Positions 1 through 64,000 of a DNA stretch of 64,000 nucleotides are shown in pieces. The notes below the pieces were generated by a model, which saw nothing but the letters and a program-made list of their open reading frames with translations, ran no database searches and was not told the origin of the DNA. Origin of the DNA: Dicyema japonicum. Its lineage: Eukaryota; Animalia; Dicyemida. A program made the position numbers and the translations under genes. The stretch lies in assembly GCA_011109175.1 (NCBI GenBank), contig RDEW01000053.1, forward strand, positions 124,001 to 188,000, given 5' to 3'. Numbering within the stretch: position 1 is the first letter of the stretch; each line of letters begins with the position of its first letter.

Positions 1-40
1 ACATTTGTTTAATTGTTAAAAAATTATTTTGTTTAAAAAA

Positions 41-248
41 ATTAAGTGTATCCAGTTTCCACTTGTAGAAAAACAGAGTCCATCTGGAATCAACATAAAA
101 GGTAATACGTCCATTACATGCAGTTGTGAAAACCCCTCCAGTGGAGGGGAGAGCAAATGATCCTTTTTCGTGCCGGCCTGGCACTGGGCGCAACCTAGAC
201 AGGTGGATCACATGACGTCACTCTAATAGGAAGAGGAAAAGGAACAGA
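41..248. repeat. Dispersed repeat family A (about 200 bp, ends in GGATCACATGACGTCACTC), unclassified, possibly Penelope-like-derived
   Basis: Closely matches 10768-10975 with the same left boundary (ATTAAGTGTATCCAGTTTCCACTT) and right end. More diverged copies at 14105, 24870 and 31950. Confidence 0.8.
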
Positions 249-332
249 CGTTAAGAAAATGAAAATTTATGAGAAATTTAAATTAATTAAAATTACTAAT
301 CATTATAAAGATAGGAATTAATTTATTGATTC

Positions 333-421
333 AGAGAGAAGGGCTGGCACATTGAGCGCATCTCCTTACAGATCGTAAAAGGAAATGCGCTCTCATCCTG
401 AGAGCAGCCAGTAGCCTTTAA
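333..421 (+). mobile_element. 3' tip of a CRE-like RLE retrotransposon
   Basis: Translates EKGWHIERISLQIVKGNAL, matching the C-terminus ERRWLFERISLAILRGNSH of the long element at 52188. Confidence 0.6.
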
Positions 422-596
422 CTATTTGGTTCTATTCTTCAATAAATTGTTATTTAATTTTTAAAAAAAATTTTATTGATTTATTTTTCATTAAAAAAAT
501 ATTGATTTCTAACGGCTTTAACGCCGTCTATAACGGCTCGTATTCAACCGGTCACATTTATTAAATAAAATTTATTGCAGAACACTACACTCAATT

Positions 597-1490
597 ATGT
601 TCAAATGTATTGATGAAACAAATGTCGACCTATATACTTCCTCGGAATGGTTATCCAAGGGAAATAACGGCCCACGGAGCGAAGCATTGTACTGTCTTCT
701 GCAAGATAGGAATTTGTTTTTTCGCACACACGGGTCGATTTGCAACCATTGTAAAAAAAGCAAGAAAACTGTTTATCATTTGTTCACTTTGTCTGGTAAA
801 ATCGTAAACAGTGATCATCTCCGAAGACATAATGAAATGGTAAAGTGCATCCATCTTCATCATTGTCGAATTTATGGAATCAAAAGAAGCAGGAAATTGA
901 AAGGACATTCGCATCAGTCAATATTGACGAATCAAAATGTCGAAATTAGATTTGACACGTCGATTATGACAGAGAATATAGCACGATACAATAAACCTGA
1001 TATTTTTGTATGACAAAATAAAGAAGAAATAACCTTAATTGAAGTGGGCATTACCTCACAAGACCGACTAAAGCAAGTTGAAGTTGAGAAACTTAACAAA
1101 TATGACTTGCTTGCAAATGAACTTTCGCTGCTCTATGAATGCCAAGTGAAGATTTTTCCAGTGGTTTTGACATGGGATGGAGTTGTCACAAGATGCTTCA
1201 AGAATCATATGGATAAATTATCTATTGAAGAATCAACGAGGACTTACATCCCATCGGTTGTTCTGAAGAGATCACTCGAAAGTATGCTCATTGAACATAA
1301 GCATGGGATGAAGGTATACGATGAAGAGTACGCCTCTGCTACCTCCCAACTTGTGGAACTGGCATACCGTGAGGACAGCCCACTTGACTCAACGAAGATA
1401 TTTCGACTGAATCTGATGTGGAGATGGGAAATAACAAGGAGATTATGGCACACTTTTCTAAGAGAAGAAGAGGGATTACCAACAATCTGA
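597..1490 (+). mobile_element. 5'-truncated R4/Dong-like non-LTR retrotransposon: zinc-knuckle region and restriction-like endonuclease, interrupted
   Basis: CNHC...HL...RRHNEMVKCIH knuckle region followed by NKPDIFV...IEVGITS...EVEKLNKYDLLANEL (PD-(D/E)xK motif). A stop/frame break lies at about 1011. Related fragments at 32770 and 46830. Confidence 0.8.
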
Positions 1491-1633
1491 ATCAAAATCC
1501 GCTTAATTAGTTAATTTACTCGTTATAAACAAATATGTAACATTTATAAATTGCGTTTTTAACTCACTAATATTAATTTAATATTTTCAAAAAATAAACA
1601 CAGATTTTAAAATTTAATTTGACTTGTTCCCTT

Positions 1634-3565
1634 ATGGTTGTTGTGCGTAATTATTATCACAAAGATAATTAGAATTCAAACAGAATACGGGATTAAACGA
1701 ATCACCATGGATGGTCACCAGACATTCTCCGACCTATACTCTAAGGTTTCCTCATTCTTATAATTTTCAGGTTGCCAGTACCTTTGAATCTAAAGAAAAG
1801 GAGTGGCAACTTTACTACGACAGGAAGAAAATAGGATTCCTTCCATACTCCTCGGACCAATGTGGTTCTTTAAAGTAATCCTCAATTTATCATACCAGGA
1901 ATGGACAACTGTTTTACATGTACCCAGTAGAGGGAACGAGATTCTCAAAGACTGAAAATAGCATAGCCGAAGATCCGATCGACGTCGCCCTTTGGAATTC
2001 TGATTCCAGGATTTATTTGGGTGGATCCCAGCTTTGCCAACATTCTAGTAACAGCAGGTGCATAAACTGCAACTTTGTTGAGGTAATATTTGCTTAAATC
2101 TCAGCCATACGACGAGGAGTACCTTTCAAAGATTAATCCCTCTATAAAATTTCTCCCATTTCATTCCTACATGCGAAAACTGATCAACCAGTCATGTTTC
2201 TATCAAATTGTAGGTCCAAGGGGACTCCCCTCGTGCTTGATCAGCCAAACTGCCGTGTGGACATGAATTGTGCTTACCACAAGCCATATCCAGCCGGGAT
2301 TTGTTCCCGTTGCCAACCGGGTGCCATAACGCTGATCCGACAACCGTACAGACACGTGGAGTTCGTCTCGTTTGAGAACGACATTATGGTCCAGAGATTT
2401 ATCGAGTTTTGGAGGAAGACGGGCAAGCAGAGGATCGGATACTTATTTGGAAATATGAGCCTATGAAGGACGTCCCCCTGGGAATCATGGCGGTAGTTGT
2501 GGCGATCTATGAGCCTCCTCAGGTAGCAGAAATGCTTATAGAAGGTATCTGAGGTCGATCAAGTCACTCTGAAGGAAGATTCTGACAGTAGAGTGGAGTG
2601 GTTGGCCTCACAGCTCGGATTAGTCCCCGTCGGCTGGATATTCACGGATTTAGTGGTCAAGGATTCCCAAAAGGGGACTGTGAAACATTTCCGCGGAAAC
2701 ACGGTATATTTTGAAGTTCATGCAGAATTCCTACTATCTGAGTTCTCAGGAGTGCATAGTGGCCGCCCATATGCAGAATCGATACCCAAATTCCTGTAGA
2801 TTTGCCAAGGGGGGATATTACGGGTCCAAGTTTGTCACGGTAGTGGCCACAGGTGCTCTTGTAGATAACTAATAGGGGACACAAACAACCAGATCCACTT
2901 GGAGGCCTACCAGACATCAGTACAGTGTATGTCCTTGGTGAAGGAGAAAATGCTGTTGCCGACCATTGGGTGCTCTCAATTGGCTTACGTGAAGGCCTCC
3001 AGTGGTGAACAGTACGTCCCCGACGTCTTTTATACGGTTGGTGATGGTTTGAAGGTAGAAAACGGACCAGTACGGAAATACGGTGAATCAGATAGCACGT
3101 CCTGTGCCGAATGAATTCCTGTTAACAGAATTGGAGGTGGGTACCCCGAAGATCAAGATGTACTCCCTGCCTATTGACCCAGAGAAGCGATTCTTTGCGA
3201 TTGAGAACAGATCTGAGTATTTGGAGACGCAGAATCTTTTATTTTTCGCCAAATATTGGCAGCAGTTTGAGGCTGATTCGTTTCTGGAGTGTATTGGGGA
3301 CTTACACGTGTTGTTATTCCTCGCGAGTCCCGAGTTTGGGTCACTGGAGAACTGTTTCGGGGATCTACTGAGAGCTGTGAGGGAACGGGATAGGTGTTTG
3401 CTGGATAGGATAAGACATGGGATCGATATGCAGTCCCTGATTGAGCTGGTAAGTGCTGCTATTGACTCGGCTCCCCCGGATGGAAGTAAGGCGTGTTCAA
3501 GATGTACATTCATTAATACGGCTGAGAACACACGGTGTGAACTTTGTGGGTTTAACCTATCTTAG
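1634..3565 (+). CDS. NPLOC4: Nuclear protein localization protein 4 homolog (p97/Ufd1 cofactor), 10 exons
   Basis: Spliced product reads MVV-IIRIQTEYGIKRIT...CQHSSNSRCINC...HSYMRKL...GICSRCQPGAITL...FWRKTGKQRIGYLFG...AIYEPPQ...VGWIFTDL...GSKFVTVVATG...QYVPDVFY...CSRCTFINTAENTRCELC (NZF finger). GT-AG introns: 1643-1664, 1746-1770, 1875-1898, 2083-2104, 2191-2213, 2523-2544, 2704-2725, 2853-2875, 3037-3058 (22-25 nt). One A is missing in the run at 2451-2453. Confidence 0.96.
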
Positions 3566-3849
3566 TCTTTTTCGTGTGATTATTGATATTTATTTCTTTT
3601 TATTAATTGTTGTTTTTTTGGGTTTGGTCTTGATTTTGGAGAGTTACTGTTCTTTATTGATTGGGTTTAGTTACTTGAGATTATTAGACATTGTTTGAAA
3701 GTTGTCAGTAATTAGTGAAAATTTCCATATTTTAATTGTTAGTTGTCTACAGTCACGTGTTTATTGCCTTTAAAAATCATGGGTTTATTGCCTTAAATAA
3801 AGTTCTAATTGTTATTACATGGCAACATTATTGGATTGTTAAAGAAGTT

Positions 3850-4266
3850 ATCCCCCATATGTCTGATCTGCATTATGGCCAAATTTTGGTGCGGAGTCTA
3901 CTGGAGACTATCCCGTATTGTTGAAATGATCGGGTTCCTTGTTATATGCTTTCCGGCAGACGGATCTGGTGGTGGCTGTCTTTCTTCGAAACTGAATTAC
4001 CAGAGAGAGGGAGTTCAAAAGTCACTTGAATGTCGAGTACTTTGTTCTATCAAAAGCATTCGATAAGGCACTTATGCCGTTTATGAGACATAACCCCCGT
4101 TGGAAAAAACATGATTGGTGAAGGACTTGTCAGGAAAAATTTATTAAATATGGAGAATTGTGTCAAAACTGGTGGAACTGAAAAGAAGACACCCTCGGAA
4201 TTCGGTTCTTCAACATCTACATGGCTGATATAACATTCCCGAAGACACTGAGTATGAATATTTTTC
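3850..4266 (+). mobile_element. Decayed Jockey/CR1-like LINE reverse transcriptase fragment
   Basis: Broken frames give LSKAFDK (about 4045-4066) and FFNIYMADI (about 4205-4235), like the RT family at 29100, 48621 and 56340. Confidence 0.45.
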
Positions 4267-4967
4267 TTAATGCTGATGACACTCTAATCTCGCACGTGTT
4301 AAGTCAGTAAATTGCCGTACAAGACACTTGATAATTACATAAGAAATCAGCAATTGATGTGTCTCCAAGGGTTTGACAATTTCACCTGAGCTAACTAACG
4401 CTCTGCAAATCTCTAATTTTAGAAGACTCAGTCGAAGAGGTTTGCTGCGAAGAACATAAAAGATGTGACTAACTTGCACTACCTCGGAGTGCTAATTGGC
4501 TCACAAGTCATGTGAAATGTCTCCGTTCTATCCTGATTTAGGCAGAAGACCTTGTAATTGCGCCAAACTGAATCGAACCCAGAGCACAGTGTATCAATAA
4601 TTCCTCAAACATCGTATATTTGACGTCCCCCGATTCGGACATTACGTGCATTCGCACTGAAAGTAGAACGAGGAGCTACACTATCTTTAGGGGGTGAAGA
4701 CATTCGGACAATGGAGGTAGGTCACCCTTCCGACGTTTCGTAAGTATTAGTTTTGTAAATATCCACGTGACTTACAACTCTGAAAAATTATTTTAAACTA
4801 AAGACTTGAATACTAAAAGAAGTAATGAGAGTATGTTGACTTTCCAACTATGGAAACTGCGGGAGTAACTATGACTCTCAAAACAGGTTCAGCATAACAA
4901 TGTGGATACTTGCTTCATGCTTGCGCTAACATAGTTCATATCACCGAGGGACAACAGAGACGTCGAA

Positions 4968-5175
4968 TGCGTGTCCATCCAAAATGGCCTCCAATTATTT
5001 TTGTCAAGTTTTAGATAAGCTCATCAAAAAACATCACGAGATTTTACCAAAACGACATCCTTAGGTAAAAAAGTCATTTATTTTTAATCTTATAAAAATT
5101 GATTTTAATAAGTACTATGGGTAAATGGAGCGTAACAAGATCCTCGACATCTTTAGGTAAAAAAGTCATCTTTTA
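4968..5175. repeat. Dispersed repeat family B with an internal 92-95 bp tandem subrepeat (likely a DNA-transposon end)
   Basis: TGCGTGTCCATCCAAAATGGCCTCCAATT... and twice ATC(C/T)TTAGGTAAAAAAGTCAT. Homologous to 63430-63720. Confidence 0.8.
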
Positions 5176-5919
5176 TAATATTTCTATTTTTGTCTAACTT
5201 TAGAATGAAAGATTTATTTTAAACAGGAAAAAGGAAAATGATTATAAATGTTAATAAAATACATATTCTATTAAAAAATATATATTCTGTCGATCCATAT
5301 TAAGTAACATTTACAAATCTCAATATATTCTCAAATAAAGCGATATATTTAGTTTTTCTAAGAATCATTTCTCCATTTTGTAATCTTAAAAATTATATCA
5401 TTCACTTAAAAAAGTTAGCTAATCAGAGTTTGAGCTTTCAATGGATTTTTGTTCGGAAATTTTTCCAAGTATAATCTTCATTGATACTGAGTGAAAGTTT
5501 TATGGACGTCAACGGAGAAGTACAATCTTCATGTAACCGTTAAACGGCTTTAACGGTTAAATCGATTTTGCGTTTCATTCCCAGCCTAACCTCATTTAAA
5601 ACCAGTCACAATTATTATGAATGTTAGATTAGTAATAGTTAGAGAAGTAATCTAATTAAAAGCCTAAATTATGATTGGCATATTGTACCGGGAAAAGAAG
5701 AAAGGAGTAAATCCAGAGATTGGCTCCATTTGACTCATAAGCAGCGGTTTTGCCTTCAGTGTCGGGGACATCATTATTGACATTGACTAATTTAAAACAA
5801 TTCTTTACTCGACTCAAGGCAACCCCATTTTTTCTCCAATGAAGACACAGTATCGATCATTTTTTTAGACACGTGTCTCGAAATTAAGAATATTATTACA
5901 CATGTTTATAGTCATACGG

Positions 5920-6920
5920 ATTCATTAAACAATTTTTATTACAATTACTTGCAGTATTTGCGACATGCTTAAACCCAAGCACGTGGAATAACTCATGAGA
6001 TATAGTCGATGCATCGTCTTCATCAGATTTTCTATGAAGCATAATTGCCACTGATTGATGTGTACAAACAGTTCCAACATAAGCGATTCCCGATTTCCTG
6101 TTTCCTGATTTAGATCTGACAATAGTGTCTCTGATGATTAGTTTGAATAATTACTCAAAGAACAAAACTACGTCTCCATCATGAAAATATTTTTTATTCC
6201 ATGCGTACATAGCGGCATTGTGAGGATCAGTTGACAAAATATCGTCAGTGAAGTATATTTTTTTAAGATTTAGTTGTATTTTGAGTGTTCCAAAATACTG
6301 AATTATGATAAATACATACTTTTTGAGACAACTCGAACAATCTTTCAATGTAAACTTTAATGCGGATTCTATCAGTGTTTAAACTTTTTTGCTATGTGTA
6401 AAATATTAAAACTAACAAATATTTTATCAACAACACTGACGACATCAAATCTTCTGTTTAAGTGTCTGTTATCTAAAATTGTTTAAAACTAAATCACCGA
6501 CGAAAGCACAAAATAAAGTGTAAAGTAAAAAATTCATTTTTTAAATTGCAAAAATCGTTTGAAAAATTCATTTATAAGCTAAAATTACTCAGTAATTATT
6601 TTTGAAGCATGTAATTTGACTTTGGGGAATTTAGTTTATTCTAAATTTTTGATTAATTCTACTTTTTTGTTTACTCTACAGATTTTTAATACGGTGTTAT
6701 CAGTTAGCATATTAAAGGTCAGTCACATTTTAGTGGGCCTATCCCAAATTGTCTCGTTTTTGAAGAATTTTATATTTTTTAAAAGTTTTGTTTAGCGCCA
6801 TAGTCGCTGGACGACTCGTCACTGATTTCTGATTCATCGCTTCCATCGCAAAAGTGATTTGATTCGTCAAGAATATCAGTTAACTCTTGCTCAGGATAAA
6901 TTTCTTAAAAACAACATATC
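5920..6920 (-). mobile_element. Possible piggyBac-like transposase remnant
   Basis: An acidic N-terminal stretch (ELTDILDESNHFCDGSDESEISDE) and YFTDDIL...MYA resemble piggyBac N-termini. Heavily decayed. Confidence 0.3.
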
Positions 6921-7959
6921 ACTGACGCTTATCAGGTTAAAGGTTTTTTGAAATTTATTAAAAATAAAAAACTGATTATTTAAATGAAAACTTTCATTAT
7001 AGAATAGAACTGTCCAGATTAACTAATTTCCCACATTTCACTGCTTCCACCCCTGCGATGATTTTGTTCAGCTCTGTTATTATCCTCTTGCAATCTAGAT
7101 GCTAAAGAGGATTCGCAAGATGTGCGTCAAGTGACATACCTCTTTTTTTCTTAGCACAGTTTAAATACATCCATTTCCAGCTTTCTCAAATACCACTGTG
7201 CAATTATGTAATGATACAATATTATGTCATCACATAAGGAATAACACTACATTGCAACGATGTAGCTTCCGTAGGTAGGGTATCGATTAATAATGCTGTT
7301 GCGGGGCCATCATAGAGTTTTAGTTAAAGTTAGTTCAGTAAGTGATGCATTTCCTCAGATAGCATAACAAAATAATTCCTTAATCCTGACATGTTCGAGT
7401 TGGATTCTCATCTAGACTAAATAAATAAACTCATCATTTCCACTTGAAACTACTGTAGAGACTGTGGTAGACTTGATTTAATACGCTTGATAGATATAGT
7501 AGGTCTTAAAAATAAATCAAAGACAGCCACTCATTTTTAGCAGAATGTATCAGTTTTTAAAAAGGATGTTAGCATTCCGACCAATTAAACTAAAGGTTAA
7601 TTAGTAAAACCGCATGCGAAATTCTATTTTTTTGTTTTTTAATCGTTTTTTACCTCTGACAAAAGATTGGTATGGAAGAGAGTCATTTTGGACTTAAACC
7701 ATGTCAACATCCCACTGAAAGTAATAGCGCATTATAAAAATGCATTGCGCAATATATTGTGTCGCGTCACATGGTGGTTACGTGTCCCATGCTGGTTACA
7801 CATCACCTGTCAATCACTTTCAGATGTCATCTTAATGTGGTTTTAATCATAAAAACGATAATAGTCAATAAACAACGACATTTCGTCAATTAATATCGAC
7901 ACGTGGTCAGAAAATAAATTTTTACAACAATACTAGTTAAACACAAAAAATATTCATTC

Positions 7960-8500
7960 ATTGATAATTTCACCATTAACTGCTCTCATAATGTATCCTT
8001 TCATCTTTCTGAAGTATCCTTCACAGTCTTCACGGGTAATCAATTCGAAAGATGAGATAGATGTCTTAGTTGTAAATCATCAATAGCAGCCCCTCTCTTC
8101 ACAGAATTCTTCCATTTTGAGAACACATTCTCAATTGGATTAAGGAATAGTGAGTATGGAAAAAGATATAGTATCTTGAGGTTGTGGGATGATTACTTCG
8201 TTGAGTCCATTGTAATGGTGAATTCTAGCATTTTCTATGACAAAGTAGGGATCCACAATTGCTTTAGTTTCACAAACTCCCTTAAGTTGAATCAAGAAAT
8301 TTTTAAATATTTCCATATTAACAGCACCATCGATGATGGATTGATAGACCCTACCATGTGCAGTCGTTGCGGCCATTACTGAAATATTCCTACTACGTAC
8401 CTGTGGCACACTGATACGCGCAGAAATACCTCTTTCAGATCTCCCAAAGCGGACGCGCTGGGAGACATTGTAACCTACTAAACCAAAAAAGCCACATGGT
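7960..8500 (-). mobile_element. Tc1/IS630-family (DDE_3) transposase pseudogene
   Basis: GYNVSQRVRFGRSERG...VPQVRSRNISVMAA...FVIENARIHH...PYSLFLNPIENVFSKWK, across frameshifts. Confidence 0.85.
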
Positions 8501-8770
8501 AAAGTTTATATTATTTCCTTAGCCAACAAGTGAACGAAAGAGCAGTCAGTTGCGGAATAACTCAATCAGTTTGGTCAAGAAAATAAGAAATTCAGAGTCC
8601 GAGCGAGAAATCCAGTTAGACTTGATGAAGAAAATATCCAATTTGCAGATAAGAACAATGCCCTTTTACAAAAAATTCAGGAAAATAGAAGCATTTACCG
8701 CAAAAACGAATATATTTGAAAAAGGGCTAAATTAAATAACTTTATTAACCAAACTAACTCTACTACACGG

Positions 8771-9913
8771 TTATTTGCTTCCTGATATGTCTTCCAGATT
8801 CGGGTAATAGTGCTTTATGACGGAGTGGAGGAGTTCACGTGGCTGATTTAAGTCCAGACAAATCCACGACGGCATGGAAGTTATTTTCCTGTCTTTGTAA
8901 TTCCCGCCAAATCCCTTTCCAAACGATACAATTATGGTGGAGAATGAAGTGAGGGCATTTAGGCTATCAAAGTTGACGCTATTCTTCAGAAACTCCATAA
9001 AGTTCTAAATACCACCAAATATTACGTATTTATCGAATATCGTGACTATCTGGCTGAAGCCTTCGAGTCTGATGACATTGGCGGGAGGGAAGTTATATAC
9101 AGCATTGAGGTATTCAGAGTGAATAAAAATAGAGAAATTCGTGCAATTTTGTAGGAAGACTCGGTTGAGGTCATTGTAGACTCTTAGACCTTCTATAAAT
9201 GAGTGGTTGTACCCTTCCCCAGCTTTTCGGTTATTTGCTTCACTATCGGGATTCTCACCCCGGCAGGGAATTCAAGGAAATCCTCATTGTTTCATACAAA
9301 ACAACGGAATAACCGCTTTTATCCACAATCAGATGTTTTGGGCTGACGTTGTCGAAATTTTTGACGTTTTTTTCAAATTCGTTGTAGGAAAGTCTGCACC
9401 AGGACAGCTCACTTGGGGCAACTGGAGCTGCAGACTCGTATTGTAGGCTAAAATGACCCCAATTACTACAATCAGCTAGCACGTAATGGGAGAGATTGAA
9501 ACACACGTATTCGCACACATCGACTACGGGAAACTTGTGCTTACATAAGCAGATCACGTCCTCTATTGAGGTTATTCGCCACTGGGTTTGAAGGGACCTC
9601 AGCAACTGGTATTAGTAAAACTGTACTAGTTTCATGTTTTTTATATCCTGGGAATATTTGAGGCATTCCTCATAAATGATCTCTGGGTAGTGCTCATTCT
9701 CTATATAAAAGCTATTCATGGCGGATTCCGATGAAATCGCGGTATTTTATATTTATCAGTCCTATATCGCGGCAAATTTATGTTAATAAAATCAGGAGCT
9801 TCTTGGGCGGTTTGTGATGTCGAGACAACTGAGCGATAATAGGAAGTCTGTCTTTCCTCAAATGCCTGTGACGTATGAGCAATCTCACCTGCGAAGCCCG
9901 ATGAGTCCTCCAT
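8771..9913 (-). CDS. Highly divergent SMAD-family protein (degenerate MH1 plus recognisable MH2)
   Basis: MH2: SWCRLSYNEFEKNV...RISLNSL...IVKQITEKLGK|EGLRVY...VFLQNCTNFSIFIHS...IFDKY|NFMEFLKNSVN...TIIVSFGKGFGGNYKDRKITSMPSWICLDLNQPRELLHSVI. MH1-like HYPEIIY and VCFNLSHY. Introns 9626-9606 (21 nt), 9212-9193 (20 nt), 9025-9005 (21 nt). Needs 1-nt homopolymer corrections at 9728-9729 and 9258-9261. Confidence 0.85.
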
Positions 9914-10329
9914 TTGACAGCTGATAGTATCGTTAGAGCCACACCTGTTCGATTATGTGGGGGATAAAATTTAGTGCATATTACTAATATTGGAAGTTTT
10001 AAGATAATAAGTGGTTAAATCAATGTTTTTCAATTATAACAACAATTGACCAGGAATTATTTTTAGAAACGTGATGGGCTCAATTGTATTATTGTCTAAT
10101 ATTAGTCCGGAATATTCCCTAAGTAGTGAGATTCAAAGTCATTTTTTAATGGACACAGTTACTTTTAATTGGAGACTGAACCCTTTGCTCAATCTACCAT
10201 TTAAACAGGATCCCTTGGAGGGGAGCCTACTACTTCAAAAACTGGACGTCTCCTTCCCTTTGTATGTTTCTTGGAGGTGCACCTGCAAGTAGTGTTAATT
10301 AAATCAAGGAATATCCAAGATATTGAGAA

Positions 10330-10535
10330 AGGTCTTGACTTTTCGATCCCTTCCTTGTGTGTGAGCCATAGAAGGCAATCCAGTTCTGTAGTAATAAAAG
10401 ACTGATGACAACGTCATTCGACAACCCAAAGAATCGTAGATGTGTGGCACCTAACACAGAATTTATAGGGCGAGATTTGAACCCGGGACCTCCTGATTTG
10501 GTCATAGTCTCTTCTACCTAAACTTTGGTTTATCT
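10330..10535 (-). mobile_element. tRNA-derived SINE, copy 3 (decayed head)
   Basis: B-box GGGTTCAAATCTCG, then CATCTACGAT...GACGTTGTCATCAGT...GAACTGGATTG...CACACAAG, all shared with 15670-15870. Confidence 0.7.
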
Positions 10536-10767
10536 CATTGAGACCAAAGTAGTGATAATCTCCAAAAATAGATAAAAAATCGGATGAATGGTATAGCTCT
10601 GATGGAAGGCCATCAGGTGATCTCAGCCGCCCTCAGATCGGCCTTGATTTTTCCGATATTTCCCTTGGGAAATGACAGTTCAACTTTTCCCGATGATTCT
10701 TCGTTTCATTGTATAATTTAATTTATTAACCCCGGATACACCGAGAAAGAAGTTAAAGTAAACAACT

Positions 10768-10975
10768 AATTAAGTGTATCCAGTTTCCACTTCTACGGAA
10801 ACAGAGTCCATCCGGAATCAGCATAAAAGTAAGACGTCCATTACATGCAGTTGTGGAAACCCCTCCAGTGGAGTGGGGAGAGCAAATGATCTTTTTCGTG
10901 CCGGCCTGGCATGGGCGTCACCTAGACAGGTAGATCACATGACGCCACTCTAATAAAATAGAGAGGAGAACAGAC
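10768..10975. repeat. Dispersed repeat family A copy
   Basis: Near-collinear with 41-248. Confidence 0.8.
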
Positions 10976-11978
10976 AAGCAAGCAAAAAACTTTAATCAAT
11001 TAACCACGCAGATTATCATCGTAAGAGAGTTAAATTCATTGTTATCGTAAGAGACTTAAATTATAGATAAATTTATTAATAAATTTATTTCATTTGTTAT
11101 AAAAATTATTTTACAATATGGCAAACCTTTTAATAGAATAGTACATTATTCGGCAAGTGATTTCCATGCTGTTGTGATCGTTACTTTTGTTCACCTTATC
11201 GTCTTTTCCTGTTGTATTGCAATATATTTTATTATATATTATATGAATTATTGGATAATCAAATAGTGTTGAAGGCTGTTAACAAAATATCTAACATATA
11301 TTTCGGTAACCTATAAATATGGATCATCTCTACTGTTTGATTTTTCGATACTTATTGTCAATTTTTTCCATATTATTTTGAAGATTTTCTGAGAAATTAT
11401 CATTATTGCTAAAAGAATGCTACTACAGTGAGTTTTTTCACGTCGATGTATTCAAATCGGAACCCATCCGTAGAATAACTGAATCTCCAACAACTAATGA
11501 TTTTTCCACCATTTTTTCTTCGGTAACTGTAGTTTCGATTGTTTTTCTTCAGGATATGGTGTATCAGAGATTTCTTCTATATTGACGGAATCTTATTCTC
11601 GTTAATTGAGAGGTTGAAAATTTGTGTCATTGCGGCCGTCGAGAAGGACCCAGGTGTTTCAGTTCGAGAATGGAGATGTCATCTGAACCACGGGACGACG
11701 AGTTATTCATTTTCCTGACTGAGTGCACCATTGAAGGGCCGAGGAAAGTCATTTTGGGACATTTATTCAAACAGTTTCGGGAGATATCCAAATCAACTAT
11801 TTCTTGATTTTCATCCAAAGTTTGGTTGTCGATTTGTCGTAGCGCTCCATGAAGATGATAAAAAAGAAACGTCATTAATGAGCAAAATAATATGATGTTA
11901 TCGGAAATAGATAATTCCTCAAATTCATAACTTGTATTAATATCAAAAATTTATTAACAATAAAATATTATTTATTAA

Positions 11979-12068
11979 CTATGGGTGAGAGCGGCTGCTG
12001 ACATCACGGAGTAAGCGTTTCCGCGGATAACTGCGATACCAATTCTTTGCCTCAGCCAGACCGAACTT
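11979..12068 (-). mobile_element. 3' tip of a CRE-like RLE retrotransposon
   Basis: Reverse strand translates VWLRQRIGIAVIRGNAYSVMSAAALTH, followed by an A-rich tail. Confidence 0.7.
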
Positions 12069-12420
12069 GTATTAATTGACTCATTTTTTTTGAATTTTAT
12101 TAAAGATGGTATTTATTAAATTTTATTATAAATTATTAACCCCACTTTATTCAACCAACTGCGTCATCAAATCATTTTTTAATAAATTATAACCCTCTTG
12201 AGCGCTGCTGGTTTTGAGTGAATCTCGCTCGCCATCCTGAAAGGAATAGCCACGCAGTCAGGGCACCCGCTACATAACCGTTTACTCTCTTTTCTTTCAT
12301 TAATAAAATTCCAGTTACTTTAACCAACAATAAAAAGTTATATGTCATAGGCGCTACGCGTTGCACTAGTTGACTTAGAAAAAAAATCAAAAAAATTTTT
12401 TTTGATTTAATTTATCAAAT

Positions 12421-12580
12421 TGCTTGCCAGAAAGAAAAGGGATCAACGAGAAGGGTTATGGCTAAGAAAAAGATTGGAATAGCCATACTCCGAGGGAACT
12501 CGTTCGCAATCCACGCAGCAGGCTTCCTCAACTGACATTGTTTAATTGTTAAAAAAAATTTTTTGTTAAAAAAAAATTAT
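12421..12580 (+). mobile_element. 3' end of CRE-like subfamily (…IGIAILRGNSFAIHAAGFLN*) with A-rich tail
   Basis: High nucleotide similarity to 40267-40458, 44754-44951 and 59660-59833. Its tail also matches window bases 1-40. Confidence 0.8.
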
Positions 12581-13036
12581 CAAAATTAATATATATAATT
12601 TGATCAAAACTAGTGATAATAGTAAGAATTCTTTTATGAAATTTATAGAATTTCTTAACAATTATAATTGATAAGAAGTTGCTTTAAATATAACTATATA
12701 AATAAGAAAAATAATTTTGTTAACAAATTATTTATATATAAGAACAATTCTAAACGCTTCTCCGAAAGTTTTAACGCTAAGCCAAACTAAAAAACTCGAG
12801 ATTAATCTGGCCGATTTTAGATTGAAATTGATTCCCAGAGCTGCAAACGCTTCTTATCAAAAATATTGGGAAAAAAGTTTTTTTTTATTAATTTAAAAAT
12901 AAGATCATGTAAAAATTATTCATCTTTGATTATTTTTTTGATGTGTTTCATATGTGTTTTTTTTATTTCCATCAGACATCTGTATTTTGGACAATATTAT
13001 GTAAAAATATATATTGGTATTTGTTACACTTTCACC

Positions 13037-13256
13037 ATATGGAGACTCAAATTTTTGAAGGGCTAAAGATGGATTAGTTTCATAATCTTTCATAACTCTG
13101 ACCTTTTTTTAAAATGAAAGCGGGAGAGGCTCCCGTTTATATGGAGACTCAAATTTTTGAAGGGCTAAAGATGGATTAGTTCCATAATCTTTCATAACTC
13201 TGACCTTTTTTTAAAATGAAAGCGGGAGAGGCCTCCCGTTTATATGAAAACTCAAA
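13037..13256 (+). repeat. Tandem duplication, about 2.1 units of 102-103 bp
   Basis: ATATG(G/A)A(G/A)ACTCAAA recurs at 13037, 13139 and 13242, and units 1 and 2 are almost identical. Confidence 0.95.
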
Positions 13257-13485
13257 AATAAAGAAATACAACAGCCTCCTAAACCGTTTCCATGTACAGC
13301 CAGTGGTCGTCGAGACGAGCGGAGTCTTTGGCACCAAGACGGTCTCTTTCCTTAGAGCACTTGGGTGTCTATTGACCAAAGCCTCGAGGGAGCGTCAGGA
13401 AACCGAGTGGTTTTTCCAAAGGATATCCCTGGCAGTAGTCAGAGGTAACAGTCACTCGATCATATCCGATGGACTCAGTAATTAA
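13216..13485 (+). mobile_element. 5'-truncated CRE-like RLE 3' end
   Basis: SKIKKYNSL...FHVQPVVVETSGVFG...FLRALG...WFFQRISLAVVRGNSHSI matches the endonuclease C-terminus at 52188-52745. Confidence 0.85.
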
Positions 13486-14104
13486 CTACTCATGTTTCCT
13501 AATAATAAATTTTTTTTAAAAATATTAATTAGAAATACCTCATCACCAGTTTTAAATGAATATTTGCATTGATGTACACCCATTTTTTTTATTCATTTTC
13601 TTAAAATATGGTGAATCCAATTTTGGTGGATTGAATTGAAATTAAAACGACGTTTCTTCTAAATCATTATTATTTAACAGAAAACCTTTTTGGCTGAAAT
13701 AACGCGGGCTGGAAACATGACTTTTCTTGATTGGAAGCATGTTCATCGCAATTTTCATCATTTAGTGTCACAATCTGAAAAATTATATAAATCTCATTGA
13801 AACCCAACCTACATTAATCTCATCGACTACTGTGTTTTCACATAAGATGTTGTTGAATCCATTAATTCCTTGATACTTGTGAAATGGTGTATTGCCCTCA
13901 AAAATAATTTAATTAAATCCCTTGATTCCTTGGATTGTTGGGCCTACTTTGAATTTGTTGGACGTTGAAGCGGTTAACATGCTGTTAGTACTCCTCTTAA
14001 TAAATGGTGGTTCTTTGGTTATCAGTACTTTTATGGATGTCCCAACGTATGGAAGTTTCCTCTTACAACAAATTAGTAAATTTCTAGATTCTTTTTTTCA
14101 TTCA

Positions 14105-14215
14105 TGTACACGTGGAACCCCCCAGTGGAGTAGGGGAGAGAAAATGATCCCTTTAATACCACCCTGGGATTGGGCACCACTTGAGACAGGAGGGTCACAT
14201 GACGCCACTCTTTCG
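14105..14215. repeat. Dispersed repeat family A, partial copy
   Basis: GTGGAACCCCCCAGTGGAGTAGGGGAGAG...GGGTCACATGACGCCACTC. Confidence 0.65.
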
Positions 14216-14219
14216 AAAA

Positions 14220-14960
14220 GGGGTTGCCTCTCATGATCCCTCTGGAGACCAACTGGATAAACCAGTCATCGTGGCTTCTGAGAGAGGCATACGTCCGAGT
14301 TTCTTGATGATTATCACCTCAGTTGTCTCGACAGTGGAGAGTATATCTGTCGAGGAGTCCTCTATACTTACTTTCTAAGCTCTCTTTGCTTTCTCGTCAC
14401 TAGAACGTGCCTTTGCTAGGCTCCCGATAGGATAGGGAGGGACAGAGTCGACACATGCTGCATTACAAACTAACCGTTCCCCTCCTCGAACGGAAAGATT
14501 GTTACTTCGTCCATTCGCTTTTCATTTCCCCTGTCCAGAGAAGCAGAATCCACTATGAAAGCGTGTCCAGCAGAGTCTAGTGTGCGTTTCACGACTTCAT
14601 TCAAATTAGTGTGATGCGGGAATCTCTACACACATCTTCTGCAGAAGTGGACACGGATATCTCAAGGACCTAATTTCTCATAACAAAGTCAGTTTTCACA
14701 TCCGGCTTGTTTCAGAAATCACCAAACTAATAAACAGTATGCTCTCCGGGAAACTCCCAGAAACAATCAGCTACATCATGCTCTCTACCTAACTACTGAC
14801 TTTCTAAAAAAAAGGAGTCCAACCCGTGAGGTTCGTTTTTCGTCACCTAAAGTCAAAACTGATGGGCAGTCTCCCCTGATTTGAACACCTGAAACTAGGT
14901 TGATGTCGGCAGTCCTGAAGGTTTTGAAGTGGCAATTAATGGTGTGCGGACTTTCTAACA
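14220..14960. mobile_element. Decayed CRE-like element in two head-to-head pieces: RLE on minus (about 14655 to 14220) and RT N-terminal part on plus (about 14650-14960)
   Basis: Minus strand: HFCRR...RFPHHTNLNEVVKRTLDSAG...EKRMDEVTIFPFEEG. Plus strand: GYLKDLIS...ITKLINSMLSGKLP...KKGVQPV.FVFRHL...GFEVAINGVRTF. Confidence 0.7.
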
Positions 14961-15669
14961 ACATTCCAGGAGTATTACTTGTATTTTGTCACTACTGATT
15001 ACCGAGTGCTACGCGTTAACTAATGTCGAATTTAGAATTTCAAGCATTTTTATAAAACTTTAATGATGTTTACCTTATTTTATTAAAATTAAAAAATTAT
15101 TAAAAAAATTGTCATTTAAAAAAAATTATTTAAACACCAAAAGACAGCAGAAAATGACTGTCAAAGAAAAACATGAAAATGTTAGAATTCCAGAATTGGA
15201 TTTTTTCCATGTAAAAGATTTCCTCCACTACATGCTTTATCTTTACGAATCTATTTTTGGCAGATGCCCCCAAAAATTATGGATAATAAAATGTGCCATG
15301 CAATGATTTGAGTTTGAGACCCCTGCGATAGTGTCCATGAGGTTAATATCGACAAAACTGATTAGTGACCTGATGATTTCTACAATTTGTATAACAATGA
15401 CAAAAATGTTACAAGAAGCAAAAACAAATGAATTCGTAAACTTCCCCGTGTAGAATTGTTGGATACGTTGAACTACCCACGTCAGTCCACTAGAACCAAT
15501 CAAACAATATTTTGAATTCCCAGTTGAACGGTGTAATTGTGTAGGATAATAATTCGGCGCTCGTTAGCTATCACCGCACGCGACAAATTGATAACACAGA
15601 TATCTAACTCGTTGCACGTGAAGTATAATAATATATTTGTATATATAATAATATATACAATGCTATGAA

Positions 15670-15870
15670 GCCGGGTGGCTTAGTGGTTAGGTGTCGGGCT
15701 TAAGTGGCTTAGGCTACGGGTTCGAATCTCGCTGCTGTTCACCTGGTGGAAGGTTCCGCGCATCTACGATGCAGAAATGGTTTGACGAGTGACGTCGTCA
15801 TCAGTGAATACTCACTGCGGAACTGGATTGTCTAGAAAGGACACTCACACAAGAAAAAGAAAAAAAGAAG
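15670..15870 (+). mobile_element. tRNA-derived SINE, best-preserved copy
   Basis: Pol III A-box TGGCTTAGTGGTTAGG and B-box GGTTCGAATC, a conserved body with hairpin TGACGA-6nt-TCGTCA (15783-15800), and an A-rich tail. Two further copies in the window. Confidence 0.8.
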
Positions 15871-16559
15871 TGAAAATCATTCCTTGGTTCTACGATTAGT
15901 TAAAATTAACTGTTCTTTACTTAAATAAAGTGTGTGTCCTGCCTATGCGGAGCTATAAAATACTATGGCTCTCGTGAAAAGGCTTTAAAAAAATGCTATG
16001 ACTAACTATTACACAAATGACAAACCTCAGAATAGAAAAAAGGTGGAGACCGTAGTTCAGTATGATCGAAGGAAATAAACCTGACACAATGCCAAGAATA
16101 AAAACAAAATTTTCAGTGCATTATGAATTGTCTTTGATAATCAATCCAATGACAAGCGTGAAGGATAAATAATTAAGTATATTTCGACTGACATCTGAAT
16201 GAGGAATTGCTATTTTTACAATCATAAAAAATCGACAAAATTCTGGCAGGTTGTGAAAAATCAACTAATGATATACGCAAATATACTATCTTGTGCAATT
16301 GACGGAGCAATCCCCATGGTTGGCAAAAAGATTTATGACATTTTATAGCAAATCTGCCAAACACGTAAACTTCCCAAAAAATTTTTTTATTGTATCTTAG
16401 ACAACATGGACAGTATTTCACGACATAAAGGACATAGTAAGCTGATAGTTTCATATTCTGATGAATCAATTGAATTTATTGGTAAATTTCAAAATAAAAT
16501 TTTTTAAATTATTTAAGGATAATTAAACTATTTAAATTAATAAATTTTATTTTTAAGGA

Positions 16560-18255
16560 AAACAATAATTTAACCAAGGAAACAAAAATTAATTAAATTT
16601 TATTAATATAATACTCAATTTCCAATTCCTCTATTAAAATTTGTAATATTTTCTTTATATCTTCTTATAGAAGTAATGAATTCTGCATCATTGTCATTTT
16701 CAATGTTTTCGAGAAGATAATTTTCAATCTCTCTTAATTTTAAAAGCATTTCAGCTTTGCTTAAATTTATGCACTTCTGCACTACCGGATTCTTCTTGAT
16801 GGTCAATAGCAATTAATTTCTCCTCATCATCAATTGCCTCCTTTTCACTGTAATCAATTGAAATAAATTCTTCTATTTCAATATGATCATAAATATCCGT
16901 TCTGGATAAGATTTCATCGGTTAAATTTATGTTAGTAAGTTCTGATTCGCATTCTATACGTTCTAGACGTTTAAAACAGTTTGAAATTGTTTGGATTTCA
17001 CATCTTCCCATGCTATTTTTACAAACAATACAGTATCTCTGAAATTTAACTTCTTATATGATTCATATACTGAGTTCTTCTCGCATTCCAATATATCCGT
17101 TAAATATAGTAATTTGTGTCTTGTAAAATGAACTTTGAACGATTTGATTACCAGATCCATAGGTTGAATAAGTCCTGTACTTTGAAATAAACATAATTTT
17201 GATATTTTCCAAATAAAGAGGTGGCAAATTGATGGGCAATAATCCACTAATAACAAAATTGATCTTTTTCAATTTTCAATAAATTGTCAAAATTCGTAAT
17301 CCAATTCGTAAAAATTGATGAAGTCATCCATGCCCTTTTAGAATTGTAATAAGAAACTAAGGAATTATAATCACGTTTCTTTAAACATCGGAGCATTTTT
17401 AGTTTCCCGGTCAATAGTGGCTTTAACTTATGTGTCCCTGACATAATGGCGCAGAGCATGACAAACTCTATCCTTGAAATTTTTATATCCGCCGAAAGGT
17501 GATTTGCAAATACTCCGAGAAGGAATCAATTTATAAAATATTCCTGTCTCATCCAAATTATAAATATTTTCAGACGAGTAACTCTTTGAAACTTCTTCAA
17601 ATTCTTTTAAAAAGCCATCAATATCCACATGTTTTTCAGTGCGTGTTAATTTACGCATTCGAAATCCACGTTTTTTTAATTTTTAAGAATTAGTTACGAA
17701 AGTTCTTGAGCGAAAAATTCTGCCTTATGTAATATTAGAAAATCGTTCAATAAAAGACCCTCAAATGTTAGACTAAATAGTGTACCTTTTGATTCCATTG
17801 AATCATCCAATCTACTAGATTTTCATCAAGTTCCGGGTATTTATTTTTTTGCAAGTTTTTTGTTTAGGATCTCTGTTTTTGAACTGAAATAAATGCCACC
17901 CTGTATTCATTAATATTGCATTGACTATCATTCTTGAAATTCTATTTTAAAAAATAAAAGAAATTTGTTGCATATCATCTGACATTAAGATTTATCGGTT
18001 TTTTTATACCCCGATATTTCTACTTTTTGAGCAATTGAAATTCTGGTGCAGCCCCCAACAAGACATTGACCCATGCTTGCTTTAAATTATTTTATTATTA
18101 TTTTTAAAAATATTTTAAAAAAAATAAAAATAATTTTTAAAAATGTTGACAAATTTCAGAATTGGCAAATATCATTGAAAAATAGAAAAATCGATAAAAA
18201 TGGCAAATTTTAAAATTGGCAAATTTAAGAGTGGCATATTTGCGAGAGTTTACTG
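16560..18255 (-). mobile_element. pogo/Tigger-type (DDE_1) transposon, transposase pseudogene
   Basis: NIYNLDETGIFYK, LKPLLTGK, YYNSKRAWMTSSIFTNW, LLLVD, IQPMD. One terminus TA|CAGTAAACTCTCG at 18255. The other TIR was not found. Confidence 0.85.
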
Positions 18256-18759
18256 TATATTTTATAAATAATATTTATATTCATTATTGAATGTTTTATT
18301 TTCAACGCCCCCAAGGTCATTGTTGAATCTTCATCAATCCACTCCGTATTAAATTTTTCTGATCAGCAGTCAAGAATGTTCCATGATCCCCGCCACGTTT
18401 GCCACATTTGTCTTTCCATCCTTCAGATATGAAGAAACAATTTTACAAATAGTTGTACAAGGGGGAGCTAAAACTCGAAAGATCTCAGTATTCCAAGATT
18501 ATTCTTAGCGTTGTTAATTAAGAGTTCTCTGACTTCGTTTGAGATTTTACGCCTTTCCTTGCAATTGTTTATTTCATTTTTTTAATGCGGTCATTAGGGT
18601 GGAAATTGATTAAATACCAAAAAAATTCGTTTTTATTCTGCTCCAGTAACGTATTGATTGACAAATTGTCGTTAATGATTGACCGCGTGTCGATATTGAT
18701 TGACGAAATGTTGTTGTTATTATTAACCCCAGGCTTACTATTGTAAGCCCTGCACAAAC

Positions 18760-19030
18760 AGTCATCACTAACTAGTCCAAGAAAGGAACCAAAGGGAGAA
18801 CATCTGCTTGTGCCGACCAAATCCATCTTCCAATACATCATTACATGTTTCCGCTTCCGAAGAGAGGTGGGAAGTAGGGCCCTTTTCCATTTTTGTCCCA
18901 CGTCCTACCGTCGCGCGACATCACTTCATTCTTTAGCGGAATAGTTTTATAATGCAATCTTTCAGAGGATTTGGTCAGAGAGAAAGGTAGGAAGATCTCT
19001 TTTAACAACTGTGTTTGCCAGCAAATTTTG
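18760..19030 (-). mobile_element. Decayed CRE-like RT fragment
   Basis: Homologous at DNA level to 33350-33540. Frames give GPYFPPLF and VLEDG, which resemble GDPLSPLLF and YLDDG. Confidence 0.5.
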
Positions 19031-19329
19031 TTAACAACCGAGTAGAGGTTTATTTAATATTGTATTTTTATTACATACTAAGGCTCCTTCAGGAAAATTA
19101 AAAAGAGTCAAGAAAATATAGACTTAAAAAATAGTCTTTGATTTTTGATTAGAAACCAATGAATATTGAGTGAATTTCAGGTAACAGGTTGATTGACACG
19201 TAAAATGTAACCAGCACGGGATGGGTAACCCGTGCGGATACTACAGTAGAAGGTTATACGGATCAATTCTCGATTCTCTATAACTTGGTTAGGTTTTTTG
19301 ACATGTTGATTTTTCATCTCAATTAATTA

Positions 19330-20260
19330 GTGCATTTCAGATATGCAGAAGAAACATACACATCGAATATTACAACCAAAAGTGGACGCTCCCAGAGATC
19401 CGATAGGAATAATTGGTTCTGTAAAATACTCGAAAGTAGGTCCGTACAAAAAAGAGGTTACTTGTTCCTGGTCGTCAGAAAGCATGCTTGGCACAGCGGA
19501 GAAGATGATGTCCACTCGTTTACAGATGGCCACATAGTAGAGCGCCAATTGAACACGTGGTACGAAAATTATTTTTCGGAATCCCTTAAGTTAATTTACG
19601 ACGTTGATTTTAATATGAAATACAGCATGAATCTGTTATTAAATGTTAAACAGTATTTACAGCAAAAAACAAGTGCATATTTGTCTCTTTCAGCTCCTGA
19701 GAAGAATTTGACTAATGCGGTCCTTAACTCTTATTCTCGACTGAATGTATCTATGACACTTAGATGTGGACTTGTGAAAGGACCTATATGTCAATGTTCC
19801 GGAAGGCAGAGCTAATCATATAGCGTATTCGACATATGTCTTTGAAAAAAGAGAGCATCTTGAGAGCATTTACGATGCCAGAAAACAGCTTGCTTCCATT
19901 CAGCAGGTTCCTGGATGAACGCCTATTTTTTTGGTAAGATTGGTATCCTGCTGGATGATGTGGCAGTGATAATAGCTACAACATGGTCTTAAAGTGTGTG
20001 TGGATCAAAAATGTCGTTGTGAGGTTTGATCGATCGCGGGCCATTTCCCAGGGCATGCCTATCTCAACGTGAAGTTGAAAAACTTTCCTCTGCTGCCACC
20101 TCAGCACATTGGAGCCGACTGGTCTCACATGAGAGGATGGAAAACTCCCCGACGCGATGGCTACATTCTATTTGAAGAGCCATATTTCGGCACGACTTAC
20201 CGAGAACTCACGTGTCCATAGACAGAATAGGAATTGATAATTAAATTCAAGAGAAAGCTA
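19330..20260 (+). mobile_element. Possible MULE-like transposase remnant
   Basis: EKNLTNAVLNSYSRLNVSMTLRC loosely resembles the MULE motif EKALINAV..VFP....C. Otherwise decayed. Confidence 0.3.
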
Positions 20261-20789
20261 CTACTATCTTTAGAAACCAACTACATTATGCTATTTAATA
20301 CAAAAACTCTTAAAAAGAATCAACTCACTAAGGAAAATTGGGAGCAAATCAGATAACCGTTCAAGAACACTTTTTTTTCACAATTTATTGGCTGCAAAAA
20401 TAAGGGAGGTCAGAATGTTCACACATGTCACAGTCCATACATGCGAGACGCCGTACATGCGAGATTATTATTATTATTACTCCCAGGATCACTGGGTCAA
20501 AAAGAAAGAAATAAAAGTTCTCATCTAACTAAGTGATCCCAGACCGACAAAGGTAAGGACGAGTCAGGCCGGGTCGAGAATCCTGAACAGCTATTTTCAG
20601 TGAGATTCATCACAAAATACAAAAAAAAATTTTCTTAGTAAAACTTTCATTGGAAAAAAAATATTAATAATATTAAAATTGCATTTAGTACATATTTTTA
20701 TTTAAAATATTTATTATAAAACATGTATCCAGTGAACCTAACACGCGATACCTTAGAAAAAATTAGGATCTACTCTGCTACTGGTTAGA

Positions 20790-22031
20790 TCGATAATTGC
20801 CCTGACTGGAGAGAACGGGCAAAAATCAAACGATGTGACGAACAATTCATTTTCAAAGATTTGAATCCCTACATTATAAAAAATGGTATAGAACTGAGAT
20901 ACTTTTGTCTGGAAGAAGCAGAACTTAAAGAAAAATACATTGAAGTTTTATATCATCCAATTTATATTGGCTCAACATAATCACTTTGGACGAGATAAAT
21001 GATATAGTTTATTATCACTTACCCTTTAAGGTGCTACACGTAGAGAAATTAGTACTGTGGTCTTTAAATGTGTTTATTGTCTGGTATCAAATATAGTAAT
21101 TTTAGTCAAAACGATTGCTTGCAACTAACCTGAAATTACGCAATCATTGCTTATGCTCCAAGAGATCGGCACATTGTAGATCTTGTTGATTTACGTCGAT
21201 ATTCTTCTCAAAATATTTATCAGATTATGGTTCTTGTAGACTCATTTTTTAAATTTGCTGTTGTGAAAGTGCCTTCACCAAATCTGGAATTGAGATATCC
21301 AGAATTCTGAAGAATATTTTTTTCTCATTGGACCGCCTATTATCCTGCACACGGATAATGGCAAAGAATTCAAAAATTAGCACATGCAAGAGTTATGCGA
21401 TAAATTTGCCATTTCGCATGTTACAGGATGTCCACGAGCTTTCCGGATTCAAGGACAAATAGAGCGGTTTTTGTTTTTTTATCTCAATAGATTTAACCAA
21501 TCAATTAAAAGATTGGTTTCTTCTACGAGTTCATCCAAGGAAAATTTCGAAAGTTACATTGACTTCATAAAAAATCTTTTATGGGATTATTATAGATCAA
21601 ACCATCAGAGAACAAGACAGCGGCCTTTAGAGATTTTCTACAGCCTCAATCTGGAGAAAAAATACGATCAGGAAAAAATAGAATCGTTACTAAATTTTTT
21701 CGTTGAAGATAAAGAGTCAATATAATTTTCATCTCTGCATATTTTGGGAGAAGAAAAACGAATAATTGCTCTTGAAAATCTAATGAAGTCAGATGAAAAA
21801 ATGAAAAAACGCCGAAGATGGAAATACGATGAACTGAATTCAGGAGACGATATTCTACTACGTCTTGGGAATACCAATGAGGGTAATAGTCACCGCCCAT
21901 TATATGACGAAGTTTCTACAAAAAAGTACCAAGTTGTCAGCAAGAAAGGAGAACTGATAACTGTTGTTGACCAAAACCAAGAAAATAATGAATATAACAC
22001 AGTTCATATTAGTCAAGCTAAAAAATTGTGA
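20790..22031 (+). mobile_element. Retroviral-type (rve) integrase pseudogene without RT nearby, Ginger/TDD-like
   Basis: DDE triad in VDLVDL...LVDSFFKF...PIILHTDNGKEF...QGQIERF, followed by a C-terminal L.SGD.ILL SH3-like region. Several stops. Confidence 0.75.
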
Positions 22032-22100
22032 CCTTTGAAATTTTTTAAGATGTGTGTTTTTTAAATTGGATCACTTTTATGATTACTAACATTACCTGGG

Positions 22101-22183
22101 ATAGGGCTAGAGTTAGGGTTCGCTTTTAGGGTTAGGGTTTAGTGTATGGTTTTAAGGATAGGGTTAGATTCATGGTTAGGGTT
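22101..22183 (+). repeat. Degenerate telomere-like (TTAGGG) patch
   Basis: Four exact TTAGGG and two ATAGGG hexamers within 83 bp. Confidence 0.6.
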
Positions 22184-22291
22184 GATTTAAAATAGTTTAG
22201 CTTGACAGATTGGAAATTTAAATATTTAAAAATAATTTTTTACTCAAAAAAACGAAATAAATTTTGTAAAAAAAGTATGAACAAATACAAA

Positions 22292-23136
22292 TCAGGAAAG
22301 AAGCCGACTGATCATATCAGACAAAACATCAAAATTCTTACTATATTGACTTCTAAGTCCTTTAATGAGTGATTCATTATATCCGTCCCACAGAGAATCA
22401 CCATTCATGTCAAAATTATATTCAAAGTGAAGCCCAGTGAGGATCACTCTGCCATTCCCAACAACACACTCAACAGTCGAGACCAAATTGCCATCCATCA
22501 CACGTGGACTAGTATCTTGACCTCCATTGTAGAATCCAATCGGACGACAACCGACAGGCCAATCATTATGAGTCTTCCCGGGAACATAAAAGTGTCCCCC
22601 ACCGTAAAAATAGGCCTCACCTTGAATAACAGATCCATTGGTAGAGGAATACACATATGAGACCAATTTGACATTGTGATTGTCTTCATATGAGAATCCC
22701 TCAAACACAGGTCCTTCACAAATTCCTGAAAATAAATATTTTGGTAATCACCAGGGAAGAAGCTGAGATGACGGTCCTCACAGACTTGGAGAGGGCCGTC
22801 TTTGTCAAACTCAACTCTTGACGATCCAAAATACCCACCAGCACAGATTCCAAGATATGATCCCCCATTCTTGACATAATCAAATATTCTCCGAGTTCCA
22901 TGAAAACCCAGTATGAGACAAACCCTTTATCGAAGCCTCCTGGCATTATCAATAACGCCGTGTCTTCCCCCCAATTTCCTAAATTATGAGAATTTAAATT
23001 TACCAGAATTGAGCTCAAATCCCATTATTGGGGATATTTCATATGACTTGCTCAACTCTAAGCTGTTCAGAGCAAAGTTTATCATCCTTAGGTTTATTTT
23101 CGAGGCCCCAGCGTCAGAATATATACGAATGCACAT
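22292..23136 (-). CDS. Stand-alone biotin-protein-ligase N-terminal domain (BPL_N, class I GATase-like) protein
   Basis: [12 protein letters not shown]...W...LLIMPGGFD...[27 protein letters not shown]...RHLSFFPG|[12 protein letters not shown]...YFYGGGHF...[18 protein letters not shown]. Introns 23003-22979 (25 nt) and 22751-22726 (26 nt). One T is missing at 22920-22922. Confidence 0.85.
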
Positions 23137-23481
23137 CACAATCGAGAATAAAAACGTGAATATTTTACAGGTATTTTTATAAGTTATATTAACTTGAGAT
23201 TATTATTAAAGTCTCCACTATGAGTGGAATAAACTGCATTCCATTGGGTGAGTCAGCATACTTTTCTTCGCCTTTTATAGCGACGTAGCCTCTATAGGCA
23301 CTCTGAAGTTGGTAACTATGTTAATAGGTATCATCTCCCTGGTGTTTGTCTTATTTCAATGTGCAAATAATTAAATCAATAATTTTTAAATTAAAATTTA
23401 CATATATCACGAAAAACAACAACATTGCTTTAATAAAATGCCATTTTGGTAATAAATATAAACAAATAAATTCACAAATTA

Positions 23482-24714
23482 CTAAATAACACCAAATTTG
23501 GCGCACCATTCAACGGGAGGGGCAACAAACTCGTTCCCCAAAAACTAAGGCAATCAAATAATAAAAAACATGATATTTCCAAGCATGCAGACAAATTGGC
23601 GGAGACAATACATCCACAACCGGACTACGACAGTCATCACACGTGACAGAAGACTCAAGTATCATTGAGGACTTAAGATCAGAATACTCTCTTATAACCT
23701 ACTGTAAACTTATCCATTACATTCTCCCTGTCAAATATCCCCATAGCTCCCTTATTTTCCCCAAATATTCTGGGATTCCCGTAAATCCAGTCATCAGTGA
23801 TCGGAAATCCCAAGAATTGGAGGTGTACTCTTATCTGATGAGTTCTCCCCGTCCTTGGAGTGCCTGAATAAAACACATGGACTCACATTTAACCAAGGAT
23901 TCTCCTCCTTCGTGCCTCAGCAGCTCAAACGTGGAATATGACGACTTGCCGTTCTTCTTGTCAACACAGGAGAGTCCCAACGAAGCAGAAAATACCCCAA
24001 TTGGCTCCTCACAATGAACAGGACCTCTGAAATAACTAAGAAAGAATCAAACTGTGGAAAAAGTCCATTGACCTTGCACAAATACTCCTTCCTGACCTTC
24101 CTCTCTCCAAATAATTTGACCAAGGACCTACTCGTCCTTACCGTCTTTGCCATAACCACTAGACCCGAGGTGACCCTATCAATCCTATGAACATCTTCGA
24201 CGGAATTCAACAAAACCAACTTTTTATTCCAAAAATCCCGTTTTCTTTCTCCAGTATGTATTTCAGCGAATTGTACCTGTACATACCACATGGATGTATA
24301 GGAATAGATCCCGGTTTGTCCACGACTATGAACTCATTGTTCTCATGGACTATAGCCACTTTTTTATCCAGAGTTGGTGGCTCATGTCTATTTACCGATT
24401 AGCCGTACTAACCTGTGTACTTTATTGCTGACTTTGTCCCCTTCCTTTATTATTTGATGGACTTGTGCCTCTTCGCCGTTCACTCTTATGAGTCCAGAAG
24501 CTACAATCTTCTCTATTTCAGGCAATTTATAGTGGAATTCTGCCTCATATACTTGGCCCACAGTTTTCCCCACCCAACGTGATTTGGCAAATGTTTGATG
24601 AGTGTAGTAATAAGGGAGTACTTTTCTTAGTCCTCAAAGTCTATATATTTCTTTACCATCCTTGTAGTGAAATTCATAAGAATCTCCTTTATCAACTCCA
24701 TCATCACACCTCAT
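23482..24714 (-). CDS. RPUSD2: RluA-family RNA pseudouridine synthase
   Basis: G|LRKVLPYYY...KSRWVGK...HR|HEPP...VVDKPGSIPIHPCG...VHRIDRVTSG (catalytic Asp)...KEYLCKVNGLFP...TGRTHQIRVHLQFLGFPI...CDDC...ICLHAWKY. About seven 22-26 nt GT-AG introns restore one open frame. The start codon is the least certain part. Confidence 0.92.
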
Positions 24715-24869
24715 AAACACGTAACCCTGATTTATTAATTTAAAATAAATTTATTATTTTCACTATTTAAATAATTATTTACAATTTAATTTATCATGAA
24801 TTTTTGTTTAAGCTGGTGGCTCCTGAACATGCCTGGAAAATACGAAATTAAAGGGCTAGACTTTTCCAT

Positions 24870-25095
24870 CAGGAGGCTCTCTAACACCTGGAAATGAAGA
24901 GCACTTTGTTAGGACCACTCCAAATTGCCTTCCGAGATTCTTTAAAAAGAGGAGCACATCGATTTCGTACGAGATCCTGGAGGCTGTTTGGACACATGGA
25001 GGCCTGTGAACCTTCAAGTGGAGGTGAGTAAACAACCTGTTTACCTTCCACTCTTGCACTGGACGCCATCTGAGGTCACATGACGTCACTCCAGT
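24870..25095. repeat. Dispersed repeat family A, longer diverged copy
   Basis: Ends GAGGTCACATGACGTCACTC. The plus frame EEHIDFVRDPGG matches EEHRDFVRDPEG (35046-35438 minus) and EEHRDFVQDG (about 42300 minus). Confidence 0.65.
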
Positions 25096-25959
25096 AGAAA
25101 AGAGAAGCTTTGGGCTCAAACTCTACACACCTATGTAGTAGTTTAGCAGCGAAGTAGCATGCTCATTTAATGCTGGGAACAAATTTAGAGAAGGCTTGCA
25201 CAGCAACAATGCCTTTCTACCAATGCCTTCTGTAATTTGTCGCTTAGTTAAGGGACTTTGAGAGTTTCGGTAACATCAAGATACTTATTTTTTTCGTGTT
25301 TCTCTCTGACTTTTGCTAACTCATAAATCGAAATGAAAAAAATAGAATATGTAAGGAAATAAATTCAGATTTTTATAAATATGCATTTATTCGTGAGAGA
25401 CGTGAGATCTCTATAGAAGTCTATTCCGACTAAAAAGAAGGAAGTCGTATGTGTAGGCTGCTCTACGTCAAATTGGGAAAAGTTTATGAAGTGTTTTGTT
25501 TTCTGAGTTCAAAGTTTCCCCGGCTAATGGATCAAAATTAAAAATTGCAAATAGGCATTCTAATAAAGACTTTCTGATAGAACGTGCAACTTGTGAACTT
25601 GTGTCCAATATTCAAACATAATATTTTGTCTACAAAATACGACCTGTTTAATATAGTAATGTGATCAGGGATAAGCGTTCAAAGTCATAAAAGATACGGA
25701 ACGTGCTCTCACAATGCATTTTATTTAGTCAGACAAGAAACTCATGAAAATGCTCTTAAACTACAGATTTAAAAATTTCATTACGAAAAAGAACAAAATA
25801 ACATGGAAATTACGAATCTGTTTAATTAAATTTTTTGAACCAGAAAACACAGTCATAGTCGGAATAAAAAAAATCAGGTAATCCCGGCCTCCCTTAGTAG
25901 TCTTCGCATTTTTACAAGAAAGGCAGATTTTTCCAGATAGAAGTTACTGTAAAAGAGGA

Positions 25960-26330
25960 CACGTAATGGTTCAAAGTGGTAGTGTTGGAAGGGAGCCTCG
26001 GGACCGTTATTTTGTGGTTACATATCTTAGGTACATGGTTAGATAACTTTAATGTGAATTTTGAAGATGCAATTAGCTTCATTTGTATGTGGAGTTCTAA
26101 AATTGTGACTCAAAAATTGTCAAAAACAACATTGGCTGGAGTTCGGCGACAACTGTAGACTGGCAAATGTCTATCAGAGACGTCTGTGCACATTGTTAAA
26201 ATCGAAAATCAGTTTTATCTGTTTAATTAACGATGGCTGGTGAAGGAATGATGTAGAAATAGACAAGAGTATTTTTTCTAATCGAAAAAAATAACTGTGG
26301 ACGATTATTCATCCAGAAACAACCTGTTGA
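25960..26330 (+). mobile_element. Merlin/IS1016 (ISXO2-like) transposase remnant
   Basis: VEIDKSIFSNRKNNCGR resembles the VEIDESxFxxRKxNxGR signature. Confidence 0.5.
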
Positions 26331-26479
26331 CATAAGAACCCACTATTAGTGGAAATAGTTGATTTTCGACGCCGAACTTGATTTCGTTGCAGGAAAGTAG
26401 TGTCACATTCAAAATAAGTACCGAATTCTTATTTTGATGCTGCAGTCCCTTTTAAAATAAGTAGAAAATAGCTCTAAGT

Positions 26480-27100
26480 TGTATCAAGGAAACCATGTGG
26501 TCAGAGGGCATGACCCCAGTACTCTATCTCTGTAGTGATGACACTATCATCGACATAAAAACTATGATGAAATCTTCACTTCTTTGCAGTAGCATATTAT
26601 TTGTAAATTTGAGGAAGGGGAAAACTTTGAGGCATTCAGTTGGCAGGGAGACGTTTTTTCGAACTATGTTGTTACATTTCACTTGTCCCCATCTTCAACT
26701 AAGGACAGCCAAATTTTTAAGTCCGGATGATGTTCGAGTTTTGACGCCTTACTTATATCACTCAAATTGCAAGTCATAAAGATTGCTTCTCATTCAGAGT
26801 TCATTATTAATGGGGGAAGGTTCTTTAGGAACGTGTCTGGTAATGAGTTAGTTCGGTTTCACCCAGGTCTTTAGAATAATCGGCTAATTCGAATATAGTT
26901 TTGAAATGCGGACAAAAACTGGAAATCTTGATTAGTATCTGTCATGAACGAAGAGGATTTTTAGGACCACATTCCCTTGATCTGGATCCTAATCTCTTGA
27001 GGGCCTCCAGAGGCGTTAGTCCGGTTAGGATCTTCACAAAGGCCAACGTACTTGTTAGCAATTGAAAAGTGAAAAAGCACAATGAGAAAAGTCTCCATGT
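26480..27100 (-). mobile_element. Decayed reverse transcriptase fragment, probably Penelope-like
   Basis: YVDD motif at about 26545-26556 on the minus strand in broken frames. Confidence 0.35.
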
Positions 27101-27402
27101 AAATATTGAGTCAATGCACTTTACATCCCATTATGAAGAATAACATCAAATTGTGTTCAAATCAATCTATAAATCGAAAATAAACTTAACAAAGTTAATT
27201 CCTTCTACAAACAGAATATTACTAACCAATTATGTAGTGGACTCCAAATATGGCGCTGAGTGGAGCGTTTTTATTTAAGAACTGCACCATGTGGACAAAC
27301 AATTAACTTTTTTAGCGAACGGATGATTTTTGCGATATCGGAAGTGAAAGTAGTACAAATTACTCACAAATTAATTTCGTTAATTTTATTTACTAGAAAG
27401 AC

Positions 27403-28671
27403 ATGGACTTTATAAATGCAGGTACAATCGAAACAGGAAGGGATAGTGTAATAAATTGGAATTCCATGGAAACGCAGGAAAAGGTAGGCCTTTATTCAAT
27501 ACTCCAGAGAATCATAAATGTTAAGGTTTTCTTTCTAAAAATCGGGGAAATCGACACGATAAAGGAACAGTTCACTGCTGACGTTTTGATTGAGGCATCT
27601 TGGAAGGAGTTTGGACTCATCCCAGATAAGGTCAAGGTTGTACTTTAAGCACAATAAAAGAACTCTCAATATACGGGAGAAGTATGGGACCCTTGCATTC
27701 GCATCGAGAACATCCTCGTAGAGCAAAAGGATTCAGGGTGGATAAACAGTACCTCCGTGGTCGACAATCAGGTCTACGTCCACTTGAAGAGGAGAGTCAG
27801 AGGAATATTTATGGAAAAGTTGGAACTTGAGAACTTTCCGTTCGACGTGCAGGCAACTCAAATTCTAAACTCAAAGGACTTAACAGTAAAGCTGATAAGT
27901 CAATGTGACTCCGATCAGCTGGAATTCAAGACACAGATTCTTGAGAACGGGGTTAACATAAACTCGTTCGTCGACAAACAAGCTATATTACACTTATTTT
28001 AGAAATGGCAGTTATATACCCACGTGGAGGTTGATATAAGAAGTGACGACAATGTAATGTTTTCGAAAGTGAAACATCCGTCGATATCCTACATGTGCCA
28101 GGTAGTACGCAGACCGGGATTTTTTTATTGGAATGTTTTTCTGATAATGGTAGATTCTATAGTCAGTTCCAGTGGGGGATAGCTTCACTTTCGTTTACCA
28201 CATTTTCAGTTAACAATCTCAACACACATCAAAGACTTCAGCTGACCTTCACTCTCATTCTAACCACCGTGGCCTTCAAGTACGTGGTTAATCAGAGCAT
28301 TCCGAAAATATCCTATTTGACCTACGCTGTTGGTTTCCTTTAATCTACTTGAGGACAAGTACATCCTGTTTTCTCTTTCTCTTCTGGGAACTATATGCAT
28401 TTGGCACAGCGTTGTCCCTTATGTGGTCGCTTATGCATGGTTAACCCATGAATACTACGTTATATTCGGATTTCTCGGAGTATATTTTGTCTACCACGTG
28501 CTATTCGTCATCACTATATGGAAGAAGGTAAGCTGATCTCTCATTTAAGGGATTCGATAAAAGGAGGAAAGTCAGAGTCAAAGAAGCCCAGGTTGGTATT
28601 CTAATAAATCTCAGTTTAAGGCAAAATTGAACAAATTCGAAAATTCTGCAATAAAAATTTATATTCCTTAA
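27403..28671 (+). CDS. Cys-less (Pro-loop) pentameric ligand-gated ion channel subunit
   Basis: VKVFFLKIGEIDTIKEQFTAD...ASW...WDPCIRIEN...RVRGIFMEKLELENFPFDVQ|DLTV...W.L...VVRRPGFFYWNVFLIM (M1)...RLQLTFTLILTTVAFK (M2)...SIPKISYLTY|ADKY (M3) and a hydrophobic M4. Introns 27484-27507, 27637-27660, 27853-27876 (GC-AG), 27982-28002 (GC-AG), 28150-28172, 28329-28353, 28528-28549. The last exon is uncertain. Confidence 0.88.
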
Positions 28672-29099
28672 CTTTAACAAACTAACCCCAATAATAAAAC
28701 GTGCAATAAATCATCAGTCGAGAGTTGTAGAGAATTAAAGTGCAAGGTTTTAAACAAAACAAGTGTTGGGTGGATCAGGGTTCCAATCTCTCCCAGGAAA
28801 ATTGAAAAGAATTTGAGGATTATCTAACAAAAGCTTCAGGTTAAGATACGTTGCTAAGGATGTCGCTAATAATTGAACGTTCGAGAATCAATCATTAACT
28901 ATTCATGCTCCTTGGAATATTGGATCAGGGAAGTCTCGCTTCATTCATTTTACAATAAATTTCCCGCTTTTTTAATTTGTAATTTTTATCAAACTTTCTT
29001 ATTTTAAAATTTGAAATATTTTTTATAATTAGAAAGTAATTTATAGAAAATATACAATTTTAGCCCGAAATCAAACAGAAGCTATCATATTTTTGTAAG

Positions 29100-29990
29100 A
29101 TTGTAAAGAAAGGCCATATGTCTCCTGAATCGACATATCAAAAACCATTTGACAATGTTAACCACAGAGCCATAATCAGTTATCTCGGACGGGGAGCCAA
29201 AGGAACTAGTAAATTGGGTGGAAGTATACCAAAAAGGAAGAAAATCCTATGTTAGATGCGGACGATATTTTTCAAATATGATATTATTGAAGAGAGGAGT
29301 CCACAAGGATCAATTTTGAACCCTCAATTGTTTAATGTTCTAATGGCCGGTTTCCCGTCTCCGACTACACCGAGTACGAGATCTCTGATATACGCAGACG
29401 ACATGCTACTGTCTGATGTGTCGAGATCGAGCATGATCTCAGAGAGGAGACTCAATGTGTACATGGAAGAGATAAAAGACTGGTGCGGTCTTCATGGGTT
29501 AAACTGTCAGAAGAAAAATCTAGTGCAATGATGTTCCTCGGTCGGAATGGTAAAGGAAATCAGAAAGACTCCATATGCGGAATCAACATTGTGAGCTCCG
29601 TGAAGTATCTCGGAACAGCTTTTGAGAAATCTGGGAGCACATTGTGAGATTTTAAACTCAAAAGGAAAAAAGTCCACCATGCGATATTGTGCATGAGGAA
29701 ATTAAGAATCGAAACGGATATGTTTTTATTTTTTCATGTACGATCATTCCATCACTCCTTTATGGACTGGAAGGATAGTATTACAAAGAGCGTTTTATCT
29801 TGCTTCTTGAAAAATCGAGAAGAGCAGGGATCAAGATTGCCCTGCACAAAAGGCTCGACGAGAAGCTAGATGAAGATGAAAATTTGCTAGTAATGTCGAT
29901 AAGAGATGCAGCAGAAAAAAGGATGGAAAACTACTTTAAAAGAGATGCCATCATTGACTCGTATGTTGCAGCACAGAATAAACGATAAGA
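29100..29990 (+). mobile_element. 5'-truncated Jockey/CR1-like LINE RT pseudogene
   Basis: KPFDNVNH, PQGSILNPQLFNVLM, LIYADD and VKYLG motifs. The C-terminus resembles 49200-49460. Confidence 0.8.
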
Positions 29991-30379
29991 GGGGTCTGAG
30001 AGCGCAGAGAAGAGTCCAAGCGTTTGCAGAACTTGCGGCATGAGGCCAAATAACTCCCTCTTTAATTTTTTTGCTAATAAAGTTGTTAAAGTTAAAAAAA
30101 GTTAAAAGAAAAGGTATGCAGTCATTGGCATTCTGTCTCTAAGGCAACGCTTCCCGATTCGTTTTGAGTTCGCACCCCCAAAATTTTTAAAAACCAACCT
30201 CACATCCTCGATTTTAAATCTAGCGGAATTCGAATTTTATAAAAAATGGTTAGGTTCCTTGAGACTTTTCCTGCCTTTTAGTTTTAATTAATTCTTCGAA
30301 CCATGTTTTTTGTTTGTAGTGCTATTCTGAGATCTTTTTCAGAATAAGAGCGTTTCGGTAATAATTTTTTATATAGCAG

Positions 30380-31907
30380 AGATGAAAATCCAGATTCACA
30401 TAGCCAAGTTGTTGCAAATGGAACCATTCACATAGTCAAGTTGTCATTTAAATTAATGTTGCCAATAGCAACAATAGTCCATTTCAGTAATGCAATCAGG
30501 GTAGTGACGTCCCTTATTTTAGATCATCTCCCGTTGAAAGTACGCCTTCTGTGAGCAATAACTTAAACAGTTATCGACAAAGTTAATTTTTTGTACGACT
30601 AGAAAGGTCAAGAAGTTGAGTTCCTCCCAATCGAGTCTTCCATTGAACTTTACCTGAAGTGCAGACTTTGTGGAGAATTCCTAAAGTATAGGGACTTGTT
30701 GGAACACTTAAAAGTGCATGGTTCTGCTACAGTAAGCTATTTTATGAACCAGATATTGGGGATGAAGTGGAAAGAGTTCATAACCATGGAGGGGATAAAT
30801 TAATAAGCCACAGATTCAACAACATCAAATTAGAAAAAGACATTGAGCAGATATTCCTAAAGAATGGAGCTTTTTCCAACCTCAAGGAAGCGAATATAAC
30901 TTTTCGTCCAGAGATTCGGATAACTGTAGTGTTTATTTAAATTTTAGAGTCGATGTTGGCCGAATATGTCAAGTCAAATACTTCTATGTGCAACAGCATC
31001 TGGGAGATGTACCGATTGGACTCCAAAATCTTGTCACAGAGTTTCTGTAACCAAGAAACTATTCCACGGCACGGAATATGTTGTTAATGGATTTTTCGAG
31101 AGTCGATTTGGTCCTCACGCCGCCTTGTTATTTTCACAAAAGTTGGTAGACTTGGCGTCAAGGTCAACGAAGGCGGTCAATGCCCTAATATAAATTAGAT
31201 TGACGAAGCCTTCATGTGGGCTCACGGAGAGGTCGAGAAACTATGTTCTTTTGGAGTTTCCGAAGAAAGTCACCAGATTTGGTCCGGCTGTACCTATTTG
31301 ATCTCAGTGAACCAGACTAACTCAGATACCCCGATATTATTGATTTCCTACATTGGTAGAAAGTCCCATGTGAAGTCTAGGGGACATTCAGACATTGGCT
31401 GTGAGTAAACGGAAAATCAAGTTTGTCAACAACGAACACTCGTTTTTTACAAACAGAAAAGAAATGATGCGTTTGTCAGCGCACAAAACAAATTCGTTAA
31501 TTTCAGTCAGCAGAATCGCAGCCATGTCGGGAATGAAGGACCCCGGAATCCTCACCTACCCGTCGATAGTCACACCGCTAGTAGGTAGTGATGACTATTT
31601 GGAATGTTCCATAACCGCCAACAACGAGTTTTGGAAGGTTATGGTTTCCGTAAATATACGGAACGTGTTAAAGGAGGTAGTCACTAAGTATTATTGGTAG
31701 TTATACACTGAATTTGCATTCAGAAACTCTGTTAATGTCAATGAGGACCAGCATGACTCTTTCAAACCACTAAAAGAGTTCATTGATGATGAAAGAAACC
31801 GAAAAAATCTCGGAAAGTTTGTGTCGACAAGACTCGTTGAAATAGCATTCGCAGTTGGGGCTAAATTACAGACAACTGTGGTTGTGCTCATATATAACCT
31901 TGACTGA
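30380..31907 (+). CDS. C2H2 zinc finger plus PP2C/PPM-fold pseudophosphatase (5' end uncertain)
   Basis: CRLCGEFLKYRDLLEHLKVH (30660-30719), then PP2C motifs in the correct order: GFFESRFGPHAALLFSQKL, AIDEAF, SGCT, ISYIGD, NEH..NRKEMMRL, SRIAA, ITANNEFWKV, RLVEIAFAVGAKLQTTVVVL. Introns 30721-30752, 30926-30947, 31176-31198, 31356-31380, 31677-31700. Confidence 0.75.
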
Positions 31908-31949
31908 CTTTTTTACTCAAAATAAACAAAAATGTTATCACCGCTCCTC

Positions 31950-32400
31950 TGTGCCTTTAAGAGACGCCATGTGAACTGCCAGCCTCAAGAGAAACCCAGT
32001 GCTTGGTTGGCCCAAAAAAGATTGCATGCTTTCCAACTAAACTGGAGGGGTTGGCACAATCACAAATGTGAATGAACTTGTTGCTTGGAAAGGACCAGTT
32101 TTACTCCAGCTGTGTCAAGTTGATATGCCCTAATTAGACGTTAATGAACAATGACGTCAGTGGATCCGAGGCTTACGTAGTTTCCAATTAAGTTTATTCA
32201 TTGAGTTCGCACACAATAGAAGGAAACGAAGCGTTAGGTAAATCATAAGACGATAGAGACATCCTAAATCAAATGAGTTGATCTGGCCTGGATGCTTCAA
32301 GACAAGATATAAAAATTCAAGGGTTGCACCAATGTTGTAAGGTACGAATTCTAATCTCTCCCGTGTTCCCTAAAGAGACACTATTCGAAGGACTTTATAG
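31950..32400. repeat. Dispersed repeat family A, long diverged copy in the opposite orientation
   Basis: The reverse complement contains ACCCCTCCAGT...GCACTGGG...TTCACATGGCGTCTC. Confidence 0.55.
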
Positions 32401-32769
32401 CTGAAATATCTAAATCATTTTGAAAAAAAAGTTATAACCAAATTAACGAAGATTTTAAGTATTTATCCCTGAGTTGAGAAAATACCTGAGGAGAATCCGA
32501 GTGGAGTATAAGTTGAATTACTTAATGAAACATTTTTTATTAATCATTTCATTATTTGTTTGTCTTAATAAGCGGGAAATTAACTCATTTTTTCGCAAGT
32601 TCACATAACTCTCTTAATAAAGTCGGGATCACTTGATAATTGGTTTGGTTTTACCGTGATCTTAAGTTGTAAAAATTCATAAAATTTTAAATTTATTTTT
32701 AAGAGAATGCTATTTTTTATATTTTTATTTATTCGCAAAATTAATAAAAACGTTTCAAAAAACAAAAAG

Positions 32770-33030
32770 ACTAAGCCACACAGTGTGTTAGAATGTTAAA
32801 TAGTGATTACGTCCGAAGACACAACAAAGTTTTAAAATGCTTACATCTCCATCTATGCAGAGTATATGGAATCAAAAAGGCTAGAAAGTTGAAGGGGGAT
32901 TCAGTCGATTCTATCAACACAGAATGTTGAGATAAGACTAGATTCTGACTGAAACGAAAGTACAGTTCAACAAACCAGATATCTTTGTATATAATTGTAA
33001 TAGAAGTGGGGATTACATCTCGTTTTACTG
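32770..33030 (+). mobile_element. R4/Dong-like RLE fragment
   Basis: MLNSDYVRRHNKVLKCLHLHLCRVYGIKKARKLKG...KPDIFV...IEVGITS, homologous to 597-1490. Confidence 0.8.
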
Positions 33031-33349
33031 TTAATCAATATTATTATTTTCGTGGTAATTTAATATTTTAAATTTCATTTTTGCAAAATTAATTTTTAAA
33101 TTACATCAAATTGAGAGTTAGTAACTAAGTGTATGCAGAAGCCCAGATTACATGGCTATTCCTTCTCAAAATTGCGATGGACACTCGCTCGAATAGCCAA
33201 CAATGCTTGCGAAAATCTGACACTCAAATCGATCCAGAAATTCCAGCTTTTAAAGTCGGACGCCACTGCTACTTTCACAACGAGATTTTTTAACCCCATA
33301 CTTACAATCTTTGGTAAACCCCAAATCCATCGTCCAATAGTACATTAGA

Positions 33350-33640
33350 TACATTGCAGAAGAGAGGTGGAGAAGTAGGTTCTCCTTCTTCCATTTTCAT
33401 CACACGTCCTACCGTGGCAGACATAACTTCATTCTCCGACGGAAGAGTTACATAATATAAACTTCATCAGAGTATTTGGGTAGGGAAAAGGTAGGAAGAT
33501 CCCTTTCAAATACTGTGTTGTGCCAGAAAAACTCGTCACCTCACGGGTATGATCTGTTTGACAAGAGAATTGACCTTCGCTGAAAACCCCATCTTCACAA
33601 CCTTCGGATCCGATGTCAATAGAAGTTAGGGTCTGCGAGA
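33350..33640 (-). mobile_element. Decayed CRE-like RT fragment
   Basis: GSEGCEDGVFS and GEPTSPPLFC resemble GCEAAVH and GDPLSPLLFC. Homologous to 18760-19030. Confidence 0.5.
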
Positions 33641-33781
33641 AAGCCTGGATTAAACATCACTGAAATTGATTTAAATTTTAATAATAAATATTGTTTAATT
33701 TATATTAATTTTATTATAAAATTGTTTTATTTTATCTTCAAATTACTTTTTCTGTTGCACTTTTATTTTGCTAAAATATCA

Positions 33782-34874
33782 ATGTTTAATTTTGAGGATC
33801 TTTTCAGAGGAACCCTTTTTGATGTTTGTTGAATATTTAAATTTTAAGAGCAGTCAAGATTCTTTAAATAAATCAGTTACTGAACAGGAACCTGTCCCTG
33901 AGCCCACTTCCAGGCAACCCGATAGCCTTACTCGAGTATTTTCACATATTTCATCTTTATCAAACGACACCATCCAAGTGGACCGGTTATATGAATTTAG
34001 GCTTTTAAAGTTGAAAGTTCATGCCAGTCCTTGTCAACTGTCAACCAAAAAAGAGATCCTGGGATCTCCGACGTATCCAACTCAAGTGATGCCCTAAAAT
34101 CAGTGCTTGTTTGAAATCATCCTTAGACTAAACCTTCTTCCAAGGTCTCTGAAGTCTCTGAGCCTCCAAAAAAGACATCCTCATGTGTAATCTGACCTTG
34201 TTATACCAGCTGACTAAGGATGAGCTCGAGTGGTTGGTCTCCGCCGCCAAAATGGACATGGAAGCGATGAAAGCACTCCTTGCACGTCTCCCTGGTCTCC
34301 TTGATCTGCAGGTTGGTTCATTGGTCCTTTAAGCACTCCACTTATATAGAATCCATTGAATGTTACCTTCCTTGTTATTGTTAGGGGGTTAGTTGTTTGC
34401 TAACGTTGATAGTTCACTGCGGCTCACTGGGCAGCTCGTCAAAACAATGACGTCATAATTCGGTGGTTGTGGATGAACTCTGCAGACCTCAACTGCAAGA
34501 CTGTAAGCTTGGTTGTGTATTTTAGAATGTAAGAATGTGATTGATGAGTGTTTAGACGGGGTTGAGTCCCCTTCATATTGCCGTGATGGCTAAGAACTGG
34601 AAGGTCGTGAATGCCCTGACTAGGGAAGTAGGTATAGTGTGGAGTTTATGGAGAATGTGACATTCATGTGCGGGACTTTGAGGGACTAACGCCATTTGAT
34701 TACTTGGACGAGTTGGAGGATTCTGAGATAACAGGTTGCGCTGGTTGGTGTGTTGTAGACTCTCTCAACCCAAAATCACGCCCACTTGTCTGTAAGAGAT
34801 CAAAACGGTCTCTTTTTTTTCTTTTTCGAAAGAATACGTTTTGTTCTATTATGCCTTGTCATAGAAAAGAATAA
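33782..34874 (+). CDS. Ankyrin-repeat protein, sosondowah (SOWAH)-like, with microexons
   Basis: Spliced product: ...LTKDELEWLVSAAKMD..LL...LLDLQ|NPLN|G|FTAAHWAARQNN...DLNCKT|N|TGLSPLHIAV...E|CDIHVRDFEGLTPFDYL. About ten GT-AG introns of 22-38 nt. The ankyrin call is strong and the SOWAH assignment moderate. Confidence 0.82.
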
Positions 34875-35045
34875 ATTTGGACTGTTTGCTGTTATTTTCA
34901 ATAATTTTATGTTTTTTTGGTCAATCTGTCCGTCTTGGAATAGAAAAAACAAATCTGCAATATTTTGTGGACTAGAAATTAACTAAATTGTTCATCCGTT
35001 TCTTCCTCCGTCCTGGGGCTCATCTCGGCTTCTTTGAGGTTTTCA

Positions 35046-35438
35046 TTAAGGACGGTCGGTAGGGTTGTCCTTGGTCGATCTGAAACGCTGAGTGCCTAAG
35101 ACAAAGCAGGCCCTTTTAGTCATGCTCGCAGGGGTCCAGAAGAAGTATAATTCCAACTTGCCTTCAGGATCCCGTACGAAATCCCTGTGCTCTTCGTCTC
35201 TTGTAAAGAATATCGGACCGAAGTCTGGAGTGGTTCTAGAAAGACAGGATATGCCTAAGATAAACCTTCCTAGTTCATGCCATGTGCAAGTCAAAGTACC
35301 CGCCTTGTACAAGAGTATGGATTTCAAAGTCGTTGTACTTGTGGACTCTTGTATCCACATCAAGCTCTTTACGGAAAAACCAAGTTTTCTCGATTTACAG
35401 TTATTTTTCAAAGTAACGGTAATATCATACGATAGCAT
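35046..35438 (-). mobile_element. Probable Penelope-like GIY-YIG endonuclease remnant
   Basis: KSILLYK...TC...FILG...FTRDEEHRDFVR resembles the GIY-YIG pattern KSxVVYxxxC...YIG...RxxEH. Homologous to 42100-42400. Confidence 0.4.
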
Positions 35439-35480
35439 TCCACCGAATAATTTATATTATGAAATATATGCCGAGTGTAA

Positions 35481-35972
35481 ATGCTGGGAAATTGTTCGGA
35501 AGATGGTCAAGGGGGAGGAACCTGTTATTTACAATCCTACAAAGAGTCAGGAACAAATAACTCACTTTACGTCAAAAACAGCTGTTTGTATTTAAGAATT
35601 TGTCATTCTGATTATGACTATGAACCAGAAAACCTTGAAACAGTAAAGGCCATATACTCTGATGAGATAAAAGTCATCTCCCAGATTCCTTCTTATAAAT
35701 CCTTTACATTGGAGAGCATATTGGGGACCCCTAAGCCGTTAGAAAGTCTTCATGATGCGAATTTTGAGTCGAGTGAAAAGGAGGAAAAGAAACGCATAGC
35801 AAACAGATTGGCTGCTCGTCGTTGCAGACAGAAAAAAATTGATAAAATCGTCCAACTGGGGGAGAAAATAAAATACCTCGAATACCAGATAGGACAGTTA
35901 AATTTATTAGGTGAAATTTCCTCATGTCAGCTCATGGATGACTTGTACTCATCGTACTGTGACAATCAGTAA
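35481..35972 (+). CDS. bZIP transcription factor, Jun/AP-1-like
   Basis: Basic region EKKRIANRLAARRCRQKKIDKI (invariant N and R), followed by a leucine heptad L-x6-L-x6-L near the C-terminus. Confidence 0.8.
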   Translation: MLGNCSEDGQGGGTCYLQSYKESGTNNSLYVKNSCLYLRICHSDYDYEPENLETVKAIYSDEIKVISQIPSYKSFTLESILGTPKPLESLHDANFESSEKEEKKRIANRLAARRCRQKKIDKIVQLGEKIKYLEYQIGQLNLLGEISSCQLMDDLYSSYCDNQ

Positions 35973-36089
35973 CCATTTACCAAAATTTATTTTTTAATGG
36001 TGTTTATTCTCTCAAAAATAATTTAATTTTAAAGAGGGGGATCAACAATCACACACCTAAATACACTAAATAAGTTCATAACAAAAGAT

Positions 36090-37056
36090 TAGGACAGAAA
36101 AAGACGATTGTATGCTCAATTGATATCCAGAAGGCTTTTGATTCGGTTTCGAGGAAAATTATCACGTACAAAATATATTGATGCAAACCTGGAATTGTGG
36201 TTGCGAAATTTCTTGAGTGGTCGACTATGGCAATCGATGTTCTGTATCTAGACTATTAGCAAATGACGTTCCCCAAGATTCCCCATTATCTCCCCTCTTG
36301 TTTAACGTTTTGATGGATTGCCACTCCTCAGGAGGACGATTACAAATTATTAACATATGCTGATGATATAGTCATTGCCTCGAGGGATGAGAGTATTGTG
36401 TAAGCAACAAGAAGAATGCAGGACAATCTGAATAAATTAAGTTTATGGCTTTGGGAAATCAATTGATTGCTAGCCCGGAGAAGTCCGTGTTGACCCTATT
36501 CACGACAAACAGAAGAGTATCAATTGACGTCACACTAGATGGGAAGATTATCCCGCAAAACAAATACCATAAATCCTGGGAGTTACCTTTGACACCTTCT
36601 TAACCTTTACAAAACATGTCGAAAACATGTTATTGACTTGTACGAAAAAAATCAACTTCCTGAAGGCGTTCTTGGGAAACCTAAGAGACAAAAAAGATCT
36701 GAGTGGTCTGGATGTCATATACAAACAGTTCATCGAGGCTACAATAGGATACGCATGTAATGTCTGGGGATCTAACCTTGCTGCAACGAATTTCGAATCT
36801 GCAACATTCAAGTGATCGCAGCAAACCTACTAAGGAAATATTCCCGTGTGGAAAATCTATCCAGAAACTAGAAAATATGATAGAGAACAGTGTCCCTGCG
36901 AAGGACTTGAGTATGCGGCCCCCGTCCATATCGGAAATGCGCAGGAACGCAGTCGGAACACCGAGAAAAAATGAGGAGACTTTTGAGGGAGGATGGGATC
37001 ACCTGAAATTTGTTATTTTGGATATGACGGTGGCTTTTTTTGGTTCAATAAAATAA
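36090..37056 (+). mobile_element. 5'-truncated LINE RT pseudogene (Jockey/I-like)
   Basis: LDIQKAFDSV, PQDSPLSPLLFNV, LTYADD, KSVLTLFT, LGVTFD, YKQFI...IGYACNVW. The 3' end reads EGGWDHLKF. Confidence 0.85.
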
Positions 37057-38679
37057 ACCAGCCAGCCAAACAGTTAGTTTAGCGGATGGTAAAAGTACAT
37101 CCAAATGGACCGAATAATGGACTCGGGAGGCATTGGATACATAAATTTTCGAAACCAAAAAGTTTCAAAAAAACCAAATTGTTAATGACAATATTAATAG
37201 AGTGGTTAACATTATCTGTCAAGTGTTGAAGTAAATTACACTTGTCCTATATTGAATAGAAGACATTCGTTCAATAACGTGGTGTCATGTGATCCATCTT
37301 TTTAGTGGAGTTCAGTGCCAGGACGGCATTAAATTCATTTGCTTTCCTTCTCTTCACTTGATCACTCCTTAGAGGGGTTCTCACAACCGTGATTCTGGAT
37401 GGACTTGTCTTTTGAAGGAATTATCTTTGCATAAATGTGACCGTGGAAACACTTGTTTCATGTTGACTTGTTTTCCAGTGTATCTGGTCCTTTAATTCGG
37501 AGGCGGAGTTTACAGGAGGTCTGCATCCCAGTATTTGTGTGACCCTCGGATTAAAAATGGTGAAACTTAGTGCCAGAACAAATGACACTGCACCGAAAGT
37601 GGACATAATAAACAATACTTGCCGTCTTTTCTCTGTCTAATCTGCAGCAGAGCAAGTCGCTATTCTATGCTTGGATACCTTGGGTGCTACAAGCTAACAA
37701 TAAAGACCACACAATATGGCAAATTAGTCAAGCCCTTCATACCTTGGGTAATGCAGAAGGCGGAAGGAGCTCTCCTTTTGATCTGTCCTGGACCTATCTA
37801 ACAGGATAAATTTCTATGCCACTTGAATCAGCATGTGTTGGAGAGTCATCCTCAGGATCCAAAGGTCGTCGCGTCTAACAGCTGCCTCTTGTCTTTTAAA
37901 GCTACCAGGGTAGTCGATGATAATAATCAAGATGCCTAGACTCCACCTTCTCTACTTTGCACTTCTTGTCTTCGGATCACATCCAACCGAACTGAAAAAA
38001 AGGAACCGCAAATCAAGAGAAATTACTCTAAATACGAAACTGATAACATGGCGACTGCACTGGTGAGTCACCTGATTATTCAGGGTCAAAAAAGACAAGC
38101 CAGATCTACGTCTTAAGTGAACAATAAGATCATGGTCAGAGACATCTGGGGAGGCCTGCATACGCTCTCCAGCAACGACAAAGTTCTTTTACCAACAAAA
38201 GAAATACTCAAGCACAAAAAAACATCCGCCTGCCGCAGTGGATCTACGCGAAACGAAAATTGGAAGGAAATTCCACATTTGACAACCACCACAGGTTATA
38301 TACGATCTGCTATTTCATCATTCCCAGGAAGCCTCACGGACAGGTCCCAGCAAACAAAAGGCCTGACGGGACAACTCTTCCCATGAGAAAGTGGTTGATA
38401 CCTGCTTTGGACGTCATGACTGCAACTAACCCAGAATCAGGCCGAGACTTTAAAAATGAAGAAATGACAATGTATCGGTGGACAGTTTATTTTTGAGCCA
38501 GTTGCCATGGAATCGTCAGAAATCAAAAGAAACAGGTAAACTGACCTTGCTACAAAGAATCGAGTCCCTTAACGATAGAATAAAAATGAACTGGCTCATT
38601 GAGAACGCATTTCCTTGGAAATCGTCAGAGGAAATGCGTTCTCAATTCTGAGAGAGTCAGTGATTGTCAACTTTGTTTT

Positions 38680-38900
38680 TGTCAATTTAATAACCAGAAA
38701 AGCACTGTCATAACTATAATGAAAAAAAATTCAGGTGATCCCAGCCTCCCTCAGCAGTCTTCGCATGCTCGGACTTGAAGGAAGTGCTTTCCATGGAACT
38801 CCTATGGACGGTTGACTAATGTTCCTTTTTGGATATAATTTGTGGTTATATGGTGAAACGCATGACGCACGCTAACAATTCAAACTCTCGTAGCCAAAAA
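38680..38900 (-). mobile_element. 3' fragment of the LINE family at 36090
   Basis: KSEHAKTAEGGWDHLNF. Nearly the same DNA as 41200-41450, and related to 25840-25930. Confidence 0.65.
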
Positions 38901-39099
38901 GGAAGAGAAAAAACAGAAGAAACAAACAAGAATCTTCAATTTAAGTATTCACATAGCACCACACTAACGTTGGCTCCACATGGCATAGTTGCCAACGAAT
39001 AAATTTAGTTTTGAATGGAAAGCTTTCATTTAGACAAATATTGGGTTCTTTAAAGGTTTAAAAAGTAAAAGAGAAATGCAGAATATTGGCTTTCCATAA

Positions 39100-40552
39100 T
39101 CGGTGTCGCGATATGACAACTCTGAGTACCTGGTGTTTTTAGTTGACTTTATAAATCCGAAATTTTGACCTTTTTTGACTTTATGATAAATTTATCTACA
39201 AAAAAATTTTTTAGTATAAAAAACTAATCAAAATCTTTATTAAAATACAAAATAATTTAATTCGATACGTTTCGGGTTTAAAATTTCGGTCTTTAGATAG
39301 TAATTTTCTTAATAAAGAAAAAGTTCTCTTAACAAATAATGATGTGGAAGGACCTTTTTTCAAATACACTTTTGTGATAGAAAACACTTGATTGACAATT
39401 AATCTTGATTCCAGTACTTACTGATTCCACATAAATCGTCCCCGAAATGCAATTTCTAAATGGTGTTCAGCCGTCTTCACGATCTTAGCAAAATCCATAG
39501 AACATCGTCAATTATCTGAGCGATAATCGAAGAGTTAGCCGCAACAGACACTGACGACAAGACATTAAAAATACCAATAAGTGACATATTTCTGTCCTCG
39601 GATATCAGTTTCGTCAATCAAAACAAAAATTTTTTCAGATCTATAATAAATGCAAATAAAACCTAAAAAATTGCTTAATTCTGTCAAGCTGCTTCTGGCA
39701 TAAATTTTTTATACTTTTTCGCCAAGTGTGAGTAGAAGGAAGATTATGTCCAATACTCTCAAACAAGTCTCGTAAGCTTTTACTGTTCAGCTTATGCAAG
39801 GGAATATAGGATTCGACAACAACCTTAGTGATTTCATCGACCCATGTGTCGGTAGATGGGTCGATAGTTAGTTTTGTAGTATTGACATTTGTAAAACAGT
39901 AATAAAAATAATAAACCAGCTAATTTGATTTGCTTCTTAGACGATCGATTCAATAAAAATTGTTTTTTGCAGTTACAAAATAGAAAATTCATTGGTGTAT
40001 TTTCTAACAACAGACTTATTCATTTCAATTTCATTCTTGGTTGAACGCGGAATCACAGAGAATAATGATAATTGATACCACGCTAGTATTTTTTTAAACT
40101 CGAAAAATTAAAAAATAAAATTCAATAAAACTTTTGACTTTATTGACCTAAAAATTAAATTTTGATTTTTTTGACATTACCCAAAATTTTGACTTTTTTG
40201 ACTTTATAACTTTTGATTAATATAATATTTTTTTAAATGACAATTATTTAACAAAAAAAACAAATGTTAGTTGAGGAAGCCGGCTGCGTAGAACGAATTC
40301 CCTCGGAGTATGGCCATACCAATCTTTTGTCTCAGTCATAACCCTTCTCGTTGATCCCCTTTCTTTCTGGCAAGCATTCCTCCGAGTTCGCGCAAGAACT
40401 CAGCCGTCATTGGACCAACGGCTCCCGATGACTCGGCCGCAACAGGAGTAAATCGGTAATATAATATTTTTTTAAAAACTACATTTTTGTAAGTTTTAAA
40501 CAATTTTAAAGAACATAAGAATTTTTGACTTTATTGACAAAAATCGCCCTAA
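39100..40552 (-). mobile_element. Decayed hAT-like DNA transposon with subterminal TTTTGACTTT repeats
   Basis: Minus frames give LPSTHT...IFVLIDETDI, like CGGBP1-type hAT transposases. TTTTGACTTT recurs near 39170, 40132, 40188 and 40522. Interrupted by the CRE fragment at 40267. Confidence 0.4.
40267..40458 (-). mobile_element. 3' end of CRE-like subfamily
   Basis: YRFTPVAAESSGAVGPMTAEFLRELGGMLARK...IGMAILRGNSF...AAGFLN*. Near-identical to 44754-44951. Confidence 0.85.
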
Positions 40553-41196
40553 TTATAACTGATTATCTGTGTTTACACGATCGATGTAGAAATATCCAAG
40601 AAAATCGATCACTTAAAACATCAAACGTATTGAATGATTGGAAAAGAAAGAAAAGCGGACTAAATAACATCGATATTACAAATAAAATTTCATATTCGAA
40701 CTAAATTTAAAAAATAGTACTGTGATGGAGCATCCACCATCCCCATTTCCTAAGATGAAAAAAAAGCAAAGCAGGATTCCAAAACTAGAAGAAAGCCAAA
40801 ATAATAAGGATAATAATATTATTGAAGAAAATGACTTGGAGAATGAAAATTCAATAATTTCTCAATAACTTTAATTAAATATTACTAATTTTTAAATTAT
40901 TAGTTATTGATTGGAGAGAAAATATGCTAATTTATGGCATAAGTGTAGATGTCAGAGATTCAGAAATGTTGCTGCGTCAAATCCAGTCGACTACAAATTA
41001 AATGTTATGAGATAGCTACTGTGTTGTACTTTGTATGAAAAGTCGGCAACCCCAATTAATTGAAGATTTCAAAGGGGTAGCAAGCTTCTATTCATATTCT
41101 GATAAGAATCAGTTTTTGATGCCCCTCTGCTACAACAGTAATTTTCCTTTTGCGAGTGAAGGTTAAATTTAAATTTATTGAATCGAAAAAACACCG

Positions 41197-41450
41197 TCAT
41201 AGCCAGAATGAAATATTCAGGTGATCACGGCCTCCCTCAGCAGTCTTCGCATGCTCGGACTTGAAGAAAGTGCCGTCCAGGGGAACTCCTCTGGATGGTT
41301 GTTGACTAATGGTCCTTTGTGAATATAATTTAGGATTAATCTGGCGCCACCAGAGATGGTGGACCACATGACTCACACTAACAATTGAAGCTCCCTGGAG
41401 CCAAAAGAGAAGAGGAGGAACATAAAAATCAAGCAAATAATCTTCAATTC
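41197..41450 (-). mobile_element. 3' fragment of the LINE family at 36090
   Basis: KSEHAKTAEGGRDHLNI, homologous to 38680-38900. Confidence 0.65.
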
Positions 41451-41999
41451 ATGTAGCCACAGTATCATACTAACTTTGCAACTGAAGGTTAACTTGATGT
41501 CAGCTAGAAGCAGCAGAGAAGACACATGACCAGTAAATAGTATTAATAATTTATTTTATTTCCATTAAAAAATTAAATTTAAATAATAAAAATCTAAAAA
41601 TATAGCCTTTCGGGAACAATAGCTTGGTGGTCATTATTAACAAACGAACTATTTGACGGTAAGGAAGACAAGTTGGATCGCTAAGGACGCAAATAGTTTT
41701 TCCACGAACACGCAACTCCCATGAAAGCCAACTGAAATATTAGGAAGTCACAAATTCAAAAATGATAAAAATATATTTGAAATTTTAGGATATTTGGAAA
41801 ACATTAAAAAAACTATTGAACTTATTGAATAAGAAAAAAATACAAAGGGAGTTAAAAAGGAATTCTTAGATGGACAACCCCCATAGAATGTTGTGGTAAA
41901 ATAATTCTGAAATCAACGAGATTAAGGTGAAACTAGGAAATGTAGCGATAATCGTGTTTGCCCTTAATACTCCAATAAGATAATCTGAGATAATAAGAT

Positions 42000-43200
42000 T
42001 ATTTTAGTTCATTGTATAATTTTTTGATGTCAGAGTCTTGATATTTATGAGTAGGGTTTGCATAGGCACTATTCAATCTGTAAATAATCAGCTCAATCAT
42101 ATCGCAGTTTTTCACAGTGGAGAGGCCAAACTCAACTTTCCGGATATTTCCCCATCCACTATATTTTACAATCAGCAGCACTCTGTTGACAAAACATGTA
42201 TTTTCAGACAATTCGCGACATCAAAATCGACTTTCATCAAAAATCCCCAGGTCCAGACGAAGTATATGTCCAAACAGTCTCCATCTTGTACGAAATCCCT
42301 GTGCTCCTCATTCTCTTGTAAAGAGCTGATTATGGCCTGCATGGTTCCAACGGGGAGAACATTGCTGAAGTAGAGATTTCAATGAGACAACGTGGTACCC
42401 TACAGTCCGCAGTAAATTGCCTTGTTTAGATTCCAAGGATGTCTGAAAATAACACTAAAGTCCTTAAGAGGTTCTTCTCCTTTGAGAATCATTGGATTTA
42501 CGAAGTTTCTTTTGCTTGGAATGACCATTTTTAATGCCGTCGGGCACTGGGGCCTTCTGAGACAGGAGGATCATATTATGCGACGTTCACTAAAAGAAAA
42601 GATCCTTTAACCAACGGAAGAACCCAGGAGCATCATTACAGGTATGATGCAATCCCAACCACTCGGCTACTCGGTCGACAATCATGAAGTTTGTCTTAAC
42701 ATTCGGTTAGGGGTACTCTGCTTAGATTCATACAAGCAAATCAAGGAAACCGTTATTTTAATCTTCCTTCGTAATGTGACATATTATTAACATCCTCCTA
42801 TCCTAATCAAGGATCTGACAATTGTTGGGTCATACGAGATTCGAATGAGGTAAGGCTCGTTTAGTTTAACAGAGGACCGAGTGATGACCGACACAGTATC
42901 TCAAATCACTCTTTCAGAACCCGACTGCTTATTTTCGGCTCAGATTATTATTAATCGTTACTCAGCCCAGTCAATCATATGTCATTTTTTGCACGTGCCA
43001 CCAGACAGTGCTTAAATATCACATCTCCCATCTCATAGAGGAAGCATCCCCAATTCCTGAATATAGCCATTGGAATCAAATTCCTAAAACATCGATAATA
43101 ATCAACAATTTTTATGCAAGAAAATCACCCACACTGTGACCCATAATTTTAGGCAGATTGGTTGTATTTGAAAGGAACTCCATAAATATTTAACGACGTG
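42000..43200 (-). mobile_element. Decayed Penelope-like element (RT thumb to GIY-YIG)
   Basis: NNGFLDLLV resembles the NNxLPFLD motif. Downstream EEHRDFVQD is shared with 35046-35438. Confidence 0.4.
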
Positions 43201-43258
43201 TCATTCCTTTTGGGGGAACATCTAATCTTGTTGGGACAGTCAGATGAACGTCGTACGT

Positions 43259-43937
43259 CTACACGTCTTGTAGCCATCCTCTGCACTTTTGGGGTTTATT
43301 GGGTAAAATATTTATGTTGAGCTGAAAAAATTTGTCGTAAATGGCAAAGTTGTTTTTTGCTAGTTTGCTGTGGGACATTTTGTAGTGTCTTGAGAGAAAC
43401 GAAGTCATCAAGGGACTAGGGAAATCGAAGGCCAGCGAAGCTACCTCAATTCCTTCTTCCTGAAACAAATTTGAATATCGTTGACCTACTTTAAGCATAT
43501 AATCAAAAAGAAGTCTTCCATATCCCAGCCGTCTAACAGATTGGTGAATAAAGAAGTCGAGTAAGCACAGTGGTGAGTACTGTCCGAGGCTAAAGTTTTG
43601 ATCATACAAAAATAACGATCGGTACCCAACCTTAATGAAACCCACAACTCTGACATACAAACAAATAATAACCTATTTTCCGATTCTGTCCTCATTATGT
43701 ACAAAACGTCGTTTTTCGACATAACCGCGGTCACCGTGGTCAACACACGTGAAAGTCGCTGAGCCTATGAATCAGAAAAGAAGGGGACCGCAGCAGACAA
43801 ACGACCCATAGCATCGACTATTTGGTACAATTTTCTACTTTGAGTTTAAAATCCTACTCATTCCTTAGCAGACTTTGCTTATTGATTCGATTTATTCGAT
43901 TTGGAAGGACGTCTGATATTTGGAACGGAAATTCCAT
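43259..43937 (-). CDS. ATAT1: Alpha-tubulin N-acetyltransferase 1 (MEC-17)
   Basis: MEFPFQISDVLP...IVDAMGRLSAA|AQRL...VVGFIKVGYRSLF...PLCLLDFFIHQSVRRLGYGRLLFDYML...LAFDFPS...FLSRHY...NNFAIYDKFF. Introns 43857-43838 (20 nt), 43788-43765 (24 nt), 43672-43650 (23 nt), plus an in-frame one of about 30 nt. Confidence 0.96.
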
Positions 43938-44611
43938 GGAAATATTTTATTGTAAGTTTTAAAAATTTTAAATTAAATAAAATTTAAATCAAAAATTTAA
44001 AATATAGGATTTAATGTTGTCTCTATTTCATTGTTAAATATCTAATTGCTGGATTATTCTATTGGAGGATCACCACACGAAGCTATCTCTCTTCTTGGAG
44101 AAATTCTCTCTAAGTTTGGCCATCTCCGTTCACTTCTAGTGAGTTATTTGAGTAGTCGGTAATCGTGGCTGGGAGTTTGAAGGGTGGTTTACCACTGCTT
44201 AGTGATGTTAGTCCAATTAACTAACTATTGGGTATCCCTATGGATGTTTCCTTTTCTCTTCTCTGGTTCTGAATGGACTTTGTGTGGTCTTGGGGATGAC
44301 TGGTCACTGTCAGGGACTGTGGTAACTCGATTCTATTATTAACTTGCTTTTCAGTGTGTTAAAACATACTTCCATAATCATGCTACAGAATTCTCATCAA
44401 CTATAAGAGACCAAGGTCAGAAAGCTATCTTATGTTTTTTCGACTCACTCTGCTGCATGGACTCGGGTTTTTTTTAAAAACAGGTGTAAACATAATTCAT
44501 GATGTGATATTACCGAAATTCACTCTTCGTTAACCATCAATATCAGTAGAATCTTTCTTTTGATGCTTTACGAAGGTGCGAGCTTGGAAAATTTTATTAA
44601 ATCAATAGGAC

Positions 44612-45088
44612 AATTTCCCGACTAATAGCTTAACTTTCCCGATCAATAGCGTAACTAAATTTTTATGGTTAAAAAACAAAAAATTATGTAACAAATTATT
44701 CCACGATAATCGGTAATACCGAAACATTTTTCTAAAAAAACCAGGTTTTCCGGTACCGATTTACTCCTGTTGCGGTCGAGTCATCGGGAGCCGTTGGTCC
44801 AATGACTGCTGAGTTCTTGCGCGAACTCTGAGGAATGCTTGCCAGAAAGAAAAGGGATCAACGAGAAGGGTTATATTTGAGACAAAAGATCGGAATGGCC
44901 ACACTCCTAGGAAACTCGTTTGTTATCCACGCAGCCGGCTTCCTCAAATAATTTATAAAATATTCTTAATTTCATGAGTTTCAAAATGTTCTTTTATCCA
45001 AAAAATATATATACCCTCATCTAACTTCAATGACTAGAAAGTGAGGCTCTGATCGGGAAAGTTACGTTAATGATCGGGAAACCCAATA
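44612..45088. mobile_element. MITE-like element with inverted subterminal repeats, hosting a CRE 3' fragment
   Basis: TTTCCCGATCAATAGCGTAAC (about 44635) is inverted as GTTACGTTAATGATCGGGAAA (about 45061). The core TTTCCCGA occurs twice on each side. Confidence 0.5.
44754..44951 (+). mobile_element. 3' end of CRE-like subfamily
   Basis: Starts TACCGATTTACTCCTGTTGCGG like 40458 and ends GGCTTCCTCAAATAA. Confidence 0.85.
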
Positions 45089-45489
45089 ATCAAATTAAAA
45101 TTTAAGCATTAACATTAGGCCTTTCTAATGGAGAAGAGTTTTTTACGATTGTTATGAGACAAGTTATCGTGTCTCATGTTGACTAGTGACCTATTGGATC
45201 ATTGATCGGACTGACAAGGTCGTCCACTTATGGCCCAAGGATTCCCGACGTTTCTTCACTATAAAAAAGAAGTAGTCTTCAAAATATTTAATAAAAAGTT
45301 CTATTCTTTCGTTGTGATACTTACGCTGTGTCTGGAATCGAAGCCTACTCCTCCTTTTGAAAATCGTCGACCCGAATGAAAGCAAAGTTGATTACATTTA
45401 TGGAATCTTTGGAGGTATTTGCCTCAGAGTTATTTGTACCTTTGGAAACTGCAACAACCTTATCGTCCTCGGGGCCTGAAAGTCTTCAT

Positions 45490-45717
45490 TCATTGATGGA
45501 AGGAAATCTGCCGCAGTTCTCACTGTGTATCGAGACAAACGAAATACGCAGCTGAGACATTCTTTTGAGGAAAAATAATATCCAAGCTATTCGTTTCTGT
45601 ACATCTAACGACATCACTCGTCATACAGGAACCTTCAGCTGAAGCATACACAGCAAGATTCGAACCCTGGCCATCAGGACTTTGTCCAGCACTTATGACA
45701 CTACACCATCCCGACTT
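45490..45717 (-). mobile_element. tRNA-derived SINE, copy 2
   Basis: GTCGGGATGGTGTAGTG (A-box-like), GGGTTCGAATCTTGCTG (B-box), GAAGGTTCC, TGACGAGTGATGTCGT and ACTGCGG are shared with 15670. Confidence 0.75.
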
Positions 45718-46829
45718 AAACGACATTACAACGCATTTAAGAGCGGTCCTCGAGATTCCATAATCGAAGCTTGCCTTCTCAGGACCTAAAAATTATCATA
45801 ATTGTAAACTCTTGTTGAGCATCCATGCGCAGTGATCTTCGGGAAATACAATCTCAAATACAGAATCGGCGTGCAACAAGGAAACATGCTAGGACCTTCA
45901 CTATTTGCTTTTGAGACTGACCTGGTGACTTTCACATTCAGAACACCGCCTAACGTCAGGTATCCCATTCAATGATGTCAGGTCCATCCTCTCTGTACTC
46001 GAACGAGAACCAAATCCTTCCAAATAAAAGGTCATAAACGTGTATGCTCAAAAAACAACTTTTCCCAAGCATAATCAACGATTACTGGTTTTCTTTTTGT
46101 CGTCGATTGTCGAAAGTCGCAGTGGTGACGTACCGGTTGTGTACGGAATTTCTACTTAGCTCCATGTAACCTTTGTCCTTTTCCTTGAACAAGTTGACGG
46201 ACTGAGAACCATCAGAAACCCAAAGTCATGAGAACCCAATGAGCTAGGCTGATCATCCATCAGAACATAAATAGGATGATTTGTCTAATAAGCGCCTAGC
46301 TAAGATTGACGTCCAATCTTTTTCCTTGGTGGTTGCACAACAGGGTATCCTTTTCATGGAAATAAAACGGATGAGACTGAAGTGATAAAAATATTTTCTA
46401 GCGCATAAAAGTCAGAGGATTCGAAAGATAAGAAATAACAAGGTTGACAAGTGCTTGCTTCGCAAATGCTGCAATATTCTCTTGGCTTCAATTGACAAAG
46501 TAATATTGCACATTAGGCAATACGGCTTTGTTTCATCAATGGGACTTGGAATTAACAAAAATCTGCCTTGCCAACTACGGGCTGAACTCACCGATAATTT
46601 ATGTCACTGTCCGTACGTGGAACTCCACAAGAACCAATCGAAATAAAAATTAGTTCTCTGGATAATTCAGATTTTTCTGAGTTGAATGTTGTAATTTTTA
46701 GTTAAAATCGTTATTATTTTAAAAACATAAAGTAGCCAAAACCAGTCAATATGAATAAAGTGTCATTTTAGTGATATTTTATTATTCTTAATTAACAAAA
46801 AAACAATAATAATAATCGAATAAAGAAAA

Positions 46830-47075
46830 TCAATTGTAATTAACACTATGCAAGCTGAATTCTCCTCTTTTGGCATTGGCCCTTTGTATTACCCTCACTG
46901 TTCTCTTGTATACCACTTGAGAAAGCAAATCACTAGACAAGACAGCTGTTTCTCTTGGTTCCTCTTCGACGTCACCTCCGAGTTCAAAGCCTCTTGAGAT
47001 AAGATGATTAGTCACTCTTGTAACCTCATCATTATAGTTATCAACTTTCAGCCCATGTCTATGCTCGATTATCAT
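46830..47075 (-). mobile_element. Extreme 3' end of an R4/Dong-like element
   Basis: SMIIEHRHGLKVDNYNDE matches SMLIEHKHGMKVYDEE at about 1280-1330. Confidence 0.7.
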
Positions 47076-47115
47076 GCTCTAAATTTTTTTAAACTTAACT
47101 TATTATGTCTTGATA

Positions 47116-48620
47116 CAGTATGACCTCTATTTGGGGCACCTATTTAAAAAAAATGCCCCAAAACAGAGGTTTCCCAAAAATGGAGGTTCGGCATTTTCTT
47201 TAGATTTATCCACAGTTTAACAATTTAAATTTGCTTTTTATTAAATTTATAGATAAATAATGTTTTTTAATAAATTTTTCAGAATTATATTAAAAACAAA
47301 TTTATTTAACGATAGGAAAATAGTCTGTTAATTTCCCTCCGGTTGCGGATTTTTTTATTTGCATTCCTAATATTTTTCTGAAATTATAATAATCTTTCAA
47401 AGCTTCCAAATTGAAAATGTTCTCTTCAAGTGTATTCATCGCTGTTATTGTTTCCAAATGAGAATAGGTACATTTTACTCCGTCGTATTCATCATTTTCT
47501 ACTTCATTTTCAGTATATCTTTAATTATGTTATCTAAACTCTCCAATTCATTATTCACCAATGAGAGAGTTTGAAAACGACATCAATTTTCTTCCAACAA
47601 TTAGTAATTGATTCAGAGTGTATTTGTTGTCTTCCCAACAATAATGATCATTTGTCTGAGATTTACTTGCTTTAAATTCAACATTGTAAACTTATCATTT
47701 TCAAAAGATAGGGTAAAATCCATCAAATTATTTAAATAATTGCATTTGAATGATTGGCTTCAATTTTTCGCCACAAGCACTGACCTACAAAAGCATAGTG
47801 ACTTTTTCTTTACTCCTTTTAATTCCAAAACAATCTTCATCTGAAGGTACAAATGATTTTGATGTTATTCTTTTAATGTACAATCCCGTTTCATCGCAGT
47901 TGAAAATATTTTCAATGCCATAGTTATTGACATAGTCATCGTACAAAAAATTCCAAGGCAAGAAATATCACACGAATTTTTTTACCACTTATTGTCTGAC
48001 AAATTGTGTCTTTTCTTAAATTTTTCAAGCCAACCATTCTCTGAATGAGGTATAGTTCAAATTCCTAGCTACTTTTATAGCAATGTTTTTAAGAATAGGT
48101 CCTGAAACGGAATAAATTCTTCCTTGTTTTAAAAAAGCATTCATAACAATTTTATCGTTTCTGTGACAGACTGTCTCTTCTCTGTGAAATTTGACTAAGA
48201 CAATTTGATTGTACGGACCCATTATTTATAAAGTTCATTTATTTGTTTAATTCTAGATACTGCTCTACAATAGAATATCAGAATTTATAATTTTATTCTT
48301 TTGACAATATCTGCTCATGAAACATTTTCGTTGTTCTTGCAATTTAAGCTTTAACTCCAGAGTAAGTTTCCTCCCCATGACAACAAACGCAAATCTAGCA
48401 CGCGAAGTTTACATTTTATATAATTAAATTTAATATTAATTGCAAGACTTTATATAAATTAAAAAAAATTAAGTGCCTCACTAAGAGGTTCAGGTAATTT
48501 CCAAATTTGGAAATTACTGTATAAAAATGATCTAAATTTCAAACTGCCCAAAAACCTGGGGGTGCCCCAAAAATAGATGTGCCCCAATGAGGAGGTCCGC
48601 CCCAAATGGAGGTTGCACTG
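47116..48620 (-). mobile_element. Complete-ended pogo-type transposon (TIRs plus TA duplication), transposase decayed
   Basis: TIRs CAGTATGACCTCTATTTGGGGC and CAGTGCAACCTCCATTTGGGGC (18/22 identical). TA at 47114-47115 and 48621-48622. CENP-B HTH (VSGPILK...WL..FK.RH) and NIFNCDETGL. Confidence 0.92.
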
Positions 48621-49460
48621 TATCTCTAAAGCATTCGACAGTGAATGCATGAAGCGTTGTTAAAGCAGCTTGTATCAGCATGTGTTCCAAGATACCTATT
48701 TGTTTGGCTAAGAAATTATCTTCAAAAAAGACAATCTTTTGTGAAGGTGTGTGGAAATATATCCGATGCAATATCATTCAAAAGAGGAGTAACACAAGGT
48801 TCGATTTTGAGCCACATTTTGTTTGATATATTTATGGCGAGTTTTTCACGTCCGAGGAATATTAATACTAGTCTTCTTATTTATGCGGATGACGTAATCG
48901 TGGTGACACATCTATAAAATCTTCTATATCTGAAGGGAGAATCGGGATCATGTTGACCAGATTGAGCATTGGTGCAACATGAGACGGCTTAAGCTCTCTG
49001 CTGAAAAATCTTGCGCACTCCGAATAAGCAATGTGAAAAAAGCACCTGAAACAAGAATACAAACTGGGAGTAAATAATGCACACAGTCTGCTCTACCTGG
49101 GGGTCGACTATGGATAAGCAGGAGATTACATTGACGACATAAAGGGGAGTAGAAAGAGAGCCCTTCCGCTCTTATGTACACAGAAGTTACACGTTAATCG
49201 CGACACCAACCTGTTCATCTTCAAGGGAGTTATTCTTCCTAGCCTACTTTATGGGTGCGAGGGGTGGTTCTTCTCTCCGAAGAGGGAGAAGATCTTATCC
49301 CTCCTAGAGAAGATTAGGAGAGCTGCAATTAAGCTCTCCTTAAATAAGAAGCTGAGAGACTGTCTAAGCGAGGACGAAAACAAGCTCTTAAAGCCGGCTA
49401 GCAGGATTGTGGAGAATCGGATCAATGGTCGTATGAGGATATCAAAAATCCAGGACACGT
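48621..49460 (+). mobile_element. Jockey/CR1-like LINE RT pseudogene interrupted by the pogo element
   Basis: ISKAFD...WLRNYLQKRQSFV...GVTQGSILSHILFDIFM...LIYADD...YLG...ILPSLLYGCEGW. Confidence 0.85.
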
Positions 49461-49617
49461 AAATTAAGCTGGGAGAAACGTCCTGAAGAAAATTTAATTA
49501 ATATTAAAAAAAAGTAAGTGTCCAGGTGTGGAGTCCAAGCCTCATGGTAGGACTCAGATGTAACACCCTCCAGAAAACTCCTTAACTCTTTTGTTAATAA
49601 ATCCTGCTTCTTTAAAA

Positions 49618-50090
49618 ATGTCTCTTTTGTTAATAGACCCCCACGAGACGAACAAATCAGGTGGACTAGGGCAGTCGAAGCACATTATATTCGATTCGGA
49701 TAGAGAAACTCATCTCCCACCCAAATACGACTCAAATACGAGTTCGGAATGTCACGTAGTCGAAATGGGTGACCTTGTTCGTCCCAAGAGGACCCCGACT
49801 ATGGCTACAGTGGTCGATATAGATGGCTTGCCCTTTGTCCCCGTTTTTGACAGATTTAAGGGAGATAATGGGGGGACGGAGTATTCAGAGACTGTGAGGC
49901 CTACTGCGAGGAATGAATCAGTTATCTTGAATGTTGTGTTCTTGTTATATAAGAGGGAACCAGATGTGCTAGAAAGAATCACGTGGATAGGAGAAAGCAG
50001 ATCAAGTCCCTTATATAAGTTCTTTCTGTTGGGAGTACTGCACAGTTTTCGGTAGTTTGGTGTTAAAATGCAGGTGGATGAGGTGGACGA
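49618..50090 (+). CDS. Hypothetical protein (no family recognised)
   Basis: A 154-aa open frame with gene-like composition and a nano-intron-like GTAGTTTGGTGTTAAAATGCAG (22 nt) at its end. Confidence 0.4.
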
Positions 50091-50419
50091 AAATTTGGTA
50101 GCTGTAATATCTGGCCCACGTGTATGATTGTGTTTGATTGTAGACTAGGGTCGTACTGGCGACTGATTTTGATAATCAATTGATTGACTTTGGATTGCTT
50201 GAAGGTTGATGTTTTTGTTTATTTTAGTAGACGTGTCTATTATGGTTGGTTGTTGATTTGTAGGTCATTGTAAGACTTGATTCTCTCATTAATGTAAAAT
50301 TTTGTAATATTTATGGACTATTTTGTGTTAATACGTTATTTTTAATTTTCTATGATGAGTTTGTGGTCTGGTGGATCTTACTTTGTGGTAGTTTTTAGCC
50401 ATGCTTGATCAAATTATAT

Positions 50420-51870
50420 ATATTAATTTAATAAATTAAATAAATTTTTTTGATTTTTTTCTTTGTGGGCGTCGGAGATTGTTAAAAAAGGTTTGAATAA
50501 CCGTACGGTGACCCCATTATAGACGCGTCTAGCGGACACGAACTCGTTTAAGTATTTATTGTCGACCTTCAGGCTTAACAAAATTATTGAGTTGCAAATT
50601 AACCACGTGCTTTGAAATTTTGTGCGAACTTTTTGAGATAATGTCGTTTTCTTGGATTTGACCGTCATTATAACTCAACCTATGAAAGTCATTTTTGAGC
50701 TCTTCTTACTCGAAGAACTGTTCCAGGGACTTATTCGATCCTAAAATGTCATTTTGAGACAGCGAAAATAGACTTGGGGGACCAGTCTTTATGCTAAAAT
50801 TTATTCAATCTGAACTAAAACAAAAAATATTTTTTAAAAGTAAAATATTATTCTGATGCATATTTTTTACACCAAATCTTAGCCTTGCTGTCGATTTCAA
50901 CACCTTTCAAGTCATCCTTAGTAATTTTGTACAATTTGTGTCTTCTCCGATTGAACGCTTTACTTGGTTCCCTATAATGTAGTAGCCGTTCCCAAAGATG
51001 CCAATATAGTCCTGATTTGTACCATAGAAGACATATTCGGTCATGTTCTTTGTCCCCACATATTTGATCCACTCTTTGGTGACATTCGTGTCAAACTTGA
51101 ATTTCTTGTTTATCCCAAAAGTCTGGGATCTGATTTGGAACATTTCACAGTTCCGTCTCAGTTTGTAAGAGTAGATTTTGAGAAAGACAGCCGAAGAAAA
51201 CGTCATCAACGACAAGCCTACGCTTAGACGTAAAATATACTGATTAGAAAAATAAGAATAGCGAAGTGACCCGATCTCGGATTTTTGGGGGACTTGAGGA
51301 TTTTCATTATTTGATTTTCTATGCATTTTTTGTATTTATTCTGAGCAGTCACCTCATTTTTACCGACGGTGGTGATGTTCATGATCTCCTGTAAACTTCC
51401 TTTGATCTTTTCGGTGGAGAGATCCCAGTCTGAAGGTTAAATCGTAAAGAGACCTCGGGAATAAATGTCGCTTTTTATGGAAAAAATATCCTGTGAAGGT
51501 TTCGATCGCAGATTCAACTGGAATCAATTTAAATTTTACATTGGCTAAAGTCAGAGATCTCTTCTTCGATGTCTTCGTTTTGGGAAGTAATGTTTTCTGA
51601 CTTTATTCCGACGAATCCTGCTGTGTTGTCTCTTAGCTGAAAATCCATAGGACTGTGAACCTGATTATATTTGTCGACGATGGCTTCGTAGACACGGCCC
51701 AATCCACTTTTGACGTTTTTCGTCAAAACTTCAATTATTGAGGATTTCACAGATGTTGGTGCTAGGCTCTCTTCTGTTTTGTAGGAATTCGACGAATCCT
51801 TCGTTCTGCCTTTGCGAAACTCTCTGCTGTACCCGATCCGACCCAACTCTCTTTACTGGAACCCATGAAT
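50420..51870 (-). CDS. One or more hypothetical spliced genes (no family recognised)
   Basis: Open frames of 105, 139 and 81 aa, separated by 22-24 nt GT-AG segments (e.g. GTAAAATTTAAATTGATTCCAG and GTCTCTTTACGATTTAACCTTCAG). I could not resolve a unique exon path. Confidence 0.4.
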
Positions 51871-52149
51871 TATGTTCATTTTACGAAAGATTGATAATTT
51901 AGCATTAAACTGACGGAATTTACCTTATATCCAAAAATGGAAAGAATTCGCAAAATTTCAATATTTGACTAAATAGGAAAATTAGTGTAGACTATCATAC
52001 AGACTATCGTATGTCTTAATTCTGACAGATGATCGTATGAGTTACTTCAATTTGTCAGGACAGGATCCGATCCCGAGTCCTTCGTGTATCAGAGACTTCT
52101 TTTACAGAACAGTGTTTCTCAATCTTTTTTTGTATCTCCCATATTTTTT

Positions 52150-55038
52150 TTAAAATAAATTTTATTTTAAATTTTAAACAATAGAAGTCAGGTAGTTGCC
52201 GCCCTCACCGCGTGGCTGTTCCCTCTCAAAATTGCGAGCGAAATTCGCTCAAATAGCCAGCGGCGTTCGCGGAGATCTCCAGTGCATGAGGTGATCCGGT
52301 TTCCAAGACGTCCGAAAAACTCGAGTGTAGAGGGGGAGTAGGATCCGGAAGTCTCCATAGCAAGGGGAACAAATTTGACATCATCGGGAAGGTCGACGTA
52401 TTTAACGAGTTTGGCCTTCTCCGCCTTTACGGATGCTGAACAGGCCCTTGTAGCACTCTCGTGAAGATTTTTCTGGGCGAACGTGTCTGTACATGTCACA
52501 TCCCAAACCAGTGGTTTCCCGGCCTCAAATGGAAATATGGTCATCCCGTCCGGTCGTTTCCCGTCACTTCTGCATAACCCGACCGGTTCAAGAATGGCCG
52601 AGTATCCAGCAGCATCCATAGCTCGCCTGACAATTTCATTCAGAGCCTTGTGCCTTGGGATCTGCCAGCGCTCCTCCTGCAGGCGAGAGGGTGCAGGCCA
52701 TAGCAGTCTATCAGGATGCCACATCGGCACGGGTGAGGTACACATACTTTTAGTCCCAGCCGCAGAGAGATACCAGTTCTAACGCATTCATCATCCAGAA
52801 AAGTGCCCAAAGCTCCATTGGGGATGGCGTTTAGCCAAGCTCCGCTCTCAGGGGAAGCCCCCGAAAGCAAACAAGCGCGTCGGTGCTGATTGGCAGATTC
52901 CAGTAGGAGTCCAAATGATTTCCAGCATAATAAGTTGTCCAGGTTTCGCTGGCGATCTTGGGAAGGAGGCAGGGGGAGGTTGGTGGCATTCCAGGCTTCT
53001 CGTGCGTGGATTATCTCTTGGTCAGTTGAGAATTCGGGTGGGGAGTGTAGAATCCTCCTGACCAAAGGTTCGCAGGCCGTGAGTGATGATAAATGAGCGG
53101 GAAGTGAGACGTCCAAAGTTCGACGGATTCCAAGACCCCCGAATCTAACTGGGAGTGTAGCCTGCATCCATGTATCATCGTCGAATCGGACATTAAATAT
53201 TTGCTCCGTCGAGCTGAGGAGAGACAAATCAAAATTCTCGAGCAGCTCCAGTTGAGAATAATGGAGCTGTCCTTAGTAGATAGGAGATTCTCTGGATGTT
53301 GAGACTTCTTTTCAATAGGAATAGTGCTGTGTGCAAGTCCAGCAGCTGTAATCTTTCCAGCGAATCGCATATGAGTCGTTTTTTGTCAAGGAGGACATGC
53401 TTCATCTCATTACTAGTGATCGGGGATCCAAGAAAAATCAATTCATTTTCAGGGGTCGAAATCCCACCGGGATACAAGGAGTAAAATTTTTGAACAATTG
53501 AAGAGAAGTCATCGTCAGCAAGACCACAGTTTGTTATTTCACATTTCGTTATATTCAACTGAAGACCCACCTCGGACAGCGCGGGGGTGAGTACTTCTAA
53601 GTCCTGGAAGACCGTTTACGGGGGACCTCCTAAGACAGCGTCATCGAGGTACCAGATGTTGAGTGGGCATCTGTTCTGCCTGTGGAGTCTTCTTTCACCT
53701 CGGGTGTTTGAAGCTCTCTCAGGCCTCTATCCGTGCTCTTGGGGTATGGCACTGCCGCTCGTGCCTTGGAATTGGTTCGGGGTTTCCTAATGGTCACGCG
53801 AGTGCATGTACCTCCGGGGCAAGACCTTTCCCATTTGGATCCAGATTCGCTGCTCAAAATTATCAATGAACGCCGGTCATCGAGGAGTATCCCGGTGAAG
53901 ATCCCTAAAGCAGCCCGCCCCCTAGCTGCCGAAGCCTTAACCAAAGCAATCGACGATGCACTCCGCTCCGACTCTATAAACGACTGGATACGTTTGTTTA
54001 ATTTTGCTCCTTTCGCTCTTGGCTCCTCTAGAGATCGCAATGGGAAGGAGTCTCTCTCGATTGAGATGAAGAACAACATCCGCGCATTTATGGATGGAAC
54101 TCACTTTACGGACCTCACGTCCTTCTGCATCCGTTCAACTGAGACTCGGAGTTCAACTCGGGAAACGGAGATTCTTCGCCTAAGAAGACCGTACGATCGA
54201 AGTTGCTTGAAGGAGGAACCCGATCCGCATTGAAGGCCCTCTCACTCTCAGATGGACCACGCAATCCAACCATTGATACTTACAAGACGCTATTGGGGAA
54301 ACATCCACCCTCTCCGAATGACCTACGCCATTGCTCGCCCCCATCAGAAGCGACCCTTTGACCACGTCGCCTGAGGATGTCATCACGGCGTTATGGAACT
54401 TTGCACCAAGTAGCTGTGGAGGTCTCGATGGCTTAAGGCCGGCCATCTTAAAGACCTTATTTCACCGACTATTGGAGACCAAGCAAGTCGTCTTTCATAC
54501 TCACTCACTTCTCTTATGAACAGGATATTATCTGGACATTTGCCTGATTTGATACGTCATATCTTGTTTTCGGCTAGTCTGATTGCCGTCGACAAGAAGG
54601 GAGGTGGAATCCGCCCGATCGCGGTCGGATTCACTTTCAGAAGACTAGCAGCCAAGATTGCTTCCAGATTTTCTACGTCAATCTTGTCAAAATCCTTACT
54701 TCCCAGTCAAGTTGGAGTCGGAGTTCGTCTTGGATGTGAGGCAGCCGTTCACTCCGTCAGAAGATTCAGGAACAGCAGCATTCAAGACTTTAAAAGGCAC
54801 ATTATGGTAAAACTGGACATCAAGAACGCTTTTAACAGCTTAAGAAGAGACTGCATTCTGGAGGCCTGCAAGGAAAGATGTCCGTACATATTTGAACTGG
54901 TCAATTATTCATACGGAAAACCTTCATCACTATTGCACGGGGATTTCATAGTTCCATCGTCCTCAGGTGTTCAACAGGGCGACCCCCTCGGATCACTGCT
55001 GTTCTCCCTCGGCATTGAGAGGATCACGAAGCTCTCTA
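52150..55038. mobile_element. Near-complete CRE-clade RLE retrotransposon with an inverted 5' half (3' half on minus 53667 to 52150; 5' half on plus 53663-55038)
   Basis: Plus strand: PHD-like finger, then RT N-terminal motifs RPIAVGFTFRRLAAK, GCEAAVH, LDIKNAFNS, VQQGDPLGSLLF. Minus strand: LNIWYLDD, GLQLNITKC, QATLPVRFGGLG, SGAWLNAIP, CRCG...HPLAC, RPDGMT...WDVTCTDT, ETSG, RISLAILRGN, stop, A-rich tail. Confidence 0.95.
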
Positions 55039-55042
55039 GATA

Positions 55043-55800
55043 TTAAAAAAAATTATTCACTGAACATTCTCCCTGTGACCGGCACAGGAACCTCATAGAT
55101 GGAATTAGCTTACGAAACCACTTAAGGCAGCTAAAAACTAACAACCTGCACTTCTTAGGATTGATTTTGAGACCTCTACTGTCAAAGCAGAGTATGGTCA
55201 CCCCCTCCCTCACACAGCTTCTTGGATCATAACACAAAAGATCTTTTCTTCACTAATGATCCTAAAGTACGATGTCATCAGCATAGACACCCATTCTAGT
55301 TCTCCAATTGGCTGAGCAAGGAAGCGATGACAAGAAGATATTGAATAAGGTGTCACTCAGGATCGACCCCTGTCGTATTCTTTCGTTAGAGACTAACAAA
55401 TTGGATCGGCAACCTTTATGTTGCGCCTAATTCATTCGACCTTCTACAAATTTAGAGATCCAGCTTATCAGTTCGACGGAGATTCCCGCTTTTCCTGGTT
55501 TCCTTACAACAACCAATTCCGCCTCCTCCAAACGCCTGGCAACATATCTCAACCTGAGGTTACCGTTAAACATCCTTATCAGGAAGTCCACAAAGCTATG
55601 TGGTGCCTTATTGAAGAGGGCCATAGGTATCCGGTCAGACCCAGGGGCATTAATTTTGGATTTTCAAATTGTCCCAAGGAATCTGGAAAACAAAGCTGGA
55701 ACTCAATAATTCCTTATCACCCGATAGTCAGTGCTTGCATCACTATTCACCACAGGGGAGGCAAACTCAGTCTCTTCTGTAGTACCTTTTGGTGGAGAGG
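55043..55800 (-). mobile_element. Decayed non-LTR RT fragment from a different family
   Basis: EAELVVVRKPGK, VYADD (about 55275-55290 on minus) and GLKINPKKC. Confidence 0.6.
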
Positions 55801-56339
55801 CACTTGAATTAGCTAGCCTATGTCCCTTACCACGATTCACACATTTGAGATCATCCACCGTCTTGAATCCCAATAAAGTTGGGGTTCTCCTCGTTTAAAT
55901 ACTCTGAAGTTGCCAAAACAGCTGATGTACTTAAGGTACAAAGTAGTTTGAGACTTGCTTCAGTTAGTCCGTAAAATACCTAAAAAATTCAGTCATCCGA
56001 GACACATCTTTCTGACATCGAAAATTGCAATGAAACGAGGGAGGAATAAGATTGGATGGAAGAAACTAGTAAAAAGGATAGTAGGGAGTACAACACAAAC
56101 GAAATGTATATTTTCATTGTTAATACCGGTGATTGATATCCTAGTAAATTTTCCACCACCGAATGCACAGATTCATGGTTCCCCCAATTTAACTTACCTT
56201 CTCAGATCAAACACTGTTTCTTTCGTTTTTAAAGCATTCGGAGGGGGCAATAAAGCCAGACAGATGGATCACGTGATGCCAGTCTATTAGAGCGTGAAAA
56301 GATGAGGAACAGAAGAAGAGAAATCTGAAGGAACCGAAC

Positions 56340-56800
56340 CCATAGAGTAATTGATTTGCCATAATATTCGCAAGGCAGTGTGTGCGACGAGGCCTTATTG
56401 ATTCAGGTACGGCTAGTTAGTACACTGAATGATTGGGTCAAGCCGTTCTTTTGAGGAAGAAAGTCGTTTGTTAACCAAAGACTTCATATCTCTGGAAAAA
56501 TTGTTTTAAAGAGAGGTGTCACTCAATTCGTCCTGAAAACGGGCTTTTATTGCGGGACTTTCTACAGCCAAGATACAGCAATGCACAATTACTTATGCTG
56601 ACCACGTTCCCTCGTGGGATGCGGAGATTTTCTCTGAGAGGAGAGAAAATTATCTTGAGGAGTTTGTTCTCTGATGGGGATGCGAGACGAAATTAAATGA
56701 GTACCAGGAAAATATTATTGAGCCAATGGGGGTTGACTATGGATGAGAGAATAGCGGCCATCCGTATGAAAGGATCTGCGTATGTCGACGAATACTACCG
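56340..56800 (+). mobile_element. Decayed Jockey/CR1-like RT fragment
   Basis: KRGVTQ and TYADH in broken frames. Same family as 48621. Confidence 0.5.
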
Positions 56801-56899
56801 AATTAAAGTTTATTATCCAACAAATTCATTTTGGAATGAAAATCTTGGAAAAGTGTGACAAGATCGATTTTTTTTATTTTTTTTATTTATCAATTAGTT

Positions 56900-58900
56900 T
56901 TTAAAAAAATAAAAATCAATCAATGATCCCCACCGAGATTAATCCAAAAAACCGCGTGGCGCTTTGTGATGCGAAATTTATCTTCCTTTTCTCTGATGGC
57001 GTCATTGGATCCACCATACTAAAGAAACTCCCAATGTTTTCATAGCCATTTCCGTAGCATACAGTGTGCCTACCGCGTTCCCTACGATGTTGATGGACAA
57101 AGGAAGTCGATGCATGTGGCATATCATACCAATGGCTTCCCCTTCTCCAATGGAAAAATTATAATTATGTCCTCCTCTGTCCAGGCCAACCGGTTCTTGT
57201 ATGGAGGAGTATCAAGCAGACTTTAGGACTCGCTTCAAAATTCAGTTGATCTTATGTCTTGGAATCGTCCTGCACTTCGGCAAGAAAGGCATGATTTCCA
57301 TAACAGTCGACGGTACCACTGCAACGGATGTTTTGTCCGCATTCGTAAGACGTTCGATACTGGTCCGGAAGAGGGAGCTGTTGCATTTTCATGTAACAAG
57401 GATCTCTCCGAGCATCAAAGATAGAATCTTGTTCAGGCTGCGAAAATCTAAAATTGGTAACTTCACATTTCGAGGGATTCCAGTTGAGCTATCAAACTTT
57501 TCAAACAATCTAGCACATTCTTCGGATGACCGCCCTCTATGATGCAATCATCCAAATACCACTTTCAAAGCAGTAGAACAATATCCAATGGTGCGTCCAA
57601 TTCGAGACTGAACAAGTCCGGGTTCAGTGGATCTCCTTGTTGCACTACAGAGAACGAGGGAATGAAGTATTGGTCGTTGACAAACCTGCAAGGTTTTCCG
57701 TGGGAGTTATGAACATATTTGTACACCGGTGGGTAGATTGTACAAGAATCCTCCAAAATTGCATATCACGTTGAAGGCGTTTTTGATATCAATTTTGAAG
57801 ATTACATGAGGAATATTTTACAATTTTCAGTTAATGTGCGGACAGTAGAAACTGCTGTTTTACAACCCCCTGCAGTGCCGACCCTTATTTGGGTTGTAGT
57901 TGTGTAACAAATACAGGAAGGATTGCTCTGCATGCTAGTTTTGAGGCCAACCGACGAAAATCTCAACAGCAATCAGGCGTATTCCTCCTTCCCTGTTATC
58001 GATTGCGATTAACTTAGTGGAGAACATGATGTGATGAATTGTATCTGTTAGTGTCCCGGAAAGCATCCTGTCCATTAGTTTGGTGATAGCGGACACAAGC
58101 GCCAAAGTTGATAAATATCTACTTAAGGTAAGTTCAAGAATTGTGTGACGAGTTGAATGTCAGGAGGCAATCTTACCAGCCAGCCTTCTGAAAACAAACT
58201 CGACCACAACCAGGTCGTACTCTGACGCCCTTCTTATCGAAGGCTATCAAATTGGCGGAAGAACAGGACGTAGCAGATAACTTTTGTAAGTACGTCATAC
58301 ATAATCCAATTTATAAGTGAGGTAATAGAACTCGTGAGACAAGTCCTTGGTCTCCTATGGATAAAGAGGTTAGATCTTTCAGATTGTCAGGTTTTATTCG
58401 TCAAGGCCGCCACTGGGGCAAAATTCCGTATTGTGAGGAGAACTTTATCGTTGATGCAGTCAGGGTACTCACTCCGGCTGGGGGAGCAACTGGACATAGG
58501 TTTTGGGGTGGAAGAGGATGCTTGTTAAGTAAAATATTGTAGGCGTCGGAATCGGTTTTCGCGGTCCACTTGAGGAAAGTGCTCCCAATGGCTGTGCGGG
58601 TACCACCTTCGGTTAATTTCAAGCTAACAGTTCTCTTGAGACGGAGCACTTCGACTTTCTTACTCGGACCATGTGTCTCTTGCGTGTGGTTAGAAGATGT
58701 GGGGCAACTGGGGATATAGATTTCCCATAAAAAAGTAAATGTTGTTCTTTGTGGCGGTAGCAAAAGACTCCTTTCCGTGACCATCTCGATCAAGTCCCAT
58801 TGCGTAAGGCGCTAAACTGAATAGACGCACCCAATCCTGCATTGCGTTAGGCCGAAAGGCATCTTCGATTTGCAGATAAATCAACATCTTGATTCTCAAG
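56900..58900 (-). mobile_element. Older mosaic CRE-like copy with an internal duplication and deletion
   Basis: IEDAFRPNAMQDWVRLFSLAP matches 53733. The RT block NLIAFDKKG...FRRLAGK is followed by a second block KLIAIDNREGGIRLIAV, then VQQGDPL, then endonuclease GKPLV..ATC. Confidence 0.75.
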
Positions 58901-58959
58901 GATCATTTTAACGAAAAGAGCTGACAATCTATGAAACCTGTCAAACTGAAAAAGAGAAA

Positions 58960-59330
58960 GTATCACGGCTTCATGGACCGGTTTGTTTGTTGGTAGATTT
59001 CCGTTCAGACGTCTGGCGTTATTGCCCCGAGCACGTCAGATTTATCAGTTTAATCGGACGACTTTCAGGGAAGTGGAATGGTGAACCTAGAATGATGGTT
59101 ATTCCAGAACATTGGACTCGCGATTATGAAATTAACTCCCATTGCGTGTTCAATGCCTGTAGGCCATAATGGTGACCTGTCTTTGAAAGCGATTACTCCC
59201 AAGCTAATGGGGTTGTCCATTGCCATGCTTAAAAACGAGCTGGGGGAGATGTTTGGCTGGAAGTTTCTAGTTATTCCAATAGAAATGTCGTGGTAAGGAA
59301 TTGCAACAAAGTACCACAAGGGTTAGACGA
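58960..59330 (+). mobile_element. Decayed CRE-like RT fragment in the opposite orientation
   Basis: VGRFPFRRLA resembles AVGxxFRRLA. The rest is degenerate. Confidence 0.4.
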
Positions 59331-59659
59331 GGAATCTTGTTGATTATTAACTTTTTTTATTATTTGTTAAATAAATTGAGTATTTAATTTTGGAAATATG
59401 TACGTAGACACTATTTTTGTTAAAATAAATTTGGGATTCCGTTCTGTTCCATGCCTTTTTAAAATTGATTGTTGGACGTATCTTAATTATCTCTTATTCT
59501 CTATCAGTATATCCCCGGTTATAAATAAAAAATGCTAAATTTAAGATCTATTCTATTATGAAGATTTGTAGAGGTCCAAACCAATACCCAAACCTATCAA
59601 ATTTTAATATTTGTTCTATTTAACACATACTAATCATGTTAGACTTAACGGATTTAATA

Positions 59660-59833
59660 GTCGAGTCATAGGAGCCGTTGGTCCAATGTCGGCTGAGTTC
59701 TTATGCGAACTTGGAGGAATGCTTGATAGAAAAAAAGGAGCAACGAGAAGGCTTCTGGCTGAGACATAGGATTGGAGTAGCCATACTCCGAGGGAACTCA
59801 TTGGCGATCCACGCAGCAGGCTTCCTCAATTAA
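59660..59833 (+). mobile_element. 3' end of CRE-like subfamily
   Basis: VES.GAVGPMSAEFL...IGVAILRGNSLAIHAAGFLN*. Confidence 0.8.
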
Positions 59834-62800
59834 CATTTGATTCCTTGTTAAATAATTGTCTTTAATAAAAAAATAAATCATTTAAATCGATTTTTCATAG
59901 AATTGCTTTTCTCCAGTTTTTATAAATGATAATTTCCATAAATGGAATTGATATTCTGACATTTCCAAATCACTTCCTATTCTTTATGACAACTTAGAAA
60001 TATACAATAGTATTTTGGAAGATCAAGTAACTCCGTCTTTCACAACCAACATGTTTGAATAATTTTTTATTATAGGAGTTGAGGTCTCATACAAGGCTGA
60101 AAGGAACACTTAGAGAAAAGGGTTGTCAAAGGGGATGTTGTGTTGTGTACGATCCCTCTAGACTACAAAAATAGTTTGAAGAGAATTGGACTTGCTTATC
60201 GACCTCCTCTATTAAAATGGAAGGACGTTTCAATTAAGAGACTGAATTTCAGGGTTATGAACAAAGTTTTAGTTCGTTAAGATATTTTAGTTATCCTGGT
60301 TTCTTATCGACGCTTTATGGTGTCGAATAAATGATTTTCATCAACAAAGCCACGTGGTTTGTGACTATTTGATTTAATATTTCTTTTTAAGTGGCTTTAT
60401 TGGATCCACACTACTCAGGCGACATCAATTCTCTTGACGACATTCGAATGGAACCATCTCTTCATTCCACCTGAAGACAACTTCGCTCAAGTTTATTTGT
60501 TTGAATCATAAACACATTTTTAATCGTTAATTCATAAAAAAAGATATTTTCAGCACAAGGAATCCATTATTGCCTTTAGGCATTGAACACGCAGTGGGAG
60601 TTATCCCTCATGATTACGAGCCCAATTTTTTGGAAGTGTCATTCTAGGCTGTCCTTCCTGAATCCTGTAAGACACCCGATATGACACAGAAGGATCTATT
60701 TTTCACTATTCTAAAGAGTTAAAAGAACCAGTTATAGACGCCTACTTTATTTTCTTTTCTTACCACGTATTAATGATACATTTCACAATCTCTATTTTTG
60801 GATAGATCAGGAATAACCAATACTTTGTACAGATTCTCATATTTTGATTTCTCATGTTTTCTATCCTTTCGATTGGAATTCACCAAAAAAACATTCATGC
60901 ATCTTCAAGCATAAGACGTCCGTTAGCTTGTTAGAAAGGAATAGTAGTTAAATACGTCTTAGTGGATCTTTGCAAGACAGTGGGACTGTATAAGAACAAT
61001 TATATGATCTGTTAACGTAATAAATAAGTAATCAACTAAAAATGTTAACAAATGGCTAAAATTGGAAACTTTGGTAGCATAAGTTAGGTCGGCAATTTTC
61101 GGTGTCACAGCACTCGGAGTCATCAATGTTGCCTGTGCATAAAATTACTTCAGCCTAGCACTGGCCATGATTTCCATTTATCTTAAATATCTCAACCATT
61201 AAACCAGAAGAGGCGATTTTACTTGGATATCTAACCAGAAAATGTCAAGTTTTTTGCACGTAATAACTAACTGAATATTTTATATTTGCATCATTGCTGT
61301 CATCTGATTCAATGATAAATTTAGGAATATTGCACTATTCAAACAGAAAATATTGTTGATTGTAAAAAATATAAAACATCTTTTTTCATAGTAAATCCAG
61401 GGAAACCTGAAACCTCAAATATGAAATATAACGGTTAACTTAAAAGCAAAGTATTCTTGGACACTTGTCGCATTAGAGCAGCGTTACTCAACAGGATCCC
61501 CATGAATTTTAAATTTAAAAATTAAGCCTAAAAATTTATCCTCTCGTCCAAACGAATCTTTGTGTGCCGCATAGATACTGTCTTGCCCTTAAAACATTAC
61601 CAGAGGTGATGAAGGTAGTGATCGATCAAAATATAAAAATAATAAATATTATCCGTTCACAAGCTCTAAACATAATGTGAGAGCATGATTCTGAACACTC
61701 AATCTACTATTCATATAAAAGTAAGATGGCTTTCGAGCGGAAAGCACTGACGAGAGTTGTCGAGTTGTATAAGAGTATTTTCAGTTATTTGAATGACCGA
61801 TGATAAAAACATTTATCCAAATTTATTGATTTAAATATGTTGGAGCAAAATCACATTGATTTTAATACTTTAAGAGCGTGCGGATAAAGGTGAGGTACTA
61901 TCGGTGTCTATTGAGGAGATTCACTATTTATAGCCTATAGTGACCCAAAATATAATAATTTATTTTGAAATAAAATTCAATGCTGGTCACAAGACACACA
62001 AATCACTTAAAACTCTATTGATTTTAAAGCCACGTGGCGCCATTAGCTGTATGTGGCTAATCGGTTGAAAGCTTATCTTTCTTACATTTGATGTCGTTAT
62101 TGGATCCTTACTCACCTTACTTAGGAAACGGTATTCAAAAGAATCCACCTATTCTTTCCACCGGGGAAACGATTTCGTTCCCTCGAGACGAGTTCTGTAA
62201 TCGACTTCAAGTCCCAGGACAACGGTTTTGTTGATCAGGATTAAGGAATTAGGTTATTTTGGTTTCACCCTTCGTTTTTGGATTATTTTATTATTTACTT
62301 ATTGACTAAGCTTACAAGGGATAATCTTACTCCGCTTTTTCTGGAGCCCTTTCCTGATGATGTTAGTTGGAAATGAAAAGTCGACACGTGGAATTATCGT
62401 TGAATTCTTTTTTAAAAGATCTCTGCTCTTGGTCTGTGTTAATAGTATTTTGTCTCAGGAGTGAATCGTATCAACAAAGTCCTTGTCTGATAAATCCCAG
62501 GTTCGATGAATGGATATTATTTTACTGATTACATAAAAATATTACATTTTTGATAGAATTTGGAGATCTTGAAATTCAAGAATCTGTTTACAAAGGGTCT
62601 TGTTGGCCTTTAAATTTCCTAATTTAGGGGGTAACTTTTCATTTCTAAGGTTCATTACGCTCGAAAGTCATGGGGACCATTTTCCGATAAAAAAGGTTGA
62701 GGTTCCAATTCATACATTCAGTAAATTTTAAGCATCAAAGGTTACTTGGACAGTACGTCCAGTGATATTCGGATCGAGCCCTCTAAGGCAATCTGTTGTG

Positions 62801-63429
62801 TAAGAAGGACAAACTCTCTGTTAGAGTCGGAAGGGAAGACACGTGAGGCGATAACGGAGTGATAGGCTGAATGTCAGAATAATGAGATCGCTTGTGAGAG
62901 TTCACTAAAATTGACCATGGTTTTTTGTAATCGTTTTGATTGAAAATGTCAATCGTGCAGTTCGGAGCTTTTATTTATGAAAGACTAATCTCCACTTCAA
63001 GGCCACTTGAAGGTATGGTTACTAAGCATGCTGTTTATTTGTACAAAAAGCATTATTGGCAAAACTGTAGGTGTTTGAGTCATGATTAAGCCAAAATTCC
63101 CCCACGTTCACCTACGGGCCCTTGAAGACAACGAATACTGAAACGCAGACTCCCTGACTTAGCAGAATCCCTGCTCCAAGATCAATTTCCCTACGGTGGC
63201 GATATTATCCATCGTTGTCTTATATAGTATCTAAACATCGCCACATAAACGGAATAAAAAACTATAAAAGCCGAAGCTCTTGAAGATAAAATGAAAGTGG
63301 AGAGGTGAGGGTTATTTTTGACAAATCATCAAAGTGAATCATCTGTATCTGTGATGGAAGCATACCCCAAGTGCATTCATAAATATCGAATAAATCCCCA
63401 TACACCGGTGCAATTCATGAGGACCTAGT

Positions 63430-63720
63430 TGCGTGTCCATTCAAAATGGCCTCTTTCAAAATGGCCTCCAATTAATTTTTTAGGTTTTGGGTAAGTTCAT
63501 CAATAAACATCACGAGATTTTAGCGAAACGACATCTTTAGGTAAAAAAGTCATCTTTTTTAAATCTTATAAAAATTGATTTTAAGGGGTCCTATATGTAA
63601 GTGGAACTTTTTACCAAGGTCCTCGAAATCTTTAGGTAAAAAAGTCATCTATTTAAATCTTATAAAAATTGATTTTAAGGGGTCCTATGGGTGAGCGGAA
63701 CATTTAACCAAAGTCCTCCA
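63430..63720. repeat. Dispersed repeat family B with a 95-bp tandem subrepeat
   Basis: Homologous to 4968-5175. ATCTTTAGGTAAAAAAGTCATC occurs at 63533 and 63628. Confidence 0.8.
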
Positions 63721-64000
63721 AACCCTATGATTTTAAGATACTAATTGACTTCGGAATAAAAATTAATTATTTTTATTAAAACTAAATTTAATAAGTGATT
63801 GTCTCTTTTAATTTCTTTTATTATAATAAAACTTTTGAATAATTTAATTAATTAATTGATTCACTATTGCATGCCGTTTCTTGTTAACCAAAAGGGAAAT
63901 AGAAGTTTAGAACATGATGGAAATCTGTATCATTTAAAATACAGGAAGGACATATCACATATTGGAGGTGCTCAGATCGTACTTGTCTTGGATCTGTAAA

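Follow-up and report, generated by a model that had tools for sequence, protein, structure and literature searches.

In an ankyrin-repeat gene of Dicyema japonicum, two stretches of 51 and 53 nt, each starting with GT and ending with AG, raise the question of whether each is removed from the transcript as one intron or holds two nano-introns separated by an exon of a single codon. The gene was analyzed within 64,000 nt of contig RDEW01000053.1, hereafter the window. A first-pass annotation of this DNA had described a 12-nt exon and the codons GGG and AAT, set between introns of 38, 23, 25, 23, and 27 nt, and all these elements, including the GT and AG ends of the introns, are present in the sequence where it had placed them. 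According to our analysis, a parse with two putative 3-nt exons and one 12-nt exon between introns of 23-27 nt is the best-supported reading of the sequence and a plausible one, on the probable side of the scale. Similarly, it appears somewhat probable that GGG and AAT would be predominantly included in the mRNA.

The ankyrin-repeat gene and its surroundings

The window has a GC content of approximately 0.37, and the D. japonicum genome shows a GC content of 36.7% and a mean intron length of 38 bp (PMC6736024). Introns shorter than 30 nt are known, among animals, only in myxobolids and D. japonicum (PMC13644364). The nano-introns of dicyemids and myxobolids range between 20 and 30 nt, with splice signals reduced down to GTa...AG and weakly conserved A residues (PMC2222250, PMC6736024, PMC6543705, PMC13644364), which in D. 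japonicum are located farther from the AG in the longer introns (PMC13644364). Dicyema introns validated by cDNA are very uniform in length, with 26.2 +/- 1.9 nt (n=16) (PMC2222250); dicyemid intron lengths based on annotation show a tail, with one third of them at 30 nt or more (PMC6543705). The locus is best explained, as far as it can be read from the sequence, as an intron-dense ankyrin-repeat gene within the genome of a nano-intron animal. Its approximate coding span is 33822-34874 in the forward strand, where the preferred model gives a stop-free spliced ORF encoding about 270 aa. The model is ambiguous in the upstream half of the gene, and three upstream introns have no unique solution.

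Four sequencing runs, which belong to one sample of a single study, were analyzed on 32000-37900. They showed a flat depth across the gene and the spacer and zero splice joints inside the gene, and therefore the four runs behave as DNA. Depth was single-copy over 33773-35545, with repeats flanking both sides. The high-copy repeats found on either side of the ankyrin gene (32788-32984, 33379-33772, and 35940-37121) showed a word depth 20- to 400-fold above the single-copy level in the four runs.

Pfam analysis of the neighboring ORFs showed a bZIP domain and a reverse-transcriptase fragment and nothing else, and no Rfam match was found on 30000-39000. The bZIP domain (PF00170, E=2e-9) is encoded by an ORF of 163 aa, directly downstream of the ankyrin gene and in the forward strand (35481-35969); a homologue of this ORF, sought at E<=0.001 in a library of 5.8 billion proteins, was not found, and the sequence itself is not on record. 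The reverse transcriptase match (RVT_1, E=2.2e-7) is located in an ORF fragment of the forward strand (29256-29528), which probably belongs to a retroelement.

The N-terminal ORF of the ankyrin gene (33768-34085, forward strand) encodes 106 aa. It matched no Pfam family at E<=1, and a phmmer search of 1.84 billion representative proteins gave 0 matches. Divergence is very high in dicyemid proteins, and this ORF is either highly divergent or else not coding in the form modeled. Since neither the N-terminal ORF nor the bZIP ORF was matched, the protein libraries seem to be without entries from this genome. The two-repeat layout of the gene and its F-T-A-x-H-W-A-A motif may recall SOWAH, a tentative assignment; the SOWAH family has its own N-terminal domain ahead of two ankyrin repeats.

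Exon-intron structure around the putative microexons

All stop-free GT-AG paths were enumerated across both microexon regions. The preferred model, which was picked for typical intron size, contains nine introns of 22-27 nt: the four which flank the two putative single-codon exons, and five others of 22-26 nt. All nine show GT and AG ends.

The first intron of the region had been placed at 34312-34349 in the first-pass annotation. A GT..AG unit of 38 nt does exist there; however, an intron of 26 nt which uses a donor further downstream (34324-34349, forward strand) is more typical in size. The first intron can thus also be of 26 nt, which fits the local size better; this shorter version has GT and AG ends and an A at +17, and adds VGSL to the exon, while the 38-nt version (donor 34312) has no A at +15 to +17. 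Downstream is the 12-nt exon (34350-34361, forward strand), which encodes NPLN in frame and is preceded by AG and followed by GT. The next intron, of 23 nt (34362-34384, forward strand), is T-rich, shows GT and AG ends and an A at +16, and contains no TGC motif. It is followed by the putative 3-nt exon GGG (34385-34387, forward strand), which encodes a Gly located at position 2 of the Ank HMM and two residues ahead of the T in the T-x-x-H motif. The intron downstream of GGG has 25 nt (34388-34412, forward strand), GT and AG ends, a CTAAC sequence at +13 to +17, and an A at +15/+16.

The exon of 90 nt at 34413-34502 (forward strand) matches PF00023 and encodes positions 3-32 of ankyrin repeat 1. 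Between this exon and the second repeat, an intron of 23 nt (34503-34525, forward strand), which begins with a GTAAG donor, has an A at +17 and a TTTTAG acceptor, and lacks a TGC motif, leads to the putative 3-nt exon AAT (34526-34528, forward strand), whose Asn would take Ank position 33 and give a period of 33 residues. The intron downstream of AAT has 27 nt in the assembly (34529-34555, forward strand), a GTAAG donor, and an A at +16. At position 34542, within this intron, the contigs of the four DNA runs all lack, at full depth, one TGA of TGATGA; this 3-nt indel between the assembly and the sequenced sample makes the intron 24 nt long in the sample. An alternative location for AAT is 34534-34536; its flanking introns would then be 31 and 19 nt long and the mRNA identical. 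The 8-mers AATGTAAG and AATGTGAT adjoin at 34526-34541, and hence the placements of 23 + 27 nt and of 31 + 19 nt insert the same AAT codon.

Ankyrin repeat 2 is encoded by an exon of 76 nt (34556-34631, forward strand), which matches PF00023 and has its donor at 34632. The intron that follows (34632-34653, forward strand; 22 nt) is the sole GT-AG solution which leaves VVNALTRE and CDIHVRDFEGLT in frame. The next exon (34654-34734, forward strand) encodes a partial third repeat (CDIHVRDFEGLTPFDYL...) with a weak Ank_5 match (E=0.04). Downstream, a doubtful intron of 24 nt (34735-34758, forward strand) has GT and AG ends, a length multiple of 3 and a stop-free sequence which is G/T-rich like that of the introns, with no internal A. 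This unit may be retained or coding, because the ORF 34668-34874 runs straight through it. Across 34033-34759, the introns of the model are T/G-rich and C-poor (T 0.38, C 0.12) in comparison to the exons (T 0.28, C 0.22), and this strand-specific contrast in T and C could aid the finding of nano-introns.

Skipping of the two codons would leave GT..AG stretches of 51 and 53 nt, both in frame. These are the only long units that the gene needs, and both split cleanly. The first-pass annotation had considered them about twice as long as the introns typical in the window; the lengths are as given, and the comparison was verified within this gene and from the literature. A window-wide histogram of intron lengths derived from ORF flanks showed no peak, with noise too high, and a dynamic-programming gene finder based on codon usage could not distinguish between the strands, with training data too scant.

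Ankyrin register, splice signals, and competing readings

The exons were scored singly against Pfam. The exon 34413-34502 matched PF00023 with E=7.8e-5 and 23.2 bits (cut-off 21.1), and its residues 1-30 aligned with positions 3-32 of the 33 profile positions. The second exon, scored over 34556-34627, reached E=5e-4 and 20.7 bits, just under the cut-off of 21.1; its residues 2-21 aligned with positions 2-21, and its first residue corresponds to position 1. The Pfam coordinates of these flanking exons therefore leave open exactly positions 1-2 before repeat 1 and position 33 between the two exons. When the microexons are included, N-G fills positions 1-2 and N fills position 33. Because the exon downstream of GGG begins at position 3, GGG corresponds to the conserved Gly at Ank position 2, as the first-pass annotation had proposed from the protein motif. 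First repeats in ankyrin stacks are often without this Gly. In the protein atlas, the 30-aa exon was related to generic ankyrin clusters only.

The distance from the T of repeat 1 to the S of repeat 2 is 33 residues with AAT and 32 without it. Designed consensus ankyrin proteins, in PDB alignments, show a period of 33 residues (chain positions 39, 72, and 105) and five residues that separate N-x-K from the following T; in this gene, the latter distance is five residues with AAT and four without it. Repeat 2 has 34 residues in the sole canonical parse, which uses the intron 34632-34653, so that not every repeat of the protein keeps strictly to 33 residues, and the argument from the period is good and not absolute.

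The four introns around the single-codon exons are of 23, 25, 23, and 27 nt, with 24 nt for the last one in the DNA contigs, and fall within the range of approximately 20-30 nt typical of the genus. Every one of the nine introns in the preferred model, among them the four next to the microexons, contains an A at +16 or +17, against a chance expectation estimated at about 0.41 per intron. This A is a candidate branch point, and its position suggests a branch A at a roughly fixed distance from the donor, since it agrees with the drift of the A away from the AG in longer introns (PMC13644364). Both AG|GGG|GT and AG|AAT|GT keep the frame and introduce no stop. Furthermore, in the 53-mer, TTTTAG and 3 nt are immediately followed by a full GTAAG, which forms the second donor. 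Close to the 3' end of the 51-mer is a good CTAAC, and in its center a G-run.

In shuffled sequences, AG-NNN-GT with both halves of at least 18 nt was obtained by chance in 6-7% of the shuffles of the 51-mer and in 14-16% of those of the 53-mer, with a joint frequency of about 1%. Since chance splits reach 6-16% per stretch, the motif is weak evidence when taken by itself, and the case for the microexons lies in its coincidence with the ankyrin register. When the window was scanned for AG-NNN-GT between tandem nano-introns, a high background of about 7 matches per strand was obtained for k=3, with no further convincing case.

These results bear on whether each stretch might instead be one intron of 51 or 53 nt with an accidental AG-NNN-GT, giving a protein without the Gly and with a first repeat of 32 residues, a possibility that we consider rather unlikely. 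It would draw on the chance splits found in the shuffles, on the survival of the frame after skipping, and on a repeat 2 which already departs from 33 residues; lengths of 51-53 nt are possible when one third of the predicted dicyemid introns have at least 30 nt (PMC6543705) and their mean is 38 nt (PMC6736024). Furthermore, the CTAAC near the 3' end of the 51-mer would allow its removal as one unit, and the central G-run could be an intronic element, as G triplets are enhancers in small introns (PMC8831610). However, both long units would then have to split by chance into sizes typical of the genus, which is what the joint value of about 1% measures, and both skipped codons would have to fall exactly on the open profile positions; in addition, the introns validated by cDNA are uniform in length (PMC2222250), and the full GTAAG of the second donor would be left unused. 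Production of both forms, by competition between the near and the far acceptor, would generate isoforms which differ by one residue, with an outcome like that of NAGNAG splicing. Both sets of splice signals are present, inclusion and skipping are both in frame and so nonsense-mediated decay could not act as a filter, and the inclusion of plant microexons is variable (PMC8831610); nevertheless, a fixed and short distance between donor and branch point should make the near acceptor dominate, and we consider it quite unlikely that the two forms are made.

Other stop-free GT-AG paths exist: an exon of 42 nt at 34350-34391 (NPLNVTFLVIVRGL) followed by an intron of 21 nt (34392-34412), a size typical of these introns; or donors at 34512 or 34515, with introns of 44 or 41 nt, which add VSL or VSLV. 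With these paths, T-rich and intron-like sequence becomes coding, hydrophobic residues are inserted in the ankyrin loop and the Gly is out of register, which makes them very improbable. A gene copy in decay or without transcription, whose splice pattern would be free of selection, seems an extremely improbable reading of the locus: high-copy repeats do flank it, the N-terminal ORF has no homologue, and the C-terminal tail looks unnatural; however, the frame is intact across about nine introns, the ankyrin repeats are well formed, and the depth is single-copy.

Proposed splicing of putative single-codon exons between nano-introns

With the microexon parse as the preferred reading, each stretch would consist of two neighboring ordinary nano-introns (23 + 25 nt in the first stretch; 23 + 27 nt, or 23 + 24 nt in the sample, in the second) around a single-codon exon. 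Each nano-intron has its own donor, an A that could serve as branch point, and an in-frame AG close by, and would be recognized singly by intron definition without special machinery. In a genome with introns of about 25 nt, recognition would have to run across the intron rather than across the exon. At the donor, contacts include the last three bases of the exon and the first six of the intron, and at the acceptor, the AG and the next base (U1, U5, U2AF). With an acceptor and the next donor only 3 nt apart, these factors could not occupy both sites at once, so that the two introns around the codon would be removed sequentially. After the first splice the codon would be joined to an exon of normal size, which would make the second splice an ordinary one. 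The order of removal is not fixed by the sequence; co-transcriptional splicing would favor the upstream intron first. Beyond this, the dicyemid spliceosome might pick branch point and acceptor by their distance from the donor (an A approximately 16 nt away, followed by an AG close by), and process longer GT..AG stretches as tandem nano-introns; we regard such a rule as unlikely.

The neuronal microexons of vertebrates and insects which depend on SRRM3/4 are similar to the putative exons described here in that they preserve the frame, have 3-27 nt and add one or few residues. SRRM3/4-type microexons are located in long introns and need an upstream enhancer containing UGC. Assignment of GGG and AAT to this type was rejected, since the introns upstream of both have 23 nt, neither contains TGC, and the space is too small for such elements.

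The introns of Coprinopsis cinerea are about twice as long as those which flank the putative microexons. The long-read annotation of this fungus contains 27 exons of 3 nt, 57 of 2 nt, and 13 of 1 nt (PMC12230235). What both cases share is the small size of the internal exons, at most 3 nt, and an annotation that breaks if they are missed (PMC12230235); in contrast, C. cinerea is a mushroom-forming fungus whose tiny exons are documented by long reads, while the exons described here are predicted and their introns, of 23-27 nt, are near the lower limit known in animals. Plant microexons have 1-15 nt, are conserved, coding, and usually included, often escape annotation, and were proven by RNA-seq and by sequencing of RT-PCR products (PMC8831610). 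Their small size is thought to prevent assembly on the two flanking introns at the same time; the introns compete, so that one is detained and spliced later (PMC8831610), and a competitive and sequential splicing of this kind is the one proposed here. Nevertheless, the plant cases are RNA-proven, and the introns around them have a greater length and additional signals. In C. elegans, the inclusion of microexons with very short flanking introns (49-58 nt) is PRP-40-independent, which the authors credit to default intron definition (PMC8378409). These microexons are likewise too small for exon definition (PMC8378409); however, they have up to 27 nt, their introns are twice as long as here, and they are under neuronal regulation.

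Recursive splice sites, intrasplicing, and stwintrons share with the microexon parse an acceptor which adjoins a donor and a stepwise removal (PMC13149111, PMC4482092, PMC6616335). They differ from it because recursive sites have a zero-length exon and very long introns, and stwintrons have an interrupted splice signal, whereas each intron is complete here. A recursive splice site was rejected, since three coding bases are kept between AG and GT and the total is only 51-53 nt. We found no mention of single-codon exons between nano-introns in PMC2222250, PMC6736024, PMC6543705, or PMC13644364, and a literature search for dicyemids and microexons together found none.

Intron definition and the exons of 3 nt or less already known suffice to account for the arrangement, and the undescribed ordered or compact splicing mode which the first-pass annotation had suggested is unnecessary (PMC8378409, PMC8831610, PMC12230235). 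Of its overall interpretation, the gene structure stands as the best-supported parse, read from DNA, and the special mode of splicing is not needed. If confirmed, the two codons would be an extreme case of tiny exons already documented, and not a new splicing mode; if transcripts skip both, the gene merely has two slightly long introns.

If transcripts confirm the microexon parse, no exon-intron arrangement yet described in an animal would be as compact as these two full introns and an exon in 51 nt. If true, the two introns around a one-codon exon would be sufficient to define it, with no need of enhancers, and an upper bound would be set on the exon-side RNA that a spliceosome needs at a splice site. 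If the distance-from-donor reading is true as well, single-codon or tiny exons would be common genome-wide and systematically unannotated, and would form part of the tail of 'long' intron lengths. To our knowledge, 3-nt exons cannot be placed by gene predictors or by spliced aligners. Consequently, proteins of nano-intron genomes, such as those of dicyemids and myxobolids, may be mis-annotated by single residues, and some of the introns annotated as apparently long in these genomes could hold missed exons.

Follow-up and report, generated by a model that had tools for sequence, protein, structure and literature searches.

A probable twin-priming-like 5′ inversion in an RLE-type LINE of Dicyema japonicum

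We analysed one stretch of Dicyema japonicum DNA of 64,000 nt, called the window here (contig RDEW01000053.1, positions 124,001 to 188,000). In one LINE copy in the window, the 5′ segment is flipped with respect to the 3′ segment of the same element, which bears the tail. This copy is probably a twin-priming-like insertion made by a LINE of the RLE type. Twin priming is the accepted explanation of the frequent 5′ inversions in human L1. For human L1, both twin priming and 5′ inversion are credited to Ostertag and Kazazian 2001 where PMC4245944 and PMC6895275 cite that work.

We compared the window copy with L031, a natural unbroken copy of the family (contig C314, 3119 bp), rather than with a built consensus; positions in this reference are given below as ref. 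By BLAST, window 53672–55041 on the plus strand corresponds to ref 238–1609 with 99.6% identity, and window 52161–53672 on the minus strand corresponds to ref 1606–3119 with 99.1% identity. The flipped 5′ segment (53672–55041, plus strand) takes in a truncated PHD finger along with the N-terminal region and the RT motifs as far as QQGDPLG; its translation runs from the truncated finger (CSACGVFFHLGC...) to the RT motif ...QQGDPLGSLLFSLGIERITKLS and ends at 55041. The tail-bearing 3′ segment (52173–53672, minus strand, from ref 1606 to the conserved 3′ end) contains the YLDD motif of the RT together with thumb and linker, CCHC knuckle and restriction-like endonuclease. Its translation, which is broken by frameshifts and one in-frame stop, leads from CPLNIWYLDD through the CCHC knuckle (C-x-C...H...C) to the RPD...D.T endonuclease motif and on to the A/T-rich tail. 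Comparison with other copies places this variable tail, which ends in an A-run (a T-run on the plus strand), at 52146–52172 on the minus strand. The preliminary description had seen the two halves of one ORF pointing away from a junction at about 53663–53670, with a plus half from a truncated PHD-like finger to about 55037 and a minus half from (C)PLNIWYLDD to the endonuclease and an A-rich tail. The translations agree on each point, with the junction slightly further right, at 53672, and the end of the plus half at 55041. One half of the window copy has 2 mismatches to its nearest relatives and the other has 5–8; the two halves are equally young.

The two segments meet at 53672, where alignment to L031 and to colinear copies shows ref 1606 joined to ref 238. 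A single T at this position is common to both segments, and the junction has no filler. We fetched 8 colinear copies for comparison, and all 8 read ...CTCTAGATGCCCACT... across the uninterrupted breakpoint. In the window copy, the flipped 5′ part closes with ...CTCTAGAT at 55041, and the 3′ part opens with AGATGCCC, the reverse complement of 53665–53672. The letters AGAT (ref 1606–1609) are thus present at both breakpoints, the outer occurrence lying at 55038–55041 on the plus strand. The outer end of the inverted half had been described as continuous with the 3′ half with almost no loss; measured against L031, the two parts overlap by 4 bp and nothing is missing.

A direct repeat flanks the whole copy. 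ATATT had been pointed out at 52141 and at 55040, and both occurrences are there to be read directly, as candidate target-site duplications (TSDs). The left copy (52141–52145) adjoins the T-run as which the A-rich tail appears on the plus strand, and behind the right copy (55040–55044) lies an A8 run belonging to the target. The repeat is 5 bp only and lies in AT-rich DNA beside homopolymer runs; we estimate its chance occurrence at about 1%, a sliding boundary being allowed for. The last AT of the outer AGAT also belongs to the right TSD copy, which gives 2 nt of possible microhomology between primer and RNA.

A search of the window's own genome (67,542,437 bases, 377 contigs) returned 1080 first-look candidates, about 40 of which were scored as copies. 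These are 96–100% identical, and both halves are colinear in nearly all of them. Homology among the colinear copies reaches about 237 bp farther 5′ than in the window copy. The full element is therefore about 3.1 kb long, of which the window copy is missing about 237 bp at the 5′ end. The element has a single ORF for a PHD finger, RT, CCHC and restriction-like endonuclease, which in L031 comprises about 1000 codons with one frameshift. Other full-length copies read A-run, CGT, GTTGTC at the 5′ end. At the other end, the conserved sequence closes with ...CTATTGTTTAAA and is followed by an A/T-rich stretch and an A-run that are different in every copy. The family is dispersed, and its copies have unrelated flanks and different TSDs.

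At least three more copies among the roughly 40 scored (C168, C322 and C312) have the geometry of the window copy. In all three, the tail-bearing piece is inverted and sits on the 5′ side of a 3′-truncated body. C168 combines a tail piece of ref 2426–3115 with a body of ref 1–2488 (overlap 63 bp; TSD CTAAGTT plus GATGA shared with the element). In C322, the tail piece is ref 2770–3115 and the body ref 165–2860 (overlap 91 bp; TSD TGATGTT plus GGA shared with the element), and in C312 they are ref 2969–3107 and ref 1–3057 (overlap 89 bp; TSD TGTAATAATT plus AG shared with the element). The direct TSDs of these copies are 10–12 bp long when the microhomology is counted in, and the microhomology at the internal priming site is 2–5 nt. 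Colinear copies have TSDs of 7–14 bp; the inverted copies therefore fit the family's normal integration. Each of the three has one tail, its own breakpoints, flanks unrelated to those of the others and zero N at the junctions. Next to the tail, the left TSD copy of each of these three closes with TT. At the inversion junction of C312, 3–4 nt (ACGT) are common to both cDNA ends. The twin-priming geometry proposed for the window copy is thus strengthened by three further copies with clear direct TSDs and microhomology.

ATATT in the window matches the clearer TSDs of C168, C322 and C312 in position and orientation. What looked like filler at the C168 and C312 junctions belongs to the 5′ end of the family itself. 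C246 and C38 also seemed to be rearranged, but we discarded both as assembly artefacts at N gaps. A junction-shaped query of the genome returned nothing beyond the C312 and C322 copies already found.

All breakpoints differ among the inverted copies, which excludes both the spread of one rearranged variant and a family built with terminal inverted repeats; the four are independent events. The inverted tail piece of C312 is short (139 bp) and does resemble a terminal inverted repeat. Even so, a variant of that kind, or two independent insertions placed head to head, is scarcely credible. The flipped part carries neither a 3′ end nor a tail, and since this holds for the plus half in the window, the two halves there cannot come from separate insertions. 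Moreover, the arm breakpoints are complementary in 4 of 4 copies while differing between copies (1606, 2426–2488, 2770–2860 and 2969–3057).

The inverted arrangement might also have arisen in the assembly, if a piece of a collapsed, 99%-identical repeat had been misoriented in scaffolding or gap closing. The Dicyema japonicum assembly (67.5 Mb, 377 scaffolds, 49% repeats) was made from Illumina and mate-pair libraries with PacBio scaffolding and gap closing (PMC6736024). The use of short reads and gap closing favours this explanation, as do the artefacts at N gaps in C246 and C38. However, the whole window contains zero N. Its right junction joins an internal position of the element, in forward orientation, to unique flank, which an assembler cannot invent, and the other arm begins at a matching coordinate (1606, against 1609 at this junction). 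The same logic, with long TSDs, is seen at three other loci. An assembly artefact is therefore very unlikely.

Outside the element, the right flank holds an old remnant of an unrelated LINE RT (55068–55675, minus strand) with about 50% amino-acid identity to the RT ORFs of other copies. The element was inserted into or beside this remnant. Protein-level tracing of the remnant across the insertion site (51000–52140 and 55045–56000) gave only insignificant matches in the left flank. A paralogous locus, C322:321919–323351, matches window 50920–51751, 55356–55491 and 56379–56440 in one orientation and order; it is not conserved within about 300–400 bp of the insertion point. Both flanks are colinear at this locus and not inverted relative to each other, so that, on this coarse scale, no larger genomic inversion, which the preliminary description had named as a refutation, is involved. 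Neither a second allele of either flank nor an empty or orthologous site was found in the assembly; with a reported heterozygosity of 1.24%, an empty allele may exist. Five sequencing runs of one organism, from two studies, hold 30–79% of the sampled words of the stretch.

A smaller inversion could have followed a normal 5′-truncated insertion, either through two breaks and rejoining or through recombination. Inversions do occur, and a staggered break could give the 4-bp duplication. Such a history would nevertheless need one break exactly at the boundary between element and flank, and would need it in four independent copies. The TSDs are still direct and outermost, and the breakpoints have no inverted repeats. 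We consider a later inversion highly improbable and retain a twin-priming-like insertion as the reading of the window copy.

Which type of LINE made the insertion can be judged from its protein. In Pfam, L031 matches a PHD finger and RVT_1 (E 4.6e-11), and the APE-type domain (Exo_endo_phos) was not found. The C-terminal 484 aa have homologues, unnamed proteins, in many animals, including Octopus, barnacle, Lepidoptera and tardigrade. In an alignment of 26 homologues, C305, C307, H317, C321, D365 and D381 show no variation, and at least 90% keep K362 and P364. An AlphaFold model of these 484 aa, made on an intact piece homologous to the window 3′ segment, has a pLDDT of 91, and R2 retrotransposon proteins are the only PDB entries whose fold it matches strongly (for 8gh6_A, E 2.9e-10 in Foldseek and a TM by query of 0.54). 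A sequence search of the C-terminal half against the PDB returned zero matches, R2 chains included. The invariant CCHC and RPD...D.T residues, together with the predicted R2-like fold, therefore support assignment of the element to the RLE-type (R2-group) LINEs as defined in PMC3636483. The RLE nature of the element, already recognised in the preliminary description, gains support from the same residues and fold.

The inversion would be silent on RLE chemistry if twin priming had occurred in trans, the machinery of an APE-type LINE from this genome having copied the polyadenylated RNA of the RLE element. The A-run tail of the element is compatible with such a transfer, and 6 of 8 first-strand primers end in TT, as in L1. 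Against this, hundreds of family pieces with 98–99% identity (662–1080 first-look candidates) and one near-intact ORF with a single frameshift fit autonomous mobilisation in cis, and, in contrast to a strict TTTT/AA site, the nick is followed by varying bases (A, G, C, T). We therefore regard mobilisation in trans as unlikely and return to twin priming by the RLE-type element itself.

The geometry, overlaps, flanking repeats, microhomologies and recurrence in three other copies are seen in the sequences themselves; we infer which nick came first, that priming took place on RNA, and that the RLE protein of the element itself was the actor. The window copy would stem from one retrotransposition event, in which an RLE-type LINE with a single ORF, a poly(A) tail and no site specificity was inserted. 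The target before insertion would have read ...CCCATATTAAAAAAAATT..., with ATATT present once. The first nick would fall at ...ATATT^AAAAAAAA, and the freed 3′ end would prime on the RNA tail. The first cDNA would then run from ref 3119 back to 1606 and give the 3′ segment. Before its completion, the opposite strand would be nicked about 5 nt away, and the second 3′ end would anneal to the RNA near ref ~1608 over about 2 nt (2–5 nt across the inverted copies). The second cDNA would run from ref 1609 back to 238 and give the flipped part. Both cDNA ends would finally be joined at 53672 with 1 nt of microhomology (0–4 nt across the inverted copies). Such a series of steps would leave a flipped 5′ part, a 4-bp breakpoint overlap, a single tail and a direct TSD. 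A point against this scheme is that the longer overlaps of C168, C322 and C312 (63–91 bp) need strand displacement or two RNA templates. The chances are about even that the RLE-type LINE of this genome twin-primes in roughly 1 in 10 of its insertions.

For RLE-type LINEs, the one paper we found to discuss twin priming treats it as an L1 phenomenon that might be related to second-strand synthesis, and its R2 in-vitro model places second-strand cleavage after first-strand synthesis (PMC6895275). In the comparative study PMC4245944, L1 in human cells accounted for all 5′ inversions but one, a Nimb-2_DR insert, and ZfL2-1 gave none; an overhang of about 5 nt was argued to be too short for second priming, and 5′ inversions were concluded to hinge on properties particular to L1 and to the host. 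PMC2718515 does no more than cite the original twin-priming paper. A report of twin priming in an RLE-type LINE was not found in our search of papers outside the subscription journals.

If the proposed mechanism is true, the second-strand nick can be made and can prime on RNA before first-strand synthesis ends. Neither the ordered R2 model nor the view of 5′ inversion as a peculiarity of L1 and human cells would agree with this. The overlaps of 60–90 nt would further suggest that two RT active sites work simultaneously, either with strand displacement on a single RNA or on two RNAs. With four clean and independent inversions, this young RLE family would show that early second-strand nicking and priming on RNA extend beyond the APE-type elements. 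Such natural footprints (TSD length, microhomology and overlap length) would set limits on how the second half of LINE integration can proceed, a poorly understood step that also matters for R2-based gene insertion tools.

The element shares features with three known systems. Like R2 (R2Bm and R2Tg; PDB 8gh6 and 9nl3), it has a single ORF in which the RT is followed by thumb and linker, then a CCHC knuckle and a PD-(D/E)XK-type endonuclease, and the R2 fold matches its C-terminal 484 aa. The N-terminus of R2 carries zinc-finger/Myb domains, whereas a PHD finger is all that Pfam found at the N-terminus of the element. R2 inserts in 28S rDNA; the sites of the element are dispersed, with an A-run tail and TSDs, and its flanks show no insertion in 28S rDNA. 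With the CRE clade (CRE1/2, SLACS, CZAR and the MoTeR relatives), to which the preliminary description had assigned it, it shares the R2-group architecture and insertions with TSDs, which are stated for CRE and R4 (PMC3636483). Classical CRE elements insert into spliced-leader genes, in contrast to the dispersed window family, whose unrelated flanks and differing TSDs show no such site specificity. Searches of Pfam, Atlas and papers found neither a clade label for the element nor a link between the PHD finger and the CRE, NeSL or HERO clades.

The comparison with human L1 concerns the insertion itself. In L1 twin priming, as in the inverted copies of the window family, a flipped 5′ part is joined to a tail-bearing 3′ part with a small overlap or gap; there is one poly(A) tail, a direct TSD (in the window copy a candidate) surrounds the whole, and the joints show microhomology. 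L1 has an APE-type endonuclease and TSDs of about 15 bp, whereas the window family has a C-terminal restriction-like endonuclease and TSDs of 5–14 bp. The inverted fraction of the family, about 4 of 40 copies, is of the order seen for L1.

The breakpoint of the partly inverted window copy, at position 1606 of the reference copy L031, lies near the ends of two plain 5'-truncated copies of the RLE family: L018 (G000:C328:149784-154290) ends at reference position 1598 and L016 (G000:C315:190987-195476) at 1624. This proximity to position 1606 may mark a reverse transcriptase pause site, or it may be due to chance. At the 5' end of the family (element positions 1-120 in the oriented copies L031-L036), we found a short tandem repeat whose copy number varies; reference positions 1-118 align a second time, starting from position 66. 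An A-run plus CGT precedes this 5' end in several full-length copies, and in L034 7 additional nucleotides separate the target-site duplication from the 5' end of the element.

Some copies have flanks in common: L034 and L021, L009 and L018, and, in their upstream regions, L034 and L038. The shared 3' flanks are identical, and the upstream sequences of L034 and L038 share 93% identity across 3.1 kb. Thus, part of the copy number of the family is supplied by segmental duplication rather than by new insertion. A remnant of another LINE reverse transcriptase family lies in the right flank of the window copy (55068-55675, minus strand, about 50% amino-acid identity). Copies of this second family repeat at ~7.2-kb intervals on G000:C343 (145500-176763), a spacing that suggests a tandem array.

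We also considered copies of the RLE family that are incomplete or look rearranged. L037 (G000:C13:1349300-1358000) matches reference positions 246-2939 at its positions 4910-7601 and thus stops 180 bp short of the reference 3' end and has no tail; within 1 kb around it, no part of the element lies in inverted orientation. The missing 3' end may be due to a deletion or to a later insertion. Two further copies, L056 (G000:C246:719000-727000, at 4151-4250) and L055 (G000:C38:1-8000, at 4126 and 5417-7358), look rearranged: one contains a 115-bp direct duplication, and the 3' end of the other is chimeric. Because these oddities are positioned exactly at N gaps, we rejected them as biological rearrangements and consider them assembly artefacts.

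The best named homologues of the C-terminal half of the element are Octopus sinensis proteins (P0003, P0006, P0009, and others), which would come from the host group if the genome is that of a dicyemid. At 44-50% identity, this protein comparison shows no indication of a recent transfer.

Separately, contig C334 carries a pair of 3' ends of the RLE family (G000:C334:1716680-1716980, minus strand, and 1717082-1717236, plus strand) that are directed away from each other, with ~100 bp between them. Since they point outward, the tail side is present on each, and the arrangement of this pair differs from that of twin priming.
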